Sequence record: PQ066597.1
Reading direction: 5' to 3' (one strand)
DNA: 64,000 nucleotides
Shown: one piece after another, positions 1 through 64,000 of the stretch
Layout of the letters: each line of letters opens with the position of its first letter
Numbering within the stretch: the first letter of the stretch is position 1
Translations under genes and position numbers: made by a program
The notes under the pieces: generated by a model
Told to the model about the DNA's origin: nothing
What the model saw: only the letters and a program-made list of their open reading frames with translations
The model's database searches: none

Positions 1-1
1 T

Positions 2-145
2 ACTCCTTTCTATGAGATAGAAACCCCGGAAAACATGGATGTGATGAAAGAACTTGTTCAGACCATGAAATCCCATAGTTCTTCTGGTGGAGCACAGATG
101 GAAGCTCTTGTCAAGAAATTTATGTTGAAAGCTAACAAAGTTTAA
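2..145 (+). CDS. 3' end of hypothetical protein (starts before window)
   Basis: Open frame from base 2 to TAA at 143-145 (TPFYEIETPENMDVMKEL...ANKV*). Confidence 0.6.
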   Translation, partial: TPFYEIETPENMDVMKELVQTMKSHSSSGGAQMEALVKKFMLKANKV

Positions 146-147
146 AA

Positions 148-180
148 TTAAAAACCGGAGATTATAGTGTTATAATCTCC
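148..180 (+). promoter_or_regulatory. sigma70-type promoter overlapped by a palindrome
   Basis: TTAAAA-N17-TATAAT with extended TGn; GGAGATTATA (157-166)/TATAATCTCC (171-180) inverted repeat. Confidence 0.55.
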
Positions 181-206
181 TTATAAAATAACAAAAGGAA
201 AGATAA

Positions 207-431
207 ATGATTTTTATTGCTGATATTGTGGATCCGTCTGAATTTGGTGGTGCGTCTCGTACCGTTATTGACACCAAACTGATCAAAGGTCTCTCTGAGA
301 AGAACGGTGTTTCTTATATCACCTTTGATGTTCGTGGAACCGATAAGCAAAAAACGATTGCAGTCCATCAGGATTTCGAAGCAATTTTCTCATATATGCA
401 GTTTGATGAACGGATCAAACTTAGCCAGTAA
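207..431 (+). CDS. hypothetical protein
   Basis: ORF track; AAGGA RBS upstream; followed by terminator. Confidence 0.75.
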   Translation: MIFIADIVDPSEFGGASRTVIDTKLIKGLSEKNGVSYITFDVRGTDKQKTIAVHQDFEAIFSYMQFDERIKLSQ

Positions 432-442
432 AACGTATTAAC

Positions 443-475
443 ACCCCTAGCGATTTTCGTTAGGGGTTTATTTTT
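443..475 (+). terminator. rho-independent terminator
   Basis: ACCCCTA/TAGGGGT stem followed by T tract. Confidence 0.7.
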
Positions 476-488
476 GATAGGATGGTTT

Positions 489-626
489 ATGAAAGTAGTT
501 CTTAAAAATGGTCAAGAAATCGAAGCGAAAGATGTAGTAAAATCAAAATACGATCACCTTGTTGTTACTGAACGTGTTGCATTTTGGATTGATAACAAAG
601 AAATCAAAACCGTGGTTTGGTGGTGA
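489..626 (+). CDS. small hypothetical protein (45 aa)
   Basis: MKVVLKNGQEIEAKDVV...VVWW*; GGATGG RBS; abuts next ATG. Confidence 0.55.
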   Translation: MKVVLKNGQEIEAKDVVKSKYDHLVVTERVAFWIDNKEIKTVVWW

Positions 627-627
627 T

Positions 628-1617
628 ATGGGTAGTTTTAATACTGTTTGTTCTGTTAGTCGTCAAATCGTTCAAGGTGGTGATAAAGTTCGCTTGATCC
701 CAGTTGCTGGTAAACACTGTATTAGTGCTTTCCCACTTACTGCGGTGTATGACGATTATGGTGAGTTTGACATTGATGATAATCTTGCGTTAGAATGCTT
801 AATGAAAAACGTATCCATGTTTAACGATGGTGTCTCTAAAGAGAACTTAGCCCATGGATTTTATCCATACGATGAAAATCGTTGGACAATCCCAGACCTA
901 TGGAGCAAAACAAAATACGAGACTTCTTTTATTGTAGTAAAGTCTGATGTATACGATCTCGTTTCGGAGTTTGGTATTACTTGTTGGTGGGAGAAACCTG
1001 TATACGACGTTTCTGATGCAGATGACTGGCTACCGGTAACACCGGAACGAGTCGCTAGACATCTTAAAACTCTCCAAGAAAGACTGAAAGAGTTGGTCGA
1101 AGATAGTGAAGACCCAGAAGATGATATCCTTGTGAATCATGTTAAGATCATGATTGATAATGTTCATATTGGTAATGCAAAACATTATGAACTTAGCAGA
1201 TTGATTAAAACTCAAGATCAGATTAATGATTATGCTCATCACGACGATACAACTTATGCAATCTTCAAAAATATTGAAGAATTTGCAAAATTAGAAAATT
1301 TTTATGCTGGTTGTAATAACTTGGATATTGTGCTAACATCACAGGAATATGGTCGTCAGACATGCAAGCAGTTTGAAAAGGTTCGTATGATGACAAAAAT
1401 CCAGATTGTTGGGTTTAACCAAACAGAAAAAATTCAGTTGACTCCGGTTGAATGGGATGTTAAGATTCCTTACTCTATGGTTGTGGAATCAACTAAACCA
1501 AATTGGTCAAATGAAGTTGATTTGATTCGAGTTGGTGACTGTCTTGAAATTACGGACTCTAAATACAATGAGTTCAAAGAGTATAAGCACGATGATGTTT
1601 ATCTGAGTGAGAAATGA
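628..1617 (+). CDS. hypothetical protein
   Basis: ORF track 559-1617; likelier start ATG 628 (MGSFNTVCSVS), directly after the stop of the upstream ORF. Confidence 0.75.
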   Translation: MGSFNTVCSVSRQIVQGGDKVRLIPVAGKHCISAFPLTAVYDDYGEFDIDDNLALECLMKNVSMFNDGVSKENLAHGFYPYDENRWTIPDLWSKTKYETSFIVVKSDVYDLVSEFGITCWWEKPVYDVSDADDWLPVTPERVARHLKTLQERLKELVEDSEDPEDDILVNHVKIMIDNVHIGNAKHYELSRLIKTQDQINDYAHHDDTTYAIFKNIEEFAKLENFYAGCNNLDIVLTSQEYGRQTCKQFEKVRMMTKIQIVGFNQTEKIQLTPVEWDVKIPYSMVVESTKPNWSNEVDLIRVGDCLEITDSKYNEFKEYKHDDVYLSEK

Positions 1618-1861
1618 TATTATGTTTTTAGAAACAGAAAAAGTAAATTGTGCGGGAAGAATATACCCGCTAGATATCGCAAACCAAATATGTTCTGTTC
1701 AGCCTATAGACCCAGAGCCATTTCGAAAACTATATGAGCGGGCTAAAGAGAACGAACGTATTAAGATTCGGCTTTCTAAAGCTTTTATGGTCCCGGTATC
1801 AAGGATCGACGCATACTGTGTAGAAGCATATCGACTTGGTATAAAAGAAAATAAAAGTTAA
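1607..1861 (+). CDS. hypothetical protein, N-x-x-GRIYP motif reminiscent of prohead protease N-terminus
   Basis: EKVNCAGRIYP motif; function not supported. Confidence 0.55.
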   Translation: MRNDIMFLETEKVNCAGRIYPLDIANQICSVQPIDPEPFRKLYERAKENERIKIRLSKAFMVPVSRIDAYCVEAYRLGIKENKS

Positions 1862-1898
1862 ACATCCTTTCTAACTGTGATATGATGTTTATATAAAT
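1849..1898 (+). promoter_or_regulatory. tRNA promoter, copy 1 of a 50-bp perfect direct repeat
   Basis: TTAAAC-N17-TATGAT with TGn, then TATAAAT; identical to 3010-3059. Confidence 0.8.
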
Positions 1899-1900
1899 GA

Positions 1901-1993
1901 GCGTGAGTGGCGAAGTTGGTTGAAACGCATCGGACTTAAAATCCGATACTGCATAATGGCACATCGTGGGTTCGATTCCCACCTCACGCACCA
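1901..1993 (+). tRNA. trnL: tRNA-Leu (TAA)
   Basis: GCGTGAG/CTCACGC acceptor, TCGGA-cTTAAAa-TCCGA anticodon arm, long variable arm, TTCGATT T-loop, CCA. Confidence 0.95.
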
Positions 1994-2082
1994 AAATACG
2001 AGATGATAAACTCAAATTCCTTTTTGTTGAATGAGCTTTTTGGACGTTAAACGAGTTTATCATCTCACAAATTCAATATGAG

Positions 2083-2229
2083 ATGCTTAATATGAACGTA
2101 TATATCAGAAATTACATGTGTGGAGTCCTTTGGGGTAGTATCTTCAACGAAGATCACTGTAAAGGTAAATTTGTAAAGATTATGCGTGGTAAACATTTGA
2201 AGCCTTTCTATCAAAAATCGAGATATTAA
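2083..2229 (+). CDS. small hypothetical protein (48 aa)
   Basis: Open frame MLNMNVYIRNY...SRY* abutting next ATG; below ORF-track cutoff. Confidence 0.4.
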   Translation: MLNMNVYIRNYMCGVLWGSIFNEDHCKGKFVKIMRGKHLKPFYQKSRY

Positions 2230-2230
2230 A

Positions 2231-2620
2231 ATGAAAGTGAAGCTTGGGGCCTATAACCTTAATGAAAAAAGTTCATTGGTTAATACGAATGGTGTAAAAT
2301 TCATTTTGAATGAACAAGTTATAGATGAGTTTTCTAAAAAACTACCTATTCTAATCAATTTTGGTCAAAAATGTTTTAACATCGATAATGTCAGAGATAC
2401 ACCAGACCCGGTTGGTATTCTAAATTCCATAGAAACTTACAAGAAAGATAATATCATTATTGTTACTGGTGATATAGAAATAACCAATGACAAAGTGTAT
2501 GATGTTCATGGATGCCTTCCTTCTTTTTGTGTTCGGTCTCTGGCTAATGGTGACGGTGATACTTATAAAGTTATCGAGATCGTTGCGTGGGATATGGAAA
2601 TATATGAAGGTTTATCATGA
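2231..2620 (+). CDS. hypothetical protein, possible degenerate prohead-protease-like fold
   Basis: ORF track; N-x-NG and VRSL-x-NG...V-x-EIVAWD patterns. Confidence 0.6.
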   Translation: MKVKLGAYNLNEKSSLVNTNGVKFILNEQVIDEFSKKLPILINFGQKCFNIDNVRDTPDPVGILNSIETYKKDNIIIVTGDIEITNDKVYDVHGCLPSFCVRSLANGDGDTYKVIEIVAWDMEIYEGLS

Positions 2621-3015
2621 ATAAACATGATATTCATCTCATTGGTATTAGTAAGTTTATAAAGAAAGGTCTTACTGTGGTTCAATCAAGTTTGATCTTC
2701 AAACAAACCAGTGAAGAATGGAAAAATATCCATGATGTTGATGTAGACAAGATTTATTGCTATATTAACAACGAGGGAAAGGATATCTACGCAATTGGTA
2801 GACTAAAATCCTGTTGCGGACCTTGGTTGAGTGTTAGTTGTCGGTCTCTCCGTAAAAAAGGTTATATAGCATTTGACTTTAACGATGAAATTGAGATACC
2901 ATATGGTTCAGGGATGAAAACTGCTTATAGGGTATTGTTTTCTGACACCCCTAAATACGAGTATGATGAAGAAGCTAGACATCCAGTCGCTTACTTCGAA
3001 AAATACTTCAAATAA
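2617..3015 (+). CDS. hypothetical protein
   Basis: ORF track; ATGA overlap with upstream ORF. Confidence 0.7.
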   Translation: MNKHDIHLIGISKFIKKGLTVVQSSLIFKQTSEEWKNIHDVDVDKIYCYINNEGKDIYAIGRLKSCCGPWLSVSCRSLRKKGYIAFDFNDEIEIPYGSGMKTAYRVLFSDTPKYEYDEEARHPVAYFEKYFK

Positions 3016-3059
3016 AAGTTAAACATCCTTTCTAACTGTGATATGATGTTTATATAAAT
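3010..3059 (+). promoter_or_regulatory. tRNA promoter, copy 2 of the 50-bp direct repeat
   Basis: Identical to 1849-1898; immediately upstream of tRNA-Arg. Confidence 0.8.
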
Positions 3060-3060
3060 T

Positions 3061-3137
3061 GCGCTGTTAGCTCAGTTGGATAGAGCAACGTTCTTCTAAA
3101 GCGTGGGTCACTGGTTCGAATCCAGTACGGCGCACCA
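3061..3137 (+). tRNA. trnR: tRNA-Arg (TCT)
   Basis: Cloverleaf, loop CT-TCT-AA, TTCGAAT, CCA. Confidence 0.95.
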
Positions 3138-3221
3138 CGGGATGTGGTGAAATTGGCAGACACACTAGATTTAGGTTCTAGCGCCATAGGCGTGACGGTT
3201 CGAGTCCGTCCATCCCGACCA
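3138..3221 (+). tRNA. trnL: tRNA-Leu (TAG)
   Basis: CGGGATG/CATCCCG acceptor, CTAGA-TTTAGGT-TCTAG, variable arm, CCA. Confidence 0.95.
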
Positions 3222-3222
3222 A

Positions 3223-3298
3223 GCGGGTAAGGTGTTTATGGATACATGCAAGCCTTCCAAGTTTGAGTAGACCGGATCGTTACCGGCTACCCGCTCCA
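3223..3298 (+). tRNA. trnG: tRNA-Gly (TCC), atypical T-loop
   Basis: GCGGGTA/TACCCGC acceptor, loop CT-TCC-AA, T-loop ATCGTTA, CCA. Confidence 0.85.
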
Positions 3299-3309
3299 AG
3301 ATTTAAAAT

Positions 3310-3379
3310 TGATGTGTTACAGCTATCAGCTCACCGTTGAAAGAATACGGATAAGTCGGCTCGACTAAAGAACATATCA
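3310..3379 (+). ncRNA. candidate ~70-nt structured RNA between tRNA-Gly and tRNA-Ile
   Basis: TGATGTGTT/AACATATCA closing stem with two inner hairpins (CCGT/ACGG, AGTCG/CGACT). Confidence 0.45.
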
Positions 3380-3382
3380 TTT

Positions 3383-3459
3383 GGCCCCTTAGCTCAGTAG
3401 GTTAGAGCAGCCGACTCATAATCGGTTGGTCACTGGTTCGAGTCCAGTAGGGGCCACCA
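3383..3459 (+). tRNA. trnI: tRNA-Ile2 (CAT, lysidine type)
   Basis: GGCCCCT/AGGGGCC acceptor and body closely resembling enterobacterial ileX; anticodon CAT; CCA. Confidence 0.85.
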
Positions 3460-3481
3460 AATTTTTGATGAGAGCTATATT

Positions 3482-3676
3482 ATGTCTGGTATAAAATCCA
3501 TAATTGAAAATTGGTCAGTTGGTGATGGTATAATCCACTGGAAAAATGGACGCCATAGTTTAGTAGTCTTTGGGTTTGCTCCAAATGGAGAACCTGCCTT
3601 TAAGTTTAAAGGTAAGAATAAACTTACGTCAGTAAGACAGATTGAAAAATCCATAGTTAATGCATATATTCTATAG
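3482..3676 (+). CDS. hypothetical protein within tRNA cluster
   Basis: ORF track; GATGAG RBS-like sequence upstream. Confidence 0.6.
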   Translation: MSGIKSIIENWSVGDGIIHWKNGRHSLVVFGFAPNGEPAFKFKGKNKLTSVRQIEKSIVNAYIL

Positions 3677-3836
3677 TCGTAAGCTCTCACTAATTTAATG
3701 GTCGTTGACCTTACGATAATAATGAAGCGATACAGAGTCCCATCGCTTCTAAAAATATCAAAAGGGATGTTGATGCGCGTATGTAGCCGGGTTATAATGA
3801 CCAAGATTCATGAAGGGTGAAAGACCACCCTAAATA
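3677..3836 (+). ncRNA. candidate structured RNA
   Basis: Stems TCGTAAG/CTTACGA, GAAGCGAT/ATCGCTTC, AGGGTG/CACCCT; ends at CTAAATA (3830-3836). Confidence 0.35.
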
Positions 3837-3841
3837 TTCAT

Positions 3842-3919
3842 AGCGGGGTGGAGAAGTCAGGAGTTCTCACCAGACTCATTATCTGGAAATCGGTGGTTCA
3901 AATCCACCCCCCGCTTCCA
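3842..3919 (+). tRNA. trnM: tRNA-Met (CAT), initiator-like body with atypical anticodon arm
   Basis: AGCGGGG/CCCCGCT acceptor, CCAGA-CTCATTA-TCTGG, TTCAAAT, CCA. Confidence 0.85.
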
Positions 3920-3920
3920 A

Positions 3921-3997
3921 TGGCGTGTAACTCAGTAGGTTAGAGTGGCGGACTGTTAATCCGTATGTCGTGGGTTCGAATCCCACCTCGCCAGCCA
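3921..3997 (+). tRNA. trnN: tRNA-Asn (GTT)
   Basis: Cloverleaf, loop CT-GTT-AA, CCA. Confidence 0.95.
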
Positions 3998-4003
3998 AAT
4001 TCT

Positions 4004-4094
4004 GGATGTTCGGCTACGATGGCGGTGTAGCGGCGGACTGTAAATCCGTTCCCTCTGGGTAAACAAGTTGGTTCGAATCCAACAACATCCACCA
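4004..4094 (+). tRNA. trnY: tRNA-Tyr (GTA)
   Basis: GGATGTT/AACATCC acceptor, loop CT-GTA-AA, long variable arm, CCA. Confidence 0.95.
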
Positions 4095-4101
4095 AATAGA
4101 A

Positions 4102-4246
4102 GAAGTTAGAAGACGTTCTGATAAAATCCTCGGAGACGATGCCCCCTTGCGGTTTTAAACCGTTACGGATAAGCACGGGGTAATCCAAATCAACCATTAT
4201 AGGGATGTGGTCATCTGGTATGTAAAATACAGTTGATTTGGAACTT
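4102..4246 (+). ncRNA. candidate ~145-nt structured RNA
   Basis: AAGTT/AACTT closure, perfect TCCAAATCAAC/GTTGATTTGGA stem, CCCC/GGGG stem enclosing CGGTTTTAAACCG. Confidence 0.5.
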
Positions 4247-4248
4247 TT

Positions 4249-4324
4249 CGGTGATTAGCGCAGTTGGTAGCGCGTCTGGTTTGGGACCAGAGGGTCACAG
4301 GTTCGAGTCCTGTATCACCGACCA
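4249..4324 (+). tRNA. trnP: tRNA-Pro (TGG)
   Basis: CGGTGAT/ATCACCG acceptor, loop TT-TGG-GA, CCA. Confidence 0.95.
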
Positions 4325-4337
4325 CTTAGCACAAAGA

Positions 4338-4599
4338 ACGGGTAACGACGTATGCCCCGGAATAAGCCAGCCATAGAGAATCTGGATATCCTGAAACGTG
4401 CCTTTAGGTTTCAGGCGGGATTGGTAGTACAAAGACGATATGGTAACTACCCCTTGACAAGCAGGGTTGAACTTGAGGTAACTGTCCTTTACCAAACAAC
4501 GAACAGATGGACAAAATCGGTTGAACGTCCTTCCTCGATATGATAGCATGTCAACCACATTAGGATATAATCACAGTCTAACGATCCTGATTATAATCC
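4338..4599 (+). ncRNA. candidate ~260-nt structured RNA
   Basis: Five or more hairpins: CCTGAAAC/GTTTCAGG, GGTAGT/ACTACC, CCCT/AGGG, GGTTGA/TCAACC, GGATATAATCA/TGATTATAATCC. Confidence 0.45.
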
Positions 4600-4602
4600 G
4601 CT

Positions 4603-4678
4603 GCCGAATTAGCTCATCTGGTAGAGCACAGCCTTTGTAACGCTGGGGTGGTCCGTTCGAGTCGGACATTCGGCACCA
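4603..4678 (+). tRNA. trnT: tRNA-Thr (TGT)
   Basis: GCCGAAT/ATTCGGC acceptor, loop TT-TGT-AA, CCA; C.C mismatch at base of anticodon loop. Confidence 0.9.
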
Positions 4679-4684
4679 AATTTT

Positions 4685-5165
4685 GGATTCTCGTCAATAG
4701 TCCGGTCTATGAGAATCGACGCTTTAAGTAGCCCACCGGTATTTGTAAAAAATCTAGTGAAAGCTAGAAAATAAAAACCGAACCCCGACCTCTCCCATTA
4801 CTCGAATGGTGATGTAGGTTCCTTCCCTGTAATAAGGTTCTAGTCCGTGACGGGTAAAAGGTTACATAGGGAGTATTGCTTGTGAATGACCACTGATTCA
4901 AGCCATCACATAAGCGCGTCCGTTATGACGTTAAATATAAGGCTTAGATTCCCATAAGGGCCTAAGCGTAAAAGTAACGAGCAAGACCGTTTTGCAGGCG
5001 TAGCCCATTGGGGTGATGATGTTTGTATGTTGGGCTCGGATAGCCAATGCTATTAAGTCCGGTGATGGTGCGACCGGATCGATTTACGGAACCACATCAA
5101 CAAGTATGTGCCTTGGTGGTTCGACCTGCTTTGCAGCCGCACATGAAGCTAAAACTTAAAAAGAG
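4685..5165 (+). ncRNA. candidate large ornate ncRNA (~480 nt)
   Basis: No ORF >=60 aa in the track; more than 10 local hairpins, long-range TTTAAGT-AGC/GCT-ACTTAAA and CATCAC/GTGATG helices, pseudoknot. Confidence 0.65.
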
Positions 5166-5302
5166 AGGTTGTATATGTCACCGCTAAACGCAAGCCGTTA
5201 GGACGTAAAGGTAAAAATAGTGTTTTTGTAAATGGTTATACCAATAATGGTATTCCGGTTTTATGTAATGTATTTTATCAGTTTGAAACAAATGGTATTC
5301 CA

Positions 5303-5497
5303 TTGGATATTCTGATAGAGAAATTTTATAATTCCGGTTATATTATTGATTGGGTTTCTTTCGTTAATGATGCTTTCAAGATCGGATGGAAGAAAGAAAC
5401 TGTAATAAAAAAGATAAAGTATGCATTTGATGATATTGAGATAAATGATTCAAATGAAATACTAAACCGTGTGATTAAATACATAGAAAGCCTGTAA
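5303..5497 (+). CDS. hypothetical protein (YQFETNGIPLD motif); true start probably upstream
   Basis: Frame open from 5153; RBS+ATG at 5175 is out of frame (see findings). Confidence 0.6.
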   Translation: MDILIEKFYNSGYIIDWVSFVNDAFKIGWKKETVIKKIKYAFDDIEINDSNEILNRVIKYIESL

Positions 5498-5507
5498 GGA
5501 ATGATAT

Positions 5508-5759
5508 ATGGGTAAGACATTTCGTCGTAAAAATGAAAAACATCTGGACAGTTGGTATGGTGATGAACTTAAAGTGAATCGGGATCTGGGAGATAAATAT
5601 CCTAGTTATCCAGAATCGGGTGTCAAAGATCGTTATAATACATTGAGTCGTCAGCGAGATCGTAAATTGAAACATGATATCATGCACGGTAATCACGATG
5701 TTTTTGTTGATGATGATTACGAAATGAAAAAGGCTAACGCCGGTTATCAATATAGTTAA
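5508..5759 (+). CDS. T4-like hypothetical protein (MGKT-x-RRK...YQYS)
   Basis: AAGGA RBS; N- and C-terminal patterns recalled from a T4-type hypothetical family. Confidence 0.7.
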   Translation: MGKTFRRKNEKHLDSWYGDELKVNRDLGDKYPSYPESGVKDRYNTLSRQRDRKLKHDIMHGNHDVFVDDDYEMKKANAGYQYS

Positions 5760-5768
5760 GATTTTAAA

Positions 5769-6010
5769 GTGTACGCGCCCCAAGAGTGGCGCAGCGGCGT
5801 CAAACAATACGAGTCAAGGGTAAAGGTGATACCCTGTATTGTCACTAGACGAAAAGAGACCATATTGCCTCGATTATGGTCCCCGTTTTAAAGAGGGTGG
5901 TGTGACCTACCACTATCACAAGGTTGTTGTCTGACACCAAAGACAACGTTCGGCAACGGGGACTTTATCTTGCTTTGACTGGCTTGATATAGTCCCCGTT
6001 TTTCTTTTTA
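5769..6010 (+). ncRNA. structured element with terminator/antiterminator architecture
   Basis: Multiple hairpins; AACGGGGAC (5956-5964) can pair with GTCCCCGTT at either 5879-5887 or 5993-6001 (the latter followed by a T tract). Confidence 0.6.
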
Positions 6011-6027
6011 TTAACGGAGAATTTGAT

Positions 6028-6213
6028 ATGTTGACTGGAATTTTTATTGTGTATTTGATTGGTGTTCTGGTATTCATTACCGCATTTGGGATTACCGATC
6101 ATCAAGACCGAGAAGAGGATAGGACCCCTACTTTTAAAGAAGTTATGGATTATCTTTCTGTATCAGCAATTTGGCCCGTTTTGATTGCTATGTCGATTAT
6201 TCGTAGTCTTTAA
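6028..6213 (+). CDS. small membrane protein
   Basis: Two hydrophobic segments; GGAGA RBS. Confidence 0.7.
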   Translation: MLTGIFIVYLIGVLVFITAFGITDHQDREEDRTPTFKEVMDYLSVSAIWPVLIAMSIIRSL

Positions 6214-6216
6214 TCC

Positions 6217-6223
6217 CTAAATA
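6217..6223 (+). promoter_or_regulatory. late promoter (CTAAATA)
   Basis: Variant of T4 TATAAATA; recurs before late-type genes at 7770, 8664, 9516, 15113(-), 15843(-). Confidence 0.65.
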
Positions 6224-6252
6224 TGTTCATATCAACTATAGGAGAGTTTTAA

Positions 6253-6462
6253 ATGGCTAAGAATATTCATGAGAAAAGTCATGCCCGTGAGGGTCGTGGT
6301 GGTGCCAATGGTGGTAATGAAAAATGGTATAACTCCAAACTGTGGGAAAACGTAGAAGCCAAACAGGTTAGTCTGGATGCAAAGCCGGATGAACTGTTGA
6401 AAGAGAAAGAAGGTGAAGACCTTCGAGCAAAACAGCGTCGTATGTTCGCGATGGCTTATTAA
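6253..6462 (+). CDS. hypothetical protein (late)
   Basis: ORF track; GGAGAG RBS; late promoter upstream. Confidence 0.75.
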   Translation: MAKNIHEKSHAREGRGGANGGNEKWYNSKLWENVEAKQVSLDAKPDELLKEKEGEDLRAKQRRMFAMAY

Positions 6463-6490
6463 AATAAACTAATAAGAAGGTAAAACAGAT

Positions 6491-7045
6491 ATGATGATAT
6501 CGCCAAACAGTTTCTTTAGAGACGAATATGTTAGTATGGTAAACAAAAAATTAAAATTATTTAAAAGTTCCGAATATCTAGACAGGAGTCGATTGATGAT
6601 ATCTCCTGATGCATTCCAACAAGAGTTGGGGACTATATGCTTGGATATGGGAAGACAAACAGGAAAAACATCTGCTGCTATTATGTTGTTAGAAGAACAT
6701 AAAGACGCTTTGTATGTTGTTCACAACCATCCTACTATCAGATCTATATTGTCGGTGGCACCACATTTAAAAGACCAAGTGTTGTCAATTAGCGACTTTG
6801 TTAATAGGTTTTATTCTCGTGGTACATACAATCATGTTATTCATGGAAGTAGGATTGAAAAATATAGTATGATCATTATTGATGAACCTTATTTCACATG
6901 TACCAATGGTCAGAGACAATTCACTAATCGTAGTAGTTGTTCATATCACTTGGATGGTGGTAAACAAATAAATACCACATACGGTCTAATTAGTTATGCC
7001 GCATTCAGGATGGAATCATTAATCGTTAAATTAGGAATGCAATGA
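6491..7045 (+). CDS. P-loop NTPase-like protein
   Basis: Walker A DMGRQTGKTS; Walker B-like IIIDEP. Confidence 0.65.
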   Translation: MMISPNSFFRDEYVSMVNKKLKLFKSSEYLDRSRLMISPDAFQQELGTICLDMGRQTGKTSAAIMLLEEHKDALYVVHNHPTIRSILSVAPHLKDQVLSISDFVNRFYSRGTYNHVIHGSRIEKYSMIIIDEPYFTCTNGQRQFTNRSSCSYHLDGGKQINTTYGLISYAAFRMESLIVKLGMQ

Positions 7046-7443
7046 AAATAGCTTATAAATATGATATGAAACGAATCTCAGATAGAGTATCTAGATTTGT
7101 GACTCTTGGATTAAAGACGGTTGCAAAGATCCACTATCTCCATCTTACAACCAACAATTATGCGCTCCATATGGCACTTGATGAGTTCTATAAGGAATTC
7201 CCAGATGACTACCTAGATTCGGTTGCAGAGAGCGCCTTGGCTAACGACATCGAGTTGGTATACAACCACTTCGAAGTTGCGTCAGACGACGCTCTGGGTG
7301 TGTTACAGGGGCTTTACGACAACGGCTCTGAGTTGGCTGAGTTACTTGATGGAAAACCAGAGTTCAAAGGAACCCTAAACGCACTTGAGGATTCGTTGGA
7401 ATTCATCAAGTTGGTGATCTACAAGGTAAAACGTTTCAAATAA
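7042..7443 (+). CDS. ferritin/Dps-like helical protein
   Basis: HYLH...YALHMALDEFY...D-x-x-AE pattern. Confidence 0.55.
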   Translation: MKIAYKYDMKRISDRVSRFVTLGLKTVAKIHYLHLTTNNYALHMALDEFYKEFPDDYLDSVAESALANDIELVYNHFEVASDDALGVLQGLYDNGSELAELLDGKPEFKGTLNALEDSLEFIKLVIYKVKRFK

Positions 7444-7459
7444 AAACATCCCCTGTCTA

Positions 7460-7488
7460 TTGACGGGGGATTTTCGTTTGTGTATAGT
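7460..7488 (+). promoter_or_regulatory. sigma70-type promoter overlapping upstream terminator hairpin
   Basis: TTGACG-N17-TATAGT with TGn; hairpin ATCCCC..GTC/GACGGGGGAT. Confidence 0.7.
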
Positions 7489-7521
7489 GAAGAAACTATA
7501 AGAATAAAAAGGAATAAAAAG

Positions 7522-7773
7522 ATGTACGATGTAAAACGTGTTATTGAAATCTGCGAAGAAGCTTACGAAAAGGTAGAGGTTGTTGATATGGGTAACTATA
7601 CCAAGATCAAAACTTTCTATACTAAAGCTTGCTTTATTGATGAACCATGTGAAATGGTATGTGAATATATTGTTGGTGTTATGGAATCCGGTATTGTTGT
7701 TACTAGATTCAAAGACAAACGGATGATGGTATTCAAGACGATTGAAGAGTTTTCTTATTGGGTAGATGCCTAA
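7522..7773 (+). CDS. hypothetical protein
   Basis: ORF track 7480-7773; ATG 7522 lies downstream of the promoter and AAGGA RBS. Confidence 0.7.
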   Translation: MYDVKRVIEICEEAYEKVEVVDMGNYTKIKTFYTKACFIDEPCEMVCEYIVGVMESGIVVTRFKDKRMMVFKTIEEFSYWVDA

Positions 7774-7776
7774 ATA
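7770..7776 (+). promoter_or_regulatory. late promoter (CTAAATA)
   Basis: Upstream of the P-loop kinase gene. Confidence 0.65.
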
Positions 7777-7806
7777 CCAAGGTAATCAACCTATAGGAAA
7801 ATTAAA

Positions 7807-8658
7807 ATGAAAATGAAATTTAGTGAATTCGTTCAATTGGAAGAAAAATTGATGGTATTCGGAAAGAAGGCATATCCTAAGTTTAACAACGTCTTGATCT
7901 TGGCTGGTGGGGCCGGTTCAGGAAAGGGATTTGTTACTTCTAAACTAGTTGGTCTGGAAGGTATTACCCTAGACGTAGACCGTGTAAAAGAGCTTGCTAT
8001 GGCTTCCACAAAGCTCGCTGGACGCATTAAAGCAGAAACCGGGCACGATATATCCAAGTTTGACTTGAAGAAGCCAGAAAACGTTTCTACTCTGCATAGC
8101 CTTCTATCTGATGTATACAAGACAACCAAGAACATGGATAAACGTGTTTTTAATGGTGTATTGGCTGCACCAGAGGATCGTAAACCTAATTTGATCTTTG
8201 ACGTTACCCTTAAAGATATGGGTAAGATGGCTCAAATTGCAAAACAGGTTCGTGAACTAGGTTATAACAAGGAAAACGTTCATATCGTGTGGGTGATGAA
8301 TGATATCAACGTTGCTATGAAACAAAACGCCGAACGTTCCCGTACTGTACCGGTTGAAATTCTTGTTGCAACCCATGAGGGTGCAAGTATGACCTTCAAA
8401 AACCTAATGGCTATGGGTGAAGGTGCCCGGAGTTATGCCGATGGTGATTGGTATATTGCATTCAATAAAATTGGTGTTGACTCTTCTATTGCTAAATCTG
8501 GTAAAGGTGGTTCTTATGTTAAAGAAGCAAACTACATAAGAGTTAAACAACAGGGTAAAGCTCCGATGAAAGCAACTGAACTTGATAAACAGATTGTGAA
8601 TAAGATTTCTGATTATATTCCAAACCCAGAAACATGGGCTATGGTAATGAAGAAATAA
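7807..8658 (+). CDS. P-loop kinase (zeta-toxin/AAA_33-like) with capsid-targeting-like N-terminus
   Basis: Walker A AGGAGSGKG, NLIFDVT, NAERSRTVP lid; N-terminus MKMKFSEFVQLEE. Confidence 0.7.
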   Translation: MKMKFSEFVQLEEKLMVFGKKAYPKFNNVLILAGGAGSGKGFVTSKLVGLEGITLDVDRVKELAMASTKLAGRIKAETGHDISKFDLKKPENVSTLHSLLSDVYKTTKNMDKRVFNGVLAAPEDRKPNLIFDVTLKDMGKMAQIAKQVRELGYNKENVHIVWVMNDINVAMKQNAERSRTVPVEILVATHEGASMTFKNLMAMGEGARSYADGDWYIAFNKIGVDSSIAKSGKGGSYVKEANYIRVKQQGKAPMKATELDKQIVNKISDYIPNPETWAMVMKK

Positions 8659-8663
8659 AGGTA

Positions 8664-8691
8664 CTAAATAAAAGGGGCATAATGCCCCTTT
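8664..8691 (+). promoter_or_regulatory. late promoter CTAAATA plus hairpin/terminator
   Basis: CTAAATA 8664-8670; AAAGGGGCAT/ATGCCCCTTT 8671-8691. Confidence 0.6.
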
Positions 8692-8711
8692 ATCGTTTTG
8701 AGGTATTATAA

Positions 8712-9479
8712 ATGAAATTTTATTCTAAAGGTTCGTCTGTCACCTTGAGTTCAGAAATTACCACAGAAGGTGCAACCTATGTGTGGAAAAAGGGATCTAC
8801 CGTCATTTCCGGTAAAACAGAAAAAGACCTTATTCTTAGTTCTTTCGGTGCTTCTGATGTTGCCACTTATACAGTAACTGCAACGGTAGATACTACCGAC
8901 ACAGACACTGTTTTTGAAATCGGTATGGCTGAATTGGACCTTACACCACAACCACTACAGACCATTACCCTTGAGGAAGGTGATAGTTTTTCGTCTACTA
9001 TGACAGCAGTCGTTAAATTTACCCCGGATACTGCTGGTGATAACAAGTCTGATTTTACGATCAAATATCAATGGAAGAAAGGACCCATTAACGTATCCGG
9101 TGCAACTTCTGCGGTATTAACAAAAAGCAACGTCGTTGTTGCGGACTCTGGTAATTATCTGGTCGAAACGACTCTTATGGATAAAACTACTTCTGGGCAA
9201 ATGATTTCGACTAGAATGGTTGACCTAACCGTTATTACGAAGGTTCTTGAGTCTTTATGGAAAGTTATCCCTCTTGAGTATAGAGGAACTAGCTTTACTT
9301 GGATTGGGTACTGGGTTATTGACGAAATAAAGAAAAATCCATCTTGGTTTACAGACTATAGCTCTCTGAAATATAAAGACGAAATAGAAACTATAGTTAA
9401 AGCGTTTGATGAATATGGGGAAGTTGAACTTCAAGAATCCAGAAATGGTCGGATTCTAAAGGTAAGTGACTTAAAATAA
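8712..9479 (+). CDS. hoc: Hoc-like head outer capsid protein (Ig domains + capsid-binding domain)
   Basis: Two Ig-like repeats (Y-x-WKKG...D-x-G/A-x-Y) and C-terminal ESRNG motif of T4 Hoc. Confidence 0.85.
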   Translation: MKFYSKGSSVTLSSEITTEGATYVWKKGSTVISGKTEKDLILSSFGASDVATYTVTATVDTTDTDTVFEIGMAELDLTPQPLQTITLEEGDSFSSTMTAVVKFTPDTAGDNKSDFTIKYQWKKGPINVSGATSAVLTKSNVVVADSGNYLVETTLMDKTTSGQMISTRMVDLTVITKVLESLWKVIPLEYRGTSFTWIGYWVIDEIKKNPSWFTDYSSLKYKDEIETIVKAFDEYGEVELQESRNGRILKVSDLK

Positions 9480-9480
9480 A

Positions 9481-9502
9481 AAGAGCCTTCGGGCTCTTTT
9501 TT
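9481..9502 (+). terminator. UUCG-loop terminator
   Basis: AAGAGCC-TTCG-GGCTCTT followed by T tract. Confidence 0.85.
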
Positions 9503-9515
9503 CATTTCCTAATCT

Positions 9516-9522
9516 CTAAATA
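9516..9522 (+). promoter_or_regulatory. late promoter (CTAAATA)
   Basis: Upstream of the ParB-like gene. Confidence 0.65.
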
Positions 9523-9544
9523 TGTTATATTAAGGAGAATTGAA

Positions 9545-9961
9545 ATGAAATATGAAAACAGTAAAGGTATAGATAGACAAAATATGCCTCAAATTGCAGC
9601 CGAGAACGTCCCCGGATTTTTGGATTGGTGTACAACAAACGGGGTTGGGTTTATTAAGGAAAGGGTTAAAGTAAAGACTTTACTTCCGACTCAATCAGAG
9701 TATAATGAAGAAAAAGTGGAAAAGATGAGAAGTGCACCATATAGTGTGTTATCAAAACCTATTGTTGTTTCTGATGATAACTACATTCTAGACGGACACC
9801 ATCGGTATAGTGCATTGTTAGCCAATGATGGTGATAACCTGATTGAAATATATCGGGTTCGTTGTGATATTGTGGATCTATTGATTGCGGCTCATAAGTT
9901 TCCATTAACATTTTATAAAGGGCTCAAAGAGAGTCGTAAAAAGTTTTCTGATTTTATCTGA
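9545..9961 (+). CDS. ParB/sulfiredoxin-like N-terminal domain protein
   Basis: LLPTQ and PIVVS..NYILDGHHRY motifs. Confidence 0.75.
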   Translation: MKYENSKGIDRQNMPQIAAENVPGFLDWCTTNGVGFIKERVKVKTLLPTQSEYNEEKVEKMRSAPYSVLSKPIVVSDDNYILDGHHRYSALLANDGDNLIEIYRVRCDIVDLLIAAHKFPLTFYKGLKESRKKFSDFI

Positions 9962-9969
9962 GGTATGAT

Positions 9970-10545
9970 ATGTCTAGTTTGCATTTCCATCATTCCGCAA
10001 TGAATGCGGGAAAGAGTTCTCATTTATTGCAAGTTGCTTATAATTATGAAGAACGAGGAATGGGAGTTTTAGTTTTAAAACCTTGCATTGATACTCGTGA
10101 TGGGGAAATGGTTTCTTCACGATTGGGGGTTTCTCGTCCATCAATTATGTTTTCTGATAAGGAGAATTTAACTGATCTTTATTTGAGTTATAAGATCGGA
10201 AAGAAAATAGATTGTATTCTTATCGATGAAGCCCAATTTATGACGGTCGAACAAGTAAAGCAACTGGCTTTTATTGTTGATAACTACGATGTTCCTGTTA
10301 TGTGTTATGGTCTTATGTCTGACTCCAATGGAGAGATGTTTGATGCAAGTCGTCAACTTGTGGTTATGGCTGAACAAATTGTGGAACATAAAACAATTTG
10401 TTGGTGTGGTTCTAAAGCAACAATGAACCTTCGTGTTGATGAGAACGGTAAAAAAGTTATTGGTGATCAGGTTTGTATTGGTGGAAACGATAGATATATT
10501 TCTGTTTGTCGTAAACACTGGGTTGCTGGTATGAGTGGAAAATAA
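9970..10545 (+). CDS. tk: thymidine kinase
   Basis: SAMNAGKS Walker A, ILIDEAQF, CYGL, C-x-CG and GGNDRYISVCRKH Zn motifs. Confidence 0.95.
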   Translation: MSSLHFHHSAMNAGKSSHLLQVAYNYEERGMGVLVLKPCIDTRDGEMVSSRLGVSRPSIMFSDKENLTDLYLSYKIGKKIDCILIDEAQFMTVEQVKQLAFIVDNYDVPVMCYGLMSDSNGEMFDASRQLVVMAEQIVEHKTICWCGSKATMNLRVDENGKKVIGDQVCIGGNDRYISVCRKHWVAGMSGK

Positions 10546-10573
10546 AAAGGGATCCCGATATGGGATCCCTTTT
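10545..10573. terminator. bidirectional terminator between convergent tk and e
   Basis: AAAAGGGATCCC/GGGATCCCTTTT. Confidence 0.85.
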
Positions 10574-10576
10574 GTT

Positions 10577-11077
10577 TTATGCGAATGGATAACCTTTGTA
10601 AGTACCAGTCTCAATAACGTCTGTAACTCTCTTAGCGCGATTTGGCGTTTGTCTCGCCCAAGCACTAGCAAGCCCATGTTTCTTGGCTTCTGCCCAGTTC
10701 TTGGAGCGCATAGCGCGAAGCATTGATGGGAAACCATTTACACCTTTAGCCCCCATCTGAAAAACCATATTTTCCAATGCGGTTTTTCTGACTTCATCTA
10801 ATCCAACATATGTAGACCATAAATCGACATACCCTTTCATAGAATTTCTAACTACCTCAAGGTCTTTAGCAAAAAGTTGACTTTCTTCTGATTGAGTAAT
10901 CTTACCGTCGGTAATAACCCTCCCAACATGGGAACTTAACTCACGGTTAATTTCCCCCATATCTTTCGTACGAAGTTTCTTTATTAAATGACCAATACCG
11001 ATAGTCGGATATCCTTCGGTATCCCAATAAACAGTAAGCTTCGAACCCTCGTCGAATTTAAGCATTTTTTCTAACAT
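10577..11077 (-). CDS. e: T4-type lysozyme (endolysin)
   Basis: DEG..L.VYWDTEGYPTIGIGH; ENMVFQMG; WARQTPNRAKRV. Confidence 0.93.
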   Translation of the reverse strand: MLEKMLKFDEGSKLTVYWDTEGYPTIGIGHLIKKLRTKDMGEINRELSSHVGRVITDGKITQSEESQLFAKDLEVVRNSMKGYVDLWSTYVGLDEVRKTALENMVFQMGAKGVNGFPSMLRAMRSKNWAEAKKHGLASAWARQTPNRAKRVTDVIETGTYKGYPFA

Positions 11078-11099
11078 ATAATATTCTCTCTAAAATTAT

Positions 11100-11117
11100 G
11101 GACTCCCGAAGGAGTCC
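11100..11117 (-). terminator. UUCG hairpin between tail fibre and lysozyme (weak U tract)
   Basis: GGACTCC-TTCG-GGAGTCC on - strand. Confidence 0.55.
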
Positions 11118-11123
11118 AAATTA

Positions 11124-14100
11124 TTAAGTTATCCGCTGTGCCAATGTTACGTTCCAAGAACCCCAACCGTCGCCGTTTTGGGAATTTGCTCTAGAAACAC
11201 CCATCAGACGCCATGTACCATAGTTACAAGCAACCATATTAGTACCTTCCGCGTTCGAGAATGCAATCTGAGTACCTTGGAGAACAGTCCCCGGACCTTG
11301 TGGACCAAGGTTGGATTTGACTGTGACCATCGCATATGAACCAATATCCATATTGCCGCCGCCATTGACGACTGATCTCAGTATTACACCATCTGGAATT
11401 GGGTTACTTGGTGAATAAACTCGTTGACCTACGTCGTGAACACCACCATTAGCGTTAACAGAACCTGCTATTCCGGTATTACCATTGTTATCAATAGACA
11501 TTCTGAGTTTAGTTTCACCACCGGCACCATTACTTGATGTAAATCGAAGTTGACCGTCTGTGTTCATGTAAATCATTGTTGCCCAAAATCCGGGACGATG
11601 AAATTCTAGTCTGTTATTATTATTGCTAATGATAGAGGCATAACCACTATTAACACCTACAGATCCACCAACCTCAATGTTTCCATTAACACTTAGGGAA
11701 CCAGACATTGTTCCGCTGGTTGTGTTGAAACCAGTACTCATAGTAACCACACCGTTCGAACCTATCATAAATGGTTGGAGATTCCATACACCATCTTGAT
11801 AACGATGGATACCAAGGTTACCATTAGATAGATCCATACCCATCCCCCAAGACAAACCTTGTTTGTTTTCGAACGGGGTGAATATCAGACCAGCATTATT
11901 GATAACCCGGAAAGATGGTGCAGCAATTCTGTCTTGGTTAGCAATAATCTCGCCATCATTAAACGTCATTACACGTATGTTTGCAGTGTCTCCAGATCTT
12001 CTTACATATATGTATGGGTTTATACCAGAAGATTCTTGTGCTCCAAGCCCAAATACCCTAGTACCATCTGCACCACTTACAAACATTGCAGTTCTTGCAC
12101 TCAATTGGTTTTGTAATTCTGTTACTGTTGTGCTAACTTGTATTATCTGGTTTTCACCTGAGTTACCATGTTTTAGTTTAAATGTGTTTCCTTCTGCTAA
12201 TATATGAAATCTAGCATTAGAACCATCTTGAAAACTAATCGATGCACCATTATTAATCATAACAGCATTCTTTATGGTTGCAGTAGTTACCGTTCCAGTT
12301 AGAGTACCACCAGACAGATTTAATTTAGTATTAAGTAAATTATCTGTTTCAGTTTTTGTGTATGCATTAAAATCACCAGCAGTAGGTTTATTACCAGTGT
12401 GATATATGGTGTAATCGTTACTTCCAATCCTTACCATTGGGTTATTTTTGCTTTCAAGATATACAGTACCAGTCTTAGCAGCCAGATATATATTGTTGCT
12501 CGCGGCGTTGATATATTCATCTGTTGCATCCCAACGAATTGCACCAGTCATGATACCACCAGACAGATTAAGCTTTTTGTTAAGCTCTGTGTTTATCTGT
12601 GCAGTTGTTAATGTACCAACATCAGCGGCGGACGGTTTGTTCCCAACATGATAGATATCATAATCTGTGTTATTAACTCTAACCTTTGGATTAATAGTAC
12701 CAGAAGCTAATGTTAAACCAGATGGAGAACGTTCTATATAGTAATCAGACCCACTACCAAGAGTCAATCTAGTTGTGTTACCAGAGTTAAATCTAACGTC
12801 GCCGGTTACAGTACCACCAGTTAAAGACAAAGCTCCAACGTCTGCGGAAGTAGGTTTAAACTCTTCGTTATAATCACGATACCATGGTTTCCATGCACCC
12901 GTATTATATTGAGCACGAGACCAAACCTCGGATGAGTTATATACCCAATATTTTTGAATTACACCAGCAGAAGTAGTAACAATCAAGTTTCCGGCTTTTT
13001 CAACTGGATAGTTCAAACTAGTTAATGCTTTAGCGTTAGCAACTTGGCTATATATACCAGCGGTTTTAATATCGTTGAGGTTATCTGTATCTCTCAGTGT
13101 GATAATAGAACTAAAACCACCAAGAGCAACACCATCAACATAAGCCTTGTTTGTTAAATGCATTGCTAATGTTGGTGCTTGGTTATTTGAAATAGTACCA
13201 TTTGGATTAAAGACAGTTTCCCCAGTTACCGTTCCCGAACCATTTGGACGAACCACAACACCAGATGAACCACCCCCAATAATTGTTCTATTATCTAAGT
13301 AGATTCCTTGGCTTGCATTACCGGAATATTGAAGTGCATAACCAGATGTAGTTGCAATAAACTTCTCTGCATTTACATTACCATTTTCGATTTGTACTTT
13401 CTTACCAGCATGGGTGAATTCAGCACCAACATCTCTACTTATTCTTAGTGTACTAGTATCAGCAGTCGAACCATCAGACCCTCTGCGATACCTAGAAGCT
13501 AAGAACAAAGTACCTTCATATTCACCGGAGGTGGATGTGTTGGTGGCTTGACCTATAATTCTAGATAATTGGTCGCCAGTATGAGGATCATATCTATTTG
13601 TAGAACCAGCTCTAAAGCTAATTTCTCCAATAGTATATGGAATACCAACAGCAACTCCATCGCGATATTTTTCCTTGGTATAAGATACGTAAGGATAAAC
13701 ACTATCGTCATTAGTAGAGTTGTTGTGTCTCAGAATACCAGTTCTGTATGTGTTTACCTGTTCCCACACACCAGATGGTAACCATGGTTGCCAACCTTCA
13801 ACTGCGTTGATCCATACCCTTGTAAACTCTCTTGGTTCTACGAATCCACCAACAGTCACCCAATTACTGAATTTCTGAATTGTTAGGTTGTCAATAGAAC
13901 GTTGTTTAACTTCTACAATACCAGTATGAGCGGTTGCGGTTGTGGTATTATCTGTTCCATTAGACCAGTTGCCATCAACGGTAAACACCCCATTAGTCTT
14001 AATTAGATTAAAGTCACGAACACCACCAGTTACAGTGATTGCGTTGGGGCTATCACCAACACCAAGACCCATACCACCCACCGGCTGTTTGTTCAGAGAG

Positions 14101-15074
14101 GTATACATTTCAGCCCATGGCTGCCAAACACCGATATATTGTCTGCGCACCCATACACGGTTTTCAGTATAAGAAAAGAATATTTGTGCGTTTGCCCCAT
14201 TACCCCAACGAGTAACAAGGAGGGTTGAACCACTAGGTCCTATACCACCAGCAACGGGAGTATTTTTTGTGTTGGCGAAAACACCATAGTTACCGGGAAT
14301 AATTGCTTTATCGCAATCATCTTCTGGTGGACGATCATATACCGCCATTGCCTTTACTTCTTCCGCACTAGGCAAATTACCTTTATGGAAAATATCATAG
14401 TTTGTATTTCCATAAGACACTTGAGGATTAACCCCGGCAGCCATATTAAATCTTACTTGAGTTAGTGGTGTACCATACCAACCACTAAAAGCAATTCGTT
14501 GATCCGTAACGTCTCTATCTACTTTACCACCTTGGAAATAAAGTAAGGAACCAGATGCAACTAGACGTTGTGCATATGTATTGGTAGCAGAATCATAAAC
14601 TTCAACTTGACCGTTGGACTTAATTCTATTTGCTTCAACCTGACCATTAACCATTAGGTTTCCAGTCATGGTATCACCATCTCTATTAACAGCTCGAACA
14701 GGCAAACCGTCAAGTTTTGTTTTGTCTTCTTTACTCATTGCCCCATGGGCGGATTGCGTTGCGTTATTAATTGAAACTCGCGGACTTACACCAGTAGTAA
14801 CGACGATTGGGAGAGTCCCGGTTACAGATTTCACCGATGTACTATCTAGGTTATCAACATAACCTTTAATGGCAACTTCATTAGAATTGACAGGAGTTTT
14901 ATATGTCAATGTTCCGGTAAAGGTTTTATCCCCACCAATAGATTGATTACTAACACTATCAATAACCTCATTACCATTATAAAACAGCTTAACGTCTTGC
15001 GGGGAAAATGGTAGGTTAGTCTGTGTCCAAACTAATCCACCCCCAGCGGTAGACGAACTCTTAAGGTCTGCCAT
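11124..15074 (-). CDS. long tail fibre protein, gp36-type N-terminus with distal-fibre body
   Basis: MADLKSSSTAGGGLVW resembles T4 gp36 N-terminus; repeated YH-x-GNKP-x-A-x-D segments, knob repeats (W-x-PW), GTWRLMG...TLAQRI C-terminus. Confidence 0.85.
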   Translation of the reverse strand: MADLKSSSTAGGGLVWTQTNLPFSPQDVKLFYNGNEVIDSVSNQSIGGDKTFTGTLTYKTPVNSNEVAIKGYVDNLDSTSVKSVTGTLPIVVTTGVSPRVSINNATQSAHGAMSKEDKTKLDGLPVRAVNRDGDTMTGNLMVNGQVEANRIKSNGQVEVYDSATNTYAQRLVASGSLLYFQGGKVDRDVTDQRIAFSGWYGTPLTQVRFNMAAGVNPQVSYGNTNYDIFHKGNLPSAEEVKAMAVYDRPPEDDCDKAIIPGNYGVFANTKNTPVAGGIGPSGSTLLVTRWGNGANAQIFFSYTENRVWVRRQYIGVWQPWAEMYTSLNKQPVGGMGLGVGDSPNAITVTGGVRDFNLIKTNGVFTVDGNWSNGTDNTTTATAHTGIVEVKQRSIDNLTIQKFSNWVTVGGFVEPREFTRVWINAVEGWQPWLPSGVWEQVNTYRTGILRHNNSTNDDSVYPYVSYTKEKYRDGVAVGIPYTIGEISFRAGSTNRYDPHTGDQLSRIIGQATNTSTSGEYEGTLFLASRYRRGSDGSTADTSTLRISRDVGAEFTHAGKKVQIENGNVNAEKFIATTSGYALQYSGNASQGIYLDNRTIIGGGSSGVVVRPNGSGTVTGETVFNPNGTISNNQAPTLAMHLTNKAYVDGVALGGFSSIITLRDTDNLNDIKTAGIYSQVANAKALTSLNYPVEKAGNLIVTTSAGVIQKYWVYNSSEVWSRAQYNTGAWKPWYRDYNEEFKPTSADVGALSLTGGTVTGDVRFNSGNTTRLTLGSGSDYYIERSPSGLTLASGTINPKVRVNNTDYDIYHVGNKPSAADVGTLTTAQINTELNKKLNLSGGIMTGAIRWDATDEYINAASNNIYLAAKTGTVYLESKNNPMVRIGSNDYTIYHTGNKPTAGDFNAYTKTETDNLLNTKLNLSGGTLTGTVTTATIKNAVMINNGASISFQDGSNARFHILAEGNTFKLKHGNSGENQIIQVSTTVTELQNQLSARTAMFVSGADGTRVFGLGAQESSGINPYIYVRRSGDTANIRVMTFNDGEIIANQDRIAAPSFRVINNAGLIFTPFENKQGLSWGMGMDLSNGNLGIHRYQDGVWNLQPFMIGSNGVVTMSTGFNTTSGTMSGSLSVNGNIEVGGSVGVNSGYASIISNNNNRLEFHRPGFWATMIYMNTDGQLRFTSSNGAGGETKLRMSIDNNGNTGIAGSVNANGGVHDVGQRVYSPSNPIPDGVILRSVVNGGGNMDIGSYAMVTVKSNLGPQGPGTVLQGTQIAFSNAEGTNMVACNYGTWRLMGVSRANSQNGDGWGSWNVTLAQRIT

Positions 15075-15112
15075 TTTTAAATTCCTCTATTTTGAAATTG
15101 TTTCTACTCTTT

Positions 15113-15119
15113 TATTTAG
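15113..15119 (-). promoter_or_regulatory. late promoter (CTAAATA)
   Basis: Upstream of the tail fibre gene. Confidence 0.65.
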
Positions 15120-15135
15120 GTAACAAAAAAGTCCC

Positions 15136-15435
15136 TTATTTGGGGACTTTTTGACATTGTGGTTCTTTCAGATCCTTTCTATAAGAACATAACATTCTAT
15201 TTTGTGAATCTATATAAACACCTATTTTTTCAAGCCAAGCCCTATACCTTAAACTGTCCTCATATGTCATCCCGACATAAGTTGTTTCACCTTCCTTAAT
15301 AACAGTCCATTTAGGAATATAAGTTTTTACAGGGATTGGTCTATTTGGATGAAACACTAATACCGGGTCTGGTCTCGGTGGTGTTGAACATGCAGCAAGA
15401 ACCACTATACACATCATAATTAGAATTTTTTTCAT
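15136..15435 (-). CDS. outer-membrane spanin (o-spanin, Rz1/pseT.2-like lipoprotein)
   Basis: Lipobox VLAAC, Pro-rich PPRPDP, overlaps i-spanin by 4 nt. Confidence 0.8.
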   Translation of the reverse strand: MKKILIMMCIVVLAACSTPPRPDPVLVFHPNRPIPVKTYIPKWTVIKEGETTYVGMTYEDSLRYRAWLEKIGVYIDSQNRMLCSYRKDLKEPQCQKVPK

Positions 15436-15809
15436 TTACATTCCCCCAGAGTAAGGCAATCCATTCTGCTTCCAAACTCTTCATAATCATTCTGGATTAT
15501 CTTCTCTACTAGCTTAGGTTTCTTGTCTATTGCATCCTTACCGCGACTAGCATTAGATTCCAGCGTACCAATGCGCTTAGAAAGCTCTCTATTCGATTTC
15601 TCTTCCGTCTGACTATACTCGCTGGACTGTTGTTTGAAATCGCTTATACTCAATTCCATGGCGGATAATTTGGATGTCATTGTTTCTAGTTGTTGGGTCA
15701 TCTCTCCGATTGTTATTGCCTGTGATTCGATCTTGTTGAACATATACCAAACAGACCCACCAGCCAAAATAAGAAGAATCCCAAATATAATTGCCTTGTA
15801 TCTTACCAT
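15432..15809 (-). CDS. inner-membrane spanin (i-spanin, Rz/pseT.3-like)
   Basis: N-terminal TM, coiled coil, C-terminal Cys; start ATG 15809 after GGAGAG RBS. Confidence 0.8.
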   Translation of the reverse strand: MVRYKAIIFGILLILAGGSVWYMFNKIESQAITIGEMTQQLETMTSKLSAMELSISDFKQQSSEYSQTEEKSNRELSKRIGTLESNASRGKDAIDKKPKLVEKIIQNDYEEFGSRMDCLTLGECK

Positions 15810-15828
15810 TGTTAATCTCTCCAAATAA

Positions 15829-15861
15829 AAAGGCTCCAACCTTATTTAGGATGGAGCCTTT
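15829..15861 (-). terminator. terminator hairpin with late promoter CTAAATA (15843-15849) in its loop
   Basis: AAAGGCTCCA/TGGAGCCTTT. Confidence 0.7.
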
Positions 15862-15874
15862 GGGAGATTAATGA

Positions 15875-16369
15875 TTACTTTTTATCCCATTCGACACAAA
15901 TCAATTCTTCAAAGTCGTCTTCGTCAAAACAATTTTCAATTACTTGTGAGATAACATCCCAATCCCCACCGGCAACACCAGCCCCAATCTTTGGGAATAT
16001 AAGTCGATACCCTTCATATCCAAAATCTTCCGCTAAGTGGACGAAACCATTCTCTAATGCATCCAAACGAAGATCTCGACCGGGGAAATATTGTGTGTAT
16101 AGGTTAATCAATCGAGAGTCATAATCTAAGGGAGTCCAGCTATATTGACCCAACATTCCAATATCCACTTGACCGTTTGTCTTAAACAGCCGTTGGAAAT
16201 GTGCATCTACAATTGGTGCGTCTGGGAAGTTCATTGCAATACCAGCCGCAATACCAGATCCCATAGCAGTATGACAATTACACCCATGAACGAACAGAGT
16301 TGGGATCTTCAATTCTTCTGGGTCTTTCATCATGGCGATCATATCACCTTTAACATAACGAATTTTCAT
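15875..16369 (-). CDS. macrodomain (ADP-ribose binding/hydrolase, T4 tk.4-like)
   Basis: KGD, VHGCNC..AMGSGIA, NLYTQ, PKIGAGVAGGDW. Confidence 0.9.
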   Translation of the reverse strand: MKIRYVKGDMIAMMKDPEELKIPTLFVHGCNCHTAMGSGIAAGIAMNFPDAPIVDAHFQRLFKTNGQVDIGMLGQYSWTPLDYDSRLINLYTQYFPGRDLRLDALENGFVHLAEDFGYEGYRLIFPKIGAGVAGGDWDVISQVIENCFDEDDFEELICVEWDKK

Positions 16370-17025
16370 TTTTCTATATCTCTTTGCTTTGGATATTGTT
16401 TTTGTTCCATCTTGTTAACTTTATCAAGTTTTTTAATGTGAACTAACGGATAAACATAACTATGTTTTCCCGGTACTACCACTTCTTCTAGAAGACCATC
16501 ATTTTTCATATCTTGTAATCTTTGTGCAAAAGGTTTCAACATACCTTTATATTTCGTTCTCATTGCCCTACTGTGATATAACTTACCATCTGGTGTCTTT
16601 AGTAGTTTATCTTTGGGAGTTTCCCCAACGTATATCCAGTTTGTTGCTTGATATATAATACCAACATGGTCATGAAACGGATCTGCATAACTAATTACAA
16701 CTTTATGAGTTTTTAATTTTTTTAATATTCTCAAACACGAACCAATAACCCATGATTCGGAATTATGAGGTAATTCATCCAATAATACAAGACGTCGTAA
16801 TTCCAAGACGTCACATTCTTTATCAGAAAATTTTTTCCATGCAGTTGTACTTAATTGTCCAAATATAACAGCACCAACCAACTTCCCGTTTTTATCAGTA
16901 ATACGAAAACAATAAGAAGTTTTTAGACCATTTATATTATGAGAATAATGATGAGTTTCCACAAAATCTTTTATTTCTTTTCTCTCGCAGAGAGATAGTT
17001 CGTAATCCCTCCATTTTATGGTCAT
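16366..17025 (-). CDS. Mom-like DNA adenine modification enzyme (GNAT fold)
   Basis: HHYSH, LELRRL, NSESWVIG, VISYAD..H.GIIYQATNW.Y.G as in Mu Mom family. Confidence 0.8.
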   Translation of the reverse strand: MTIKWRDYELSLCERKEIKDFVETHHYSHNINGLKTSYCFRITDKNGKLVGAVIFGQLSTTAWKKFSDKECDVLELRRLVLLDELPHNSESWVIGSCLRILKKLKTHKVVISYADPFHDHVGIIYQATNWIYVGETPKDKLLKTPDGKLYHSRAMRTKYKGMLKPFAQRLQDMKNDGLLEEVVVPGKHSYVYPLVHIKKLDKVNKMEQKQYPKQRDIEK

Positions 17026-17303
17026 TCGATAACCTCCTTATGAAATTCACCAATAACTTTTTCTGGTGAATGGCCCAACACCACCATATTGACTGGATGG
17101 GAAATGGTATGAACACCGCTAACAAAATAAAATTTAACTACGTTTGTTTCTGTAATTCCACGAGATTCGTCAAGGGTTACGAAATCATACATCCAATCGT
17201 TGAATCCGCGATATTTTGCATTGTTCAAAATAATTTCAGCAGCAAGCCCGAAAGACCGGGCTTTATCCTTCAATTCTTTAACTGTCATATTTAACACCGA
17301 CAC
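17022..17303 (-). CDS. hypothetical protein
   Basis: ORF track; packed - strand block. Confidence 0.65.
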   Translation of the reverse strand: MSVLNMTVKELKDKARSFGLAAEIILNNAKYRGFNDWMYDFVTLDESRGITETNVVKFYFVSGVHTISHPVNMVVLGHSPEKVIGEFHKEVIE

Positions 17304-17572
17304 GGAATAAAAAGAAAACTCTCTTTTTGGTTAATAAAAACGGTTCCATCATTGATATAGATTGGATTTTTCTTTTCTTTATCTTCAATATCACAAACCG
17401 CGATTACGTTTTCATCATCATCGATGTGAAATACAATGAATCCATTCTTAAGAATTTCATAATTATAAAAATTACGTTCACAACTGGTGCGATATTCTTG
17501 AGCCGCTTCGACAGACCGAAAACGGTAAATGGTATCAAAGTTCATACGTGGGTATTGATCATTTGGATACAC
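17291..17572 (-). CDS. divergent GoF-like hypothetical protein
   Basis: YRFRSVEA..EY...N pattern; start may be ATG 17545. Confidence 0.55.
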   Translation of the reverse strand: MYPNDQYPRMNFDTIYRFRSVEAAQEYRTSCERNFYNYEILKNGFIVFHIDDDENVIAVCDIEDKEKKNPIYINDGTVFINQKESFLFIPCRC

Positions 17573-18140
17573 TGAATGTCACCTTACCATTTTTAATGGA
17601 AATTTTGATTTCCATATCTTGAGAAAGTTTACCTTGTGTGTTAACTAGATTGAAAATTGCTTGATCGAGTGGTGTCAACTGACAATTACCAATTTTTAGG
17701 TTACCTGTTATGTTAAGACCTTCGTCGTTTTTCTTCAAAGGTTTAGTTACATCCCCAGAAAATGTGGGTTTGTTCCCCTCGAACTTAGAAACGACTGGTG
17801 TTTTATTGAGAATAATCTCATTACAGACCCCACCCATTAGTTCCTCATCACTAATCTGACGAGGCTTCGGAAGATCTTCAATTTCAATCTCTTTATCAAG
17901 TACGAAATATTTATAAAATTCGTCACTCTCAATAGTGTTGAATTCGTCCACCTTCAATACACCATTAACAATAAAACGGCTAATATAACCATCGCTGTTA
18001 AGTCTGTTCAAGCTATCTTGGTTAACTGTCAGACGATAATCAACCAGATAATTAGAAACAATCCAATCATTAATTTTGGCTAGACCGATAAACTCTTTCC
18101 GGTCTTTTGGAGTTTTGAATTTATAAACAAATGCTTTCAT
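17559..18140 (-). CDS. GoF-like N-terminal domain protein
   Basis: YKFKTPKDRKEF..L..IN pattern. Confidence 0.55.
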   Translation of the reverse strand: MKAFVYKFKTPKDRKEFIGLAKINDWIVSNYLVDYRLTVNQDSLNRLNSDGYISRFIVNGVLKVDEFNTIESDEFYKYFVLDKEIEIEDLPKPRQISDEELMGGVCNEIILNKTPVVSKFEGNKPTFSGDVTKPLKKNDEGLNITGNLKIGNCQLTPLDQAIFNLVNTQGKLSQDMEIKISIKNGKVTFSVSK

Positions 18141-18154
18141 TCTTTTTCCTTTTA

Positions 18155-18721
18155 TTAGTCCATGTAAGAGCTGCGATATGCAACTTTTTCACCAACCACA
18201 CTATTAATTTCGTCACAAATGATCTGCATGATTTCCTCTTTGTAAGTCAAAGACTGATGACCACAATACGGAATTCTAAATTTTGGTTCCAAGAAAGATT
18301 CTTTACCTGATTTATACGCAATGTCAAACCCGAGACCCAAAACAAGGTCTTTCACTTTTTTCTTTCTTCCGAATTCAACATACACGGAGGAAAATCCACA
18401 ACAGTCCCAATCGTGGGGATGACGCTCAAGGTAATCCCGATGATAATCATTGATTTTCTCGATTACTTTTTCAACAAAAGAAACGTCATATCCAGATTCT
18501 GGTTGTACTACTTCCGGTAATGGTTTCTTCTCTTCTTTGTCAAGACAGATCAGTTCATTCTCTTCGTATGCACTGATAGTACCATTGGGCCAAGTAACCT
18601 CAACCCAAACCTCTGGGTTGTAGTATGAAACCACACCAACAACACCAAACAAATGACGCTGACTTTCATCATTCATCACATCATTATTGATCTGTACGTT
18701 GCTACCTTCTTTCATAGTCAT
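18155..18721 (-). CDS. hypothetical protein (SH3-like N-terminus; CGFSSV...QSL.YKE C-terminal domain)
   Basis: ORF track; early promoter 18746-18776 upstream. Confidence 0.7.
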   Translation of the reverse strand: MTMKEGSNVQINNDVMNDESQRHLFGVVGVVSYYNPEVWVEVTWPNGTISAYEENELICLDKEEKKPLPEVVQPESGYDVSFVEKVIEKINDYHRDYLERHPHDWDCCGFSSVYVEFGRKKKVKDLVLGLGFDIAYKSGKESFLEPKFRIPYCGHQSLTYKEEIMQIICDEINSVVGEKVAYRSSYMD

Positions 18722-18784
18722 TTCCTCGTTGTTGTTTACGAGATAGAGAATATCAGAGTGTGATTGGTTATGTCAATCACTTTA

Positions 18785-19300
18785 TTACATTAGTTTCAAT
18801 TTCAGAGACTTTAGTTGGTCTTGGTCGTTTCGGTTGATGAAGTATGATTTACCATTGTAATCAGTTGCCAGTGCAGAACCATCCAGACCAATAAACGAAA
18901 CAGAAATATCTTTTGGATTTTTGTTTCGACGAAGACCAATAGTAAGAAGGTCACCAACTTCCAGTTCCTTAAATTCTGTTACTTTCTCTTTCTTGGTTGT
19001 AAACAGATCACCGTTCAGAGTCATTCCAAACTCAGACACATCAGTTACATAAGTAACAGTACCACTGGAATGATGCTCTGTAACGCGAACACCACCAAGA
19101 ATATTAAACTGGTCTAAAATAACAGTTAACCCGGTAACACACGCAATAAGTTGCGACACAACACCATTCTTTTTGTTAATGACGGAGACAACTAGACGCT
19201 TGGATTTATGGTTGAATCCGCTACCCTCTTCAACAACAACCCCTTCAACGTCTTTCATGACTTGTTTTTCTACATGAAGTTTTTTCATTACATACCCCAT
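18785..19300 (-). CDS. hypothetical protein
   Basis: ORF track. Confidence 0.65.
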   Translation of the reverse strand: MGYVMKKLHVEKQVMKDVEGVVVEEGSGFNHKSKRLVVSVINKKNGVVSQLIACVTGLTVILDQFNILGGVRVTEHHSSGTVTYVTDVSEFGMTLNGDLFTTKKEKVTEFKELEVGDLLTIGLRRNKNPKDISVSFIGLDGSALATDYNGKSYFINRNDQDQLKSLKLKLM

Positions 19301-19665
19301 TCTTTTTCAATTACATCATTACAAAAATCAACAGAATTTTCGAAATCATACATTTTGTTCATCAAATCGCCAAATTTAGATTTGATAAGTTGTTCTGCCG
19401 CTTCTCGCACCCGTTGATCAAATGCTTCTACGTTGTATTGTTTTTTAACCCGATTTTCCATAACCTCATACTGGTATTTCATGAAGTTTTCGTAAGATTC
19501 GACATGTTCGATCTCGATGCCGTTGATCAAGACAGTCAGTTTGAAAGGTTCATCCTTGATATCACCCTTTCGAGTGTCCCGGATCTTTTCCAAAATTTCA
19601 TCTGATTGGTCAAGAAACAGGTGGTTCACAACAAGGTTAGCTTCATCAAGTCCAAATTTCATCAT
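19288..19665 (-). CDS. hypothetical protein
   Basis: ORF track; GAGG RBS. Confidence 0.7.
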   Translation of the reverse strand: MMKFGLDEANLVVNHLFLDQSDEILEKIRDTRKGDIKDEPFKLTVLINGIEIEHVESYENFMKYQYEVMENRVKKQYNVEAFDQRVREAAEQLIKSKFGDLMNKMYDFENSVDFCNDVIEKEWGM

Positions 19666-19674
19666 AATTTCCTC

Positions 19675-20013
19675 TTAATCACTAAGTTTACCGAACGGGA
19701 TTTGTTCAACAAAAGCCCAAGCGGCATGATAAACGGTAGCACCGGGGGTTTCACTCATAAACACAGTATCAACTGGAGCCACAACACGAAATAAAGTTGG
19801 TTCTCCACCAATCGAACGAGCCGCCCGCCGTGCGTATACTTTTGCCAGTCCACGGTCTTTAGTGAAGAACACACGGTCTAAGTTTTTCTTACGACCTTTC
19901 TCTGAAATTGTATCAGTCATCTCAGGAGGAAGCAACATATTACCTTTCAAACCAAGAGTACAGGAACCATGATAGAACTCAACATAATCTGGTTTGCAGT
20001 GAATGGTTGTCAT
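19675..20013 (-). CDS. ADP-ribosyltransferase-fold protein (Arr/H-Y-x class-like)
   Basis: FYHGS ... VFFTKD..LAKVYA ... LFRV. Confidence 0.6.
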   Translation of the reverse strand: MTTIHCKPDYVEFYHGSCTLGLKGNMLLPPEMTDTISEKGRKKNLDRVFFTKDRGLAKVYARRAARSIGGEPTLFRVVAPVDTVFMSETPGATVYHAAWAFVEQIPFGKLSD

Positions 20014-20040
20014 ATCTTCTCTCCATCAACGTTACAACCC

Positions 20041-20412
20041 TTATTCTACACTTTCTTCGTCTGGTGTCAATATGTTTTTAGAAATAAAATTTATTACCCC
20101 ATCATCTGGACGTTCAAACAACCAAATGCAATTTAGATATCCCAGTGAACTGGGATCTTCATGGTCAACACGACCCACTGGGATCTCACTGTCGTAACAA
20201 AACCCTTTGTAATCATCACATACATAGAAACCACACTGTTTACTGTAAACAATACCAACACAAACGCAAGATTCGGGCCAAAGTTCAACCAGACCATCAT
20301 TGTTTACAGTTACAGCAAATTTGTCATATTTGTGTTCGTTTACTGGGAGGTCGAGAACCAAATTATCAATTATAACAGGAATGTTAAAACTCTTAAAAGG
20401 TGGTGTATACAT
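20041..20412 (-). CDS. hypothetical protein
   Basis: ORF track. Confidence 0.6.
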   Translation of the reverse strand: MYTPPFKSFNIPVIIDNLVLDLPVNEHKYDKFAVTVNNDGLVELWPESCVCVGIVYSKQCGFYVCDDYKGFCYDSEIPVGRVDHEDPSSLGYLNCIWLFERPDDGVINFISKNILTPDEESVE

Positions 20413-20471
20413 TTTAGTACCCTAAATATAAATGAGCAACTGATGATATATATTATCAGTTTACATAAAAC

Positions 20472-20500
20472 AAAAGGGATCCTCACGGGATCCCTTTTTT
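20472..20500. terminator. terminator after asiA
   Basis: AAAAGGGATCC/GGATCCCTTTT. Confidence 0.8.
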
Positions 20501-20771
20501 ATTCGTCAACCATACAGTTAATCAAATGGTCAATTCTACCAGCATCAAATTCTTTTATAATCTCTTTTTTCTGATATGGGGTTAGACTACTAACCATAAC
20601 TCTGAAATTAAAAATCGTTAATGGTTTACCTCGCACGGTAGTAAACCCCAGTTCATTTAGAAAATCTACAAACCCAGATTGAGTATCTAGAATATCATCA
20701 CAGCCATACTTTGCCAAGATAGATGCGGTAGCTACAATATCTTTCATCAATTCAACTTTTGTAATTTTCAT
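20499..20771 (-). CDS. asiA: anti-sigma70 factor AsiA
   Basis: DIVATASILAKY..DDI.....FVDFLNELG aligns by eye with T4 AsiA (EIITVASILIKF..EDI...FIAFLNEIG); 90 aa. Confidence 0.9.
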   Translation of the reverse strand: MKITKVELMKDIVATASILAKYGCDDILDTQSGFVDFLNELGFTTVRGKPLTIFNFRVMVSSLTPYQKKEIIKEFDAGRIDHLINCMVDE

Positions 20772-21016
20772 ATTTTATAATCTTTATCTCTTAGGATCAC
20801 ATCAGTTCGATTTCGAACATCACCAATAAATCTTGCAGTACTACCACATGGAAAAATAATAATACTTACTTCATACCCAAACACATCTTTTTGGATAGAC
20901 AGTTTGACCGTTTCCATTGAATGGTCTTTAAGGTTGATATGGGTAGGTTTTCCATCTTTTGTAAGACCAGACACTACCCCACCACCAAATAATGTCATAT
21001 CAATCATAATCACCAA
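20768..21016 (-). CDS. hypothetical protein
   Basis: ORF track. Confidence 0.6.
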   Translation of the reverse strand: MVIMIDMTLFGGGVVSGLTKDGKPTHINLKDHSMETVKLSIQKDVFGYEVSIIIFPCGSTARFIGDVRNRTDVILRDKDYKI

Positions 21017-21120
21017 CCTTCCGATTTCTTATGCTTTTTACCACGAATTTTCTTGGAATTCTCTTTCTTATCCTTCATAACAGAAGGACGGTTGAAATTA
21101 TGTTTAGCTACTGGATTCAT
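21010..21120 (-). CDS. small basic protein (36 aa; VAKHNFNRPS family seen in T4-like phages)
   Basis: MNPVAKHNFNRPSVMKDKKENSKKIRGKKHKKSEGW*; AAGGA RBS. Confidence 0.65.
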   Translation of the reverse strand: MNPVAKHNFNRPSVMKDKKENSKKIRGKKHKKSEGW

Positions 21121-21143
21121 TTCTATTCCTTATGTTATGAAAG

Positions 21144-21160
21144 AGGGGGCGAACCCCCCT
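21144..21160 (-). terminator. UUCG-loop terminator
   Basis: GGGGG-TTCG-CCCCC on - strand followed by TCTTT. Confidence 0.7.
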
Positions 21161-21204
21161 TGATGTGGTTATAGTCTCATAACCAATACATGTTTGCAAG
21201 TGGT

Positions 21205-21654
21205 TTATACTGGAAGAAGCCAGAAAAGACCACAGAAGAAGCCAGAAACGGCAGCAATGAGAGCCAAAAGAGCCACAACCGTAATCACATTGATTCGTTT
21301 GTTGGCGGCTTCTCGCTCATCGTCGGTCATTGCTTCCCACTTCCGAATTGACTCTTCGAGGTCTTTAACCCCATCAATACCACTCTCGATGTAGATCAGT
21401 GCCATTGGGTTAGCATACGCTTTACCAAGATAACCTACCCGTTCTTTAGCATAAGAGATCATGGTCAGATACTGGAACATCACCATCACGATAGCACCTA
21501 TGATAATAGGGCCATACATAGTGGATGCAGGGATTGATGCAAGGGCTGCTGCCATGAAGAGCAGGCCCCAAGTAACAATTGCATTCGATTTAACCCGTTG
21601 GGTTTCTTCATGAATACGTTGTTTTACTTTTGTTACACGAGTTTCAATAGACAT
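21205..21654 (-). CDS. membrane protein
   Basis: Three hydrophobic segments. Confidence 0.7.
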   Translation of the reverse strand: MSIETRVTKVKQRIHEETQRVKSNAIVTWGLLFMAAALASIPASTMYGPIIIGAIVMVMFQYLTMISYAKERVGYLGKAYANPMALIYIESGIDGVKDLEESIRKWEAMTDDEREAANKRINVITVVALLALIAAVSGFFCGLFWLLPV

Positions 21655-21681
21655 TTCATTTTCCTTTTTACAAAACTATAT

Positions 21682-22110
21682 TTAGAGGAACAACCAAGAT
21701 GATACCATTACAGGGACACCAACTATTACCGAATAAAATACAAAAACACCAACGAATATTACGATTCCAGCAAGAGTAATTCGTAGATTAAAGTTTGATG
21801 TATTTTTATAAATATGGAGATATTCCCCAACATTATTATCACAGAAGGAATAAAGCATACACATAGATAGAGGATGTTTAAACTCTTTACCATAATCTGG
21901 TCGTTTAATCCAGTTTACTACCATTATTCCAAGATCAACGAGGGCATAACAAAGTGCACACAAAAACACATATGTAGGAATATCGGGTATATACCCACAA
22001 CCAACAAGCACACTTGCTATCAATGCTCCCATACAAGATGGGATAATCATTGGTAACATTGCATTTGTTTCTTCTTTTGCTTGTTTTATAATATTTATCT
22101 CTATGGTCAT
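21682..22110 (-). CDS. membrane protein
   Basis: Three hydrophobic segments. Confidence 0.7.
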   Translation of the reverse strand: MTIEINIIKQAKEETNAMLPMIIPSCMGALIASVLVGCGYIPDIPTYVFLCALCYALVDLGIMVVNWIKRPDYGKEFKHPLSMCMLYSFCDNNVGEYLHIYKNTSNFNLRITLAGIVIFVGVFVFYSVIVGVPVMVSSWLFL

Positions 22111-22113
22111 ATA

Positions 22114-23454
22114 TCAAACCTTCAATTTATTTTTCAAAGTAGTCAAATCTTTCAGATATTCTTTTTTGGAGTTTGTTGTTTTCCAATAAGCAAGGTCTTT
22201 TTCTGCTTGCTCATATTCTTTAACCAGTTTTTCTACTTCGTCTTCTGTCATGTTAAAGATTGGGAGGCCAACCACCTTATCAGAATAAACCGCAAGTTCT
22301 GGTTCCAGAAGAGTTTTAACTTGCTGGATCATAGACTTCTTAGGTTGATTATAACTGATTTTCCCATCTCTGGCTAGCCGAATAAATTCTGCTTTCGCTT
22401 TAAGTTCTGGGATCAAATCGGTTAGATTTTTGATCATGTTTTCAATACGACGTTCAACGACGGTCATACGATAATCGACAAATTCGCAAATGAGTTGACT
22501 AGTATTTTCGTATTTTCGCAGATCCATATCCCCTGTAACCATGTTGGAGTTTGGACCAATCACGTTGATATTCTGATAGATATTCTCAGACAGAGAGAAT
22601 TGTTTCATGATATTTTCATGAGAAGTATCAAAATCACGTTTCAAAGTGACCCTGAATGTAAAATCACCTTCACCTTCAATCTCATCATAACTAACAATCT
22701 GGTCTTTTTCAATAAGATTATTTAAAATCGCCACATATTTGATTCGATTGAAACTAACTGGGATCTCTGTGATCAGAAGTTTGGTTTTACCTTGAAGTTC
22801 GTAAACTCCTTCGTTTGTCCATTGTTCTCCGGTGGTGTTAACCTTCCCAATAAAAGACGGAAACTTGATTTGGGGTTCGTTGCACTTCCCAGTCTTCACA
22901 TAAGAAATACATTCGTCAATAACACTGTGAATATCATGTGGTAGGATATGAGTTGCATAACCAGTTGCAACACCACGAATCCCATTGATCAACACAAACG
23001 GAATGACAGGGAGATAAAATTTTGGAATAGAATAAGAATCGATTTCGCTAGGTAAAACCAAATCCAAATCTTTGAACAAAAGGTCAAAATTATCATCCAG
23101 TTTACCAAAGATGTAACGTGGTTCCGCTGCTGCTGGGTTTTGTCGTGAACCAAAGTTACCCCGCCCGGTGATCACAGGGAAGTTGTTTGCGTATTGTGTT
23201 GCCATACCAGCTAGAACATCATACCCACTTGCTTCACCATGGGGATATCCATAGTCAGAGATAACACCACAAAGGAATGCAGACTTCTTGAAGTCCTTAC
23301 TTGCGTTTTTGATTGTTGAGTACAAAACAAAACGCTGGGATGGTTTGAACCCATCTACCATAGAAGGTAATGCACGGTTTACGATGGTATAAAATGTATA
23401 TTCTTTTGCTTCATTATGAATATAACTTGAAATAGTACGATCTACGAATTTCAT
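22114..23454 (-). CDS. 52: DNA topoisomerase II medium subunit (GyrA/ParC-like)
   Basis: RALPSMVDGFKPSQRFVLY, YPHGE, GNFGSR..PAAAEPRY (catalytic Tyr); 446 aa. Confidence 0.95.
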   Translation of the reverse strand: MKFVDRTISSYIHNEAKEYTFYTIVNRALPSMVDGFKPSQRFVLYSTIKNASKDFKKSAFLCGVISDYGYPHGEASGYDVLAGMATQYANNFPVITGRGNFGSRQNPAAAEPRYIFGKLDDNFDLLFKDLDLVLPSEIDSYSIPKFYLPVIPFVLINGIRGVATGYATHILPHDIHSVIDECISYVKTGKCNEPQIKFPSFIGKVNTTGEQWTNEGVYELQGKTKLLITEIPVSFNRIKYVAILNNLIEKDQIVSYDEIEGEGDFTFRVTLKRDFDTSHENIMKQFSLSENIYQNINVIGPNSNMVTGDMDLRKYENTSQLICEFVDYRMTVVERRIENMIKNLTDLIPELKAKAEFIRLARDGKISYNQPKKSMIQQVKTLLEPELAVYSDKVVGLPIFNMTEDEVEKLVKEYEQAEKDLAYWKTTNSKKEYLKDLTTLKNKLKV

Positions 23455-23482
23455 ATCATTCCTTATTTTAATTTATTTTATG

Positions 23483-23534
23483 TATCATACCACATATGAA
23501 TATAAACTGTAAAGCCCATCAAAAGACGGGCTTT
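23483..23534 (-). promoter_or_regulatory. terminator plus T4-early-type promoter of gene 52
   Basis: AAAGCCC/GGGCTTT hairpin followed by TTTACA...TGTGG-TATGAT. Confidence 0.6.
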
Positions 23535-23537
23535 GTT

Positions 23538-23942
23538 CTAACTTACCATTCGACCATGGATGATAAATTTGTTTCGGATCTTGCCAGTCAACTCATGACC
23601 ATTATTCATCTGTCCGTATTCTTCGATCCCAAGAAGGTGACGGGCTTGGCTATATTTAAGGAAATAGAGTTTTACGGTTTTACCTGTCATCAGGTAATCG
23701 TGAACATCTTTAGCCTGACCAGTACGTGGTTTTCGAAGTCGGATCATGGTTTCACCAAAACCACGTTTTCGCTGTTGATTTCCAACATGGGTCATATAAA
23801 CAACAGAACTAGCAGGGGCAGATATGAAGTAAAACCCCTCTTTTGTTACATCACCAGTTTCGTTAAGGTTGATACCATTAAAGTTACCAACAACAACCGC
23901 ACCAGACTTGACAAGCTCCTTTGTAGTTAAATTCTTTTTCAT
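23538..23942 (-). CDS. hypothetical protein
   Basis: ORF track. Confidence 0.7.
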   Translation of the reverse strand: MKKNLTTKELVKSGAVVVGNFNGINLNETGDVTKEGFYFISAPASSVVYMTHVGNQQRKRGFGETMIRLRKPRTGQAKDVHDYLMTGKTVKLYFLKYSQARHLLGIEEYGQMNNGHELTGKIRNKFIIHGRMVS

Positions 23943-24133
23943 TATTTCACCATATTAAAAATTAAAAACAAGACAATACCAAGACCCAATATTTTAATAA
24001 ACCAACCGGTGGGAGTGGTCATCATTGATTCCGGGTGATACATTTCTTCTGGTATATCTCTTTTATTGCCATAACGGTCGTGAGTATCCATCAGCCTAGG
24101 GCCTTCATCCTCATCGTATGGTTGATATCTCAT
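23942..24133 (-). CDS. small protein with C-terminal TM
   Basis: ORF track. Confidence 0.65.
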   Translation of the reverse strand: MRYQPYDEDEGPRLMDTHDRYGNKRDIPEEMYHPESMMTTPTGWFIKILGLGIVLFLIFNMVK

Positions 24134-24435
24134 TCACCCACCCGAAAAAATTTTCCGTCTCGAACCAGTACATGATCCAAATTATAAATGATGAACCCTT
24201 TGGTTTCATATGGGGTAACAACACGATATTCGACGTCTTTGGTATCGTGATTCACATGAAAGGAATATACCCAGTCTTTAACCTTTAATTGAAGGCTTGT
24301 ATAACCAGACACAAACGGTATTACTTCCTTATAGCCTTCACTTTTCTTAATGTTTACGAAACTCTCTATAGAAACCATGATTAAACCTCGTGTATGGTGT
24401 CTAGAATCAATTCCTATGGAGAATACAATAAACAT
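24130..24435 (-). CDS. hypothetical protein
   Basis: ORF track; real start probably internal MVSIESF. Confidence 0.55.
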   Translation of the reverse strand: MFIVFSIGIDSRHHTRGLIMVSIESFVNIKKSEGYKEVIPFVSGYTSLQLKVKDWVYSFHVNHDTKDVEYRVVTPYETKGFIIYNLDHVLVRDGKFFRVGE

Positions 24436-24577
24436 TGTATGAGATAACGAGGAATTGATTCTAGAAAGATTGGTGAGCTTTAGCGAACCGGCTACGCCGT
24501 ACTCGTTTCACTCGTTCTAATTATAGATCTTCTATATAAATACTTATAGGAAATCTATAATTTGATTTCATATGATA

Positions 24578-25057
24578 CTAGCCCAGTACCTTTTTGACAA
24601 GGGCACCATCAAACAAAAGACCTTTGGCAGAAGCTGCTTTCTTACAAGCGCCCATGACTTGACCGATGTTAGAACCACCAACGAGCTGACTAAGTACCTC
24701 TTTGATATGTTCTTCACCAAACACCTTCGGAAGATAGGAACTCAGCAGTTCACGTTCGATCATCAAGTCCGTGAATTTGATATCAGTTTTAAGAATATCC
24801 ATCACTTCTTGATTAGTCATATCGTTTGATACGGATACAACCCTTTTGCGGATCTCGGTAACTGCTTCGTCAATGTTTTTAACGAATTTGCGAATAACCG
24901 ATTGGACTTGTTCGTCAGTTACTACCTGATTACCGGAAGGACTTGCTTCACCAATTAGGGTTGTTAGAGCGTTGATACGAACTTTCCCGTGATGGGTAGA
25001 ACGGTCTTCTGATTTACGGGCTTTAATTTGGTCTTTCTTAATTTGTTCAAGCAGCAT
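24578..25057 (-). CDS. GatB/YqeY domain protein
   Basis: IKKDQIKARK..., VTDEQVQSVIRK, E.ELLSSYLPK, NIGQVMG, DGALVKK. Confidence 0.85.
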   Translation of the reverse strand: MLLEQIKKDQIKARKSEDRSTHHGKVRINALTTLIGEASPSGNQVVTDEQVQSVIRKFVKNIDEAVTEIRKRVVSVSNDMTNQEVMDILKTDIKFTDLMIERELLSSYLPKVFGEEHIKEVLSQLVGGSNIGQVMGACKKAASAKGLLFDGALVKKVLG

Positions 25058-25304
25058 TTAATACACCTTTCATATATTGGATAGTTGATTTGAGGATTTC
25101 TAGATCTTCTTTGCAAGAGTTGTTTTCAACCCAAGCAATAAACGCCATAACTTCCTTAGCTTCCATAACGTTTAGAGATTTCTTATGCATCATACGATTA
25201 TAAACCGCATTGATAGAATATTGGGAAGGGGATTCATTACAAACCCACTCTTGATAACACGGGTAAAGTTCATAAAACTCATGCATATTCAGACTAATAA
25301 TCAT
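25047..25304 (-). CDS. hypothetical protein
   Basis: ORF track. Confidence 0.6.
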   Translation of the reverse strand: MIISLNMHEFYELYPCYQEWVCNESPSQYSINAVYNRMMHKKSLNVMEAKEVMAFIAWVENNSCKEDLEILKSTIQYMKGVLNAA

Positions 25305-25315
25305 AATTTTTCCTC

Positions 25316-25699
25316 TTAGCGAATCGCGATGAAACCGTAGATACCGGAGCGAGAACCAACATGCATAGCGTCTTTCCAGTTGCTCACGTTACCACGAACA
25401 TATTTGGATGCAGAAGCCCAACCGTTTGCCTTGTGGATATTACCGTTTTCCATGTTAACAAACCAGACAACGGAACCGGTAGTATCCTCACGTCCAAAGT
25501 CGTGACGGACGATTCGGGCAAACTTACGACCTTTCATGATGGAGTAAGAATTGCGATTCAGGTTTTGACTAACGAAAGACTCAACATGTTCCTCATCGAA
25601 ACGTTCTTTCATATCAGGGATAACCTTGTTGAAGTATACTTCTTCTGAGAAGGCCATCATTTCAGCAACCATTACTTCGATTTGATTCATCATAGTCAT
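25316..25699 (-). CDS. hypothetical protein (GNIHKANGWASA..RGN motif)
   Basis: ORF track; early promoter TTGATC-N17-GATACT upstream. Confidence 0.75.
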   Translation of the reverse strand: MTMMNQIEVMVAEMMAFSEEVYFNKVIPDMKERFDEEHVESFVSQNLNRNSYSIMKGRKFARIVRHDFGREDTTGSVVWFVNMENGNIHKANGWASASKYVRGNVSNWKDAMHVGSRSGIYGFIAIR

Positions 25700-25748
25700 T
25701 CTCCTAATTGGTGTCTCGTCTCAACAGGGATAGTATCTCATAACGTGA

Positions 25749-26060
25749 TTATTCGATCAAGTACTTTTCTACAAAAGTTTTAGCCAATTTTAGTTCAGAA
25801 ACGATTACATCAAAGTACGCTTGTCGTACATCCACATCTTGAACATTAAAAAATTCGTTTTCTGTTGCGATCTGGTACTTATTGAAAACTTCACTTGCCC
25901 GTACTAAAGCCTGAAAAGCAAATGTATGGTGTTCGAAATAAGGGCCGCCATTCAAAGAGAAAATCGTCACACCAATACAATCATTAGTACCTTTGAACCG
26001 AGATTCGTTTTCGAAAATATCGATTGCACTATTGATATCATCAATGATTTTCTTTTTCAT
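25749..26060 (-). CDS. hypothetical protein
   Basis: ORF track 25749-26114; start ATG 26060 after GAGG. Confidence 0.65.
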   Translation of the reverse strand: MKKKIIDDINSAIDIFENESRFKGTNDCIGVTIFSLNGGPYFEHHTFAFQALVRASEVFNKYQIATENEFFNVQDVDVRQAYFDVIVSELKLAKTFVEKYLIE

Positions 26061-26061
26061 A

Positions 26062-26289
26062 TCAGACCTCGTAATCCAGAACATCTTGAAAGTCAAAGGA
26101 TTCAACACCACCACCAGTCACTTTGTCATAGTAGCAATGTACATCACCCTCAAAATCTTCATCGTAATAGCTTTCATACACCATTTCGACACCAGATTCA
26201 AGAACAACAACGATCTTGTCCTCAAATTGAGTCAGATCAATATGCTTGAAACCTTTAACATCATGCAGAGCAAGCAATACGTTATCCAT
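26062..26289 (-). CDS. hypothetical acidic protein
   Basis: ORF track; GGAG RBS. Confidence 0.7.
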   Translation of the reverse strand: MDNVLLALHDVKGFKHIDLTQFEDKIVVVLESGVEMVYESYYDEDFEGDVHCYYDKVTGGGVESFDFQDVLDYEV

Positions 26290-26366
26290 CTTAATCTCCT
26301 TTGGGAACCATTTCCCGACACAGTTAGTATCTCATAGGCCGGAATACCGATCAACAACTTTTTAAA

Positions 26367-26684
26367 TTATTTTCCGAGGTTGATGTAAGCAGCCCGAAGA
26401 TTGGCAACAACCAGATCCATGTAAATGCTAAACACTTCGGTAATTTCTCCGTCGTGGGCCGCACACTCATTGTGGCAGTTTACAAACTCAACAGCCGCCT
26501 TCTCTACGTAGTCACGAGATACATATGGACCCAAATTTTTCATCAATTCTTGTATGTCGGTAGCAGTCTGTACGAAAGTAAAGTTGGAACTCGTTCCCGT
26601 AACCACTTTGGCATTAACCATTACCAGAGTGGATTGAATGTCCATAATGGATTCACGAAGGCTTTGCATAGTGATGTGAGTCAT
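26367..26684 (-). CDS. hypothetical protein, paralog of 49129-49422
   Basis: Shared YLRE/SLRE...D..V.NLRAA; early promoter upstream. Confidence 0.7.
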   Translation of the reverse strand: MTHITMQSLRESIMDIQSTLVMVNAKVVTGTSSNFTFVQTATDIQELMKNLGPYVSRDYVEKAAVEFVNCHNECAAHDGEITEVFSIYMDLVVANLRAAYINLGK

Positions 26685-26756
26685 AGTAATTCCTCATTAG
26701 ACGGGGAACCACTCCCCGTTTCGACAAGACCTATATTATCAGAATAAGACTGGATG

Positions 26757-26963
26757 TCAACGCTCTAATTGCGATTGTTTGCAAATATTTTTATATCGTG
26801 CTTCTAAGCAATCTAACCAGTGACGATGAACAGGGTCCGGATTCTTTTCCAGATGTTCTGTCAACATATCGATCATTAGCTGGAAATTATCAATCAGATA
26901 TGCTTGATCGTCAAATTCCAGTGGGATGAATGTAACCCCTTGATTCCACGAATATTGTTTCAT
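26757..26963 (-). CDS. hypothetical protein
   Basis: ORF track. Confidence 0.6.
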   Translation of the reverse strand: MKQYSWNQGVTFIPLEFDDQAYLIDNFQLMIDMLTEHLEKNPDPVHRHWLDCLEARYKNICKQSQLER

Positions 26964-27517
26964 ACAAATACATCTTCCATAGTGAAATTGATGGAACCCA
27001 ATGCTTCTTTGAGGATATCAACCGTTTTGTATACTGCTGGGATGGTTTGATGTTCCTCCAAACCCCGATGACGATACATGTGATGGCGAATCATCATATC
27101 AATGACACTACTGGTAATTGTCTTGATGTCACTGGGGTATTTGCTACCGATATACCGTTTGTATTCCTTGATGAACCATTCCTGAGAACGGAATTTAGTT
27201 CGTTTCAGAAATTCGGTTGGGATAGTGATACTCATTTCTGAGGTAATCCATACCTTGGTATATTCGCGACCTACAATATATTCTTTTTCTTCACGAACAA
27301 ATGCTTTATAAACGGTATCTCCAATAGGAGAGTTAGGTTCAAATTCCCAACGAGAGATAACACCATCGCTGTTTATCTCGATTATCCCGGCTTTGTGATC
27401 GACAACACAATCATCCGGATTGTACCTAACTGCGTCTTTGAATTCACCACTTTCACCGATCCAAACAGTCCATTGACTCATGAACGTGCTGTAGTGACAG
27501 TAACCAATCTTCATCAT
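26960..27517 (-). CDS. hypothetical protein
   Basis: ORF track. Confidence 0.7.
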   Translation of the reverse strand: MMKIGYCHYSTFMSQWTVWIGESGEFKDAVRYNPDDCVVDHKAGIIEINSDGVISRWEFEPNSPIGDTVYKAFVREEKEYIVGREYTKVWITSEMSITIPTEFLKRTKFRSQEWFIKEYKRYIGSKYPSDIKTITSSVIDMMIRHHMYRHRGLEEHQTIPAVYKTVDILKEALGSINFTMEDVFV

Positions 27518-27912
27518 TAACCCTCGATTTTGAACTCGTTGTAACCAACAAGAGAGATTTTACGTTCTTTCTTATGGTACACCAGTTGGCGAATCACATC
27601 AACTTCTTTAACGTGATTTCGAATATATACGTCGATGTCCATCATAGAATCTGCTGAGATTTTAACACCATTTACGACTCTCCCCAAGGGCATAGACACT
27701 GTGTCAAACACGTTAGTGCACAATGAGCGAGCTTCTTGCCAAGATAGGTTATTCATCGCCTTCTGTTGACCACCGCGAGTGTTGTAGTATCCTGTCCAAC
27801 CTTTCCCGTTGTTTGGACGATAACCAATCAACCACATAAGGTTATCCATATGTTCCATTACTACTTTAGCATTAGGCCATTTGTCAAAGTTTTTCATTTT
27901 ACTTGTACCCAT
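27517..27912 (-). CDS. hypothetical protein
   Basis: ORF track. Confidence 0.7.
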   Translation of the reverse strand: MGTSKMKNFDKWPNAKVVMEHMDNLMWLIGYRPNNGKGWTGYYNTRGGQQKAMNNLSWQEARSLCTNVFDTVSMPLGRVVNGVKISADSMMDIDVYIRNHVKEVDVIRQLVYHKKERKISLVGYNEFKIEG

Positions 27913-28313
27913 TCGTTGTTTTCGTGATAAATCGAGTCTGATTCACGGAAGAATACCGGAAGATCATTGAATTCTTGAACAAGATTTTCTGCGACCATCT
28001 TCATGATCTTGATACCTTCTTGGTTATGACCAATAGAGATGTAAACCTTATCACCCTCATAAACAAATCCATCGATTTCCTCTTTCTGAGAAACGGTACA
28101 CATAAACATGCTTCGTTTTCCGCTATCTGAATCAAAGACAATGGAAAAGCTTTGGAAGTCGTAAGAATGAATTGTTGCAATACAACCACCAACAACTTTT
28201 TGTTTTGCGTGAACCCGTTGAACAAGCTTATGAACAACGTGGCCGATGTTGGTGATGTTCATGTTGTGGTTGCTGATGTCAACAAAAATAGAAGTACATA
28301 CGCTCATAATCAA
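27894..28313 (-). CDS. hypothetical protein
   Basis: ORF track. Confidence 0.65.
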   Translation of the reverse strand: MIMSVCTSIFVDISNHNMNITNIGHVVHKLVQRVHAKQKVVGGCIATIHSYDFQSFSIVFDSDSGKRSMFMCTVSQKEEIDGFVYEGDKVYISIGHNQEGIKIMKMVAENLVQEFNDLPVFFRESDSIYHENNEWVQVK

Positions 28314-28381
28314 TTTCCTTTAAGTGTGTTTTGTTTCAACAAAGAGAGGATACCTTTATTGATATCCTCTTGTCAACATGT

Positions 28382-28816
28382 TTAATCAACAAATTTCAGA
28401 GAAGGACAGATTTTTTCTTTCTTCGCTTTCAGGAAAGATACAATCAACGATTCTTTGTATTCCCTGTTGGCGATTTCTTCTCGTTTCTTCTCGTTCCGCT
28501 GCCATTTCTTTTGACGGGCGTAACTCTTAACGTGGTCGTATAGAATGGCTACCCCAACCATAATTGCAACCATAATTGCAATCAATACAGTACCAATCAA
28601 AGGAGAAGTTACCAAAACAAGACCACTGGTGATACCAAATGCTTTTAAAGTAGCCAATCCAACACCCGCCATTGCAGAAATAAATAGGGTTGTTAATCCA
28701 GATACCATAACCAAAGCCCAAACAGTTTTCCAAAAATATGGACACAAACTAGTAGGGATTTTGTTGAACAATGTGTTAAGTAGTCGATAATGCCAGCTTG
28801 ATTTATTAATATTCAT
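28382..28816 (-). CDS. membrane protein (SWHYRL...SLCPYFW)
   Basis: Two TM segments plus basic tail. Confidence 0.7.
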   Translation of the reverse strand: MNINKSSWHYRLLNTLFNKIPTSLCPYFWKTVWALVMVSGLTTLFISAMAGVGLATLKAFGITSGLVLVTSPLIGTVLIAIMVAIMVGVAILYDHVKSYARQKKWQRNEKKREEIANREYKESLIVSFLKAKKEKICPSLKFVD

Positions 28817-28818
28817 TT

Positions 28819-29202
28819 TTATTCCTTTTCAATTTTCCAGTTGATGATGAGATTATCTAATGTACTCACCTTTTTGTCACCACGATCATAACCTATGTGA
28901 TCATAAAAGTCCCATACACTATCAAAATAAATTTCTTGATTTTTGTAGTAATCTGTTTCTCCAATAGATTTGTTCAGCCGTTCATTACTACCGGGATCGC
29001 TCGTATCATACCGACCGAATACACCCTTGTCAATGACACCCATATGTTTGTCATACCAACGGTTTAGGATACGACCAACAAACCCCTCGATAGAGGTGAG
29101 TTGACGATACCAGCCACCTTTTGGATGTCCGTCATAAATTCGGATCCGATATAGCTGTGTTATCGGGTGTTCATAAAATTTATAAGTATAAACCTTATCC
29201 AT
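28819..29202 (-). CDS. hypothetical protein
   Basis: ORF track. Confidence 0.7.
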   Translation of the reverse strand: MDKVYTYKFYEHPITQLYRIRIYDGHPKGGWYRQLTSIEGFVGRILNRWYDKHMGVIDKGVFGRYDTSDPGSNERLNKSIGETDYYKNQEIYFDSVWDFYDHIGYDRGDKKVSTLDNLIINWKIEKE

Positions 29203-29548
29203 TACTGAGTTCCTTTAGGATCCTCTGACTTTCATTAATCATATCTTGTTTCTGATTAAAAAACCAAGAACTCCACAAAGTATAGCATTGATTGGCTGCC
29301 TCAATCGCAATCTCTTCCGTATCAAACACATACAGAACTTTCCTAGAACTCACAAAAGAATCTTCCTCTAATTCAGTAGATTGTCGATTCAAACCTGCTG
29401 GGATTCGTCGTGAAATATAAACTCGATCCCCGGAAACTTTGGTTACAAGACGAGGTTTTGACGCAACAACACCACCGACATTAATGGATTCGGTTAAAAC
29501 CCATTTATCAACTAGATGTGCATGTGCTTCTACTTTTTCTTTAGCCAT
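29195..29548 (-). CDS. hypothetical protein
   Basis: ORF track. Confidence 0.65.
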   Translation of the reverse strand: MAKEKVEAHAHLVDKWVLTESINVGGVVASKPRLVTKVSGDRVYISRRIPAGLNRQSTELEEDSFVSSRKVLYVFDTEEIAIEAANQCYTLWSSWFFNQKQDMINESQRILKELSNG

Positions 29549-29550
29549 TA

Positions 29551-30003
29551 CTACCTCTTTTTATTGTTAATTTTTAAGAATATAGATGTAAATTTATCAC
29601 CACAACACGACCGATGTTGTGTATGTGGAACAACACCAAGAGATTCCCAAAATAAAACAGAATAAGAATATCCAGTATAAGCCCAATGACTTTCACCGTC
29701 AACCTTCAATCTGTTTACTAGTTCGGAACCGACACCCGAGTTACGAAATTCATCTTTGACGTAACACATCATAAAGTTTTTATAACCACTCATGAGCCCA
29801 CGGGTTGCTAGTCCAACGGGGTTACCGTCCTTGTACTTGATTGCAACTTTGGTGATAAACCTCTTTTCAAATTTGATAACTTGTACGAGATATGGTTTCA
29901 ATGACCACCCTTCAACATACATTTTCTTATCTAAAAGATATTGACAGATCTCTTTGATATGAGACCCAGAATAAACCTTTACATCACCATAGTCAACAAT
30001 CAT
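29551..30003 (-). CDS. GNAT-family acetyltransferase
   Basis: YVKDEFRNSGVGSEL acetyl-CoA motif A; FWESLG. Confidence 0.75.
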   Translation of the reverse strand: MIVDYGDVKVYSGSHIKEICQYLLDKKMYVEGWSLKPYLVQVIKFEKRFITKVAIKYKDGNPVGLATRGLMSGYKNFMMCYVKDEFRNSGVGSELVNRLKVDGESHWAYTGYSYSVLFWESLGVVPHTQHRSCCGDKFTSIFLKINNKKR

Positions 30004-30004
30004 G

Positions 30005-30319
30005 TTATACTTCCTTAAATCCGTCAGTGTTCATCTCTTCGAGATGACCCCATTCACTAGTACCCAAGGAGATTATTTTTCCTTCTTCTGTGACAATCAC
30101 GTAATCACGAGCACAAATATCTAAACAATCACCATCTACTGTTGGTGGATTATAAACCTCTTGACCATCAAACGGGATCTGTTTCAGAACATAAACCCAC
30201 CTGATGTTAGGAAACAACCCTTTCAGGTTAGCCAACGCATATTCACACTTAACATACTTATATGAATCTACATGCCAACTTTCGCCATAAAACTCGTTTA
30301 TATTATCAAAATCAATCAT
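30005..30319 (-). CDS. hypothetical protein
   Basis: ORF track. Confidence 0.65.
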   Translation of the reverse strand: MIDFDNINEFYGESWHVDSYKYVKCEYALANLKGLFPNIRWVYVLKQIPFDGQEVYNPPTVDGDCLDICARDYVIVTEEGKIISLGTSEWGHLEEMNTDGFKEV

Positions 30320-30327
30320 AAATCACC

Positions 30328-30615
30328 TTAAAATTGGATACTTGGGGAAACCATATAACTTTCGATATCCATATGTGGGAAGTACGTAATTGTCAAGGTA
30401 TCAACACCTTTAACCATTCGATCCTCAACAGGAACATGGCGGTTAATTTCCTTCCGAATCTCCTTGAGGTCATCTTTAACACTATGAGTTTTCCCACGAA
30501 CCTTTTTCCCAGAAAGGCTGATCGTGGTTTTCCCAAGTACATTACTATAATACGAAGTGATATAAACCATACTCTCTCCTTTGTCGGTGTATTGATATGG
30601 TCTCATCCAATACAC
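30328..30615 (-). CDS. hypothetical protein
   Basis: ORF track; start uncertain. Confidence 0.55.
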   Translation of the reverse strand: MYWMRPYQYTDKGESMVYITSYYSNVLGKTTISLSGKKVRGKTHSVKDDLKEIRKEINRHVPVEDRMVKGVDTLTITYFPHMDIESYMVSPSIQF

Positions 30616-30638
30616 CTTTTGTCAACTACTTATACTGT

Positions 30639-30824
30639 TTACAAACACCAAATATCTTGAGTCTCTGTGTCATCCCGAACTACATCTAGTTCACCCCAAC
30701 AATCAGTTTTCTTCGCAATGTCGATTGCTTCCTCTTCTGAGTTTGCATATACATAAGCAGTTTTGTGTCCGCGAACGTATCCACTGATCTCTTTTCTTAC
30801 CTCATATTCTTTCATCTGACTCAT
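30639..30824 (-). CDS. hypothetical protein (YVYANSEEEAI motif)
   Basis: ORF track. Confidence 0.65.
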   Translation of the reverse strand: MSQMKEYEVRKEISGYVRGHKTAYVYANSEEEAIDIAKKTDCWGELDVVRDDTETQDIWCL

Positions 30825-30827
30825 CTT

Positions 30828-31106
30828 TTACCCCTTATAATTCTTTTCAAGAATATCAATGATATGAGAAACCATAGCTTTGTTCTTATCCTTTTCCCAA
30901 CTAAAGTGTCTGATATCCATAGAAAAAAGACTTTTTGGGAGAGAAAATTTGCGCATTAAAAACCCATCACCGCGACTCGTTGGGTCATCAACAAAGAAAT
31001 CATATTCATCTTCCCACACACGAATTTCTTTCAGATATTTCTTGACAAATTGGGAAACTGTAATATCAATTGTTTTTGTTGTTACTACTTGGTATGTATG
31101 TTTCAT
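30828..31106 (-). CDS. hypothetical protein
   Basis: ORF track. Confidence 0.65.
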   Translation of the reverse strand: MKHTYQVVTTKTIDITVSQFVKKYLKEIRVWEDEYDFFVDDPTSRGDGFLMRKFSLPKSLFSMDIRHFSWEKDKNKAMVSHIIDILEKNYKG

Positions 31107-31822
31107 CAGTAAAATTCCGCTGTTGCTATTTCAACCATGGGACTTACACCACGCCACTCAGAAAGATAAATCGAAGTGTCTACACCACATCCCGGATCAA
31201 GGCGGATACCGGTTTGTTCGGTGAACTTCAAATACTTATTTGACGGCTCTTTGTCACAAAATGAACGTACACCACTGTATTTAAATCCAGCACTCATTTG
31301 GGGGATAATAAAGACCCCGAATTCAGATACCTTACTAGCGGCCTCTATTACCTTATATTCGAATTCTGCGCCAGTATACCGACCTTTATAACCAGATGTA
31401 TTGATGTTGCCAAAAGGTGGGTTGCTAATACAAAAATCGAACCGGTCATTAGTGCTATCACAGTATTCCAGTGCATCACCACGGATCCAGTTTGCATTAG
31501 GTACGACTCGTTTACCAACCTCAAAATATTCGTGGTTCAATTCAACGCAAGTAATGTCGTTGTCATACAACCAGAAAGACAGGCCACCAATACCAGCACA
31601 CAGGTCCAACACAGAACGGTCTTGGTTAACTTCGATCATAGCATCACGAGCTAACATAACTGGGGTGAAGAATGCACCAGCAAGGCCATTCATCTGGGTT
31701 GCTCCCTCTTGGTAATTCTCAAGGATAAAACGACGTTCATCCCATGAGAGGACTTTATCAGAGTGAACAAGATCCATAGCCTTATTATGGAGTTTCAACG
31801 CCTGTTTGCTGATCTTAGCCAT
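31106..31822 (-). CDS. DNA N6-adenine (amino) methyltransferase
   Basis: Motif I VLDLCAGIGGL; motif IV ISNPPFG. Confidence 0.85.
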   Translation of the reverse strand: MAKISKQALKLHNKAMDLVHSDKVLSWDERRFILENYQEGATQMNGLAGAFFTPVMLARDAMIEVNQDRSVLDLCAGIGGLSFWLYDNDITCVELNHEYFEVGKRVVPNANWIRGDALEYCDSTNDRFDFCISNPPFGNINTSGYKGRYTGAEFEYKVIEAASKVSEFGVFIIPQMSAGFKYSGVRSFCDKEPSNKYLKFTEQTGIRLDPGCGVDTSIYLSEWRGVSPMVEIATAEFY

Positions 31823-31825
31823 TGA

Positions 31826-32128
31826 TCATTTACTCCATCGCTTGTATTCAGTTGGGCAAATGTCTTGAACAGGACATTCATCGCAGTAACCGGAAGTATG
31901 CATTACTTCCTTACCGGGTACGGTTACATCTTCCCATTCATCTGGGTCAATTTCTTCATTATGAATACAACCCCAAATATCAGCCTCTTCCTTTCCCCAG
32001 TAGAAGATTGGCATTGTGTTAGCAATCTTGGTGCAAAGTTTTTGAAGCTTCTTCTTATTGTCCATCACATTACGTTTTTGAACGGATTTCAGTTCTTTGT
32101 ACTCTTCTTCTGTCAAAATATATTGCAT
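31826..32128 (-). CDS. Cys-containing hypothetical protein
   Basis: WGCIH...YCDECPV..ICP. Confidence 0.7.
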   Translation of the reverse strand: MQYILTEEEYKELKSVQKRNVMDNKKKLQKLCTKIANTMPIFYWGKEEADIWGCIHNEEIDPDEWEDVTVPGKEVMHTSGYCDECPVQDICPTEYKRWSK

Positions 32129-32358
32129 TACACAAACTCCAATTTAAGGAAAGACCCTTGGAGATGACCGACGTTTCGACCACCCATAGACGGAACACCC
32201 AGATATGCATCCCAATCAATTCCGTACTGAGATTTCTGTGGAAAAAGAACAACAATAATAGAGCGAATATCTGGCTTGTTCGTGGTTCCGCTATTCCACA
32301 AGTAGGTTCCGGGGGTTTTTGGTGTATGAGGTGAAAAATTACTCAGACTAATCTCCAT
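32128..32358 (-). CDS. hypothetical protein
   Basis: ORF track. Confidence 0.6.
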   Translation of the reverse strand: MEISLSNFSPHTPKTPGTYLWNSGTTNKPDIRSIIVVLFPQKSQYGIDWDAYLGVPSMGGRNVGHLQGSFLKLEFV

Positions 32359-32610
32359 TCACTTACCTTCTTTCAACATATCGGTAAACGCACCACGAAT
32401 CGATTCCTTGCATTCTTCTGTGTTTTGGTTGCTACCACACCAGATAGACTCAGCTACGCCTTTAATGCCCTGTTCCTGCACGTTAACGGCAGCATAACCT
32501 ACGAGAGCGATTTGTGCTGCAATCATCAAGAGAACACCGATAAAAAATACGGTAAAGATCTTGTTGAAGTGACGGAAGAACCAAGGTTGGTCGCTTTTAA
32601 AATTGCGCAT
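32359..32610 (-). CDS. membrane protein
   Basis: Single TM segment. Confidence 0.65.
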   Translation of the reverse strand: MRNFKSDQPWFFRHFNKIFTVFFIGVLLMIAAQIALVGYAAVNVQEQGIKGVAESIWCGSNQNTEECKESIRGAFTDMLKEGK

Positions 32611-32613
32611 ATT

Positions 32614-33099
32614 TTATTCCTCAAGATTAATATAAAAATTTGATGGTGTGATATGAGAACCAATCGACTTAAGTTCTTTGTAAATATCACGTTCTCGAAT
32701 CTTAAGTTGTTTGATCTCTTTTGTCAACATACTTTCTTTACTTTTAATATGACTACGAGTGAATTTATCCTTGATGTACTCAGATACTTCTGGGTCATTC
32801 ATAGCCCATTCCATCATCATAGTCTTTGTAAATTCAGGTTGTCCACCCAAAATAATTTCTTCTGAATCAAGAAAAGATTCCATCTCGGTTTTGGTAAATG
32901 GCATTCTGTACCCCGGATGATAATTCACGGTTTTTCGATCTTCACTAATGACAACCGGTCGAAATAATTCATCCTCTTCAATAGTAAACCATTTGGGGTA
33001 TTCACATACGGAAATGATACTATTGTACAAATCATCGTTATTGTTGATGACAAACAAATCCCAAGTGGCTTGACTTTTAAACTTATATTTCTTTTTCAT
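32614..33099 (-). CDS. GoF-like N-terminal domain plus coiled coil
   Basis: KYKFKSQAT..LF...N pattern. Confidence 0.55.
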   Translation of the reverse strand: MKKKYKFKSQATWDLFVINNNDDLYNSIISVCEYPKWFTIEEDELFRPVVISEDRKTVNYHPGYRMPFTKTEMESFLDSEEIILGGQPEFTKTMMMEWAMNDPEVSEYIKDKFTRSHIKSKESMLTKEIKQLKIRERDIYKELKSIGSHITPSNFYINLEE

Positions 33100-33100
33100 C

Positions 33101-33319
33101 TTATTTCCCGTTCAAAAATTGTTTCAGTTGTTCTTTGCATTGGTCAAGTTCGATACGAGCTTGAGCCTTGGCAGCCTTATTAACTTCTTCTCGGATAGTA
33201 TTGCTATAGATCCAATGGTTGTCTGTTCCACCAGAAGTTGTTACCGAAATACCGTTCTTGATAATATCTTCCAAAACTTTGATCTGATCAATGATTTTAT
33301 GGGATTGTTCGTAAGTCAT
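33101..33319 (-). CDS. hypothetical protein
   Basis: ORF track; GGAG RBS. Confidence 0.65.
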   Translation of the reverse strand: MTYEQSHKIIDQIKVLEDIIKNGISVTTSGGTDNHWIYSNTIREEVNKAAKAQARIELDQCKEQLKQFLNGK

Positions 33320-33333
33320 ATTGTATCTCCTAA

Positions 33334-33594
33334 TTATCCGAGGTCTTGAAGGATGAGAATGGTTCGGTTTGCTGGATCTGCGTGAACATCATAGAACCCT
33401 TTATACTGACCGTCTGTGATGACGAAAGAGTTACCCCACCCGATGGATACCTTTTGGTAATTGATATCGTGACGCTTGAAGAAACGTTCTGCCATTTCTT
33501 CGCAGTGTCCAGATAACCATTTGACTTCAACTGCATAAGCACCGGTAGGAAGGAGTTCGAAATTTTTCATGATATTACCTCTTAGTTGAACCAT
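33334..33594 (-). CDS. hypothetical protein
   Basis: ORF track. Confidence 0.6.
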   Translation of the reverse strand: MVQLRGNIMKNFELLPTGAYAVEVKWLSGHCEEMAERFFKRHDINYQKVSIGWGNSFVITDGQYKGFYDVHADPANRTILILQDLG

Positions 33595-33782
33595 GGGTCG
33601 TTAATCATTTCTTCTAAACGAGCTTGGATTTCTTTAATCTCTTGCTCGTAATCAGCGAGAAGACCAGCATATTCTTTTTTGGTGTTATTGTCAATTTCTT
33701 TTGACAACATACTTCGACAGTACGCGGCCTGTTTACCAAGTGATTCTAACTTTCTCATGTTCAGTTCAACGTAATGGTTCAT
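33582..33782 (-). CDS. hypothetical coiled-coil protein
   Basis: ORF track; GGAGG RBS. Confidence 0.65.
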   Translation of the reverse strand: MNHYVELNMRKLESLGKQAAYCRSMLSKEIDNNTKKEYAGLLADYEQEIKEIQARLEEMINDPWFN

Positions 33783-33846
33783 ATCGTTTCCTCCGAATCA
33801 ACAAAGCCCATTCTACACGAACGGGCTTATAATGCAACTACTATTT

Positions 33847-34089
33847 TTAGAAACTATCCGAATTCATATAAGCCTGATATAGATAAATTTTTGGACCATA
33901 ATGAGAATATTTCTCAACCCACAAAAATTCATGTTCCAGACCAAATTTATCTGATGCTTTCCAGATATACCCATCGTCTCTATTTGCATTGACTTTGGTA
34001 AATTCTGGTTTCTTTGTGCATTTGAATGGACCAAAACGACCATCCCAAAACTCAGTACCGATATCAATTTTTTCGATTATGTCTTTCAT
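33847..34089 (-). CDS. hypothetical protein
   Basis: ORF track. Confidence 0.65.
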   Translation of the reverse strand: MKDIIEKIDIGTEFWDGRFGPFKCTKKPEFTKVNANRDDGYIWKASDKFGLEHEFLWVEKYSHYGPKIYLYQAYMNSDSF

Positions 34090-34535
34090 AGTTGTACCTC
34101 TGAATATGACTGTATGATGTCATTGACTGTATCAATAGAACAAGACTTGATATTATCCTTACTGGTGTAGTATGTCATTACTAAAACATCTTCGCCTTGT
34201 ATGCACATTTCAGATACAAAGAAATCGTATACATCATCATATCCATATTCGGTTATTTTCCCGGTTGATCCTACTTTTAGTCTATTTGTTATCACCCTGT
34301 TTACAGCATGACCCGATGGAGTGTTGACCCCATGTTCTACATGTACGATATCATCACCGTATTTTTCTTGAAACTCGGTACTTGACATATAGACAGGTTT
34401 GTTTCCGAATGGATTAGGTGTGATTTGACGACCCTCGGAAACACGGACTAAAAGTTGTATATCACCTTTCATAAAAACAGTGTAATAACCGAAAGTCAAT
34501 TTCTTGACAAAATCATTTAGCTTTATATTCATCAC
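34086..34535 (-). CDS. hypothetical protein
   Basis: ORF track. Confidence 0.65.
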   Translation of the reverse strand: MMNIKLNDFVKKLTFGYYTVFMKGDIQLLVRVSEGRQITPNPFGNKPVYMSSTEFQEKYGDDIVHVEHGVNTPSGHAVNRVITNRLKVGSTGKITEYGYDDVYDFFVSEMCIQGEDVLVMTYYTSKDNIKSCSIDTVNDIIQSYSEVQL

Positions 34536-34541
34536 AAGTCC

Positions 34542-34772
34542 TTACAGAGTAACAAAGTAATAGATGCCGTAATACCAAAGGATCTCGGTAATAGTACCAA
34601 TTGGGTGTTGATTGATCGTCAGTTTTCCATCACCAAACAGCTTGTTGTTGATTATCGCAATACGAAGAATTGGGGAATTCCAATAGAAGTATGTACCAAT
34701 AACCATAAGTGCCAGAGAAAAACATTCCCAACCAGACAAAGTAAACAACCAAGTATTGATAGATTCGAACAT
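34542..34772 (-). CDS. membrane protein
   Basis: Hydrophobic segments; GAGG RBS. Confidence 0.65.
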   Translation of the reverse strand: MFESINTWLFTLSGWECFSLALMVIGTYFYWNSPILRIAIINNKLFGDGKLTINQHPIGTITEILWYYGIYYFVTL

Positions 34773-34782
34773 AATAATTTCC

Positions 34783-35166
34783 TCAGTTAAATTTGGCTAC
34801 AACAGCCATAAAGTTTTCGACGTTTTCATTAAAGAACTTGATTACTGCATCACATGCTTCGAGTTGGGTTTTCTTCTTACGAAGTACCGGCTTACCAACA
34901 CTACTCAAAAGGACTTTAAACTTTGTTTCATCTTCGTGCATGATGAATTGAATGATTCGCCCATTGAAGTATTCGACTCCAGTTTCAACCTCTTTACCAG
35001 TTGCAATGAATGCAACGGTAGTATCGGCTTGCCCAATACACCAGCTAGGATATGCCTGAATGTATGGGAGAAGAACAGGATCTACCTTAGAAAGGATATA
35101 ATCCGCATTCTTTTGCATTTCTGCGATACGGGTGGCCTTGTTTACTTCATATTCGTTAGCAGTCAT
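34783..35166 (-). CDS. hypothetical protein
   Basis: ORF track; early promoter leader upstream. Confidence 0.75.
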   Translation of the reverse strand: MTANEYEVNKATRIAEMQKNADYILSKVDPVLLPYIQAYPSWCIGQADTTVAFIATGKEVETGVEYFNGRIIQFIMHEDETKFKVLLSSVGKPVLRKKKTQLEACDAVIKFFNENVENFMAVVAKFN

Positions 35167-35335
35167 GGTTTCTTCCTCTGGTTTCGATATGGATAATGTA
35201 ATCTATCTATTTTCAAAAAGCAACAATAAATTATTATTTTTCCTTACGAACTTCAAGCCAGACCAACAGACCAAATATTACTACAACACCGATCACGGTT
35301 TCAAGAACAAAAACATTAAGAAATGTCATAAAATC

Positions 35336-35575
35336 TCACATATCCAAATAAATATTACTTGCTTTTTCTAGGTCTTCTTCACTGAAAAACCCATAAACAA
35401 GACCATCCAGCCCCATGGTGGATTCATCCCCCTCTCGTTCTTCCCATTCGTATTTTATTCCTGATAGTTCGAGATGAGTTTCAAACACAGAAGCTGAATT
35501 ATTCCAGTAGTCAAACCACAATGTATAATGCACTTTACACCCCATATTCTCTTTTGTAAAGTTCAATATCGTCAT
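35336..35575 (-). CDS. hypothetical protein
   Basis: ORF track. Confidence 0.55.
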   Translation of the reverse strand: MTILNFTKENMGCKVHYTLWFDYWNNSASVFETHLELSGIKYEWEEREGDESTMGLDGLVYGFFSEEDLEKASNIYLDM

Positions 35576-35724
35576 CGGTAACGTATGATGAACTACATTT
35601 CGTCATATAGCAAGCACTTTCTTTGTTCATCTTAAAGATTCTAGCCGAACCAATTGATACATAAGGAATTTTATTCAGGTTGAGGAATGAGTCAACCCAT
35701 TCCTCTTTACCTTCAACCTCAAGT

Positions 35725-36237
35725 TTAACAAGCCCGTCGTTCATCTCGGATCCTCTCAACCAGACCACCAACACCAACCTCAAGGTCGTTACAAAAATAA
35801 GAAGGTAGGTCGTCGTTGTAAAGTGTAATCAAATGACCATAACCGACCGTCAAGATCTCTTCATTACCTTCAATTTCAACGATAATAGAGTCGGACTTAA
35901 AGAAATCTTTTACCACAAAACACACATGTTTAAGACGGTCTGCGTCGTCATAATAAGAAGCTCGTACAACGTCACCAACCTTAAGTTCTTCACGTTCACC
36001 AAACGTATACAAACAGCCGTCAATAAAGGCGTAATGCCACTGCGTTGTGTTACAGTGAGATGTTTGTGTTTTGTAATAGTAACTGTGCACAGAATCAAAT
36101 TTGATCTCTACACCACTCTCTAGTTTGATCTGACCATACATATGGTTTATATCAACGATTTTAGACTTAAGGTTACCATCATTAAACGAGTCACCGATAG
36201 CTAACCGCCCCCAAGTATTCTTTTTCCAGAAAATCAT
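35725..36237 (-). CDS. hypothetical protein
   Basis: ORF track. Confidence 0.65.
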   Translation of the reverse strand: MIFWKKNTWGRLAIGDSFNDGNLKSKIVDINHMYGQIKLESGVEIKFDSVHSYYYKTQTSHCNTTQWHYAFIDGCLYTFGEREELKVGDVVRASYYDDADRLKHVCFVVKDFFKSDSIIVEIEGNEEILTVGYGHLITLYNDDLPSYFCNDLEVGVGGLVERIRDERRAC

Positions 36238-36593
36238 ACGTCTTCCCTCAATTTTTCGACGTCTTGTTCGATATCATCAATCTGCCCACGGAGTTTTTCC
36301 CGCTTCCAATAATGGTCAACCCCTGTCAATGCTTCAATATTAAAACATTCTTCAATTTCGCCATCAAGTTCACGAACTTTATAATACAGACTCATAATCT
36401 CCAACTCGTTTTTATGACCAATCGGAAGAAAACGAGTTGGGGATAATTGAATTTTAACCCCAGATAGTTGAACAAGGTCACCAGCCATAAGACTTATGTA
36501 TTTGTCAACAACATATGTTTTACCTACAACTAAAACACCTTCCATCTCAAGGTTATTAACACATACAATCTCTTGATTTTCTTTAAATTTCAT
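36234..36593 (-). CDS. hypothetical protein with SH3-like N-terminus
   Basis: VCVNN....LVVGKTY.V pattern. Confidence 0.65.
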   Translation of the reverse strand: MKFKENQEIVCVNNLEMEGVLVVGKTYVVDKYISLMAGDLVQLSGVKIQLSPTRFLPIGHKNELEIMSLYYKVRELDGEIEECFNIEALTGVDHYWKREKLRGQIDDIEQDVEKLREDV

Positions 36594-36832
36594 GATTACA
36601 CCTTTACTTTAGACATTGCAAACATAATGGCCGCACGACCAACAGGAGTTTTATCATTGATCTGCTTACCACACCACAAAACTTTGGCATCAAAGGATCC
36701 GAAGGTCAGTTTCTGATCTTCGATATGAGTGTTGAAAAACTCAGCAACTGCTTTTTTGAATTCTGCGTTAATCATCTTTTCTCTCCTTTGTTGGTACAGG
36801 GGTATAATCTCATACCCCCTAATCTACGTCAA

Positions 36833-37171
36833 CTACTTTTTATCTGTCATGTCGCGATTAAAACGAAAATCTTGATACAACCGGCCTTTCAGTTCCTCTT
36901 GGAGTTGATTAATCTGGTCTACAAGAGAGAATCGATGTGGAAGGTCACAAGGACTGTTGATAAACTTATCTACAACCCGTTGCGGTTCTTCCGGATCATC
37001 ATAATCTATTTCGCAATCGATGAATTCGTTTGTATCTTTTTTGAATAAATATGCAAAACCGTCATAAGTAAACCAACTAAGTTCACCACTACTAATATCT
37101 TTGATGTAAAACTCAAAGAAGTTTATATTTCGTACAGTCAACAGATTTGTTACAGTTGAAAACATTTTCAT
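36833..37171 (-). CDS. hypothetical protein
   Basis: ORF track. Confidence 0.65.
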   Translation of the reverse strand: MKMFSTVTNLLTVRNINFFEFYIKDISSGELSWFTYDGFAYLFKKDTNEFIDCEIDYDDPEEPQRVVDKFINSPCDLPHRFSLVDQINQLQEELKGRLYQDFRFNRDMTDKK

Positions 37172-37680
37172 TTTATACTCTCTACAAAATTAGCTGGAAT
37201 TTCTTTGATCTCAAATTCATCATGAATGAACCAAACATCAATATTTTCTACCACACGAATAAAATCACCGTCATAATAGGTTGCTTCATGAGTGATATTT
37301 TTCTTGATAGTTTCTAGGATAGTTACCCACATAGGCACCCCTTCATCTTCATCAATCACATTGTAATCAATATCAAGAAAGCGTTTGAACTGGTTAGCCA
37401 TATGCGGATTTTCTTCGAGTTTATCAAACAACTCAAAAACTAATGCATCTGTGTAAGGATCATTACCATAACCCGGCTCTTTCCAATCATTTGCGCTGTT
37501 AAAAAACGGAGCAATAACACGGAAGAAATCGACATCATCGCGAGTCAGACCAGTGTGGTAAATGGTATGGTAATAATCACCGTCGTTTTCCCAACTAGTG
37601 ATCCCCACAATGTAACCACGGGGGATCACAGTCCCGATTGGGAGTTCTAATTTTTTCATTTTAAAATTTCCGATTGTCAA
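37168..37680 (-). CDS. hypothetical protein (ITSWENDGDYYHT)
   Basis: ORF track. Confidence 0.7.
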   Translation of the reverse strand: MTIGNFKMKKLELPIGTVIPRGYIVGITSWENDGDYYHTIYHTGLTRDDVDFFRVIAPFFNSANDWKEPGYGNDPYTDALVFELFDKLEENPHMANQFKRFLDIDYNVIDEDEGVPMWVTILETIKKNITHEATYYDGDFIRVVENIDVWFIHDEFEIKEIPANFVESIK

Positions 37681-37918
37681 TTTTTGCTATTACCATACCG
37701 CACATATCTAGGTCTACTAGGTCATCACCAAGAGTCGAACAGTCGCTATCAATCCAAGTGTCTATCTGTTCTTCTTCTACATCAACAACCACACAAACGG
37801 CATGGTGAGATTTTACCATCATGTCCATAACTTCAATACGAGTAGGGGTACATTCTGTAATTTCAACCACATTCATATCATCATCAAAACCAATAAATAC
37901 GATCATAAAGTCCCTCAA
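37661..37918 (-). CDS. hypothetical protein
   Basis: ORF track. Confidence 0.55.
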   Translation of the reverse strand: MRDFMIVFIGFDDDMNVVEITECTPTRIEVMDMMVKSHHAVCVVVDVEEEQIDTWIDSDCSTLGDDLVDLDMCGMVIAKIDNRKF

Positions 37919-38376
37919 TCATTAATTTTTAGATACAAACCATCTTGAAGTAAATCAAGAACCGTGTCAACTACTTCGCGCTGTACATCCTCAACAGAAC
38001 CCCTCAGAAAGCCTTTCCAACCATCTTGACCAACTGCACCCATACTGATATCAATTGACCATGTGTCGTTGTTAAATCGCGTTATAGACACGTTATGATT
38101 GTCCATATGAAAAGGACGATATACGTAGTTCACGTAATACGTTTCTTTTGATGCGTTGTTGTCTTTCAACCATTCAGGATCCTTGGAGAAATGGATTGCA
38201 GAACGAACAGATTCCTTATGACATCCCTTCTCAAACTCTTCCTGATCACCCCAAGAATCCATCGCCGATTCGATTTCTGATTCAATCATATCATCAACTC
38301 GACGCGCTAGGTCTGGGGAGATCTCATCGATCATCCTAACCAGTTCATCCACTTTTAGATTATGTTGAATATACAT
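37915..38376 (-). CDS. hypothetical protein
   Basis: ORF track. Confidence 0.7.
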   Translation of the reverse strand: MYIQHNLKVDELVRMIDEISPDLARRVDDMIESEIESAMDSWGDQEEFEKGCHKESVRSAIHFSKDPEWLKDNNASKETYYVNYVYRPFHMDNHNVSITRFNNDTWSIDISMGAVGQDGWKGFLRGSVEDVQREVVDTVLDLLQDGLYLKIND

Positions 38377-38385
38377 ATCAAACCC

Positions 38386-38592
38386 TTATTTCAATGGAGT
38401 TCCGAAATCGAATTGCTCATCTTGTTGTTTCTTTTGTTCGTATTTTTTCCCAACACCAACACCAATGATAGTGATTACAACGATGATCGTAATCCATTCG
38501 ATACCATAAGCAGGAACCCAATAATAAATAGAGTTCAGAAAGGCGAACAGAAAAGAGGCGAACATATGACAGTAACGAATAATGAAATCCAT
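38386..38592 (-). CDS. small membrane protein
   Basis: Two hydrophobic segments. Confidence 0.6.
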   Translation of the reverse strand: MDFIIRYCHMFASFLFAFLNSIYYWVPAYGIEWITIIVVITIIGVGVGKKYEQKKQQDEQFDFGTPLK

Positions 38593-38594
38593 AA

Positions 38595-38834
38595 TTATTC
38601 CTCGATTACAAAATATTTTACGTCAGTCCAGTCCTTGAAATAAAGCGAATCGGTAATATCATGTTCCCATGTGTCATATTCATTTTCATATTCAAAAATA
38701 CGACCTTCCCCATTTGCATAATAAGATTCACCAAACGGGAACGGAGTTTCTTGAAAATTACTGATACCAGTAACAACAAAGTAACCTTTTTCCGGAATAC
38801 CATCAACTTGAACAAGTTTCATTCTTAACCTCAA
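38595..38834 (-). CDS. hypothetical protein
   Basis: ORF track. Confidence 0.6.
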   Translation of the reverse strand: MRLRMKLVQVDGIPEKGYFVVTGISNFQETPFPFGESYYANGEGRIFEYENEYDTWEHDITDSLYFKDWTDVKYFVIEE

Positions 38835-39100
38835 AATAAGTGTGTAAGGGTTTGAGACTGTTTCGGGGTCTCTACATAATCAATATACTTTTTGTTTAGG
38901 TCTTTGTCAAACACTAAGATCTGTCCATTGATACTATCATGTTGGGAGATCATCGACCTCCCATACTTCAACAGAGCCTCGTTGTGATTATCAGTGATAA
39001 TATCCTGATAGTCAATCCAAAATCCAGTATTTCTATCTTTGAACCTTGAATGTCGATAGTTTGACATTAAAAAAAATCTAAGTTCTTCCTTCGAACACAT
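38831..39100 (-). CDS. hypothetical protein
   Basis: ORF track. Confidence 0.6.
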   Translation of the reverse strand: MCSKEELRFFLMSNYRHSRFKDRNTGFWIDYQDIITDNHNEALLKYGRSMISQHDSINGQILVFDKDLNKKYIDYVETPKQSQTLTHLF

Positions 39101-39735
39101 CAGATGTAATCCTTTACCAATCGGCGCATCATACCCTTTGCCTCTTCGAGTTGAGAGTTAAGGAAAATTACTTTGTTTTCTGCAATCGCTTTCTCTTTGA
39201 TGATATTATCGATTGTATCTTTGATGTATTCAAACTCTGATTTACTTTGATGAGGTACGGTAATGGCGACATTGATGACATCAACCGTCTTTTTGACATG
39301 AAATTTGTTAACCTTGTCACCAATATCCTGATTCAAAAGAATACTAATTCGAGACTCACCAATGGTTTCAAAATTATACTTGATATCAATCAGGTCTAGA
39401 AACTTTAAGAATTCTTTACTATGCCCATAAACGAATAGGAATGGTCCATTCACCATACACTTTGAAAAATTAAAAAGTTTTGTATCTATCCCTTTCTTTG
39501 TGCAAAGCGTATTAATCTTTTTACCAATACCTATGGATTTCTCATATTCACATAGAACATCTCCCCCACACATGTTTGAATGGATAATAAGATCTTTAAA
39601 TCGATCCCTTGCGGAAATGTAACTAAATTCACCATCATAGCCACAGAGAAGATATTTCTTGATAAGGCGACTTGTATTCCTCTCCCATCTCACTTGCTTC
39701 GCTGCGTTGCGTAATACTGCTTTTCCACTACTCAT
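39100..39735 (-). CDS. hypothetical protein
   Basis: ORF track. Confidence 0.7.
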   Translation of the reverse strand: MSSGKAVLRNAAKQVRWERNTSRLIKKYLLCGYDGEFSYISARDRFKDLIIHSNMCGGDVLCEYEKSIGIGKKINTLCTKKGIDTKLFNFSKCMVNGPFLFVYGHSKEFLKFLDLIDIKYNFETIGESRISILLNQDIGDKVNKFHVKKTVDVINVAITVPHQSKSEFEYIKDTIDNIIKEKAIAENKVIFLNSQLEEAKGMMRRLVKDYI

Positions 39736-39737
39736 TT

Positions 39738-40337
39738 TTATCCCTCAACAATAGATTCATAACTAAACAAACGACCACACGGAACATCTGGTTTTGTTGA
39801 GCTAAATTTCAACAGATATCGTTTCCCATTGTACCAAACTTTAATGTCTGTGTAATACAAATCACAGTCTGGTCGTGGACGTCCATCGTTACTAATAGAT
39901 CCTTTCTTGATAACAGTCTGTTTCCTACTTAGTTCCTCTACGATACCATACTTGATTGCGATCTCCAACGATTCACCCTCTTGGAAAGGGAAAATATCAG
40001 TCACTCCAAACGCATCATTATATTCGTGGAAGTAAGCCCACTTGTCACCTTCCTCAAGTTGGTTCTCCATATCATCAATATAGAGATATGGGGTATGGGG
40101 ATATCCTTCTTCGTTAAAGAACTGTTCATCACAGTCGGCCCAATCGATTTCACCGTAAAAGTAATCATCGCGGTCTTCATCACCGGGCTTACAGGCTACA
40201 CCAACAATACCCATTTTAAGATGGTCGTTCACAAAACCAAACGAATAACCACGATCCAAATAACAGATCTCTAAACCGGGGATTGGTGGTTCGTCCACCC
40301 CGATTTCATAAATGTTAAGAGTTCGCATTATCATCAT
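39738..40337 (-). CDS. hypothetical protein
   Basis: ORF track. Confidence 0.7.
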   Translation of the reverse strand: MMIMRTLNIYEIGVDEPPIPGLEICYLDRGYSFGFVNDHLKMGIVGVACKPGDEDRDDYFYGEIDWADCDEQFFNEEGYPHTPYLYIDDMENQLEEGDKWAYFHEYNDAFGVTDIFPFQEGESLEIAIKYGIVEELSRKQTVIKKGSISNDGRPRPDCDLYYTDIKVWYNGKRYLLKFSSTKPDVPCGRLFSYESIVEG

Positions 40338-40776
40338 CCCAATCTTTAATTGCTACATCGAAAGTCAGTTTGTTATAACCTGTTTTGTTCCAGTTCTCCT
40401 TGACAAATTCTTTTGTCAGTTCTTCCCTAAGACGATTGACAGATGCGATAACAAACTCTTTTCGCGAATATGTCTCTGGGCTTTCATAAAGAACACCATC
40501 GATAAGAGCAACAATATCATACGGTTCATCAGCCTTGAGATTAGTTGCCCAGATTCGGGGTTGGATGTTGACTTGTGGAGCAGAAACAAACCAATTTTTC
40601 CCATCTACATCAATAAACATAGTCCCTGATTGATCTTCAAAGAAATCAGCGGCACCATCGACACCACGATAAAAATTGTATTCAGTTTGGTTGCGAATTT
40701 GTTCCAGAAGATCAATATGGATGCTTGCATTTTCTTTTGATTTATATTCTTCGTAAACTTCTTTGATAGTCTTCAT
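40315..40776 (-). CDS. hypothetical protein
   Basis: ORF track; AAGGA RBS. Confidence 0.75.
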   Translation of the reverse strand: MKTIKEVYEEYKSKENASIHIDLLEQIRNQTEYNFYRGVDGAADFFEDQSGTMFIDVDGKNWFVSAPQVNIQPRIWATNLKADEPYDIVALIDGVLYESPETYSRKEFVIASVNRLREELTKEFVKENWNKTGYNKLTFDVAIKDWDDDNANS

Positions 40777-40827
40777 AATATTTCCTTATGTATCTTTATT
40801 TGGTTAATTCTTACGAATGTAACTATA

Positions 40828-41169
40828 TCAAGGTACTTTTGTGTATGTCCACTTGTTTACAACACGTTTGAGATCGACCTTGGTGTAGTGCATATATTCA
40901 TATTTTTTGAGGTAACGAAGAGGGAGATTCATTACCTTGATGTTGCATTGAATCCCCATTGGGACCCGCGACATCAATTCTTTTACTCGCCAATAACTTG
41001 TCTTTGGTACATACAGATCAACAACTCCAATTTTATTGGTTTCTGTGATTGCCCGCCACACACCATTCAAAACAAGAGCAGTTTCCAAATCATGAACTGA
41101 ACTAATCATTTTTAAATCCTCTTTTAAATTTTCGGGAGTATTGTTACACACTCCCGAATTCTTTGTCAA
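40828..41169 (-). CDS. hypothetical protein
   Basis: ORF track; real start probably MISSVHD. Confidence 0.55.
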   Translation of the reverse strand: MTKNSGVCNNTPENLKEDLKMISSVHDLETALVLNGVWRAITETNKIGVVDLYVPKTSYWRVKELMSRVPMGIQCNIKVMNLPLRYLKKYEYMHYTKVDLKRVVNKWTYTKVP

Positions 41170-41172
41170 CTA

Positions 41173-42078
41173 TCAATCGTGCATTTTAGGACGCTGGATT
41201 ACAGTCTGGTTGACCCCTTTATATTCTTCGTGAGCCTTGATAGAGAATGACATCACGGCGGTATTTCCCTTAGTTGGGATGGACTTCAAAGATGAACCCA
41301 TGTATTTGTAAGTCCGACCTTCCGAGTCAATCAACACAGCGAGGTAAACATCATAATCACCGTAATATTGAGCTTGTTTAACACACATCTCAAAGGTGGT
41401 GGTGAGTTCTACTTTCTTCACTCGGTCACCAACAGCACCAAAGAATTCATTCAACTGATTTTTCTTGAACTCAAAGTCAGCAATACCGTTTTCAATTGCA
41501 GTCTTTTGGGCCTCGGACATGGAGCAGTAATGGATACAGGACTCGATGATCTCTTCAATCCATTCGTAACCAGTAGCCAACCCAGCATCGAACAGTTCTT
41601 TGTTGGTCTCACGATAAACTTTACGCTTTGCGTCCCATTCGTCCTGTACGGCCTTCTGAGCCATTTCTTTATCAGTTAGACCACCATTACGCGCTCGTTC
41701 CTCTTCGTTGCGTTTGCGAGTTTCTGCGGCCTTCTGTGCGTTGTTGAAAGCTTTACGCTCGGCCTTGACAGCATCAATCAATGTAGTGTCGTTGGTGTAG
41801 TTCACACACTCACAACCAACCACAAATTTCTGGCCGTCTGCATCGTGGATCATGTAGTTGTAAATGATACCAGTACCACACACATGACAGGAGCCAGCAC
41901 CATAACCTTGAGGAAGCGCCGCATAGTCCTGCATGGTAGCAGTATCCTTGTTAGGCATCTTGAACATACCAACACAACGGAACGGAGCCTTACCAACACC
42001 TTGAGATTCCCATTTGTTCATAGTCATGATTTCTTCCTCAATAGTTATGTCCCAATCGACGAAGAGAGTATCCCACAT
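41173..42078 (-). CDS. hypothetical protein with Cys cluster, coiled coil and OB-fold-like C-terminus
   Basis: CHVCG...VGCECV; C-terminal beta-rich KAHEEYKGVNQTVIQRPK; likely start MTMNKW. Confidence 0.7.
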   Translation of the reverse strand: MWDTLFVDWDITIEEEIMTMNKWESQGVGKAPFRCVGMFKMPNKDTATMQDYAALPQGYGAGSCHVCGTGIIYNYMIHDADGQKFVVGCECVNYTNDTTLIDAVKAERKAFNNAQKAAETRKRNEEERARNGGLTDKEMAQKAVQDEWDAKRKVYRETNKELFDAGLATGYEWIEEIIESCIHYCSMSEAQKTAIENGIADFEFKKNQLNEFFGAVGDRVKKVELTTTFEMCVKQAQYYGDYDVYLAVLIDSEGRTYKYMGSSLKSIPTKGNTAVMSFSIKAHEEYKGVNQTVIQRPKMHD

Positions 42079-42095
42079 ATGAGATACCCCGTCAA

Positions 42096-42506
42096 CTAAA
42101 TTTCGTCATTCATTTCCAAGTTTTTGAATGGATTTTGTTTATAAACATCTTTGTCCATATACAGTTCCATCAGGTCATACATGAACTTAGAAATGTTACG
42201 GTTTTGTTTACTTTCAAGTGTAGCGCGGTTACACAGATTACAACCGGATTGATTGCAATAGGAATTCCACTTGGCGAGATACAAATCCTTATAAAACAGA
42301 TAGATAACTCCATCCACCTTATGAAGAACAATGTTTTTCTCTACCCAAATTTCGGCGGCAATGAAGTCCTCAAACACACAATCATTAATACCAAGCTTGG
42401 TTAAGACATTATGAAAGCCCGATTGGTCAACCAAAACCTCAGACTGTCCACTACTAACAATCTCAATCAGTTCAATTAGTTTCATCATTACCCCCTTAGT
42501 TGGCAT
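42096..42506 (-). CDS. hypothetical protein
   Basis: ORF track. Confidence 0.6.
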   Translation of the reverse strand: MPTKGVMMKLIELIEIVSSGQSEVLVDQSGFHNVLTKLGINDCVFEDFIAAEIWVEKNIVLHKVDGVIYLFYKDLYLAKWNSYCNQSGCNLCNRATLESKQNRNISKFMYDLMELYMDKDVYKQNPFKNLEMNDEI

Positions 42507-42843
42507 AGTTGTTACGACGGTTCAGTTTCAGAGCGGTTTTCATTTCAGATTTATTGAAAGAGTAATGAACAGAACCATCCTCATAGGTAGTTTTCTTAAC
42601 AGTGACTTCCAGCTTATCACCAGCTTTAGCATAGCAACCAAGGCAGTTTGTACCCTTCTGAGAAACAACGTGGTTGTTCATCTCGATACCTTCGGAAGTG
42701 GTAACACTCACGCGCTGGCTATCAGAATGCTTCTTAACGAACTTGGTAACAGTCACGGTGTCAACGAAAGAAACTTCGCTAACTTCTTTCTTGCAACCAA
42801 CCAGAACGAACAAAGCAATCAGAGCAATCAGTACGTGTTTCAT
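42496..42843 (-). CDS. lipoprotein, CxxC family copy 1
   Basis: Lipobox LVGC; CLGCY..GDK. Confidence 0.75.
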   Translation of the reverse strand: MKHVLIALIALFVLVGCKKEVSEVSFVDTVTVTKFVKKHSDSQRVSVTTSEGIEMNNHVVSQKGTNCLGCYAKAGDKLEVTVKKTTYEDGSVHYSFNKSEMKTALKLNRRNNYAN

Positions 42844-42914
42844 AATCTTTCCTCAGTTAGGTATCTCGTTTCGATGTAGATATAATACCATAACCAAAGA
42901 CCGATGCAACTACT

Positions 42915-43148
42915 TTATTCCATTCTCAGTGAATCCAGCATCTCATTAATACGGTCTTTGAATACATATGAACAACCTCTCCAAGCAAAAAACATTTTAC
43001 CAGTACAAGGCTCACGAAACAATGGAAAAGAAATCTTACCCAAGTCAGAGAGCATCTTGTCAGTTGCTTCAATCTGGTCACCAGCTTTGATACCCTTTGC
43101 AAGTTTAAGTAGCGCGTTTATCTCTTTCTGGCTATATTTCTTCTTCAT
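42915..43148 (-). CDS. hypothetical protein
   Basis: ORF track. Confidence 0.6.
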   Translation of the reverse strand: MKKKYSQKEINALLKLAKGIKAGDQIEATDKMLSDLGKISFPLFREPCTGKMFFAWRGCSYVFKDRINEMLDSLRME

Positions 43149-43456
43149 TTAAACTTTCTCATCTGTTTTCCGACCTCGTTTGAATCTACAACAAGTTCGG
43201 TTGTATTGTCGCTTTTCACCTGTTGGGTGATAGTAACATCCATCTTGTCACCAATGATAGAATAACACCCTTCACACGCTTTCCAGATATAAACGTCAGT
43301 CACCACTAACCCACTATCAGAAACAAAACTAATAAACCGATTAGTTGGATCCCATTTGATAACGGTTACTGATTCCCTAACGCTAAAAGTGTTAACCACA
43401 GAAACAGGCATACACCCAACCAACAGCAAAGTTAGACCAACAATTAGTGCTTTCAC
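43145..43456 (-). CDS. lipoprotein, CxxC family copy 2
   Basis: Lipobox LVGC; CEGCY..IGDK. Confidence 0.75.
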   Translation of the reverse strand: MKALIVGLTLLLVGCMPVSVVNTFSVRESVTVIKWDPTNRFISFVSDSGLVVTDVYIWKACEGCYSIIGDKMDVTITQQVKSDNTTELVVDSNEVGKQMRKFK

Positions 43457-43752
43457 ACAATTTCCCCCGATTGATATGCATCATAAGCTTTCCAGCGATC
43501 ATCATTGTCATCATCCATATAATCAGCAGCAGCAAGAACAACACCCTCAAGAGGCTTATAGTAATCAGAGCTGTTAATCAGTTCCTCAACCTTATCCCAT
43601 GACTCAGCCTTGATGAAGGTAGCCAGTGCACAATGGTTAAGATAGTTAACATAATTGGGAGTAGTGTGTGAACGTTCAACACAAGCACATGCATAAGCGT
43701 TAGGATACATTTTGATATAGTCAATAACTTTCATATTACTCTCCAAGTGCAT
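43453..43752 (-). CDS. hypothetical protein
   Basis: ORF track. Confidence 0.6.
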   Translation of the reverse strand: MHLESNMKVIDYIKMYPNAYACACVERSHTTPNYVNYLNHCALATFIKAESWDKVEELINSSDYYKPLEGVVLAAADYMDDDNDDRWKAYDAYQSGEIV

Positions 43753-44041
43753 TAATCTCTACATAGTTTTTACCATCTTCCCAGACAGCAGAGAAACCAT
43801 TCTTAACAAACAACGGGATGATGTCATCGCGGATAAGATCATAGAACATAACCCCATCAAGTTCAACATTACAAATGCGCTCGATATCATAAATACTGAG
43901 GTCTGTTTCTAATTCATCTAGATTCAGCATGGATTCAACCGTCTCATCATAAATCCCTTGCACAATAGCCTTACGAAGTTCTACACGAGCTTGTTCTTTC
44001 TCGCGAACGGCCTTTACTAATTCAGCAGCAGTCATAATCAC
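43736..44041 (-). CDS. hypothetical protein
   Basis: ORF track. Confidence 0.65.
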   Translation of the reverse strand: MIMTAAELVKAVREKEQARVELRKAIVQGIYDETVESMLNLDELETDLSIYDIERICNVELDGVMFYDLIRDDIIPLFVKNGFSAVWEDGKNYVEINALGE

Positions 44042-44346
44042 TTCCTCAAAAATTCTTTAGTCTCATAACGGTTGATACTATAAGTAACATCACCATCATC
44101 CCAAGTTTTCTTAGTAACAGTCACAGAGAACTTATCACCCTTATAAGCATAACACCCACTACAGCGTTTAGCAACATATTGATTAATCGAAATACCATCA
44201 GATGTTAGTACCTTAATCCGCTGTCGCTTATGCCTCTTCACAAACTCAGTAACAACAACAGTATCTCGATAAGTTTCTTCGCGAACTACTTTAGGGACAC
44301 AACCAACCAATCCAATAACAGCCAACACCGCAATAAGTTTCTTCAT
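44038..44346 (-). CDS. lipoprotein, CxxC family copy 3
   Basis: Lipobox LVGC; CSGCY..KGDK. Confidence 0.75.
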   Translation of the reverse strand: MKKLIAVLAVIGLVGCVPKVVREETYRDTVVVTEFVKRHKRQRIKVLTSDGISINQYVAKRCSGCYAYKGDKFSVTVTKKTWDDGDVTYSINRYETKEFLRK

Positions 44347-44706
44347 CTAATCCTTCCAAAAATCTTTCTTCTCACGCTCTATACGTTTAACAACCATACC
44401 ATTAACCAACGTATTCAGTTTCTTAATAGTATCTTCACGACTCAATTTCTTTCGGCGGATATTATAAAGTTTCCAGTACACAATCCAAGAAAAACATTTA
44501 TCACATCGAGTTGTACCACCAAGACGAACCATTTGGCAACTATCAAGAAGAAAGTCATTGCGATGAATATGAACACCAAATCCATGATACTTCAACCAAT
44601 CACGAATAGAATCCCGTTCGTTCCTAAACTTGTTTTCGGTGATATAAGAAAACATCAAGAAACACCATACCAGAGAAACAACAACACCAATCACAATATA
44701 TTCCAT
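44347..44706 (-). CDS. membrane-anchored hypothetical protein
   Basis: N-terminal TM. Confidence 0.65.
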   Translation of the reverse strand: MEYIVIGVVVSLVWCFLMFSYITENKFRNERDSIRDWLKYHGFGVHIHRNDFLLDSCQMVRLGGTTRCDKCFSWIVYWKLYNIRRKKLSREDTIKKLNTLVNGMVVKRIEREKKDFWKD

Positions 44707-44712
44707 ATCATC

Positions 44713-45006
44713 TCACTCCACGTAATCGATACAGCACTTCAACACACGAACCAACTCAGCTTCACTAGTCGGATCTTCAAAGTCAACTGAATCATAGCAA
44801 AATTCTTCTACGATAACAATAGAATGAATACCACGAACCAACGCAAAATCACGCGCTACCTTTTCCAACTCACGGCCTTTGATAACCATCATAGCATTGT
44901 TATCAAGATACATACCAAAAACAGAAGTAATACCATAACCGCGAGAGTTCAACAAAGTTTTCATTTCAGCAGCAATTTCACGAATGTTTTTCATATCTAT
45001 CTCCAA
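44713..45006 (-). CDS. hypothetical protein
   Basis: ORF track. Confidence 0.65.
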   Translation of the reverse strand: MEIDMKNIREIAAEMKTLLNSRGYGITSVFGMYLDNNAMMVIKGRELEKVARDFALVRGIHSIVIVEEFCYDSVDFEDPTSEAELVRVLKCCIDYVE

Positions 45007-45104
45007 TCAGTCAGTAAGAACATGGTACTACATCACCTAATGTATGTCCACACTTTTTTGTTCTAGAATCAAACTTTTTAATTTAAGAACCAAACATTAT
45101 CAAA

Positions 45105-45164
45105 ATATGAAAGAATGTTAACAGATATGAAAAGTTATGAAAAAATGTGAAAGAATATTAACAG
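45105..45164. repeat. six tandem degenerate 10-bp AT-rich repeats (iteron-like)
   Basis: ATATGAAAGA ATGTTAACAG ATATGAAAAG TTATGAAAAA ATGTGAAAGA ATATTAACAG. Confidence 0.7.
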
Positions 45165-45251
45165 AATCCCTTATACCACAAGGGATAGAGAGAAAATGTT
45201 TTAAAATGGTGTATAAAAGAAAATGCACCAAAAAAGTGCATTTTACCCCTC

Positions 45252-45605
45252 TCATGATCGTTTGATGATTCGATTGTATATTTTGGATGCTTCTCGATAG
45301 TAAAGCGCCAAACTACGTTCGTATTCAGCTTTCTTTTCTTGTACATCATTCCATAGAGCTTCTACACCCTCAATGGACATGGTAGTGTCTTCAATAACAT
45401 CAAAATACTTCATTTCACTTTTACGAATAAAAGCATAACAGTAATCAACCCTCAATAGTTCACCATCCTTAGAGAGGAAATAATCATCACCATCTAAGAT
45501 TACTTCATGTGGTTCATTACCAATATGGTTTTCGATAACTTTGTTAAACCGCTCAATCTGGCGGAACTCATGACGGGACTGTTCGTCTTTAAACTTAATC
45601 TTCAT
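45252..45605 (-). CDS. GoF/ComC-alpha-like protein with KKAEY tail
   Basis: Start ATG 45605 MKIKFKDEQSRHEF; ORF-track 5' extension overlaps the neighbour. Confidence 0.7.
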   Translation of the reverse strand: MKIKFKDEQSRHEFRQIERFNKVIENHIGNEPHEVILDGDDYFLSKDGELLRVDYCYAFIRKSEMKYFDVIEDTTMSIEGVEALWNDVQEKKAEYERSLALYYREASKIYNRIIKRS

Positions 45606-45855
45606 AATGCATCTCCAAATATTGAGTTTCATCTTCAAAGAAGCAAGCATTCCATCCATTATCCGGAACAGCTTTACCATACGTATTGAGAGTAATATTA
45701 TTCCCTTTACTATCCACGAGTTCGATGCTTCCATCAAAGCACGATTGAGCTTCATGGAAATCGTTACCCATGTATTCTGCGATGGACATATTAGCTCGTC
45801 CACCAGTGGTAAACGCATATTTGGATTCGATATTTTTAAATCTCACTTTCATCAA
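45595..45855 (-). CDS. GoF/ComC-alpha-like protein
   Basis: MKVRFKN...AN..IAEYMG. Confidence 0.7.
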   Translation of the reverse strand: MMKVRFKNIESKYAFTTGGRANMSIAEYMGNDFHEAQSCFDGSIELVDSKGNNITLNTYGKAVPDNGWNACFFEDETQYLEMHYED

Positions 45856-46207
45856 GCTTCTCCATCACTGCTTTGTTGTATTCAGTCATAGCATCATCAT
45901 ACTCTGCTTTCTTCTGTTGTGCGATATCCCAGAGTTCTTTGATAGATTTTTTCTTTTCTACCGGGAGAATATCCCATTCGAAAAATTGGTATTCAGATGG
46001 GTGAATGGATGGGGCTACATCAATACCATCAATAACCACATCCTCATTGTTCTCATCCACCAGAGACCAACGACGACCATTGAAGGATACACGATTCCAG
46101 CCCATACCCATATGGTTTGCGATGTGGGTGTTTGCGTGTACACTGCGGGATACAAAATGTTCTTTGTCCTCTTCACTGAGGAAACGAATACGCATAATAT
46201 CTGTCAT
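45836..46207 (-). CDS. GoF/ComC-alpha-like protein with KKAEY tail
   Basis: MRIRFLSEE...AN..IANHMGM. Confidence 0.7.
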   Translation of the reverse strand: MTDIMRIRFLSEEDKEHFVSRSVHANTHIANHMGMGWNRVSFNGRRWSLVDENNEDVVIDGIDVAPSIHPSEYQFFEWDILPVEKKKSIKELWDIAQQKKAEYDDAMTEYNKAVMEKLDESEI

Positions 46208-46210
46208 GAT

Positions 46211-46486
46211 TTATTCTCCTTTACTATTTTGGATGGGAGAGAAATCTACTTTCCCATCAATGTACACGTTGAGAATACCTGAATCGTCCTCGTAAGTAAA
46301 GGCTAGATTTGAGCTGGTATTTGCAACTTTCATTTTTACTTTGTGTCCGGTAGAGGAAAGATTCTCAATAGGGACAAATAGGTTATGTTGTGGATTAGCG
46401 TAACCTTTATCAACGAATGAGTAATAGATAGACTTAATGGTTTGAGTCTCACCCAGAAGTGGTTCGATGAAAGATGTAGTATCCAT
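46211..46486 (-). CDS. hypothetical protein, paralog of 55737-55952
   Basis: YY.FVDKGYANPQ.NLF...EDxSGIL.VY. Confidence 0.7.
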   Translation of the reverse strand: MDTTSFIEPLLGETQTIKSIYYSFVDKGYANPQHNLFVPIENLSSTGHKVKMKVANTSSNLAFTYEDDSGILNVYIDGKVDFSPIQNSKGE

Positions 46487-46547
46487 TTAAATTCCCCTTA
46501 CCTAAGATTTTTGACAAGTCCCAATATACAGATAACCGTCTCAACGG

Positions 46548-46844
46548 TCAACTGTTTTCTTTAACCGATTGGATATAGTCGTTGAAAGCCTTGTCGTATT
46601 CAGCCTTCTTTTCTAACATGATATCGAAAAGGGTTTTGGGATCATCTTCAATCCAATCAAAGAAATCGTGTTCGGATTCAAGGATAACAGTATACCCCGG
46701 TTTGGTTCCGCTTATAAAATAATACATACCACTTTTGATAACTTTGTGTGTATCCATCCCCATATATTCCGCAAGTTCGTAGTTCTCACTTCCCATAGCA
46801 CGAAACTTGCGCATATGTTGTTCTGACTTGAAACGGATCTTCAT
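46548..46844 (-). CDS. GoF/ComC-alpha-like protein with KKAEY tail
   Basis: MKIRFKSEQHMRKF...N..LAEYMGM. Confidence 0.7.
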   Translation of the reverse strand: MKIRFKSEQHMRKFRAMGSENYELAEYMGMDTHKVIKSGMYYFISGTKPGYTVILESEHDFFDWIEDDPKTLFDIMLEKKAEYDKAFNDYIQSVKENS

Positions 46845-46847
46845 ATC

Positions 46848-47096
46848 TTATTCCCCTTCAATAACAAAGTAACGACGCTCACCCTTATGGATAACCGCAT
46901 TCCACCCTTCAAACCCAGAGATATATGGATCTGGAATAGTGATACCACAATTATTATCATCTATCAGCCCAATATCCCCGCTACAATAATTGTATGCTTC
47001 GTGTGTATCCATTCCCATATAGTTTGCAATAGCAACGTTAGCACGACAATTGGAGAAGTCCTGATGGGCTTGTTCATCTTTAAAACGAATCTTCAT
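46848..47096 (-). CDS. GoF/ComC-alpha-like protein
   Basis: MKIRFKDEQAHQDF...AN..IANYMGM. Confidence 0.7.
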   Translation of the reverse strand: MKIRFKDEQAHQDFSNCRANVAIANYMGMDTHEAYNYCSGDIGLIDDNNCGITIPDPYISGFEGWNAVIHKGERRYFVIEGE

Positions 47097-47099
47097 AAT

Positions 47100-47315
47100 T
47101 TATTCCTCAACAATAGTGAAGTAATGGCTTTCGTCTTCAATTTGGATAGTGAAATCTCCATCAATAGTATCCCAGAAATCACCGGTATCGTCAATCTCTA
47201 CTTTGAAGGTTTTCATACCAAAATTCTTAACCATGTTGTGGTTGTGGCGGTGGAAAGACGGATCCCGTTTAGAAAACTCTTCCATGGCTTTTTCATCTTT
47301 AAAACGAATTTTCAT
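47100..47315 (-). CDS. GoF/ComC-alpha-like protein
   Basis: MKIRFKDEKAMEEF...N..MVKNFGMKTFKV. Confidence 0.7.
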   Translation of the reverse strand: MKIRFKDEKAMEEFSKRDPSFHRHNHNMVKNFGMKTFKVEIDDTGDFWDTIDGDFTIQIEDESHYFTIVEE

Positions 47316-47555
47316 TTACTTAATCTCCACCAGACGCCACGGGATCATACCAATGGTGTAGAAGCACCAAGACATTGAGCTATCTTGGATATTGTAGATA
47401 GTACCATCATCCATTTCAATCACCGTAATCCCTTCGGTATATCCAGATTTGAGGGTTTCTTTTACTGTGAAATAGTTACCAACTACCATCAACGGAAACT
47501 CTGATTTCATGATAGGGCTTACTTCTTCGATGATTTTGAATTTCTTGTTCAGCAT
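47316..47555 (-). CDS. Pin-like SH3-type domain protein
   Basis: FP..VVG.YFTV.E...GI..IEMDDG..YNI....WCF, like the N-terminal domain of T4 Pin. Confidence 0.6.
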   Translation of the reverse strand: MLNKKFKIIEEVSPIMKSEFPLMVVGNYFTVKETLKSGYTEGITVIEMDDGTIYNIQDSSMSWCFYTIGMIPWRLVEIK

Positions 47556-47769
47556 ATCTTTATTCCTCTAATAGTTGGCGAACAGTATTCACCCCTTGAA
47601 TTCAATTCCGAAATCTCTCTTTAGTGCTACAATAGCCTTGCGCCTTACCTCACTAGTTGAACCACTTCGTGCTAATGATTCAAGGCCAATGATTCGTGAG
47701 TTTGCTGGATGACGGCCTTGGTCCCAGACGCTTTTTATGCTCGGAATGTGATTGGTCTTTGACACTAAA

Positions 47770-48012
47770 TTATTCCTCAATGATAAAGAACTGTTGTTCA
47801 CCTTGATGTACCTGTGCTTCCCACTGGTCAAATTCACCAACAGTGATTGGGTCGCCGTTAACGTCTACCAGAGCAATGATGGTCTTACCACACTCTTCAT
47901 ACGAAATGGCGTCATGGGTATCCATACCCATATAGTCTGCAATTGCCGCGTTTGCATCGATCTTGCACATGAATTCGTATTGAGCGTCGGTATCTTTAAA
48001 ATGGATTTTCAT
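47770..48012 (-). CDS. GoF/ComC-alpha-like protein
   Basis: MKIHFKDTDAQYEF...AN..IADYMGM. Confidence 0.7.
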   Translation of the reverse strand: MKIHFKDTDAQYEFMCKIDANAAIADYMGMDTHDAISYEECGKTIIALVDVNGDPITVGEFDQWEAQVHQGEQQFFIIEE

Positions 48013-48021
48013 AATAGCTCC

Positions 48022-48258
48022 TTAATGAACCAGAGTTTTTGCTTTCTTGGTGATGATGGTAACGGCCTTGTGACCGTTCTTGCGAACACCACGACCAACA
48101 GACAGGGTTTTGTTTCCAGTAGAGTTCACATCGACAGTACGAGCCCAGCGATTAGTGGCCTGAGTACCATTGTCAGTCATTTTACCAAAACCAGCAACAC
48201 GAGCAGCGGAACGAGTGGCGAAGAAGATTTGTGCAGTCATGATGATTTCCTTTTTCAA
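48022..48258 (-). CDS. small basic early protein (F-x-TRSAAR...K..D.G...NRW)
   Basis: ORF track; early promoter TTGACT-N17-GATACT upstream. Confidence 0.7.
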   Translation of the reverse strand: MKKEIIMTAQIFFATRSAARVAGFGKMTDNGTQATNRWARTVDVNSTGNKTLSVGRGVRKNGHKAVTIITKKAKTLVH

Positions 48259-48311
48259 GAGAGGGTTTCTGTCTACGGGATTAGTATCTCAAAACATGAT
48301 TTCTAAGTCAA

Positions 48312-48572
48312 TCAGTTTTTCAAAAGATTTTTGATTTCTTCCATCTCATCTTTCAGATCGCTAATCCAGTATTGAGCAGGGAAGCAATTCAGGAACTCCA
48401 TATAAGCCCGGATAACTTCGATACACTCTTCCACATCACCGAGATAAATCATTTCGCAAGCCCAGTCATAATCGACACCACAAACGGTTTGAGCTGCATC
48501 ATACACTTCATCAGTGATATTGTTCTCTGCAACGTTGATAACTTTCTTGGCAAGGGAAGCGACGTAGTTCAT
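48312..48572 (-). CDS. hypothetical acidic protein
   Basis: ORF track; early promoter upstream. Confidence 0.7.
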   Translation of the reverse strand: MNYVASLAKKVINVAENNITDEVYDAAQTVCGVDYDWACEMIYLGDVEECIEVIRAYMEFLNCFPAQYWISDLKDEMEEIKNLLKN

Positions 48573-48608
48573 GGCAATTTCCTTTTCTTCCTCAGTGGGT
48601 ATATGTGT

Positions 48609-48636
48609 ATATTACCAGATCACCAAATGGAGTCAA
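48609..48636 (-). promoter_or_regulatory. early promoter
   Basis: TTGACT-N16-TAATAT with TCTGG before the -10. Confidence 0.7.
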
Positions 48637-49119
48637 TCAATTCCGAAAAAGATTTTCCATTTCTTGTACTGACAAACCAGCTTTATTAGCAACTTCCTGT
48701 TTCTTGATCCGCTTATCGATTTGAGATTTTACCGATTCATCCATCTTGACCTCGCTGATGGACACATAAAGCTCACCATCAATACGAGTAAATGGAACTT
48801 CCACCATCGGGGTTTTGTTGGTGATGGAATAGTGTTCTGCAACCTTCTCGTCTGTGGTTGTAACAGCTCCATATTCATTAGCAATCAACCAAGCTTTTCC
48901 ATCAGATTCACCAACTTCAAAATAATGAACACTTTCAATAATGGTCAGATAGTCAGCACCAAACGAGTAATCCCGTGTGTAATAACCATCATATTTCAAT
49001 TCCTTCTGCCAATTAGCACCATTCTCAATGGCATCGATAACTTTCTTACCCCATTCAGTCAATCCAAAACGAGAAATGAATTTGGAGCGGATAATAGGTG
49101 ATTTGAATTTCAGTTTCAT
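48637..49119 (-). CDS. hypothetical protein, GoF-like start
   Basis: MKLKFKS; AAGGA RBS. Confidence 0.6.
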   Translation of the reverse strand: MKLKFKSPIIRSKFISRFGLTEWGKKVIDAIENGANWQKELKYDGYYTRDYSFGADYLTIIESVHYFEVGESDGKAWLIANEYGAVTTTDEKVAEHYSITNKTPMVEVPFTRIDGELYVSISEVKMDESVKSQIDKRIKKQEVANKAGLSVQEMENLFRN

Positions 49120-49128
49120 ATTGATTCC

Positions 49129-49422
49129 TTACTTGGAAGCGTAATAAATTGCAGCTCGGAGATTTACCAGAGCCATATCAAGGTGGATACCAATCAGATC
49201 ATCCTCATAAGAATCACCACGGTCAAAAACAGTTTTTGCATCATCGATATTACGAATGGCGGAATCAATATAACCCCGGATCTCATCCTCACCCATAGGA
49301 ACAGCGATGTAGATGTTGGAGAGGGTATTCATGTTATCAACATAATCCCAGTCAGAAACATCAAATTTCTTGGACAAACATTTAACGGATTCGAAAGCTT
49401 CACGCAAGTAAGAAACGTTCAT
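49129..49422 (-). CDS. hypothetical protein, paralog of 26367-26684
   Basis: Start ATG 49422 after GGAGA; DMALVNLRAA. Confidence 0.7.
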   Translation of the reverse strand: MNVSYLREAFESVKCLSKKFDVSDWDYVDNMNTLSNIYIAVPMGEDEIRGYIDSAIRNIDDAKTVFDRGDSYEDDLIGIHLDMALVNLRAAIYYASK

Positions 49423-49432
49423 AATATTCTCC

Positions 49433-49723
49433 TTAGACTTCAACACGAACAACAGTATAACCGTAACCAAGATAACCCAGCTCTGTTTGCATCACATCAG
49501 CTCGGCGTTGGGCTTCATCACGCGCTTTTCCATCATATTCATCGGTAGACTCTACGTGGACCGAAACAACATAGTCAGAACTATCCGGGCCGTTTTCCAG
49601 TACCGCATATGCGTTGCGATAAACCAGACCTTGACGCTTTTTGGATTTTGCTTCTTCCAGCTTGATAGTGATTGCATTCATCATTTCGTTTACCATAAGA
49701 ACCTCCCGTTTCGATATACACAT
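49433..49723 (-). CDS. hypothetical protein
   Basis: ORF track; likely start MVNEMM. Confidence 0.6.
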   Translation of the reverse strand: MCISKREVLMVNEMMNAITIKLEEAKSKKRQGLVYRNAYAVLENGPDSSDYVVSVHVESTDEYDGKARDEAQRRADVMQTELGYLGYGYTVVRVEV

Positions 49724-49769
49724 AGTAAAACAAATGACTCACCGAAGTAAGCCATTTTTCATTTTATTT

Positions 49770-49991
49770 TCAACCCAGAATCTTGCTGAAATCCATAATT
49801 TTCAGAAGTTCCACATACCCGGTTATTGACAAACCACACGTAAGAAAATGAAGAACATAGCAAAGAACTTTATCCAACATCCCACCTTTCCGCGTGTCAT
49901 TATAGGTTGCAACACCGTTGAACACGATACCACACAGGAACATAGTGGTGATGAGAACGAAACCAAGTTGGCTATTAATAAAATCCATCAT
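49770..49991 (-). CDS. membrane protein
   Basis: Two TM segments. Confidence 0.65.
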   Translation of the reverse strand: MMDFINSQLGFVLITTMFLCGIVFNGVATYNDTRKGGMLDKVLCYVLHFLTCGLSITGYVELLKIMDFSKILG

Positions 49992-50200
49992 ATAATTTCC
50001 TCTACCAGAATTTCACACTGTTCACCATAAAAAGCTTCTTTAGCAATTTTCTTACCGAAGTTCAAAGCCCCTTTATGAGTCTTGTAAACATCATAAGAAA
50101 TAGAACCGGTAGAGCCTTTAACAGTCACTTTGAAATCTTTCATGATACTTCCCTCGTGTTTTCCAACAAGGAAAGTATCCCATAAATCAATTACTATCAC
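49988..50200 (-). CDS. hypothetical protein
   Basis: ORF track; likely start MKDFKV. Confidence 0.55.
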   Translation of the reverse strand: MIVIDLWDTFLVGKHEGSIMKDFKVTVKGSTGSISYDVYKTHKGALNFGKKIAKEAFYGEQCEILVEEII

Positions 50201-50382
50201 AAGTGGTTTTTGAGAAAATTATACTCATCAGAGTTCAATTGCACATATGGAACTAGGTTACTATCAAGAGATAAAATTAACTCGATGATAGCCGACCGGT
50301 CGTGGTGTAATTCACCAATCTTTTCTGGCGTCATCCATTTCAACGACAGTTGGGCATTCTTTGTATCAATCAAAACCATCAT
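50197..50382 (-). CDS. hypothetical protein
   Basis: ORF track. Confidence 0.55.
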   Translation of the reverse strand: MMVLIDTKNAQLSLKWMTPEKIGELHHDRSAIIELILSLDSNLVPYVQLNSDEYNFLKNHL

Positions 50383-50391
50383 ACTATCCCC

Positions 50392-50814
50392 TTAGAAAGT
50401 GTTGTCTACATCATCATAATCGGTTGGGCTCCACATATCGTCATCATCTTCCCACCACTCCTGTTTCTTGGGGAGCGATTTAACGTGCTCAGACCAGCGT
50501 TTAGCAGCGTTGTAAGTGTAGAAGGTGCGATTAGTACCACCCGGATGACTACCATCAATACCAGCGTCAGTGAGGCTGAAATCATCATTAAAGAAGTCAT
50601 TCACTTCCCGAACAACACCGAATTTGTAACTACTGGTTTTGAACCACTTTCGATAGTTCACCCACAGAGTACCATTCAGTACAGAATCTTTTTTCTTGTA
50701 AGCGAACGGACGTGATGTGATAAGAATCTTAGTGATAGAACCAGTAGGGCCGCATACACGATATACAGTCTGACCAGCGCGGAGAGATTTTGCAGTTACT
50801 TTACCTTTAGCCAT
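50392..50814 (-). CDS. hypothetical protein
   Basis: ORF track; GGAG RBS. Confidence 0.7.
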   Translation of the reverse strand: MAKGKVTAKSLRAGQTVYRVCGPTGSITKILITSRPFAYKKKDSVLNGTLWVNYRKWFKTSSYKFGVVREVNDFFNDDFSLTDAGIDGSHPGGTNRTFYTYNAAKRWSEHVKSLPKKQEWWEDDDDMWSPTDYDDVDNTF

Positions 50815-51372
50815 GATTATTGCTCCTGATATACTTTGACCAAATTCATGAGGAACTTAATTTCCTCATCAGTGATATATGGTGTGGCTTCAATCCATTT
50901 ACCCAAAGCCACTAGTGCCATTCGATGACCATTAGATTTTATCAGATCACTGGTTTGTTTTGCAACTAGTTCTACAAGAATTTTATTTTTCATACTATCC
51001 CCTTAGATGGCAAGTTTTGCTTTAGCGTGATAAACGCCAACGTATTTTTCTTGGATCTTCTCGACTGCACATTTCGGGGTGTATGCCCAAACGTATTCAG
51101 TAAGGACTTTATCACCAAATGCATTTTGAATTTTGAAGGAAACGATAAAACTTTTCATAATACTCTCCATATCCCAGATTGAATGTTTTTGTAAAGGCCA
51201 CGAGCTGTTACCAGCATAACACGCCATTTGTTACCTTGACAATATTTTATCACAAGCCCGCGACGAGTTACCGACAGTGTACCAACCCAATGATATTCCC
51301 CACATTGGCTAGACCCAACACCATAGATAATACAAAGAAATATTACTCGGGTAAATGCGACCATGATATCCC

Positions 51373-51612
51373 TTAATAATTCTTAACAACGATATGAGAG
51401 ATGGAATCACCGTAAGTTTCCAGCGCTTGTTTGGTGTACATACGGCCTTTATTCTCTACACCATTTTCGGTGGTGATGCTCACATCAACAACAAAGTCCA
51501 TACCACCATTATCAAGCGCGGCCTTCATGGTAATGGTTCCGATTGTGGAAGTACAAACCAGAGTTTGATTACCAAGCATGTTATTCAGGCGATTGCGGAG
51601 TTTGGTGTTCAT
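51373..51612 (-). CDS. hypothetical protein
   Basis: ORF track; early promoter 51642-51669 upstream. Confidence 0.7.
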   Translation of the reverse strand: MNTKLRNRLNNMLGNQTLVCTSTIGTITMKAALDNGGMDFVVDVSITTENGVENKGRMYTKQALETYGDSISHIVVKNY

Positions 51613-51641
51613 GGTATTTCCTTCTCAGTTGGTGTACAGAC

Positions 51642-51669
51642 ATATTACCAGAACCATTTATCGAGTCAA
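51642..51669 (-). promoter_or_regulatory. early promoter
   Basis: TTGACT-N16-TAATAT with TCTGG. Confidence 0.7.
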
Positions 51670-51672
51670 ACG

Positions 51673-51996
51673 TTATTTGACAAATTCTTTGCTCAGACGG
51701 TAAATATTTTCTTCGTAATAGTTGTCACCATAAACACGGTCACGACCATAGTTGTATTTCTTCAAAGTGGGTTCTTTGACACTGAACTTGTGGTCAACAA
51801 TCAGAACACCGGCCTTAATGAGAGCGCGAACAGTAGCACGGTTAACAGCACCCAGACGGAAAGTCATCTCTTCTTTGGTCTTACCCTTGGGAGTGTTTTC
51901 CCAGCGAACCAAATCAACTTGATACTGGTTCCAAAGACGCTCAACTTCCGCAACACAAATAGCAACTACTTCGTTTTGGGCTTTGCTGAGTTTCAT
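51673..51996 (-). CDS. hypothetical protein
   Basis: ORF track; early promoter and conserved leader upstream. Confidence 0.75.
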   Translation of the reverse strand: MKLSKAQNEVVAICVAEVERLWNQYQVDLVRWENTPKGKTKEEMTFRLGAVNRATVRALIKAGVLIVDHKFSVKEPTLKKYNYGRDRVYGDNYYEENIYRLSKEFVK

Positions 51997-52004
51997 GATT
52001 TCTT

Positions 52005-52060
52005 CCTTTCCGTCTCTCGTTTCGATATGGATATAATACCAGAACTGGACTACGATGCAA
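52005..52060 (-). promoter_or_regulatory. early promoter plus conserved 31-bp leader (copy at 53111-53141)
   Basis: TTGCAT-N16-TATTAT; CCTTTCCGTCTCTCGTTTCGATATGGATATA repeated exactly. Confidence 0.75.
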
Positions 52061-52268
52061 CAACTATTTCAAAATATTTTCCTTCACCTTCTTTATGAAT
52101 AGTGAAATCACCATCTACTGTATCCCACCAAGATTCGGTAATATCAACCTCAACATCGAAAGGGTTCATACCATGACGACGAACCAGATCTTTATTATGG
52201 GAAGACCAACCAAGGTTGATATTTGCGAACTCGTTCATATGTGCTTCGGATTTGAATTTGATTTTCAT
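52050..52268 (-). CDS. GoF/ComC-alpha-like protein
   Basis: MKIKFKSEAHMNEF...N..LVRRHGMNPFDV. Confidence 0.7.
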   Translation of the reverse strand: MKIKFKSEAHMNEFANINLGWSSHNKDLVRRHGMNPFDVEVDITESWWDTVDGDFTIHKEGEGKYFEIVVAS

Positions 52269-52277
52269 AATAGATCC

Positions 52278-52505
52278 TTAAACATAAAGGGTTTTGATGT
52301 CAGAGCGATTTTTCATTTCTTCCACTTGTGAATCTGCAACTCGCATGGTTTCATTTCTCGGATAGGAACAACTGAACGGAATGCATTCGTCAACCAAGTA
52401 ATCCATAACCTTTTTCTTGGCCTTAGAAGGATCCATAGCAGAGACCAGAAAGCTTTCCATACCGTTAACAGTTTTCATCACAACAATATAATTAAAGAAG
52501 TTCAT
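52278..52505 (-). CDS. hypothetical protein
   Basis: Start ATG 52505 downstream of promoter 52537-52564. Confidence 0.65.
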   Translation of the reverse strand: MNFFNYIVVMKTVNGMESFLVSAMDPSKAKKKVMDYLVDECIPFSCSYPRNETMRVADSQVEEMKNRSDIKTLYV

Positions 52506-52700
52506 GTTAATTCCCTCGGCTAATTTCGATATGGATATCTTACCAGAACAGATCACTGAGTCAACCAATAATTTCAGCGGAACCACAATTAACACGAACT
52601 ATCATATCCGACAAACTTGACATACAGGGTTCACCAGATTCATAAACCCCATATTCCCCAGTGAAAGTGATGATGTCGTTACCGTCTTTGATTTTCATGA

Positions 52701-53102
52701 TTAACCCCTTTGAACTTTAGCAACGTTTTTCTTGAACTCTTCAACATTCTTTTCCATCAACTCAACAAAAGCAACCGGTGCCTTGCGAGCTTTAGCAGCA
52801 TCAAGCTGGTCTTCCAGATCAAACAGCTCACGAGTGACGTAGAGTTGAGCAATGGTTAGGGTGTATTTGTCGGCCTGTTCGTCAGTCATATCAGCAACAA
52901 CACCATAGTTCCGACCATTGGCGATATCAACACCGTGCTCAGGACGGAAGTGGTTACCGAGCATTGCACCAGTCTCTGGATGACACAGGGTCATTTGCTT
53001 CTTACCACAGGATTTCACAACAGCTCGGAACCAAGAGAAGGTGCCTTTACCGTCTACGCTTGCAACCTGAATAACAACCTGACCTTTGGTGAATGCTTTC
53101 AT
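52701..53102 (-). CDS. hypothetical protein
   Basis: Start ATG 53102 downstream of the conserved leader. Confidence 0.75.
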   Translation of the reverse strand: MKAFTKGQVVIQVASVDGKGTFSWFRAVVKSCGKKQMTLCHPETGAMLGNHFRPEHGVDIANGRNYGVVADMTDEQADKYTLTIAQLYVTRELFDLEDQLDAAKARKAPVAFVELMEKNVEEFKKNVAKVQRG

Positions 53103-53171
53103 GATTTTTCCCTTTCCGTCTCTCGTTTCGATATGGATATAGTAGCACAACCAGTTTTCAAAACAACTAAT

Positions 53172-53699
53172 TTATCGGTATATCTTCAACAAATCTCCAT
53201 TCCAGTTTCTCATTTTGCTGCTGTCTCGTTCCGCACGGAGTTCACACTGGCGATTGTGATAAGCTCGAACTTCTTGATTATGCATATCCAGTTCCAGATT
53301 TGCAACACGCACCAGAGTAGAAAGAGTCGAGTCCGGAATAGTACACTCTTTACGTGCGTTATCCATATGGTTTTCGTAAAGGTCATCAAACGGGATATCG
53401 CAGTAGCCATTAGCTACATTACTAATATTGGCATAGTGTCCTGCTACGGATTTCATATGGCGATTGACTTCATATGAACTATTACTCTGTAGTAGCCAAC
53501 ATTTGTTAACAGGGTCGAAAACAATCATATTGCTTGAATGACGATCCGAATAATGAATCTGCTGTTCAGATGTTTTGTTCAACCAAGACCAACATTGGGC
53601 AGGAACATTACCAATACGATCAGGGAATTTCTGGTTTACATAGTCACATGCGATAGCAATATCAACCGGATGAGACAATCGAAAACACCAATACTTCAT
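53172..53699 (-). CDS. hypothetical protein
   Basis: ORF track. Confidence 0.65.
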   Translation of the reverse strand: MKYWCFRLSHPVDIAIACDYVNQKFPDRIGNVPAQCWSWLNKTSEQQIHYSDRHSSNMIVFDPVNKCWLLQSNSSYEVNRHMKSVAGHYANISNVANGYCDIPFDDLYENHMDNARKECTIPDSTLSTLVRVANLELDMHNQEVRAYHNRQCELRAERDSSKMRNWNGDLLKIYR

Positions 53700-53712
53700 A
53701 GCTTATATCCTT

Positions 53713-53934
53713 TTATTTCAGAACGAATTTAACGATTTCATAATCGTCTGGTTTGATGTATGTGTATATGTCATCATTACTATTAGCTAGCGCATCCTTT
53801 ACATCGTTGATGTTGGATTCTGTATAGGGAAACAAAGCGGTATCGGTATCATCCACCAAATAAGTGCAATCACCACACACATCCAGTTGAGCCAACTTAC
53901 CAGTCTTCTTATGTTTTAACGCATAGAGAATCAT
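53713..53934 (-). CDS. hypothetical protein, paralog of 53987-54214
   Basis: YALK.K.TGK.A...VCG...YLVDD. Confidence 0.7.
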   Translation of the reverse strand: MILYALKHKKTGKLAQLDVCGDCTYLVDDTDTALFPYTESNINDVKDALANSNDDIYTYIKPDDYEIVKFVLK

Positions 53935-53986
53935 ATTTTATCCTTGATTGAAAGTAACAACAATTCCCATTTTACAAAATCATCTT

Positions 53987-54214
53987 CTAAATTTGAATTT
54001 CCACGATATCGTATTGTTCTGGATCGATTTGGACAAACAGATTGTCGTTGACACCATCCAACGTATCTTGAATTTTCTGTGAGGTGGTTTCGGTGTAGAC
54101 AAAAGCAACTGCATGGTCTCCAATTGCTTCATCATCTACCAAATAAACAGCTTCACCACACACCTCTACCATAGCAACTTTACCAGTATATTTGTTTTTC
54201 AGTGCATAGAACAT
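53987..54214 (-). CDS. hypothetical protein, paralog of 53713-53934
   Basis: YALK.K.TGK.A...VCG...YLVDD. Confidence 0.7.
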   Translation of the reverse strand: MFYALKNKYTGKVAMVEVCGEAVYLVDDEAIGDHAVAFVYTETTSQKIQDTLDGVNDNLFVQIDPEQYDIVEIQI

Positions 54215-54217
54215 ATT

Positions 54218-54442
54218 TTATCCTTGGTTGAAAGTAACAACAATTTCCATCTCATGTAACGCCTTACCATACAGCTCGATAGCGTTATAACCGGTTGGGT
54301 CAAAATGTACTAACCCTTCAACGTCAAAATGATTACCGAAGAAAACAAATTCTACTTTTGCATTTGGATCTCGTTCTTGGAGAATCTTAATCAAATCACA
54401 ATTTTTCAAACTTAATTTCTCCCACCAGAGATTCAGAAACAC
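54218..54442 (-). CDS. hypothetical protein
   Basis: ORF track; start uncertain. Confidence 0.5.
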   Translation of the reverse strand: MFLNLWWEKLSLKNCDLIKILQERDPNAKVEFVFFGNHFDVEGLVHFDPTGYNAIELYGKALHEMEIVVTFNQG

Positions 54443-54626
54443 GGTCGTAAATCATAATTGTTTTTGCGTTGTATGGGCTATCGAGAGAATCCACTAGTTT
54501 CAACCAGCAAGGGAAATCAGCTTCTTCATAATAGGTATAACTCTCTTCCCATGGACCGATAGTAGCAACAAAATCGCCACGGGTTTCGAACCAAACATAT
54601 CCCAGAGCTTCCATAATCTTTTTCAT
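54396..54626 (-). CDS. hypothetical protein
   Basis: ORF track. Confidence 0.65.
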   Translation of the reverse strand: MKKIMEALGYVWFETRGDFVATIGPWEESYTYYEEADFPCWLKLVDSLDSPYNAKTIMIYDRVSESLVGEIKFEKL

Positions 54627-54629
54627 ATC

Positions 54630-54911
54630 TTATTCCTCAAACAGCCAGTTGCGAACTTGGTCACGCATAACCCCGTACATGTATTTGGTCATTTCATCAG
54701 CAGCGATATCATTATCACATGCATCATAATCGATGACCCGACCGAAGAAGTTGCGGAGAGCAATACACTGAGAATTGCACAACTCTTGTCCTTCCATCAT
54801 ATCGCGAAATGCGCGAGACTCAGGGGAAATTGTCAGAGCGATACGACTGTCGTGATAAGCCTTGATGCGGTTGATTAGTTCGGCTTGGTGGTCGGTAAAA
54901 AGAATTTTCAT
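54630..54911 (-). CDS. hypothetical protein
   Basis: ORF track; early promoter 54942-54969 upstream. Confidence 0.7.
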   Translation of the reverse strand: MKILFTDHQAELINRIKAYHDSRIALTISPESRAFRDMMEGQELCNSQCIALRNFFGRVIDYDACDNDIAADEMTKYMYGVMRDQVRNWLFEE

Positions 54912-54941
54912 TTCAATTTCCTCATCAGTGGGTACATAGGT

Positions 54942-54969
54942 ATATTACCAGAACTAGCTATAGAGTCAA
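54942..54969 (-). promoter_or_regulatory. early promoter
   Basis: TTGACT-N16-TAATAT with TCTGG. Confidence 0.7.
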
Positions 54970-55205
54970 AGACTTTTTGAAATTATTTTAGCCATCAGAC
55001 AAGTAAGAATGTTCGTTTGACAAATCCAAAACAATACCACCGGGTTTGTTCCATATTTCAGGGTAATCGTGGTGGTGCAGACTACTAGAACGATAGTAAA
55101 GACCATGAGAATATAAGATAGAATCACATCACGATTGATCTTTTCCCCTAGCTGGACAATGAAGTATATCGGAGCATAACAAGATAATGCTACCAAAGAA
55201 ATCAT
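54966..55205 (-). CDS. membrane protein
   Basis: Hydrophobic throughout. Confidence 0.55.
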   Translation of the reverse strand: MISLVALSCYAPIYFIVQLGEKINRDVILSYILMVFTIVLVVCTTTITLKYGTNPVVLFWICQTNILTCLMAKIISKSL

Positions 55206-55206
55206 A

Positions 55207-55593
55207 TCAAACCTCCGGCTTATTTTTGCGATGGTTTTCCAGAGCTTCGATCAACTCCTTCTCTTTCTTCTCCCAATTTGCCAACAACAAAGCTTTCTTT
55301 TCTTCCATCTCCTTTTCTTTCTTCTTCAAATTGGCAACCATCAGCTCATTCTTTTCTTCGTCTGAGAGGTTTTCAACTGGGACAAGATATTCTTTTACCA
55401 TATCTTCTGTGTAGAAGCACCAACACCAAGGATATGAGTCGATGTTATATTCAGTTCCACTATCCATGATGATGGATATGATACCGGGTCCGTCCGTCTC
55501 TGTTACCGTGAAAGAAGAACCCAACACAAGTTCGGGAAATTCTTTGTGGAAATCTTCAAAATCTTTTTTTACAGTATAACGTTGGTTCAGCAT
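55207..55593 (-). CDS. Pin-like SH3-type domain plus coiled coil
   Basis: FPELVLGSSFTV.E...GII.I.MDSG..YNI...WCWCF. Confidence 0.65.
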   Translation of the reverse strand: MLNQRYTVKKDFEDFHKEFPELVLGSSFTVTETDGPGIISIIMDSGTEYNIDSYPWCWCFYTEDMVKEYLVPVENLSDEEKNELMVANLKKKEKEMEEKKALLLANWEKKEKELIEALENHRKNKPEV

Positions 55594-55736
55594 AATATCT
55601 CCTTAACCGTTCAACATCGGGATGATAACGAAAAGAACAACACCAACAATACCAGCACAGATCAAAGTCTCTTTGTGCTTGGTGATTTGGAACTTAGCGC
55701 GTTTCATAGCAAATTCAAAGTTGGTCATGTCATTCC

Positions 55737-55952
55737 TTAGATAGATACTTTGGGGATAAAATCGTAATCCGCCCCACCACGGTATACATAGAGTATACCA
55801 GAACCATCCTCAAACTTGCAATAGGTTCCGTCAAGTTTAGTATGTGGTGTGTACACAACGTTCGGGATCTTACTAACTGGGTCAAACAGATTTGACTGTG
55901 GGTTTGCATAACCTTTGTCAACGAAAGCATAGTAAGTGGTTTCGATATCCAT
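55737..55952 (-). CDS. hypothetical protein, paralog of 46211-46486
   Basis: YYAFVDKGYANPQSNLF. Confidence 0.7.
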   Translation of the reverse strand: MDIETTYYAFVDKGYANPQSNLFDPVSKIPNVVYTPHTKLDGTYCKFEDGSGILYVYRGGADYDFIPKVSI

Positions 55953-56069
55953 AAATTTATCCTCGGTTTGTTTTGGAAAGAAGGAAAGTACCAGTTTGTC
56001 CTTCTTTCATCTCTCGTTTCAACAAGGATAGAATAACAAAACGCTTACCCGAGAGCAAGCGTTTTTGAA

Positions 56070-56282
56070 TTATTTTTCCAAAATTTCGAAAAAATGGGAT
56101 TCGTCGGAGATGTTGATGGTGTAGCAAAGTACCCCTTTCCCATTAAAAATATCCCACCATTCTTCATCTACAAATCCAACAGGGATGGGGTTCATTCCAT
56201 ACGCATCCACGAGTTCTTTGTTGTTGCGATCTATCGTCGCATACACATTCATAGCTTCTTCTGATTTAAAACGGACTTTCAT
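56070..56282 (-). CDS. GoF/ComC-alpha-like protein
   Basis: MKVRFKSEEAMN.Y...N..LV..YGMNP. Confidence 0.7.
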   Translation of the reverse strand: MKVRFKSEEAMNVYATIDRNNKELVDAYGMNPIPVGFVDEEWWDIFNGKGVLCYTINISDESHFFEILEK

Positions 56283-56291
56283 AATTTTTCC

Positions 56292-56501
56292 TTAAATGTT
56301 GGTTAAAAAGTAATGATGTTCGAATTGTGGGAAGACGAATTCAATATCCCCATTCTCATCTAGATAGTCCCACCAAGCACAATCTGGATCTGTATCTACC
56401 TCAAATGGGCTCATACCAAAACGTTCTACCACAAGCTTGTTATGACGGTCTTTTTCACCATATTCGTTCATGGCTTTTTCTGACACAAAACGGACTTTCA
56501 T
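56292..56501 (-). CDS. GoF/ComC-alpha-like protein
   Basis: MKVRFVSEKAMNEY...N..VVERFGMSPFEV. Confidence 0.7.
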   Translation of the reverse strand: MKVRFVSEKAMNEYGEKDRHNKLVVERFGMSPFEVDTDPDCAWWDYLDENGDIEFVFPQFEHHYFLTNI

Positions 56502-56510
56502 AATTTTTCC

Positions 56511-56834
56511 TTATTCTACTTTGAAAGTAACAACAATCGCACTACCCATAGAACCATTCCATTCTACCTTGGTGTCTTCTATGGAACCAATCTTTTCTAC
56601 CAGATCAATTACATTCTCTTTTGGTTGGTTGTACTTGAAGTCGATATACATTTTGTGATATCCGGTTTCTTCAACTGTACGATACATTGCATAGTTGTAC
56701 TCGCGGTATGCATCAGTCAAATCGGTTTTACGGAAGATAGCAATCTTTGCTGTATCCACCTTGCGAATGGCCTTGCGAAGTTTAACCACTTCACGATGAG
56801 CCTTGTTAGATGTTTCTGTGATAAATTCTGTCAT
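56511..56834 (-). CDS. hypothetical protein
   Basis: ORF track; promoter 56867-56895 upstream. Confidence 0.7.
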   Translation of the reverse strand: MTEFITETSNKAHREVVKLRKAIRKVDTAKIAIFRKTDLTDAYREYNYAMYRTVEETGYHKMYIDFKYNQPKENVIDLVEKIGSIEDTKVEWNGSMGSAIVVTFKVE

Positions 56835-56866
56835 GGTAATTTCCTCTTCTTTGTTTCAACATAGAT

Positions 56867-56903
56867 AGGATAGCAAAGGGCTTGAACGATTACAAGCCCT
56901 TTT
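56867..56903 (-). promoter_or_regulatory. early promoter embedded in a terminator-like inverted repeat
   Basis: TTGTAA-N17-TATCCT within AAAGGGCTTG/CAAGCCCTTT. Confidence 0.65.
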
Positions 56904-56907
56904 TAAA

Positions 56908-57144
56908 TTATCCTCTTATCTTCATCAAGAAACGGTCTTCGTCAAATGGAGATACAACATACCGCCAACCAAAACAATCTGGATAACGATTATAGATGAT
57001 TTCTTCAACTTTGTTCTCAGAAGATTCCAACCATTCCCAATTTTCATCAGAATTGTTTTCTTTTACAGCTTTATTTGCTTCGTCAGACTCTTTCAACAGA
57101 ACAAACAGCGGGTCATTACTTACCACTTCAAAATATTGATTCAT
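56908..57144 (-). CDS. hypothetical protein
   Basis: ORF track. Confidence 0.65.
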   Translation of the reverse strand: MNQYFEVVSNDPLFVLLKESDEANKAVKENNSDENWEWLESSENKVEEIIYNRYPDCFGWRYVVSPFDEDRFLMKIRG

Positions 57145-57145
57145 T

Positions 57146-57400
57146 TTAAACCTTCTTTTCCGATTTACTCAACGGCCATGTTAGTCCATTCTTTGTTTTC
57201 TTGATGGACATCTCTCTTATGACCCGGTTTTCTCTTTCGTTGCGTATGTTACATTGAGGACACCCATATTCGTAATACCTAACTCGGTGTTCTTCGCAAT
57301 ACTTGACTGGTGTCATTTTAACCTTCGATTTTACAATATCCACTGTACCATGGTTTCCAACCGAAATCGCTATCATTAAACCATACCTCAACATTATCAT
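57146..57400 (-). CDS. small Cys/His (Zn-finger-like) protein
   Basis: YCEEH...CPQC; likely start MTPVKY. Confidence 0.5.
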   Translation of the reverse strand: MIMLRYGLMIAISVGNHGTVDIVKSKVKMTPVKYCEEHRVRYYEYGCPQCNIRNERENRVIREMSIKKTKNGLTWPLSKSEKKV

Positions 57401-57653
57401 GACCTGTGCCTTGTACTGAGTCTAGACCCCACCCAAGACCACACGAATATTGTTTGAGAACCGGCTTTTTGGAATATGCGTAGAACAATCCATCGGAATC
57501 CATAACAACATATTTGTATTTCTTTGGAAAGTAACAACCTATCCAATCTCGTTCACATGTCATAATTTCTTTTCTGGTGGAACACTTTTCGTTAAACTTA
57601 CTCAGGTAAAAGTCAATACCACAACGAGTTTCAACGATCTCTTTCTTTGCCAT
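57318..57653 (-). CDS. hypothetical protein
   Basis: ORF track. Confidence 0.65.
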   Translation of the reverse strand: MAKKEIVETRCGIDFYLSKFNEKCSTRKEIMTCERDWIGCYFPKKYKYVVMDSDGLFYAYSKKPVLKQYSCGLGWGLDSVQGTGHDNVEVWFNDSDFGWKPWYSGYCKIEG

Positions 57654-57654
57654 T

Positions 57655-58212
57655 TTAAGCCTTCTCTTTCCATTTTACAATTTTCTTTTCCATAGTAGAA
57701 AGGAAAAGATTTTCGATAGCTTGCTTGTTCATATCACCACAGGCAAGAGCGAACATATCCATAGCAGAAATAGCCAAATCTACAGCTTCACCGCGAATAC
57801 CATCCTCACCCGGTTCCTTGTAAGACAAACCGTTTTCGATCTGTACCTCCAAAGACAATTCCCCGAGTTCTTCCATACATTTGGAGAGAACGTAATCATA
57901 GGATCGCTTTTTGGAAGTATCAACCCGACCAAGTTCAACCGAGGTAGTGAAGATGGTTGACAAGCTTGGTTCTGGTTCATATTCTTCCAAAATAATTTCT
58001 GGATCTGATGGGGCAGCGAAACACCATGCACCATGATCATAATAAGGATTTACCTGTTTACCATAACAATAAACGTCGCGAGTCCACAAATAACCATTTT
58101 GATCGTCGATGTAATGACATTCAATCACATCACCGGTAGATACGCCGAATTCATCTGATGCATCTGCATGAATGTACACGATTTTATATTTCTTACCAAG
58201 TTCATATTTCAT
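57655..58212 (-). CDS. SH3-like domain fused to MazG-like NTP pyrophosphohydrolase
   Basis: KCMEELGEL...IRGEAVDL..SAMD (EExxE...ExxD). Confidence 0.8.
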   Translation of the reverse strand: MKYELGKKYKIVYIHADASDEFGVSTGDVIECHYIDDQNGYLWTRDVYCYGKQVNPYYDHGAWCFAAPSDPEIILEEYEPEPSLSTIFTTSVELGRVDTSKKRSYDYVLSKCMEELGELSLEVQIENGLSYKEPGEDGIRGEAVDLAISAMDMFALACGDMNKQAIENLFLSTMEKKIVKWKEKA

Positions 58213-58222
58213 TTTCTGATTC

Positions 58223-59785
58223 TCATTTATAAAGATGATCTAAGATTACCTTAGCCATTTGGTCTTTGTCAAGCTTAATCAACTTGTTGTAAAGTCGTTT
58301 ACCAACTTCTATTTCAGGAGTGTATCCTTTCTCCCTGATCGTGTCAATCAGTTCTGGGAGAATTTTAATAATATCAATCCAGTTTTGAAGGATTTCTGTC
58401 GTACCATCAGCAAACTCGTCGGGTGTGATGATAGGATGCTCCATATCCTGTCTGTATGGCTTTGTGAGACGTTCCAGTTCTTGTGGGATAGAACCGTCCT
58501 CGAACTTGAATACAATTAGCTGGTGAGGCTTGTACGACGTTTTACGAGCTTGTTGTTTGATACGTTGATCTAAGAAGTTTGTGATACCTATTTTGAAAAA
58601 CTCGTTTGTATCTTTATCGTAGTTTGTCCAGTTGGTTACGTAAAGGTATCCGGGTTTCACTGGTCTATATCCATATTCCGCACAAGAAGGACAACCACGA
58701 TCACCATGAACAAGGTCATTATAAGAAATCTGATAATATCCGTGATGAGGACACCACAATTTTACTTTAGATTGTGCGTTTTTATATCCATTTGGTAGAC
58801 CCTCAAATTCATGACCTTCAAATTTTTCAGTTTTTAAAACAGATAGAATCTTGCCAACTGGGTCTTGTTCTTTCAGTTTATCTTTGGTTGATTCCACTCC
58901 ACAACTAGAGCACCCCTTACCACCATGAATTAAGTCAGAAAACCTAATATTATAGTATCCGTGATGAGGACACCACAATTTTACTTTAGATTGTATGTTT
59001 TTATATCCGTCGAGAATACCCCCAAATCTATGACCTTTATATTTTTCGTTTTCTGTTAAGTGACGTTCCACAAGAATACAAATTTGGAATTTTTCATACT
59101 TATGATTTTTTGCACATCCACAAGGGATATAACCCATTTCTAATTGATACTTTGTTGTTGTAAACGGCTCTGGGTATAAATCTTCGTCACTATTACAAAC
59201 CGAACAGTATATCTTAAAATGTAGTTTGTTATCTGCATAACCTAAACATTTGTGAGTTTTTAATGCTGTATTCTTTTTTAAAATCCGATTTATTAATACT
59301 ATATCCTGTTCTTCTGTCTTAGTTTTTGCCCTATTGGAACACCCACATGGAATCCGTCCAGACATTAAATGGCCTTTTGTTGTTGTAAAAGGATTGGGGT
59401 ATAATTCTTTATCATGGGAATGTATTGGACAATATATTGAAAATATTTCGTTACCACCGACAATAACACCAGTCGAACCTTCACATTTATGACCATACAA
59501 ACCAACAGTCGGTAATATTCTGTTGATCAAAATAATATTTTGTTTTTCTGTGTATCTTTTTCTAGAAGAACATCCACACGGTATTTGTTTCTTGTTTAGG
59601 TTTCCTTTTCTACTTTCAAACAGATGGGGGAACAATTCTAAATCGCGGGAGCATATTGAGCATGATAGTTTGTACATCTTTTTACTACCCTTCAACCCAT
59701 TGTCACCAACAACAGTCAACACCCCACCTTTCGGAGTAGGAAAAGTTTGTCCAATGAAATCATCTACAGGGTACTGACCACACAT
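58223..59785 (-). mobile_element. free-standing homing endonuclease (repeated Cys/His Zn modules plus C-terminal GIY-YIG-like domain)
   Basis: Repeats CS-x-C..D.ELY...PCGC and KVKLWCPHHGYY..DL.HG..GC..C; C-terminal GYLYV...FKIGITN...RI. Confidence 0.75.
58737..58994. repeat. 39-bp direct repeat inside the endonuclease gene
   Basis: TATCCGTGATGAGGACACCACAATTTTACTTTAGATTGT at 58737-58775 and 58956-58994. Confidence 0.85.
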
Positions 59786-59852
59786 AATCTATTCCTCAGA
59801 AACAACAAAAGCCTATATCAGCTAAGATACAGGCTTTGGATTATGAAGTCAA

Positions 59853-60587
59853 CTATTTCAAATTGTTAAAGTAACGAAGATGTTTGGGATTATCCACATC
59901 CACCGGACGAACTCGTTTACTCTTCTTTTGATCTACATCAGCTACGTAAGTATAACCGTCAATAACCATAATATTTTTCAGCCTGTCGTCATGGGTGCTA
60001 TTTTCGAACTTAACGACGTTTGGAGATACGTAGATGAACTTATCCAACTCACAGAAGATTGGATATCCCCCAGCTTCTACAATCGATGTGATTGTACTAT
60101 CAAACATATCTTTAACATAACCGTCGAACCGTCCATCAATAATATTTGTATTTTTGTAAACTGCGGTAAAGAATGAATTCACTACAATACGGGAAATGAT
60201 TTCTACCCCATATACGCCCCGCATATGCTCGCGTACTTCATTAAGGGTATCAATGACATCCTTGATTTTCATACCGTACACAATTTCATCACCATAATGT
60301 TTACTGAGAATCTGATTGAACATGTGGCGATAACTAGATTCCCAGATCTTGTTTTCTTTACCACCTACAATCAATCGACCTTTACAACTGGTGATTTTAG
60401 AATATTGTTTACCAACTGGAAACATGAGAAGTTTTGCTGGGTATTCTTTTACCTGTTCGAGATACAAAGGAGAAGCCGGATTATTATAGAAGTTATTCAT
60501 CACCAAACTATATTCGTCTTTTCCAATCTTGTTTACGAAACCACTTTCAGCCAGTTCATTAACAAATTTAACAATTTTATCAAACAT
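59853..60587 (-). CDS. hypothetical protein, possible degenerate family-B polymerase palm
   Basis: RIVVNSFF (cf. KxxxNSxYG) and YPIFCELDK (cf. YGDTDS). Confidence 0.5.
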   Translation of the reverse strand: MFDKIVKFVNELAESGFVNKIGKDEYSLVMNNFYNNPASPLYLEQVKEYPAKLLMFPVGKQYSKITSCKGRLIVGGKENKIWESSYRHMFNQILSKHYGDEIVYGMKIKDVIDTLNEVREHMRGVYGVEIISRIVVNSFFTAVYKNTNIIDGRFDGYVKDMFDSTITSIVEAGGYPIFCELDKFIYVSPNVVKFENSTHDDRLKNIMVIDGYTYVADVDQKKSKRVRPVDVDNPKHLRYFNNLK

Positions 60588-60651
60588 CTTTCATTTCCTC
60601 ACTTAGTTTAGGTAAAGCCCAGTCGGAACATCCTATGGGCTATTTTCTTTT

Positions 60652-60894
60652 TCACTTTACAATATATTTTACATTACATTCTTCAAACACACAACGATGA
60701 TAATAATCACTGAGGTTTACTTCAATCCATTCGGAAAGTGACGTATCCATATCTGGAATATCCCATGCATGAAGAACGTTGTCAATATATTTGAAACTAT
60801 CACTGTGTAGTTCGTCATCCCATTCCAATACCATAACGAATGCACCATTTTGGGGCATAGTATCAACTATTTTCATTTGGTAGTTCCCACACAA
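60652..60894 (-). CDS. hypothetical protein
   Basis: ORF track; likely start MKIVDT. Confidence 0.6.
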   Translation of the reverse strand: MCGNYQMKIVDTMPQNGAFVMVLEWDDELHSDSFKYIDNVLHAWDIPDMDTSLSEWIEVNLSDYYHRCVFEECNVKYIVK

Positions 60895-61063
60895 CGCAAA
60901 CTCGACCCATCTCTATGAAATCATGAGAATCCGTATAAAACCCATTTACATCAAAATCATAATAAATACCAAGAAAGAAACACCCACGAGAATCCTTAAA
61001 TAAATACTCTCGACCTTCCTCTAATTCATAATGGTTCGCCACTTTAAAAGACATGCGGATCAT
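60863..61063 (-). CDS. hypothetical protein
   Basis: ORF track. Confidence 0.6.
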   Translation of the reverse strand: MIRMSFKVANHYELEEGREYLFKDSRGCFFLGIYYDFDVNGFYTDSHDFIEMGRVCVVWELPNENS

Positions 61064-61219
61064 CCTTCTCAGAAACTAAGGATGGAACAAACCCATCTTC
61101 TGCCATTTTCTGAAAGACTCCACCCTGTGCGATGGTTTCTTTTAGACGTAGTTCAAAATACTCATCATCCATCTCCAACAACTCATAAAATGCCTTTTCC
61201 ATAGCTTCATCTTTTGACA

Positions 61220-61522
61220 TCATTGTGTGTCCTTGTTTTCGCTTGGTAAAGTGGACGGGTCGGTAATAATACCGAACTTGAGATACTTACGGGCTGCCAG
61301 ATCTTTAGAATCACCAACCGGCGGTTTGCCATCAAGCAATTCATTAACCATTCGATCATACAGCTCGATGGACATCACTCGATGGAAGCGCCAAGCGTAA
61401 AGAGTACCATCAGTTTTCTCAATCCATTGGTAAGGCCCTACAGTCATCCCATCTTCTGTATGGGCTTCTTTAACAATCAGTTTCATTTTCCTATTCCATA
61501 TATTTTTTAACACGGTTGTCAC
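61220..61522 (-). CDS. hypothetical protein
   Basis: ORF track; likely start MKLIVK. Confidence 0.6.
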   Translation of the reverse strand: MTTVLKNIWNRKMKLIVKEAHTEDGMTVGPYQWIEKTDGTLYAWRFHRVMSIELYDRMVNELLDGKPPVGDSKDLAARKYLKFGIITDPSTLPSENKDTQ

Positions 61523-61787
61523 TAATACATACCAGTGTTTTACTTGGATGGATATCTGTCTCTACTTTTGCGACATAAATATCATCTCGGTGTGGATATG
61601 TATCAGACCAATACCCGTTATTGAATAACGGGGGATGTATGTAAGCCACAACGGTTCCATCATAATTCATAGCCAGAAAACCATAAAGGTATTTCATCGG
61701 CAAAGTCAACTTAACCCCGTGGAAATCAACCCCGAAAGTAGGGCATACTTTATTATGAGAAACTAGTTTCATAATAACAATCTCCAT
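61491..61787 (-). CDS. hypothetical protein
   Basis: ORF track; likely start MKLVSH. Confidence 0.6.
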   Translation of the reverse strand: MEIVIMKLVSHNKVCPTFGVDFHGVKLTLPMKYLYGFLAMNYDGTVVAYIHPPLFNNGYWSDTYPHRDDIYVAKVETDIHPSKTLVCISDNRVKKYME

Positions 61788-62187
61788 AAATCATATCACC
61801 TATAAATCGAACAACGACTATTAGAATACCAAGACACCATAAGATTGCAGCTATCCCAAGATTTTCCAAAAACTTTTTGGTCTCCAAAGTCTCTACGTTG
61901 ATCAAGAACTGATGACCCTTCATATCAACTTTTTTACGAACCTCTTGTCTTGGATATTCCTTGGTAATGTACTTACCATACTCAGCAATAAGCTTATCAG
62001 ACTCGTAATTACTGAATCCACTTATATCAAAGTCGCATACAAGCATACCCTTTTGTGTGTGCTCTGGTTCGTAATAACACTCTTCTAATGTAGCTGGAAT
62101 ATCAACATATTTTATTTCCGGACCTTCAACAATATACCCGAAAACTAAGAATGTGTAAATCCAGAACAGGATGGTAAATTTTTTCAT
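61753..62187 (-). CDS. membrane protein
   Basis: N- and C-terminal TM segments. Confidence 0.65.
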   Translation of the reverse strand: MKKFTILFWIYTFLVFGYIVEGPEIKYVDIPATLEECYYEPEHTQKGMLVCDFDISGFSNYESDKLIAEYGKYITKEYPRQEVRKKVDMKGHQFLINVETLETKKFLENLGIAAILWCLGILIVVVRFIGDMIYGDCYYETSFS

Positions 62188-62621
62188 TCGTGTCTGACCC
62201 TATACAAATCGTGGTAGTTTGCAATTATTTTTTCGACAACCAGCGGTGTTTTCTCTAACATCAAATCGATGAAGTTACACATTTCCTCATCGGCTTGGAT
62301 GAAAGGATCTGCGCCATCGATAACTACCATACTCTGATACAGAGATACTTTCTCGATATGAAGAATACCAATTTTTCGTAATAGATTTTTTGTTACCTCG
62401 GCACGGATATATTTCTCGGTATAGAATCCACCAGCAAAGCTGTTATCTTGAAAATATTGGCATGTATTGACACGACGCTTGAAAATCCATCCAACCACCA
62501 TAGTTTCATTCATTCGGAGATTAACCCGAATATCAACCGCGTCATTAACCATAGACATGATTTTGGTATAGTTTTCGAGCGCCCTTTCTAACTGGGATTG
62601 GTTTATAGTTTTTAGACTCAT
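62184..62621 (-). CDS. hypothetical protein
   Basis: ORF track; AAGGGA RBS. Confidence 0.7.
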   Translation of the reverse strand: MSLKTINQSQLERALENYTKIMSMVNDAVDIRVNLRMNETMVVGWIFKRRVNTCQYFQDNSFAGGFYTEKYIRAEVTKNLLRKIGILHIEKVSLYQSMVVIDGADPFIQADEEMCNFIDLMLEKTPLVVEKIIANYHDLYRVRHE

Positions 62622-62631
62622 GATATATCCC

Positions 62632-63249
62632 TTAGATGGTTACATCATATTTATTTTTTGCTTCGGTTCGGATCTTGTATGCTTCTTGTTGAAAACTGTG
62701 ATACGTAGTCCGATTACGGCGAGACAGATCACTAACTTCTCTCAACCGGATATCTAGATTTTTTTGTTCTTCGTCAAGTTCACGAAGCTTACAACTGATT
62801 TCAAACAGTTTATCTTTTGCTTCTTGAATAGCCGGTTCATTTTTGGTGAATGATGCATTACCGGATGGCTTACCAACCTTCACAACAAAGGTAATTAAAT
62901 CACCAACGTTTATGGTTGACACTTTGAATACCCGACCAAGAAGATCTGCAACATCTTTGGCGATATGTTTGTTCTTGGTTGTGATCCGCACACCGTATTT
63001 TTCTCGGATCAAAGTGCAATTGACAAAACGAGAAAACACATATTGGTTTCGTTCTGCTTTGTTCGCACAAGGGTAGTACAACGGCCCCAGAATAGACTGG
63101 ACGGATTTACCATCAATCAGAATATTTTTATTGATAACACCACACAGGAAGTCAAACAGTTCCATTGTGTTGGTAACGTGTTTTTCAATGAGGCTAATAC
63201 GCTTGGTGATAGCAACAGATTTATCAGTTTTGGTAGTTTTCTTAAACAT
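62632..63249 (-). CDS. hypothetical protein with C-terminal coiled coil
   Basis: ORF track. Confidence 0.7.
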   Translation of the reverse strand: MFKKTTKTDKSVAITKRISLIEKHVTNTMELFDFLCGVINKNILIDGKSVQSILGPLYYPCANKAERNQYVFSRFVNCTLIREKYGVRITTKNKHIAKDVADLLGRVFKVSTINVGDLITFVVKVGKPSGNASFTKNEPAIQEAKDKLFEISCKLRELDEEQKNLDIRLREVSDLSRRNRTTYHSFQQEAYKIRTEAKNKYDVTI

Positions 63250-63254
63250 GAGAT

Positions 63255-63471
63255 TATCCTTGATTAAATTTGGTCTTAATTGTCTTCATTTTACCACATT
63301 CTTTACAACATACAATAACAACTTGTTCTTTTTGTGTCATTTTAGAAGGGATTCTACATTTTTTGGTCGTTCCAAAAGTTCGGTCAATCTAGCAATTTGT
63401 TCTGCTGGACTTTCTGTCGTATACTCAAAGATCACCTTCATATCGTGTTTACAAAATAGGGATTTGAACAT
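63255..63471 (-). pseudogene. small Cys-rich gene apparently split by a frameshift
   Basis: MFKSLFCKHD...ESLLK* (stop 63337-63339), then second frame MTQKEQVVIVCCKECGKMKTIKTKFNQG*. Confidence 0.4.
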
Positions 63472-63938
63472 TAATTAATTTCCTTACCAGTGATAGCATC
63501 AACAAAATAGAAGTGATTGATATTATCATCTTCGATGATATGTTTCATAATGTTAGAAAACAAATCAGATTCCATATCAAATACATCAGAAGAATAACCA
63601 CCTTTGTAACTGGGTGCTCCCCACGAAAAAGACTCTTTAACAGGACGAACAATCATTCCGGTGGTTGTCACACAATAAATATACACATTATTGTGTGACT
63701 CCGATTCTTCCATCAACTTATCGATGTTATTAAAAACAAACTCTTCATCAACGACTACACCACGAGGAACAAAATGACACAGTTGACGATCCGACTTTAG
63801 GACAAAAATCCGATGGTCATTCGGGGAGAATGCGGTGCAAGTATAAAACAAAGGTGTTCCATCAATCTCAATCAAACGATGGTTTTGACCGAACATACCA
63901 ACAGTAGAGAATCCAGAATTAGTGATTTTAATATTCAT
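63471..63938 (-). CDS. hypothetical protein
   Basis: ORF track; GAGG RBS. Confidence 0.7.
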   Translation of the reverse strand: MNIKITNSGFSTVGMFGQNHRLIEIDGTPLFYTCTAFSPNDHRIFVLKSDRQLCHFVPRGVVVDEEFVFNNIDKLMEESESHNNVYIYCVTTTGMIVRPVKESFSWGAPSYKGGYSSDVFDMESDLFSNIMKHIIEDDNINHFYFVDAITGKEIN

Positions 63939-64000
63939 AATAAATTCCTCATTAGGATTGATTTCGTTGTATGGATACTATCTCATACCATCATTTTGAT

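Follow-up and report, generated by a model that had tools for sequence, protein, structure and literature searches.

What occupies the long spacers of a phage tRNA operon? The window analyzed here, a 64,000-nucleotide stretch of PQ066597.1, is 100% identical to Aeromonas phage vB_AdhaM_G2 (G2), a T4-like phage, and contains nine CCA-ending tRNA genes on the + strand at 3061-4678, with an additional tRNA-Leu at 1901 (ARAGORN). A first-pass annotation had proposed that six spacers in this region, here called A to F, each yield a structured non-tRNA RNA, for a total of at least six. To our knowledge, no stable non-tRNA RNA had been described from a phage tRNA operon other than T4 species 1 and 2 (rnaC and rnaD), whose function has eluded explanation for decades. 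We found all six spacers where they had been placed and conclude that the idea was largely right, although the modules do not come one to a spacer: the operon consists of nine tRNA genes, small ORFs, and non-coding modules that form a mosaic on the strand of the tRNAs. Four or more of these modules, D1, E1, E2, and F among them, appear from comparative evidence to be genes for compact structured RNAs, and it is very probable that at least three are real structured RNAs.

Layout and coding content of the tRNA operon

The transcript carrying the tRNAs and candidate RNAs likely starts at a promoter-bearing 41-bp repeat (3019-3059) directly 5' of tRNA-Arg, which contains TAAACA-16-TATGAT with TG at 3020-3047; an identical copy (1858-1898) lies 5' of tRNA-Leu. 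This repeat and all features described below are on the + strand. Most tRNAs of such arrays are 1-10 nt apart, without an intervening module. The spacers are mosaics of smaller modules, which we designate B1/B2, D1/D2, and E0/E1/E2/E3.

All six spacers are non-coding. ORFs of 40-63 codons are present in them (e.g., 4352-4543, 5013-5159, and 5769-5891), and some GenBank records annotate 'hypothetical proteins' over such stretches, as if the spacers encoded small proteins missed by annotation. However, no spacer ORF, including the 63-aa ORF in D1, matched a phage protein family (PHROGs), whereas all of the small ORFs next door did; relatives differ by 1-nt indels within spacer D, including D1 itself; and substitutions follow paired helices, not codons. 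Such proteins are thus extremely unlikely. A genuine ORF (3482-3676) within 3460-3676 had been overlooked by the first-pass annotation.

A covariance-model scan of the window against Rfam 15, which that annotation had recommended, returned only tRNAs above the gathering threshold, and at E values up to 10 nothing credible fell inside any spacer. The families covered include GOLLD, ROOL, Drum, riboswitches, small ribozymes, tmRNA, 6S, and Y-RNA-like RNAs. The sole sub-threshold spacer overlap was with GlsR25, a eukaryotic snoRNA model, at 5129-5221; its 17.3 bits (E = 4.9) fall far short of the gathering score of 100. Neither ARAGORN nor the Rfam tRNA model, at E up to 10, predicted a cloverleaf inside any spacer. 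Between G2 and phage 65, the spacers share 85-95% nucleotide identity, compared to ~73% for the adjacent ORFs, a level of conservation that looks tRNA-like. These observations bear on whether the spacers might be non-functional debris, that is, decayed tRNA genes, homing-endonuclease scars, or recombination linkers. The array is a mosaic, homing-endonuclease genes are inserted in relatives, tRNA-Trp has been cleanly deleted in G2, some relatives carry degenerate 'tRNA-???' genes (ARAGORN), and A and C are lineage-restricted, all of which would fit debris. But the spacers lack tRNA-model hits and are more conserved than their coding neighbors, they show dozens of compensatory pair changes with broken pairs essentially absent, and their RNA families cross between phage families, making debris a very unlikely account overall. 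For D1, E1, and F, it is refuted by covariation.

Folding energy and the weaker spacers

The spacers had been described as GC-richer and multi-stem. The first description holds for D, E, and F (GC of 0.44-0.49, against ~0.29-0.40 in flanking coding DNA), but barely for A (0.36), B (0.37-0.41), and C (0.40). The second is borne out modestly by folding energy: relative to dinucleotide shuffles, A, C, D2, E2, and F had z-scores of about -2.0 to -2.5, but those of D1 (+0.24) and E1 (-0.27) were not significant, with 41 control windows giving a mean of 0 and an sd of 1.0, and 7% falling below -2. D1 and E1 have the best comparative support despite folding no better than shuffles. The first-pass annotation had listed such folding among its refuting observations, and on that basis both would be wrongly rejected; the lesson for methods is that the two best-supported RNAs are invisible to folding-energy z-scores.

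Spacer A (3299-3382), between tRNA-Gly and tRNA-Met, occurs only in CC2-type phages; its z-score was -2.1 (+ strand) and -0.3 (- strand), and it matched no Rfam family and no tRNA. Spacer C (4095-4248; z = -2.1), between tRNA-Tyr and tRNA-Pro, is full length only in CC2-type phages, and its first ~35 nt (4099-4133) also lie directly 3' of a tRNA in ~150 Klebsiella/Enterobacter T4-like phages. The evidence for structure in A, and the case for either A or C as a separate RNA, is weak.

Spacer B is mainly a sigma-70 promoter with hairpins on either side, and is unsupported as a separate RNA. B1 (3677-3749) has two hairpins (3677-3683/3710-3716 and 3727-3734/3742-3749) 3' of ORF 3482-3676, the second of which covaries between lineages (AGCGAT/ATCGCT versus AGCTGT/ACAGCT). 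B2 (3770-3841) comprises a sigma-70-type promoter, TTGATG-17-TATAAT (3770-3798), and a leader of ~36 nt leading into tRNA-Met (3842); a leader hairpin (3815-3819/3826-3830) covaries (GGGTG/CACCC versus GGGTA/TACCC), and B2 is ~77% conserved out to Aeh1-type phages. D2 (4514-4602; z = -2.5) is a hairpin-rich linker and leader 5' of tRNA-Thr, with TATAAT-like boxes at 4564-4569 and 4592-4597. With B mostly promoter, A and C weak, and at least two separate RNAs in spacer E, the proposed layout of one RNA per spacer, with at least six in all, is not borne out.

The D1, E1, E2, and F RNAs

The central proposal, that several structured non-tRNA RNAs lie in the tRNA operon, is supported by compensatory changes, which are many in D1, E1, and F and some in E2. 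D1 (4325-4513) is ~190 nt long with eight helices, including three pseudoknots, and is best described from its alignment as a compact RNA of five nested hairpins, with the three pseudoknots tying down both ends. Its helices are H1 (4339-4342/4356-4359), H2 (4367-4370/4382-4385), H3 (4390-4395/4410-4415), H4 (4423-4428/4446-4451), H5 (4452-4456/4462-4466), and H6 (4477-4481/4489-4493), and its pseudoknots are PK1 (4458-4461/4472-4475), PK2 (4484-4487/4509-4512), and PK3 (4329-4332/4398-4401). In an alignment of 13 sequences, 99.4% of the 493 cells making up 38 pairs were paired, with compensatory changes in 19 pairs, compared to 30-42% paired and 1-5 compensatory pairs in slid-partner controls. 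H2, which we read by eye from alignments and which is register-shifted between clades, is outside the 38 counted pairs. D1 also contains invariant unpaired nucleotides, and invariant G-U pairs place both D1 and E2 on the + strand.

Searching with a D1 model identified 13 loci at E ≤ 3e-17, found in Aeromonas and Proteus/Shigella T4-like phages, one T5-like phage, and jumbo phages of Escherichia and Klebsiella; among the loci is one on a divergent metagenomic phage contig that keeps all of the pseudoknots. The D1 core pattern had no match in 185,579 bacterial/archaeal species genomes. The 5' edge of D1 adjoins a tRNA CCA end in six contexts, starting 0-5 nt 3' of the CCA of tRNA-Pro, tRNA-Gly, or tRNA-Leu depending on the phage, and adjoins a promoter in two others. 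In the Escherichia and Klebsiella jumbo phages, D1 stands alone behind its own strong promoter with no adjoining tRNA, beginning 6-7 nt past an 11/12 sigma-70 promoter. In phage 65, D1 is downstream of two predicted ORFs, and we found no promoter for it there.

Could D1, and perhaps E1, be a self-cleaving ribozyme of a new kind, freeing the 3' end of the upstream tRNA by cleavage at its own 5' boundary? The analogue would be the HDV-like theta ribozymes known beside tRNAs in gut phages. The position of D1 0-5 nt past CCA behind three tRNA types, its compact pseudoknotted fold with invariant unpaired nucleotides, and the precedent of ribozymes beside phage tRNAs (PMC10879173) would suit this activity. 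However, no Rfam ribozyme family matched at E up to 10, and whereas HDV-like ribozymes have a nested double pseudoknot, D1 has three separate hairpin-loop pseudoknots. Moreover, the jumbo-phage D1 starts at a promoter and therefore has nothing upstream to cleave off, and a tRNA whose encoded CCA ended in a 2',3'-cyclic phosphate could not be charged. We therefore consider self-cleavage distinctly unlikely.

Spacer E begins with E0 (4679-4762), which has a hairpin (4686-4693/4709-4716) with one compensatory change, an invariant 17-mer, CGACGCTTTAAGTAGCC, at 4716-4732, and a small hairpin. E1 (4763-4937) follows, with a core at 4795-4875 and a 3' extension (4876-4937) containing two hairpins. 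The core has a closing stem, a GNRA-type loop hairpin (4801-4805/4811-4815) whose stems covary, and an outer stem (4812-4817/4862-4867) that encloses two hairpins, the invariant CCUGUAAUAAGGUU hairpin at 4826-4837 and one of 3 bp at 4843-4851. We interpret E1 as a multi-helix junction of ~80-110 nt, marked by the GNRA-loop hairpin and the CCUGUAAUAAGGUU hairpin. Its 3' domain is 97% paired, with compensatory changes in 5 of 10 pairs. The E1 model found 14 loci (E ≤ 1e-13), distributed over T4-like, T5-like, and siphovirus genomes. The E1 of Shewanella phage KASIA sits between the terminase and portal genes, with tRNAs far away. The E1 pattern had a single match in the 185,579 bacterial/archaeal species genomes, on a contig resembling phage DNA.

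E2 (4938-5084; z = -2.4) is a ~147-nt candidate with four hairpin domains, for which the comparative case is moderate: 43 pairs are 98.7% paired, with four compensatory changes and many invariant G-U pairs. Only a few closely related Aeromonas phage lineages carry E2 and F, so their compensatory changes represent no more than 3-4 independent sequences. The 3' end of E2 lies 3-4 nt before tRNA-Trp in CC2, P19, ZPAH1, and Aswh_1; G2 lacks this tRNA through a clean deletion. E3 (5085-5165), a conserved segment that is 3' of tRNA-Trp in relatives, showed no evident stable structure (z = -0.2).

The close fit of E2 to tRNA-Trp in relatives, the short A/U linker joining D1 to a CCA end, and the presence of the modules within tRNA arrays in nearly all phages are what one would expect of elements acting in cis, as folding insulators or processing platforms that prevent misfolding of adjoining tRNAs, present RNase E and RNase P sites on the tRNA precursor, and are later degraded, with no role in trans. 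But the stand-alone, strongly promoted D1 of Escherichia and Klebsiella jumbo phages has no adjacent tRNA, the KASIA E1 is between terminase and portal genes, most array tRNAs manage at 1-10 nt spacing without a module, and three pseudoknots with invariant loops far exceed the needs of an insulator. A purely cis role is thus unlikely, and we favor discrete RNAs acting in trans.

F had been placed between tRNAs, but instead lies beyond two ORFs. This ~190-nt RNA (5769-5955), 3' of ORF 5508-5759, has eight helices: Fa (5775-5792), Fb (5798-5801/5848-5851), Fc (5804-5842), Fd (5858-5881), a pseudoknot (5868-5871/5893-5896), Ff (5897-5913), Fg (5925-5948), and a closing helix (5882-5887/5955-5960). 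All eight are complementary in three lineages of differing helix sequence. An intrinsic terminator follows (5956-6010; stem 5956-5964/5991-5999, then a T run), its 5' arm overlapping the 3' strand of the F closing helix in both the G2 and phage 65 lineages. F may be not a free RNA but a leader that regulates in cis, as a riboswitch-like aptamer or as an attenuator that binds protein, with termination at 5956-6010 controlling read-through into the small genes from 6028. The order of structured domain, terminator, ribosome-binding site, and ATG at 6028 favors such a leader, as does the sharing of bases between helix 5882-5887/5955-5960 and the terminator arm. Domain, terminator, and mutually exclusive helix occur together in the G2/CC2 and 65/avDM6 lineages. 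However, ZPAH1 and Aswh_1 retain the F helices without that terminator or the competing helix; no Rfam riboswitch family matched; and F is also the 3' end of the upstream transcript. The 3' ends of transcripts are a common source of stable small RNAs. A leader function is possible but doubtful, and we keep F among the candidate free RNAs.

Proposed release of the RNAs and comparison with known systems

Our overall account, which we hold to be probable, is that host enzymes of tRNA processing excise discrete, stable RNAs from the tRNA transcript and that these RNAs act in trans. Transcription from the sigma-70-type promoters at 3020-3047 and 3770-3798 would cover modules and tRNAs together. Each CCA is followed by an A/U linker of 4-5 nt, at which RNase E and 3' exonucleases would then act, and RNase P would cut the 5' end of the next tRNA, leaving discrete stable RNAs, much as T4 species 1 and 2 RNAs arise; F would end at the terminator that competes with one of its helices. 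Release by tRNA processing had been anticipated by the first-pass annotation, and it is in keeping with the 5' edge of D1, which adjoins a CCA end in six contexts and a promoter in two. We judge discrete, stable release to be fairly likely, with RNA ends and stability read from gene layout alone. In the weakest step, the RNAs may bind proteins or ligands in trans and thereby alter host RNA metabolism or blunt RNA- or tRNA-directed host defense; a role as a trans-acting binder, decoy, or regulator is a tentative suggestion.

D1 and E1 are previously undescribed RNA families. They are always on the tRNA strand, and their distribution suggests horizontal spread among unrelated virulent phages, moving between T4-like, T5-like, jumbo myovirus, and siphovirus genomes. 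Three-pseudoknot architectures like that of D1 are typical of ribozymes and high-affinity aptamers, and phage tRNA arrays are now seen as counter-measures against tRNA-cleaving host defenses. For the latter reason, these RNAs are concrete targets for deletion, pull-down, and structural work, and D1 also occurs in phages of laboratory Escherichia coli. It is a more speculative thought, and one we rather doubt, that D1 and E1 are the first members of new classes of functional RNA that move horizontally between phages, traveling with the tRNAs of the arrays as cargo for counter-defense or host takeover. On this reading, the D1 fold would either be a new catalytic RNA or specifically inhibit, or serve as a decoy for, a host enzyme that processes RNA or a host nuclease that targets RNA or tRNA.

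Several known RNAs invite comparison. GOLLD and ROOL are phage-borne structured RNAs of unknown function, often beside tRNA genes, but they are 500-800 nt long and form multimeric cages, whereas the G2 RNAs are 80-190 nt; their Rfam models had no match in the window. YrlA (Y-RNA-like) RNAs, which phages also carry, are structured ncRNAs linked to tRNAs. The YrlA model produced a single hit, at 3890-3946, which coincides with true tRNAs and scored 19.6 bits where the gathering score is 69; we detected no tRNA-like domain in the spacers, and none of the neighboring ORFs scanned against PHROGs in this region had a Ro60-like match.

HDV-like theta ribozymes are structured, pseudoknotted RNAs that directly follow tRNA genes in phages and are linked to the formation of tRNA 3' ends (PMC10879173). 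D1 is likewise pseudoknotted and immediately 3' of a tRNA. Unlike theta ribozymes, it lacks the nested double pseudoknot (P1, P1.1, P2, P3, P4), its pseudoknots being separate, and no HDV-type Rfam model matched; the G2 tRNAs already encode CCA, and D1 also exists as a promoter-driven stand-alone gene.

The stable rnaC and rnaD RNAs of T4, which the first-pass annotation had cited, are annotated next to tRNA-Arg. Both are encoded within the tRNA operon and have yet to be assigned a function (PMC9697503). A BLAST comparison at word size 7 found only chance 9-13-mers in common with rnaC/rnaD, and D1 and E1 covariance models run over T4 70.5-72.7 kb with filters off gave nothing significant. The resemblance is one of layout: rnaC and rnaD, small non-tRNA RNAs of 139 and 119 nt, are encoded immediately 3' of a tRNA gene and on the same strand as the tRNAs, and the G2 RNAs are in the tRNA operon, on the tRNA strand, with a tRNA gene adjoining and the same expected route of production from a tRNA precursor. 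The G2 modules differ in being more numerous and larger, with three pseudoknots in D1. The phenomenon extends past T4 to a single operon with four or more structured RNAs, two of which, D1 and E1, are also found beyond T4-like phages.

Spacers of the tRNA operon

In sequence, the window matches Aeromonas phage vB_AdhaM_G2 (G2) at 100% identity; G2 is a T4-like phage near Ceceduovirus CC2. Nine CCA-ending tRNA genes lie on the + strand at 3061-4678, with an additional tRNA-Leu at 1901, as ARAGORN and Rfam concur. Two perfectly identical copies of a 41-bp direct repeat (1858-1898 and 3019-3059), each 2 nt 5' of a tRNA gene, tRNA-Leu(UAA) and tRNA-Arg, carry a T4-early-like promoter, TAAACA-16-TATGAT with a TG. 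One ORF within the cluster (3482-3676) and two after it (5303-5497 and 5508-5759) match PHROG families of unknown function. The first-pass annotation had read the spacers of this operon as at least six structured non-tRNA RNAs, and it placed the six spacers correctly: A (3310-3379), B (3677-3836), C (4102-4246), D (4338-4599), E (4685-5165), and F (5769-6010).

The same annotation described these spacers as GC-richer, which holds for D, E, and F (0.44-0.49, versus ~0.29-0.40 in flanking genes), but A, B, and C are barely raised. The comparison of folding energies with dinucleotide shuffles that it proposed gave modest signals (z ~-2 to -2.5) for A, C, F, and the submodules D2 and E2, but none for D1 (+0.24) or E1 (-0.27), the two best-supported RNAs. 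Comparative conservation is the stronger signal. The spacers of G2 and phage 65 share 85-95% identity, a tRNA-like level, with ~73% for neighbouring ORFs; D2, E0, and E3 are among the conserved submodules. A rival reading, in which the spacers are debris, is at odds with this conservation. The distribution is mosaic, with modules B1/B2, D1/D2, and E0/E1/E2/E3 gained and lost independently among relatives. Homing-endonuclease genes (HNH, segD-like) occur at differing sites in relatives' tRNA arrays (comparison sequences L005 2259-2762, L006 3286-3645, and L029 835-1440), consistent with module shuffling among these phages.

Checked against Rfam, as the annotation had suggested, the region returned tRNAs alone at the gathering threshold, with no spacer match even at E <= 10. 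A pseudo-tRNA origin was rejected, no spacer being tRNA-like by ARAGORN or by Rfam at E <= 10. We also rejected the idea that the spacers encode small proteins: D1 does contain a 63-codon ORF, but it has no family match and is disrupted by indels in relatives. Exact-pattern scans over IMG/VR and JGI metagenomes gained few sequences, namely one useful divergent D1, three E1 loci (one doubtful), and two chance matches only for the F pattern. RNAalifold on MAFFT alignments put several helices out of register, including hairpins Fa and Fd of F, hairpin H2 of D1, and the GNRA hairpin of E1; H2 was rechecked by eye and the remainder with per-sequence scripts.

Spacer B is mostly a sigma-70 promoter, TTGATG-17-TATAAT (3770-3798). 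A hairpin that covaries precedes the promoter, and a short hairpin in the leader lies ahead of tRNA-Met; conservation of B reaches Aeh1-type phages. Full-length copies of A and C are found in the closest relatives only, and the case for these two as structured RNAs is weak. The first ~35 nt of C (4099-4133, GAAGAAGTTAGAAGACGTTCTGATAAAATCCTCGG) recur directly after a tRNA in ~150 T4-like phages of Klebsiella, Enterobacter, and Raoultella. In these phages the sequence right behind tRNA-Asn has 90-94% identity to this stretch (L030 1501-1537; L003 3220-3259) and heads a 250-nt non-coding spacer. It may mark a further family of tRNA-linked RNAs, or else a signal for processing.

D1 and E1 across phage families

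Homologs of D1 (4325-4513) were collected by BLAST with the G2 query and then with an Escherichia jumbo phage query. They occur in Aeromonas Ceceduovirus and Ishigurovirus, in Proteus, Morganella, and Shigella Bragavirus, in a T5-like Novosibvirus, in Escherichia and Salmonella Asteriusvirus, and in Klebsiella Alcyoneusvirus. Ten sequences went into a covariance model, which found 13 loci at E <= 3e-17, one of them a divergent 120-kb metagenomic phage contig that retains all D1 helices with different bases. The model had no match in the tRNA regions of T4, Aeh1, or Jiaodavirus, and a pattern scan did not find the conserved core in any of 185,579 bacterial and archaeal genomes.

The proposed D1 structure has eight helices, with 99.4% of 493 cells paired over the 38 pairs counted in the model alignment and compensatory changes at 19 of the 38. 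Controls in which the partner was slid by 1-3 columns, again over 38 pairs, had 30-42% of cells paired and 1-5 compensatory pairs. Of its three pseudoknots, one ties the 5' end into the loop of H3, another links the H5 loop with sequence further downstream, and the third connects the loop of H6 with the 3' end. RNAalifold pairs 4472-4475 with 4497-4499, an alternative to pseudoknot PK1 (4458-4461/4472-4475) that likewise covaries. Hairpin H2 (4367-4370/4382-4385), read by eye and outside the 38 counted pairs, is seen in every sequence, with its register shifted between clades. Invariant U-G pairs fix the + strand.

D1 starts 0-5 nt past a tRNA CCA in six contexts, and the tRNA varies (Pro, Gly, or Leu). 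In two genera of jumbo phage D1 has no tRNA ahead of it; there, 6-7 nt separate its start from the end of an 11/12 sigma-70 promoter whose -10 is extended. Thus, the 5' end of D1 appears to be set by either tRNA processing or transcription initiation, and its definition in both ways is strong evidence, drawn from genomic context, that D1 is a discrete RNA gene. In Escherichia phage vB_Ec-M-J (L017 2594-2750), ~150 nt of GC-rich, hairpin-forming sequence with a T8 run at its end lie 3' of the promoter-driven D1, so the jumbo-phage transcript may be a ~350-nt two-domain RNA.

E1 (core 4795-4875, inside 4763-4937) was traced through an invariant CCUGUAAUAAGGUU block. Homologs lie between tRNA-Glu and tRNA-Ile in T5-like Aeromonas phages, beside tRNAs in two other Straboviridae, between the terminase and portal genes of Shewanella siphovirus KASIA, and in three metagenomic contigs. 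Scans for a promoter ahead of E1 in KASIA and Ci1 gave no informative signal, nor did one ahead of D1 in phage 65. A model of 74 positions found 14 loci at E <= 1e-13 and also picked up a divergent copy directly abutting D1 in the 120-kb metagenomic contig. On this uncultivated phage contig, IMGVR_UViG_3300033696_000004 (L032), E1 (39-117) and D1 (117-332), both divergent, are adjacent, and ~190 nt more of non-coding sequence precede a tRNA-Thr; this adjacency hints that both RNAs may work together. The scan of 185,579 bacterial and archaeal genomes for E1 gave one match, on a contig labelled as a Phocaeicola MAG (L036, JBOFFJ010000068.1). That contig, 4.9 kb and nearly all tRNA genes (23), has the tRNA order of the array of T5-like Aeromonas phage AhSzw-1 and is probably phage DNA that was wrongly binned with a bacterial MAG. 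Arrays of this T5-like type also carry a CUA-anticodon tRNA, called 'tRNA-Pyl' by ARAGORN (L013 437-511, L019 6910-6984, and L036 334-408), a potential amber suppressor.

The 3' domain of E1 comprises 10 pairs, 97% paired with 5 compensatory, versus 24-57% paired in slid controls. Upstream of this domain lies a hairpin whose loop stays GNRA-type while its stem covaries (CCAUU/AAUGG, CCAAU/AUUGG, CCAUA/UAUGG, and CCUUG/CAAGG). We put a likeness to the Cas9 tracrRNA nexus (AAUAAGG..CUAGUCCGU) down to chance, since the bases concerned are variable among E1 homologs. Within the 3' extension of E1, 31 nt (4881-4911, hairpin UGAAU..AUUCA) are 93.5% identical to sequence in three ~105-kb Acinetobacter phages. 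Upstream, the 17-mer CGACGCTTTAAGTAGCC (4716-4732) is nearly invariant in the seven Aeromonas phage lineages compared (phage 65, avDM6, and CC2 have a single substitution apiece), although the hairpin before it varies. The GACGC at the 5' end of the 17-mer might base-pair with GCGTC (4928-4932), a candidate pairing that would enclose E1.

E2 and F at the end of the operon

E2 (4938-5084) folds into four hairpin domains, with 43 pairs, 98.7% paired, 4 of them compensatory, and many invariant G-U pairs; as E2 occurs in Aeromonas phages alone, its sequences show little diversity. In CC2, P19, ZPAH1, and Aswh_1, E2 ends 3-4 nt before a tRNA-Trp that lies between E2 and E3 (L004 3713-3787, L005 4219-4293). 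G2 lacks this tRNA, which, from the junction at 5082-5084, seems to have been cleanly deleted across a short repeat of ATT.

The F RNA (5769-5955) follows the ORF at 5508-5759 and has a terminator (5956-6010) at its end. Among three lineages (G2/CC2, 65/avDM6, and ZPAH1/Aswh_1), six of its eight helices (one a pseudoknot) differ in sequence, and every helix is still complementary. In two lineages the 5' arm of the terminator shares bases with the closing helix of F, so that F may instead be a cis-regulatory element, an attenuator.

Possible roles and known tRNA-linked RNAs

The comparisons establish the RNA families, with their folds, strand, genomic placement, and promoters. As for function, the modules would be co-transcribed with the tRNAs, cut out by RNase E plus exonucleases acting at A/U linkers and by RNase P acting where the following tRNA starts, and, by analogy with the species 1 and 2 RNAs of T4, would persist as stable RNAs. 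They might then act in trans, the weakest step of this scheme. Of the possible roles we favour, tentatively, binding of a protein or ligand in trans, aimed at host RNA metabolism or defence. The modules might instead form a cis processing scaffold; what inclines us to the binding role is that the folds are compact and pseudoknots lock both of their ends, that the genes accompany tRNA arrays from one virulent phage to another, unrelated one, and that D1 is also a free-standing, promoter-driven gene. Another rival is a new self-cleaving ribozyme. HDV-like theta ribozymes (PMC10879173) do share the tRNA neighbourhood of the G2 RNAs, but differ in size, fold, and model match.

The same is true of GOLLD, ROOL, and Y-RNA-like RNAs, which have the neighbourhood in common with the G2 RNAs but not the size, fold, or model match. 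Searches of the accessible literature by topic and by literal sequence gave no description of these RNAs, although a 2023 catalogue that lists ~10,000 candidate structured RNAs from viruses (PMC10690425) may include fragments. The closest known kind are rnaC and rnaD, the T4 species 1 and 2 RNAs, whose function is unknown (PMC9697503) and which likewise lie in a tRNA operon. By eye, E1 loosely resembles rnaD (GUUCC...CUGAGUAAGG), but the E1 model has no significant match in the T4 region, and its weak ones miss the rnaD segment in question. We rejected homology of E1 or D1 to rnaC/rnaD, as BLAST and both covariance models gave no significant match. With that homology not found, the other tRNA-linked RNAs mismatched, and no description in the literature, we therefore rate the G2 RNAs as new families of the 'stable RNA in a phage tRNA operon' type, which stand out by their unusually elaborate folds and their distribution across phage families.

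Follow-up and report, generated by a model that had tools for sequence, protein, structure and literature searches.

The locus described here lies in a window of 64,000 nucleotides, the whole stretch of DNA that was analysed, and 901 bases around it matched Aeromonas phage vB_AdhaM_G2 (PQ066597; hereafter G2) at 100%. G2 is a T4-like phage of the CC2/65 group (Straboviridae, subfamily Emmerichvirinae), and its relatives include the CC2/AS-zj group (Ceceduovirus) and the group of 65, avDM6, Aswh_1 and ZPAH1 (Ishigurovirus), all of them Emmerichvirinae. Ten tRNA genes were found by ARAGORN on the + strand of the window, between positions 1901 and 4678. The last one of the G2 array, tRNA-Thr(UGU) (4603..4678, + strand; 55.7 bits with the Rfam tRNA model), forms the upstream boundary of the region of interest, and the Shine-Dalgarno sequence GAGAGG with the ATG (5175) of a small downstream gene (5163..5177, + strand) forms its downstream boundary. 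The 497 nt of positions 4679-5175 are the non-tRNA tail of this 10-tRNA array. In PQ066597 as deposited, the interval from tRNA-Thr to a CDS at window position 5508 is without annotation. All tRNAs and the flanking genes are carried by the + strand, and no terminator-like sites were called on this strand between 1500 and 6500.

A first-pass annotation, made from the sequence alone, had described about 500 nt without an open reading frame following tRNA-Thr. This was borne out: tRNA-Thr ends at 4678, all ORFs in 4679-5175 are short, the longest of them encoding 48 aa, and in relatives these short ORFs are interrupted by a tRNA gene. The G+C content of 4679-5175 is 45-47%, as compared with about 30-38% in the coding flanks. 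The minimum free energy (MFE) of the + strand was -148.3 kcal/mol (z = -2.85), a value equalled by 1 of 100 shuffled sequences, and the fold of the - strand gave z = -1.95. In blastn searches, the entire stretch was recovered in about 15 Aeromonas phages, and pieces of it in others.

The same annotation could not assign the stretch to a known family and noted that it lacked the hallmarks of tmRNA and RNase P, and in both respects it agreed with our searches. Rfam cmscan of the whole window at the gathering score returned tRNAs only. At E<=10, in scans of 1-6500 and of the 497 nt alone, no family was found in 4679-5175, ROOL, GOLLD and RNase P included, and nothing except tRNAs was found in the loci of six relatives. 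No Rfam model of the known small self-cleaving ribozymes, of tmRNA, RNase P or Y-RNA-like RNAs matched, ARAGORN found no tmRNA, and neither ARAGORN nor the Rfam tRNA model, even at E<=10, detected a tRNA-like match within 4679-5175. The view that 4679-5175 is a conserved, structured, non-coding sequence on the strand of the tRNAs is supported.

In alignments with relatives, the stretch resolved into modules, which in G2 follow one another in the order A+B, a GNRA hairpin, C, D, a tRNA-Trp scar, and F. The relatives gain, lose, duplicate and interrupt these modules independently of each other. Module C is entirely missing in 65 and avDM6, and module F in avDM6, Aswh_1 and ZPAH1; therefore, neither of the two is essential. 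CC2 carries an insertion of about 130 nt, by which D1, the first of the hairpins of D, is duplicated. In AP1, P19, CC2, Aswh_1 and ZPAH1, D is separated from F by precisely an intact tRNA-Trp(CCA) gene, at the site corresponding to 5081/5082, and copies of this gene with internal deletions are present in AS-szw and Assk. Comparison with the intact copies identified positions 5081..5085 (+ strand) of G2 as the scar of a clean deletion of the tRNA-Trp(CCA) gene, about 80 nt in length, between short ATT repeats; this scar is the sole tRNA relic in 4679-5175. The ancestral layout was therefore tRNA-Thr, followed by A, B, C, D, tRNA-Trp, F and the gene.

Module A (4686..4717, + strand) is the hairpin GGAUUCUCG...UAUGAGAAUC, which encloses an AUAG/CUAU stem, and is supported both by the fold and by compensatory changes. 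Its stem, noticed already in the first-pass annotation, covaries: GAUUCUC/GAGAAUC is replaced by GAUUCCC/GGGAAUC in 65 and avDM6 (U-A to C-G), and by GAUUUC/GAAAUC in L019, a Shenzhenvirus-like, T5-like contig. It is followed by module B (4718..4752, + strand), a conserved linker, GACGCUUUAAGUAGCCC...UAUUUGUAAAAAA, which is kept in 7/7 Emmerichvirinae compared and in which no informative covariation was found. A hairpin always precedes B, although in Aswh_1 and ZPAH1 it is a different hairpin, and B travels with A. In L019, A+B is inserted just 3' of the core of module C, and at the corresponding spot of AhSzw-1, Akh-2 and L020 there is no A+B. This shows that T4-like and T5-like phages with common Aeromonas hosts have exchanged small RNA modules. 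A+B is a single-copy element, present once in the 64-kb window and at one place per genome in every relative. The small hairpin behind it, CUAGU-GAAA-GCUAG (4754..4767, + strand), has a GNRA loop, which is GGAA in CC2; the alignment confirmed its presence and provided no informative variation.

The core of module C (4784..4871, + strand) is a three-way junction of about 90 nt, as indicated by RNAalifold, pair counts and a covariance model (R1). It is closed by helix P0 (CCC 4784-4786 with GGG 4869-4871). The second arm consists of helix II (ACCUC 4788-4792 with GAUGU 4811-4815), which is capped by the hairpin P1 (CCAUU/AAUGG, 4795-4799/4805-4809). P1 had been proposed in the first-pass annotation, and it proved to be the variable part of the module: relatives have CCA-GNRA-TGG, with its GNRA cap, CCTTG/CAAGG, or TTATTCA/TGAATAA in its place. 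A pyrimidine-rich and nearly invariant junction strand, AGGUUCCUUCC, belongs to the junction. The third arm is composed of P2 (UGUAAU 4828-4833 with GUUACA 4861-4866), a nearly invariant internal loop in which AAGGU lies opposite UAAAAG (GUAAAAG), and P3, in which UCU-A-GUC (4839-4841 and 4843-4845) is joined by a CGU loop to GAC-GGG (4849-4854). All these helices are on the + strand.

The consensus of this junction was obtained with RNAalifold from an alignment of 13 sequences (A1). In this alignment, 96% of the cells of the paired positions could pair, as compared with 28-46% when the partner strand was slid out of register (28-48% over all the alignments of C that were counted), and 8 pairs were compensatory, as opposed to 3.8+-1.0 in shuffled alignments (0/500 reached this number). 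With the divergent members included (17 sequences), 11 of 19 pairs were compensatory and pairing reached 93.7%, in an alignment that was fitted to the model and therefore leans towards it. Covariation was seen in P0 (CUG/CAG, CCG/CGG, CGA/UCG and CCU/AGG), in helix II (A-U to C-G), and in P3, in which GUC/GAC changes to GAC/GUC and to GCC/GGC. The G.U pairs of C, like those of D, are compatible only with an RNA of the + strand. As C alone folds no better than shuffled sequences (z = +0.19), the support for its structure is purely comparative.

Several pairings that compete with this structure were considered and rejected. A helix formed by TCCCT..TAA of the first-pass annotation stood in part: its TGTAA/TTACA portion is P2, but its outer TCCC/GGGA portion is not supported in the T5-like members, and GGG 4869-4871 covaries instead with CCC 4784-4786 in P0. 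A closing helix between GTGATG (4809-4814) and CATCAC (4904-4909) showed no covariation and clashes with the covarying helix II.

In Emmerichvirinae, the core is followed by a 3' extension specific to this subfamily (4872..4935, + strand; fold z = -1.80), which is conserved and varies little. It contains two hairpins on the + strand, at 4878-4903 (GCUUG..AAU/AUU..CAAGC) and at 4916-4931 (GCGUC/GACGU). The 31-nt segment 4881-4911 is 93.5% identical to a sequence that Acinetobacter phage D22 carries within its tRNA array. The region 4916-4980 can be read as pistol-like, with a hairpin, an A-rich linker and a pseudoknot CGUUAU/GUAACG. This candidate was rejected: the Rfam pistol model gave no match, and the loop is non-complementary in Aswh_1 and ZPAH1, even though GUAACG is invariant.

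Module C is the part of the stretch that reaches farthest. In blastn searches, 4770-4868 matched unrelated phages at 82-89% identity, with diverging flanks. Module C was found in the T5-like Aeromonas phages AhSzw-1, Akh-2 and AhP_Mru1 (Demerecviridae, Shenzhenvirus), in Ahp1_CNU and Shewanella phage KASIA, as well as in Citrobacter phage Ci1 and Cronobacter phages S13 and LPCS28 (Straboviridae; Nanhuvirus-like). The covariance model R1 detected exactly one copy per phage, with scores of 79-128 bits (122 bits for the G2 copy), so that T4-like, T5-like and siphovirus-like phages alike carry it once per genome; it had no match in T4, T5, phiAS4, 65, avDM6 and Acinetobacter phage D22. A looser pattern scan of IMG/VR revealed divergent members, scoring 31-50 bits, in uncultured viral contigs, and blastn with these members found nothing among isolate phages. 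In bacterial and archaeal genomes and metagenomes, the core pattern was met in phage-like contigs only, apart from one chance match, and at the level of these sequence scans no cellular homologue of C was seen. Module C is absent from Rfam and is new as a defined motif.

The T4-like and T5-like phages have C in or beside the tRNA array. Its site is the gap between tRNA-Glu and tRNA-Ile in Shenzhenvirus, the gap between tRNA-Lys and tRNA-Met in Ahp1_CNU, and the interval from the lysozyme gene to the first tRNA-Met in Ci1 and S13. In KASIA and the divergent members, no tRNA adjoins C, the nearest one, in the contig L033, being about 3 kb away. There, C occupies long intergenic gaps adjoining terminase genes, in some cases upstream of the terminase region, and two divergent members lie beside DUF723/T5orf172-like ORFs. 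As some relatives of C are far from tRNAs, tRNA-linked processing cannot be the whole story.

Module D (4936..5084, + strand) consists of four consecutive hairpins, D1 (4942-4967), D2 (4978-5038), D3 (5039-5054) and D4 (5057-5079), and is based on an alignment of nine Emmerichvirinae sequences (A2), in which 99% of the cells of the paired positions could pair. D2 occurs in two sequence types, and its 9-bp helix is kept in both of them through three changed pairs; in D4, a C-G pair is switched to U-A, with U.G intermediates. The 4 compensatory pairs in D were equalled or exceeded in 42 of 500 shuffles, at a low diversity of the sequences, and the MFE of the module gave z = -2.28. Read from the opposite strand, the many G.U pairs of D would turn into A.C mismatches, and they therefore point to an RNA of the + strand. 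Judged from these sequences, there is modest support for D as a structured RNA of this strand.

The sequence UAAGG-hairpin-GUAAAAG has exactly two occurrences in the 64-kb window, one in C (4833-4860) and the other around D1 (4938-4974), with 0.29 expected. Three are present in CC2. The copy around D1 is a feature of Ceceduovirus, and Ishigurovirus has not kept its 5' half. That this signature could be a shared recognition element is only a lead.

Module F (5086..5157, + strand) comprises the hairpin GAACCAC/GUGGUUC and small hairpins, and extends into the ribosome-binding site of the next gene. It is found only in G2, AP1, P19, CC2 and 65, varies in its loop only, and provides neither informative covariation nor a fold distinct from that of shuffles (MFE z = -0.21). 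F may serve the next gene as its 5' leader. As the loss of tRNA-Trp removed the presumed 3' processing site in G2, D and F together may in this phage simply be such a leader.

As predicted structures compared among relatives, most of the local hairpins listed in the first-pass annotation are real, and several of them show compensatory changes. Besides those of A and C, the comparison supported GCTTAG/CTAAGC, as well as TCCGGT/ACCGGA, which is TCTGGT/ACCAGA in relatives. The hairpins CTAGT-GAAA-GCTAG and GAACCAC/GTGGTTC were both present, but neither of them varies. GCAAGA/TTTTGC was not borne out, as it competes with a longer covarying helix.

The position of F next to a gene and the make-up of A+B bring to mind cassettes that act in cis, at the level of DNA or of gene expression. 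PmSL is a cassette of T4-type phages that combines a stem-loop with a Mot-box middle promoter (PMC4122927). A+B is likewise a stem-loop, followed in B by a Mot-box-like GCTTTA and, 13 nt on, by TATTTG (GCTTTA-N13-TATTTG, resembling a Mot-box middle promoter; PMC4122927), and, like PeSL/PmSL, it has been moved between genomes. On such an explanation, A+B would be a PeSL/PmSL serving recombination and a restart of transcription, and D+F a leader controlling the small gene. The constant presence of a hairpin before B, the transfer of A+B as a unit into the T5-like contig, and the fact that F abuts the Shine-Dalgarno sequence fit with it, as does the MFE fold, in which ACCUCUC (4788-4794) pairs with GAGAGGU at the ribosome-binding site. 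However, unlike PeSL/PmSL, A+B is present in one copy per genome and is not dispersed, which rules out a dispersed cassette of the PeSL type. Moreover, it has no terminator-like U tract and resembles the promoter consensus only in its Mot-box-like part, nor was a sigma-70-like site called anywhere in 4679-4760. A+B also sits in a T5-like phage, and the T5-like phages are not a group known to carry a MotA homologue. The CCUCU strand, which the MFE fold uses as an anti-Shine-Dalgarno-like partner of the downstream ribosome-binding site, covaries instead with GAUGU in helix II, and its pairing with that site is not conserved. C is missing in 65 and avDM6, in which the gene is present, and avDM6 also has the gene without F. 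An explanation by cis-acting cassettes is therefore improbable.

The first-pass annotation had interpreted the whole stretch as one ornate non-coding RNA of about 480 nt, held together by two long-range helices. A single large RNA of about 400-500 nt with nested long-range helices would be comparable to GOLLD and ROOL, which are borne by phages and prophages, often beside tRNAs, and whose function is unknown (PMC5737381), or to the 719-nt RNAX of T5, which adjoins tRNA-Arg. The G2 stretch shares with GOLLD and ROOL its position beside tRNAs in a phage (PMC5737381), its MFE as a whole is lower than that of shuffles, and the ancestral Thr-Trp spacer of about 400 nt could come free as one piece. 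Nevertheless, both long-range helices break in relatives. The outer one was proposed to join 4723-4732 with 5148-5160. Its 5' strand, TTTAAGTAGC (4723-4732), is kept in Aswh_1, ZPAH1 and avDM6, all of which are without the 5148-5160 partner; in 65, the partner is GTTTTTG, and in the case of AP1, CC2 and P19 the helix would have to enclose an intact tRNA-Trp gene. The inner helix, proposed between CATCAC (4904-4909) and GTGATG (5013-5018), fared no better. GTGATG is changed to GTGTTTG in AP1, CC2, P19, AS-szw and ZPAH1, with CATCAC unchanged there, 65 and avDM6 have GTGTTTG and no CATCAC at all, and the consensus fold places 5013-5021 within one of the local hairpins of D.

Both C and D have a local consensus fold, and modules are lost, duplicated and transposed independently, which also argues against a single RNA. 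GOLLD and ROOL are further set apart from G2, a phage of Gammaproteobacteria, by the fact that its stretch is a chain of modules of no more than about 150 nt each without a conserved multi-junction architecture, and their Rfam models gave no match in the window, in 1-6500 (E<=10) or in the 497 nt alone (E<=10). One large nested RNA in the manner of GOLLD, ROOL or RNAX is thus decidedly improbable. The stretch is indeed conserved, structured and non-coding, as the first-pass annotation had it, but its reading as one ornate RNA is wrong; what follows tRNA-Thr is a series of modules.

That the stretch is neutral spacer or a set of decayed tRNA genes, with hairpins that are relics or products of chance, is hardly credible: tRNA-Trp is deleted in G2 and decaying in AS-szw and Assk, the tRNA content of the relatives' arrays differs, and some phages dispense with C or F, but no tRNA-like match remains in 4679-5175 even at E<=10, compensatory changes preserve the helices of A, C and D, and the C core is 82-89% identical across unrelated phage families in spite of diverged flanks.

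The presence of non-tRNA structured RNAs in phage tRNA operons has long been known, and, by analogy, the stable RNAs of T4 and T5 would be the closest counterparts of the G2 modules. In T4, eight tRNAs as well as the species I and II RNAs derive from one primary transcript of about 1.75 kb (PMC2330249), and the function of these two RNA species was described as unknown in a 2010 review (PMC3014915). Like the G2 modules, the T4 species 1 and 2 RNAs (rnaC and rnaD) are non-tRNA structured RNAs within a tRNA cluster and on the strand of the tRNAs, and T4, as G2, belongs to the T4-like Straboviridae. No homology to rnaC or rnaD was detected by nhmmer or R1, and local alignments scored no better than shuffled controls (z<=2). 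A similarity visible by eye (AACCGG..GTCGTC and CCCTCT..CATCAC) failed with nhmmer, the covariance model and the shuffled controls alike. Additionally, rnaC has a tRNA-like T-arm end (GGGTTCGAATCCC), which the G2 modules lack.

The T5 record lists eight 'stable RNA with unknown functions' in the tRNA region. The T5 stable RNAs (RNAI, RNAIII, RNAIV, RNA2H and RNAX, and the tRNA-like RNA1, RNA2 and RNA3) are, like the G2 modules, interspersed with tRNA genes. Moreover, T5-like Aeromonas phages of the genus Shenzhenvirus hold module C itself in their tRNA arrays. In comparison with the T5 stable RNAs, blastn at word size 7 found only T-arm-like words, and R1 found nothing in the tRNA region of T5 (L036).

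The stretch is probably made of small structured RNA modules that were inherited separately, and not of one nested RNA. The stretch would be co-transcribed with the tRNAs from upstream promoters, because the + strand carries all genes and has no terminator-like site from 1500 to 6500. In the ancestral arrangement, RNase P, by cutting at the tRNA that follows, and 3' trimming of the tRNA that precedes would then free the Thr-Trp spacer with A, B, C and D. Being compact, C and D could persist as stable small RNAs, by analogy with species 1 and 2 of T4 and with the stable RNAs of T5. The junction strand and the internal loop of C may form a surface for a protein or for a tertiary contact, as both are nearly invariant across phage families beside helices that covary freely.

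Our best guess, drawn from these analogies, is that the modules would be processed, stable, protein-binding RNAs. We have low confidence in the further suggestion that C acts in trans, as a scaffold of a ribonucleoprotein or as a decoy, rather than being a passive spacer. It would go further still to regard C as the founder of a new phage RNA class, the invariant junction strand and loop of which bind a host or phage protein, for example to divert a host nuclease or defence system, or make up a core for catalysis or ligand binding, and which has passed horizontally between Gammaproteobacteria phages of the T4-like, T5-like and siphovirus-like types; this proposal is rather unlikely to hold in full.

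Non-tRNA stable RNAs are probably not peculiar to T4 and T5. The tRNA arrays of Aeromonas phages hold a set of small structured modules, which pass from one phage to another, unrelated one with a common host, and the evidence of this modular exchange is new. Since there is no giant ornate RNA at this locus, cryo-EM of a 480-nt transcript would be a misdirected effort. Instead, the covariation-supported structure of module C and its covariance model make this module searchable, deletable and ready for pull-down, and give a handle on the passenger RNAs of phage tRNA arrays.

The region 3' of tRNA-Thr (4679-5175, plus strand) is not the only part of the G2 tRNA array that may encode structured RNA. 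The spacer between tRNA-Pro and tRNA-Thr (4325-4602) is also G+C-rich (~47%), is conserved in the related Aeromonas phage ZPAH1 and contains an apparent compensatory change, CCUGAAAC/GUUUCAGG versus CCUGUAAU/AUUACAGG. This spacer is possibly a further module of structured RNA. In the record of phage 65, two small CDS are annotated at the equivalent position. In CC2, module D, the group of four hairpins, carries an insertion of ~130 nt (L005 1471-1640) that repeats the GGCUUAG..CCUAAGC-GUAAAAG hairpin unit, the inner stem of the copy being different (AUCCC/GGGAU).

A 4.9-kb contig labelled as a Phocaeicola MAG (JBOFFJ010000068.1, L019) carries 23 tRNA genes and module C, the three-way-junction RNA, of the Shenzhenvirus type; it looks like a fragment of a T5-like Aeromonas phage mis-binned into a Bacteroidota MAG. 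Both this contig (334-408) and another T5-like Aeromonas phage array (L008 437-511) contain a CUA-anticodon tRNA, reported by ARAGORN as tRNA-Pyl, which is possibly an amber suppressor. In the tRNA region of phage T5 itself (L036, NC_005859 28-42 kb), eight stable RNAs other than tRNAs are annotated as being of unknown function: RNAI, RNAIII, RNAIV, RNA2H, RNAX (719 nt) and three tRNA-like ones, RNA1, RNA2 and RNA3. No Rfam matches beyond tRNA were found among the stretches searched.

In the Shewanella phage KASIA (L016 1-1690), a degenerate copy of module C occurs within the 425 nt that separate the terminase and portal genes. The CDS of the terminase large subunit is annotated there as a three-piece join with an HNH endonuclease gene inside, and thus the terminase gene probably contains introns. 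A block of 31 nt of the G2 sequence (4881-4911, GAATGACCACTGATTCAAGCCATC..) recurs with 93.5% identity in three phages of Acinetobacter, the Saclayvirus D22 and its relatives, at a borderline E value of 0.003. As the D22 copy (L027 1201-1231) also lies within a tRNA array, with tRNA-Thr and tRNA-Gln on either side, the common setting is suggestive, even if the match itself is borderline.

In the small gene downstream of the region (5163-5497), the Shine-Dalgarno sequence is good and is followed by an ATG at 5175; the frame opened by this ATG runs for 8 codons to a stop (MSPLNASR*). A different frame, -1, encodes the protein sequence kept in G2, AP1, CC2 and avDM6 (..AKRKPLGRKGKNSVFVNGYTNNGIPVLCNVFYQ..), with the TTG at 5303 as the earliest canonical start codon. 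The arrangement could reflect a conserved mini-ORF upstream, frameshifting or initiation at a non-canonical codon. Additional frame breaks are present in phage 65.

At 5081-5085, G2 shows a clean deletion of tRNA-Trp(CCA), flanked by short ATT repeats. The same gene is intact in AP1, P19 and CC2, and is internally shortened in AS-szw (by 21 nt, L025) and in Assk (by 6 nt, L026), the record of the latter being marked 'UNVERIFIED', with assembly errors possible there. The tRNA-Trp gene appears to be undergoing decay in this phage lineage.

What the first reader, a model, noticed from the sequence alone, without database searches (positions are those of the whole stretch)
5769..6010. Riboswitch/attenuator-like switch at the end of the tRNA region
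Seen: the 9-mer GTCCCCGTT occurs twice (5879-5887 and 5993-6001), and both copies are complementary to AACGGGGAC (5956-5964). Pairing with the downstream copy gives a terminator followed by TTTTCTTTTT. Pairing with the upstream copy gives an antiterminator, which is itself competed by the hairpin GACCATA/TATGGTC (5858-5881). Upstream lie further stems (GCGCC/GGCGC; CAATAC/GTATTG enclosing AGGGTA/TACCCT). Inference: a three-state expression platform controlling read-through into the membrane-protein gene at 6028, or a stand-alone ncRNA with a conformational switch. Ligand-sensing leaders are rarely described in lytic phages.
Basis: partly seen in the sequence, partly recalled or inferred. Interest (0 to 1): 0.7.

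Follow-up and report, generated by a model that had tools for sequence, protein, structure and literature searches.

The report
Folded small RNA beside phage tRNAs
The flagged stretch is an unannotated, intricately folded RNA gene of about 245 bases, found only in one subfamily of T4-like Aeromonas phages. Its end hairpin is part of the fold, so it is probably not a riboswitch, and its function is unknown.

Summary
GTCCCCGTT or its complement occurs three times in the window against 0.2 expected.

The interval 5762-6010 is a conserved structured RNA on the + strand. It lies between two small ORFs of a T4-like Aeromonas phage (Emmerichvirinae) and matches no Rfam family. Three diverged lineages keep eight helices through compensatory changes: 12 of 33 tested pairs changed on both sides, 99% of cells paired, 0 of 500 shuffles as good.

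Four loop-to-strand pairings tie the fold together, three of them covarying. One joins the apical loop of the "terminator" hairpin to a bulge 160 nt upstream. That hairpin is therefore a limb of the RNA.

The proposed antiterminator is strong only in the window's lineage (-17.8 kcal/mol). It is weak in phage 65 (-11.3) and absent in Aswh_1/ZPAH1, where the membrane-protein gene is also missing.

Best reading: a stand-alone folded RNA in the genomic slot of T4 RNAC/RNAD, not homologous to them, working as a particle. A lineage-specific cis switch is not excluded (about 0.2). No usable expression data were found.

The parts
5762..6010 (+). Whole RNA element, about 245 nt. The ends are inferred, not mapped.
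   Evidence: It lies between the stop of ORF 5508-5759 and the start of ORF 6028-6213. It is the only part of this neighbourhood that blastn still aligns between the most distant lineages. G-U pairs occur only on the + strand.
5762..5774 (+). Conserved single-stranded 5' flank TTTTAA(A)GTGTA; candidate 5' processing site (inferred).
   Evidence: It is conserved in all three lineages. In lineages B and C its first bases are the end of a mini-ORF, but it is kept in the window, where that ORF is deleted. No promoter-like site lies directly upstream.
5775..5792 (+). P1 hairpin, GCGCC/GGCGC with an 8-nt loop.
   Evidence: It is the MFE hairpin in each lineage folded separately. The stem sequences are wholly different: GGGGTA/TACCCC in phage 65 and GTCCCG/CGGGAC in Aswh_1.
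5793..5797 (+). P2 5' strand, AGCGG. It pairs with CCGTT at 5883-5887 and closes a three-way junction.
   Evidence: MFE in all three lineages. All 5 pairs are kept; G-U becomes A-U in lineage C.
5798..5851 (+). The P3-P4-P4a arm: P3 is CGTC 5798-5801 with GACG 5848-5851; P4 is 5804-5810 with 5836-5842; P4a is 5817-5822 with 5830-5835; the bulge is GAGTCA 5811-5816; the P4a loop is AAGGTGA 5823-5829.
   Evidence: P3 is invariant. P4 has 4 of 7 pairs changed on both sides and P4a has 2 of 5. CC2 has C5832T, which gives G-U.
5852..5857 (+). A-rich junction strand AAAAGA. It is part of the 17-nt invariant block GTCACTAGACGAAAAGA (5841-5857).
   Evidence: Invariant in all lineages.
5858..5881 (+). 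P5 hairpin, GACCATA/TATGGTC, with loop TTGCCTCGAT.
   Evidence: 4 of 7 pairs changed on both sides. CC2 carries the double change C5860T plus G5879A. The same pair of changes was seen in a wastewater contig.
5883..5887 (+). P2 3' strand, CCGTT.
5893..5896 (+). GAGG, pairing with CCTC (5868-5871) in the P5 loop (pseudoknot PK1).
   Evidence: CCTC/GAGG in lineages A and B becomes CCCC/GGGG in C. One pair changed on both sides.
5897..5913 (+). P6 hairpin, GTGGT/ACCAC with loop GTGACCT. Loop bases GACCT (5904-5908) can pair with AGGTT (5921-5925) (PK4).
   Evidence: P6 has 2 of 5 pairs changed on both sides. The loop-strand pair GACCU/AGGUU becomes GACCC/GGGUU in lineage C.
5926..5947 (+). P7 hairpin, GTTGTCT/AGACAAC with loop GACACCAA. 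CACC (5935-5938) can pair with GGTG (5825-5828) in the P4a loop (PK2).
   Evidence: The stem covaries in all lineages. CC2 carries the double change T5928C plus A5945G. Both 4-mers are invariant; 1 of 20000 within-loop shuffles keeps 4 bp in all three lineages.
5955..6000 (+). P8, a long 3' hairpin: AACGGGGAC/GTCCCCGTT, then inner TATC/GATA and GCT/GGC. The apical loop TTGACT (5975-5980) pairs with AGTCAA (5812-5817) (PK3).
   Evidence: About -26 kcal/mol in each lineage. Loop and bulge are complementary over 6 nt in all lineages (AGUCAA/UUGACU, and AGCCGA/UUGGCU in C); 0 of 20000 shuffles match this. It is 45/46 identical between the window and phage 65, against 118/184 for the rest (Fisher p = 8e-7).
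6001..6010 (+). T-run TTTTCTTTTT, the tail of an intrinsic terminator.
   Evidence: Read from the sequence. The tail is strong here. In lineage C the Us pair with As in the stem. In phage 65/avDM6 it is weak (TTTCC, TTTCA).

Best explanation
The stretch 5762-6010 (+) is a gene for a compact, highly structured non-coding RNA of about 245 nt. It is confined to the Emmerichvirinae, a subfamily of T4-like Aeromonas phages.

Shown:
- It has eight helices: P1, a three-way junction made of P2, P3-P4-P4a and P5, then P6, P7 and P8.
- Nearly every loop is tied to another part by base pairing: the P5 loop to the strand after P2, the P6 loop to the strand before P7, the P4a loop to the P7 loop, and the P4 bulge to the apical loop of P8.

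Inferred:
- The RNA is transcribed rightwards together with the upstream small ORFs, and perhaps with the tRNA cluster.
- It is released 5' of P1 at the conserved UUUUAA(A)GUGUA.
- It ends at P8 plus the U-run, which stops part of the polymerases and lets the rest read on into 6028 and beyond.
- The finished RNA acts as a folded particle in trans. It may bind a protein or another RNA, or assemble with copies of itself. It would then be the functional counterpart, not a homologue, of the stable RNAs RNAC and RNAD that T4 encodes in the same genomic slot.

The upstream copy of the 9-mer exists because its last five bases are the 3' strand of P2 and its first three end P5. Its further likeness to the 3' arm of P8 is specific to the window's lineage.
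For: Structure: each of the three lineages, folded alone, gives the same 5' domain as its MFE. On a covariance-model alignment, 99.2% of cells pair, 12 of 33 pairs changed on both sides, 0 of 500 shuffles reach this, and slid controls pair at most 52%. RNAalifold adds covarying P7 and P8. The model was built without lineage C and still finds it at 95 bits, E = 2e-20. Of the 6 differences between the window and CC2, 4 form two compensatory pairs, 1 turns G-C into G-U and 1 is unpaired.

Tertiary pairings: and for PK1.

P8 as part of the RNA: the loop-bulge pairing covaries. P8 is 98% identical between lineages that are 64% identical elsewhere in the RNA, which a plain terminator does not need. 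Its U-tail is weak in phage 65/avDM6, yet the hairpin is kept.

Not a dedicated leader: the downstream membrane ORF is missing in Aswh_1/ZPAH1, and the antiterminator is not conserved.

Genomic slot: the order gene 1, 57A, tRNAs, this RNA, hoc, tk, e matches T4's gene 1, 57A, tRNAs, rnaD, rnaC, e.8 to e. T4 RNAC and RNAD have unknown roles (PMC3014915, PMC9697503).

Further conserved non-coding blocks lie between the last tRNA and this RNA. One of them sits inside the tRNA clusters of unrelated phages.
Against: - No transcript ends or abundance are known. The only public RNA-library contigs are of low depth and may be DNA.
- No own promoter was found.
- Only three diverged lineages exist, so the covariation rests on few independent events, and the alignment was fitted to the model.
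- Two of the four tertiary pairings are weakly supported: PK2 is invariant, so it gives no covariation evidence. PK4 covaries at one pair, but 4 or more pairs arise in about 12% of shuffles.
- In the window's lineage the 14/15 repeat and the -17.8 kcal/mol alternative duplex are more than P2 alone requires.
- The five genes after P8 have no promoter-like site of their own, so read-through of P8 matters and could be regulated.
- No partner or target was identified.
Confidence: 0.55

Rival explanations
1. It is a cis-acting riboswitch or attenuator. The 5' domain senses a ligand, which could be a small molecule, a tRNA or a protein. When P2/P5 are not locked, GUCCCCGUU (5879-5887) pairs with AACGGGGAC (5955-5963), P8 cannot form, and RNA polymerase reads into 6028-7443.
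For: In the window's lineage the alternative duplex has 10 bp and -17.8 kcal/mol. It appears in the MFE of the transcript truncated before the 3' arm. The repeat is 14/15 over 15 nt. A sensor's closing helix sharing a strand with the antiterminator is the usual riboswitch layout (established knowledge). The genes after P8 have no promoter-like site of their own. A globular fold with pseudoknots resembles an aptamer.
Against: The duplex falls to -11.3 kcal/mol in phage 65. In Aswh_1/ZPAH1 there is none at that site, and the best pairing anywhere upstream is -8.6. The gene directly downstream is not conserved, and all neighbours are of unknown function. The P8 apical loop covaries with the sensor-side bulge, so the terminated form is itself a selected fold. 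No known riboswitch class matches in any lineage. The 5' domain is finished 68 nt before the competing strand is made, so termination is the kinetic default (inference).
Confidence: 0.2
2. It is a self-assembling RNA. Some of the loop-loop complementarities (P4 bulge with P8 loop, P4a loop with P7 loop) form between molecules and build a homo-oligomer. This would be a small analogue of the ROOL and GOLLD RNAs that phages encode near tRNA islands.
For: Two loop-loop pairs are kept in all lineages. In ROOL and GOLLD, kissing loops first read as tertiary contacts turned out to be intermolecular, and those RNAs lie near tRNA islands in phages (10.1101/2024.12.08.627333). The genomic context is the same.
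Against: There is no sequence or model match to ROOL or GOLLD. The RNA is two to three times smaller than those RNAs. Nothing here tells intra- from intermolecular pairing.
Confidence: 0.1
3. It is an Hfq-type base-pairing small RNA. It would use one of its invariant single-stranded stretches as a seed against host or phage mRNAs.
For: It has a 3' hairpin with a U-tail and A-rich linkers, and invariant stretches of 11 and 17 nt.
Against: Almost every conserved loop or linker has an internal partner. No complementary site for the 18-nt or 13-nt conserved blocks occurs in the 64-kb window. Eight helices and pseudoknots are unusual for such RNAs. The U-tail is poor in phage 65. The host transcriptome was not searched.
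Confidence: 0.08
4. It is an ordinary intergenic terminator with a structured 3' UTR that only stabilises the upstream mRNA, or a leader-peptide attenuator. The small frame GTG 5902 to TGA 5934 encodes MTYHYHKVVV.
For: The P8 hairpin plus T-run is there. A short frame rich in Tyr and His codons starts in the P6 loop, after GAGG.
Against: Invariant junctions, four long-range pairings and a near-invariant P8 go far beyond what a stabiliser needs. The short frame has 10, 26 or 45 codons in the three lineages, with unrelated sequence after the fourth codon (read). Its codon changes follow the P6 pairing.
Confidence: 0.05

Closest known systems
T4 RNAC and RNAD (species 1 and 2 RNAs, genes rnaC and rnaD)
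   Same: They are small non-coding RNAs on the same strand as a T4-type phage's tRNA cluster, at its far end. They lie between gene 1/57A on one side and the e/tk region on the other. Their role is unknown (PMC3014915, PMC9697503).
   Different: There is no detectable homology: model R1 finds nothing in the T4 region at E up to 10. T4 RNAC ends in a tRNA-like T-arm and acceptor (read). This RNA has none and ends in a hairpin with a U-run. Here one or two small ORFs separate it from the last tRNA.
Riboswitches with an intrinsic-terminator expression platform
   Same: A pseudoknotted, junction-based conserved domain is followed by a hairpin and U-run, then by a co-oriented gene. In the window's lineage, the 3' strand of the closing helix can pair instead with the 5' arm of the terminator.
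   Different: The alternative pairing is not conserved. The terminator loop docks on the 'sensor'. The downstream gene varies. There is no match to any class and no ligand clue.
ROOL and GOLLD, large ornate RNAs of phages and prophages
   Same: They are phage-encoded, lie next to tRNA genes, have many helices and conserved kissing loops, have no known function and no protein partner (10.1101/2024.12.08.627333).
   Different: They have about 580 and over 800 nt, against about 245 here. There is no model match. This RNA is known only from one phage subfamily.
phi29 pRNA (packaging RNA)
   Same: It is a phage RNA of similar size whose function depends on complementary loops (my own knowledge, not tested here).
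   Different: It belongs to a different phage group and sits next to the packaging genes. T4-type packaging needs no RNA. No similarity was tested or seen.

Membership tests
Known riboswitch or other RNA family in Rfam 15 | A match to the family's covariance model | tested here: not met
   There is no match at gathering score in the window. At E up to 10 only chance-level hits appear in the window, phage 65 and Aswh_1, and none recurs across lineages.
Riboswitch with terminator platform | A conserved ligand-binding domain supported by covariation | tested here: inconclusive
   A conserved, covarying globular domain exists. Nothing shows that it binds a ligand.
Riboswitch with terminator platform | Mutually exclusive terminator and antiterminator in the family's members | tested here: not met
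   The alternative duplex is -17.8 kcal/mol in the window and -11.3 in phage 65. In Aswh_1 there is none at the homologous site.
Riboswitch with terminator platform | Consistent association with downstream genes of one pathway | tested here: not met
   The next gene differs between lineages. All neighbours are of unknown function.
T-box leader | The T-box sequence with a conserved UGGN bulge in the antiterminator, and Stem I with a specifier | tested here: not met
   GGGTGGT at 5895-5901 looks like the T-box motif, but it is the 5' strand of P6 and covaries (GGTAGT in phage 65). The Rfam T-box model gives no hit.
T4 RNAC/RNAD | Position at the far end of the tRNA cluster, on the same strand | tested here: met
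   Synteny is shown. One or two small ORFs intervene here.
T4 RNAC/RNAD | Sequence or structure homology | tested here: not met
   Model R1 gives no hit in T4 69000-75000. By eye, only a 7-mer (GCGTCAA) is shared.
T4 RNAC/RNAD | Accumulates as a stable processed RNA in infection | not testable with these tools
   Only low-depth contigs from libraries of uncertain kind were available.
tRNA, tmRNA or tRNA-like RNA | Cloverleaf, or T-arm plus acceptor | tested here: not met
   ARAGORN finds nothing in 5700-6100. The Rfam tRNA and tmRNA models are silent there.
Group I intron | A conserved P7/J8-7 core and an Rfam model match | tested here: not met
   GATATAGTCC (5986-5995) resembles the S element recalled from memory. 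It is absent in lineage C, and the model does not match.
Hfq-dependent sRNA | An intrinsic terminator with a long U-tail | tested here: inconclusive
   The tail is good in the window, moderate in lineage C and poor in phage 65/avDM6.
Hfq-dependent sRNA | A free conserved seed with complementary targets | tested here: inconclusive
   The conserved loops have internal partners. No target lies in the window. The host was not searched.
ROOL/GOLLD | A match to the family model | tested here: not met

The most novel reading that the evidence does not exclude
This is a new class of globular RNA in lytic phages in which the transcription terminator hairpin docks by its apical loop onto the sensing domain. 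The finished fold, and with it the decision to stop or read on into five downstream genes, would depend on a ligand, a tRNA or self-assembly. It would be one of at least three unannotated structured RNAs clustered behind the tRNA genes of these phages.
Probability: 0.15. Interest if true: 0.85.

Novelty: new variant of a known kind. Interest (0 to 1): 0.6.

Why it matters
Complex-folded RNAs are rare, and most known classes turned out to be ribozymes, riboswitches or ribonucleoprotein cores. In 2010 no riboswitch or trans-acting RNA had been functionally characterised in T4-type phages (PMC3014915), and the roles of T4 RNAC and RNAD were still unknown in 2022 (PMC9697503).

This RNA has a clear and testable architecture: eight helices and four long-range pairings. 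It occupies the same genomic slot in a cultivable phage-host system with three natural variants. That makes the old question of what the non-tRNA RNAs of phage tRNA regions do open to experiment. The neighbouring conserved blocks suggest that such RNAs are commoner in phage tRNA clusters than annotation shows.

Tried and rejected
- **Rfam.** I searched at gathering score and at E up to 10, on all three lineages. Nothing relevant appeared.
- **tRNA or tmRNA.** ARAGORN finds none here.
- **T-box.** The GGGTGGT motif is a covarying stem strand, so this is rejected.
- **Group I S-element likeness.** It is not conserved in lineage C, so this is rejected.
- **Homology to T4 rnaC/rnaD.** None was found with model R1.
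- **CsrB-like decoy.** The loops have no GGA motifs (read from the sequence).
- **Coding.** The small frames are not conserved in length or sequence.
- **Trans targets of the invariant blocks.** None lies in the window.
- **More family members.** I ran an exact 16-mer scan and three gapped patterns on IMG/VR, one scan of JGI metagenomes and one of GTDB genomes. I also tried flanking-protein synteny, then scored all fetched loci with model R1. These gave only the known Emmerichvirinae, one phage-65-like metagenome contig (L021) and chance hits. Aeromonas phage 1233 has a homologue of the upstream ORF but no RNA.
- **Public reads.** Only a few low-depth contigs were found, with no ends and no proof of transcription.
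- **Close strains.** The single difference in the 401 bases compared (5700-6100), at 6089, lies outside the RNA.
- **MotA-type or sigma-70 promoter inside P8.** The spacings do not fit (read from the sequence).
- **TTGACTGG at 6031-6038.** The bulge's complementarity to this site at the start of the next ORF is not kept in CC2 or phage 65, so I treat it as chance.

Full report
**Source and setting.** The window is part of a T4-like Aeromonas phage of the subfamily Emmerichvirinae. The stretch 5700-6100 is 100% identical to AS-zj, AS-sw, AP1 and vB_AdhaM_G2, and 98% identical to CC2. Ten tRNA genes lie at 1901-4678 on the + strand. The flagged interval sits between a conserved 83-codon ORF (5508-5759) and a 61-codon hydrophobic ORF (6028-6213), both on the + strand. 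The wider gene order is gene 3, gene 1 (dNMP kinase), 57A, tRNAs, this interval, hoc, tk, e. That matches the T4 region, where gene 1, 57A and the tRNAs are followed by rnaD and rnaC.

**The observation.** Two coordinates are one too high. AACGGGGAC is at 5955-5963, and the second GTCCCCGTT is at 5992-6000. The 9-mer or its complement occurs three times in 64 kb against 0.2 expected. The direct repeat really spans 15 nt with one mismatch, 5875-5889 against 5988-6002. The interval folds far better than shuffles (z = -4.8).

**Relatives.** Blastn finds the interval in 21 phage records, all Emmerichvirinae, in three diverged lineages:
- Lineage A: the window, the AS-zj group and CC2.
- Lineage B: phage 65, 65.2 and avDM6.
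- Lineage C: Aswh_1 and ZPAH1.

Between A and C only 5792-5940 still aligns. The flanking ORF has dropped to 31% amino-acid identity there, so the RNA is the best-kept thing in this neighbourhood. Searches of IMG/VR, JGI metagenomes and GTDB genomes added one phage-65-like contig and otherwise only chance hits. These searches used an exact 16-mer, gapped patterns, flanking proteins, and then model R1 over all fetched loci. As far as these collections show, the family is confined to one phage subfamily.

**Secondary structure.** Folded separately, each lineage gives the same 5' domain as its minimum-energy structure:
- P1 is a hairpin at 5775-5792.
- P2 pairs 5793-5797 with 5883-5887 and closes a three-way junction.
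- One arm of the junction is P3 (5798-5801 with 5848-5851), P4 (5804-5810 with 5836-5842) and P4a (5817-5835).
- The other arm is P5 (5858-5881).
- P6 (5897-5913), P7 (5926-5947) and the long hairpin P8 (5955-6000) follow.

I built a covariance model of P2 to P6 from lineages A and B only. It finds lineage C at 95 bits (E = 2e-20) and finds no second copy in the window. On the resulting alignment, 99.2% of cells pair and 12 of 33 pairs changed on both sides. No shuffle out of 500 reaches this, and sliding the partners drops pairing to 32-52%. RNAalifold shows covarying P7 and P8 as well. P1 has three unrelated stem sequences of the same shape.

The most telling detail comes from the window and CC2. 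They differ at six positions in the RNA. Four of these form two compensatory pairs (5860 with 5879, and 5928 with 5945). One turns G-C into G-U (5832), and one is unpaired (5919). G-U pairs fit only the + strand. The caveats are that there are only four distinct sequences and that the alignment was fitted to the model.

**Long-range pairings.** I listed all unpaired elements and looked for complementarity kept in all three lineages.
- The bulge AGUCAA (5812-5817) and the P8 apical loop UUGACU (5975-5980) match over 6 nt. In lineage C they are AGCCGA and UUGGCU. No within-element shuffle out of 20000 does as well.
- The P4a loop GGUG (5825-5828) and the P7 loop CACC (5935-5938) are invariant; 1 of 20000 shuffles matches.
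- The P5 loop CCUC (5868-5871) and GAGG (5893-5896) become CCCC and GGGG in C.
- The P6 loop GACCU (5904-5908) and AGGUU (5921-5925) become GACCC and GGGUU in C.

The last two are individually weak, since about 12% of shuffles keep 4 bp. But all four partners changed together in lineage C. Nearly every loop thus has a partner, which points to a compact globular fold.

**What this means for the terminator.** P8 is about -26 kcal/mol in every lineage, and in the window it is followed by a good U-run. Three results show it is more than a terminator:
1. Its apical loop covaries with the P4 bulge.
2. It is 45/46 identical between A and B, where the rest of the RNA is 118/184 identical (p = 8e-7).
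3. In lineage B the U-tail is poor, yet the hairpin is kept.

In lineage C the stem sequence is wholly different (19/47 identical), but the shape and the loop-bulge match are kept.

**The switch hypothesis.** In the window, the upstream copy can pair with the 5' arm of P8 over 10 bp at -17.8 kcal/mol. This pairing appears in the MFE of a transcript cut before the 3' arm.

However, only CCGUU of the upstream copy is conserved, and that is the 3' strand of P2. The G-U pair of P2 becomes A-U in lineage C. In phage 65 the alternative duplex is -11.3 kcal/mol. In Aswh_1 there is none at that site, and the best pairing anywhere upstream is -8.6. The membrane ORF at 6028 is absent from lineage C, where a 130-nt spacer with a second hairpin precedes the next conserved gene. 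No riboswitch family matches, and the neighbouring proteins give no ligand clue.

The switch is therefore not the family's conserved function. It is not excluded as a lineage-specific addition. The 14/15 repeat is more than P2 needs. The five genes after P8 also have no promoter-like site of their own, so read-through of P8 matters.

**Best explanation and its limits.** I read this as a stand-alone folded RNA whose 3' hairpin doubles as a leaky terminator. It is probably cut out of a longer rightward transcript at the conserved UUUUAA(A)GUGUA before P1, and it probably acts as a particle.

The structure and its conservation are shown. The ends, the accumulation, the processing and the mode of action are all inferred. 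Public read data did not help: there are a few low-depth contigs, some spanning 5637-5847, from libraries that may contain DNA. A variant of this reading is self-assembly through the loop-loop pairs. ROOL and GOLLD work that way. They lie near tRNA islands in phages, and some kissing loops first read as intramolecular proved to be intermolecular (10.1101/2024.12.08.627333).

**Comparison with known systems.** The closest by position are T4 RNAC and RNAD, whose roles are unknown (PMC3014915, PMC9697503). There is no homology to them, and this RNA lacks the tRNA-like 3' end of RNAC. By layout it resembles a terminator-type riboswitch, but it fails three of the four defining tests. By context it resembles ROOL and GOLLD, but it is far smaller and unmatched. 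I class it as a new variant of a known kind: a phage-encoded structured RNA of unknown function beside tRNA genes.

**Verdict.** Interest is 0.6. This is a well-supported new RNA fold with an unusual docking terminator hairpin, but it has a narrow distribution, no expression data and no function yet.

Noticed in passing
window 4763-5295: About 530 nt without credible ORFs lie between tRNA-Thr (4603-4678) and ORF 5303. The stretch is 89% identical between lineages A and C over 319 nt, and 86-89% between A and B, far better kept than the neighbouring proteins. The block 4935-5085 folds into hairpins with covarying pairs, and one of its hairpins comes in two allelic versions that cut across the lineages (ZPAH1 matches CC2; Aswh_1 matches the window). 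There is no Rfam or tRNA match. This probably holds one or two further unannotated structured RNAs.
   Followed up: partly
window 4770-4868; L036 1501-1593: This block of about 95 nt is also present at 82% identity in Demerecviridae Aeromonas phages (AhSzw-1, Akh-2, AhP_Mru1). A shorter part of about 58 nt is present in Aeromonas phage Ahp1_CNU-2021 and Citrobacter phage Ci1. In AhSzw-1 it sits between tRNA-Glu and tRNA-Ile inside a 16-tRNA cluster, and it is not called as a tRNA. High-depth contigs of other organisms in a wastewater library also hit 4805-4867.
   Followed up: partly
L001 1570-1602; L002 1572-1598; L003 1449-1475; L021 777-803: Lineages B and C have a mini-ORF with its own Shine-Dalgarno sequence, ending 5 to 6 nt before P1. 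It encodes MFREEDWF, MIREEDWF or MYREENEGWF, with synonymous codon changes (Arg as AGA, CGC or CGT), so it is probably translated. It is deleted in the window and CC2, where only its last bases TTTTAA remain.
   Followed up: partly
L004 about 595-675 (CC2); also AP1 and P19: In some close relatives a tRNA-Trp gene and a partial duplicate of the 4941 block are inserted into the conserved non-coding region. The region therefore gains and loses RNA genes.
   Followed up: no
L003 506-577, 881-953, 963-1047, 1057-1130: Four tRNA genes in Aswh_1 are unannotated, and two of them (963-1047 and 1057-1130) are overlapped by the annotated 'hypothetical protein' CDS at 973-1167. The ZPAH1 record lists the same CDS at 973-1167 and no tRNA genes, but its tRNAs were not scanned here.
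   Followed up: no
window 6031-6038: TTGACTGG, the P8 apical loop plus two bases, recurs at codons 2-4 of the next ORF. There it is again complementary to the bulge region 5803-5817 (80% over 15 nt). This is not kept in CC2 or phage 65, so it is probably chance.
   Followed up: partly
window 7807-8658: This 283-codon ORF has a Zeta-toxin/AAA_33-type P-loop kinase domain (E = 2e-7). It is annotated as hypothetical in relatives.
   Followed up: no
window 6028-7443: Five co-oriented genes follow P8, with no sigma-70-like site between P8 and 6028. A clean terminator lies at 7448-7471 and a promoter-like site at 7460-7488. Their expression appears to depend on read-through of P8.
   Followed up: no
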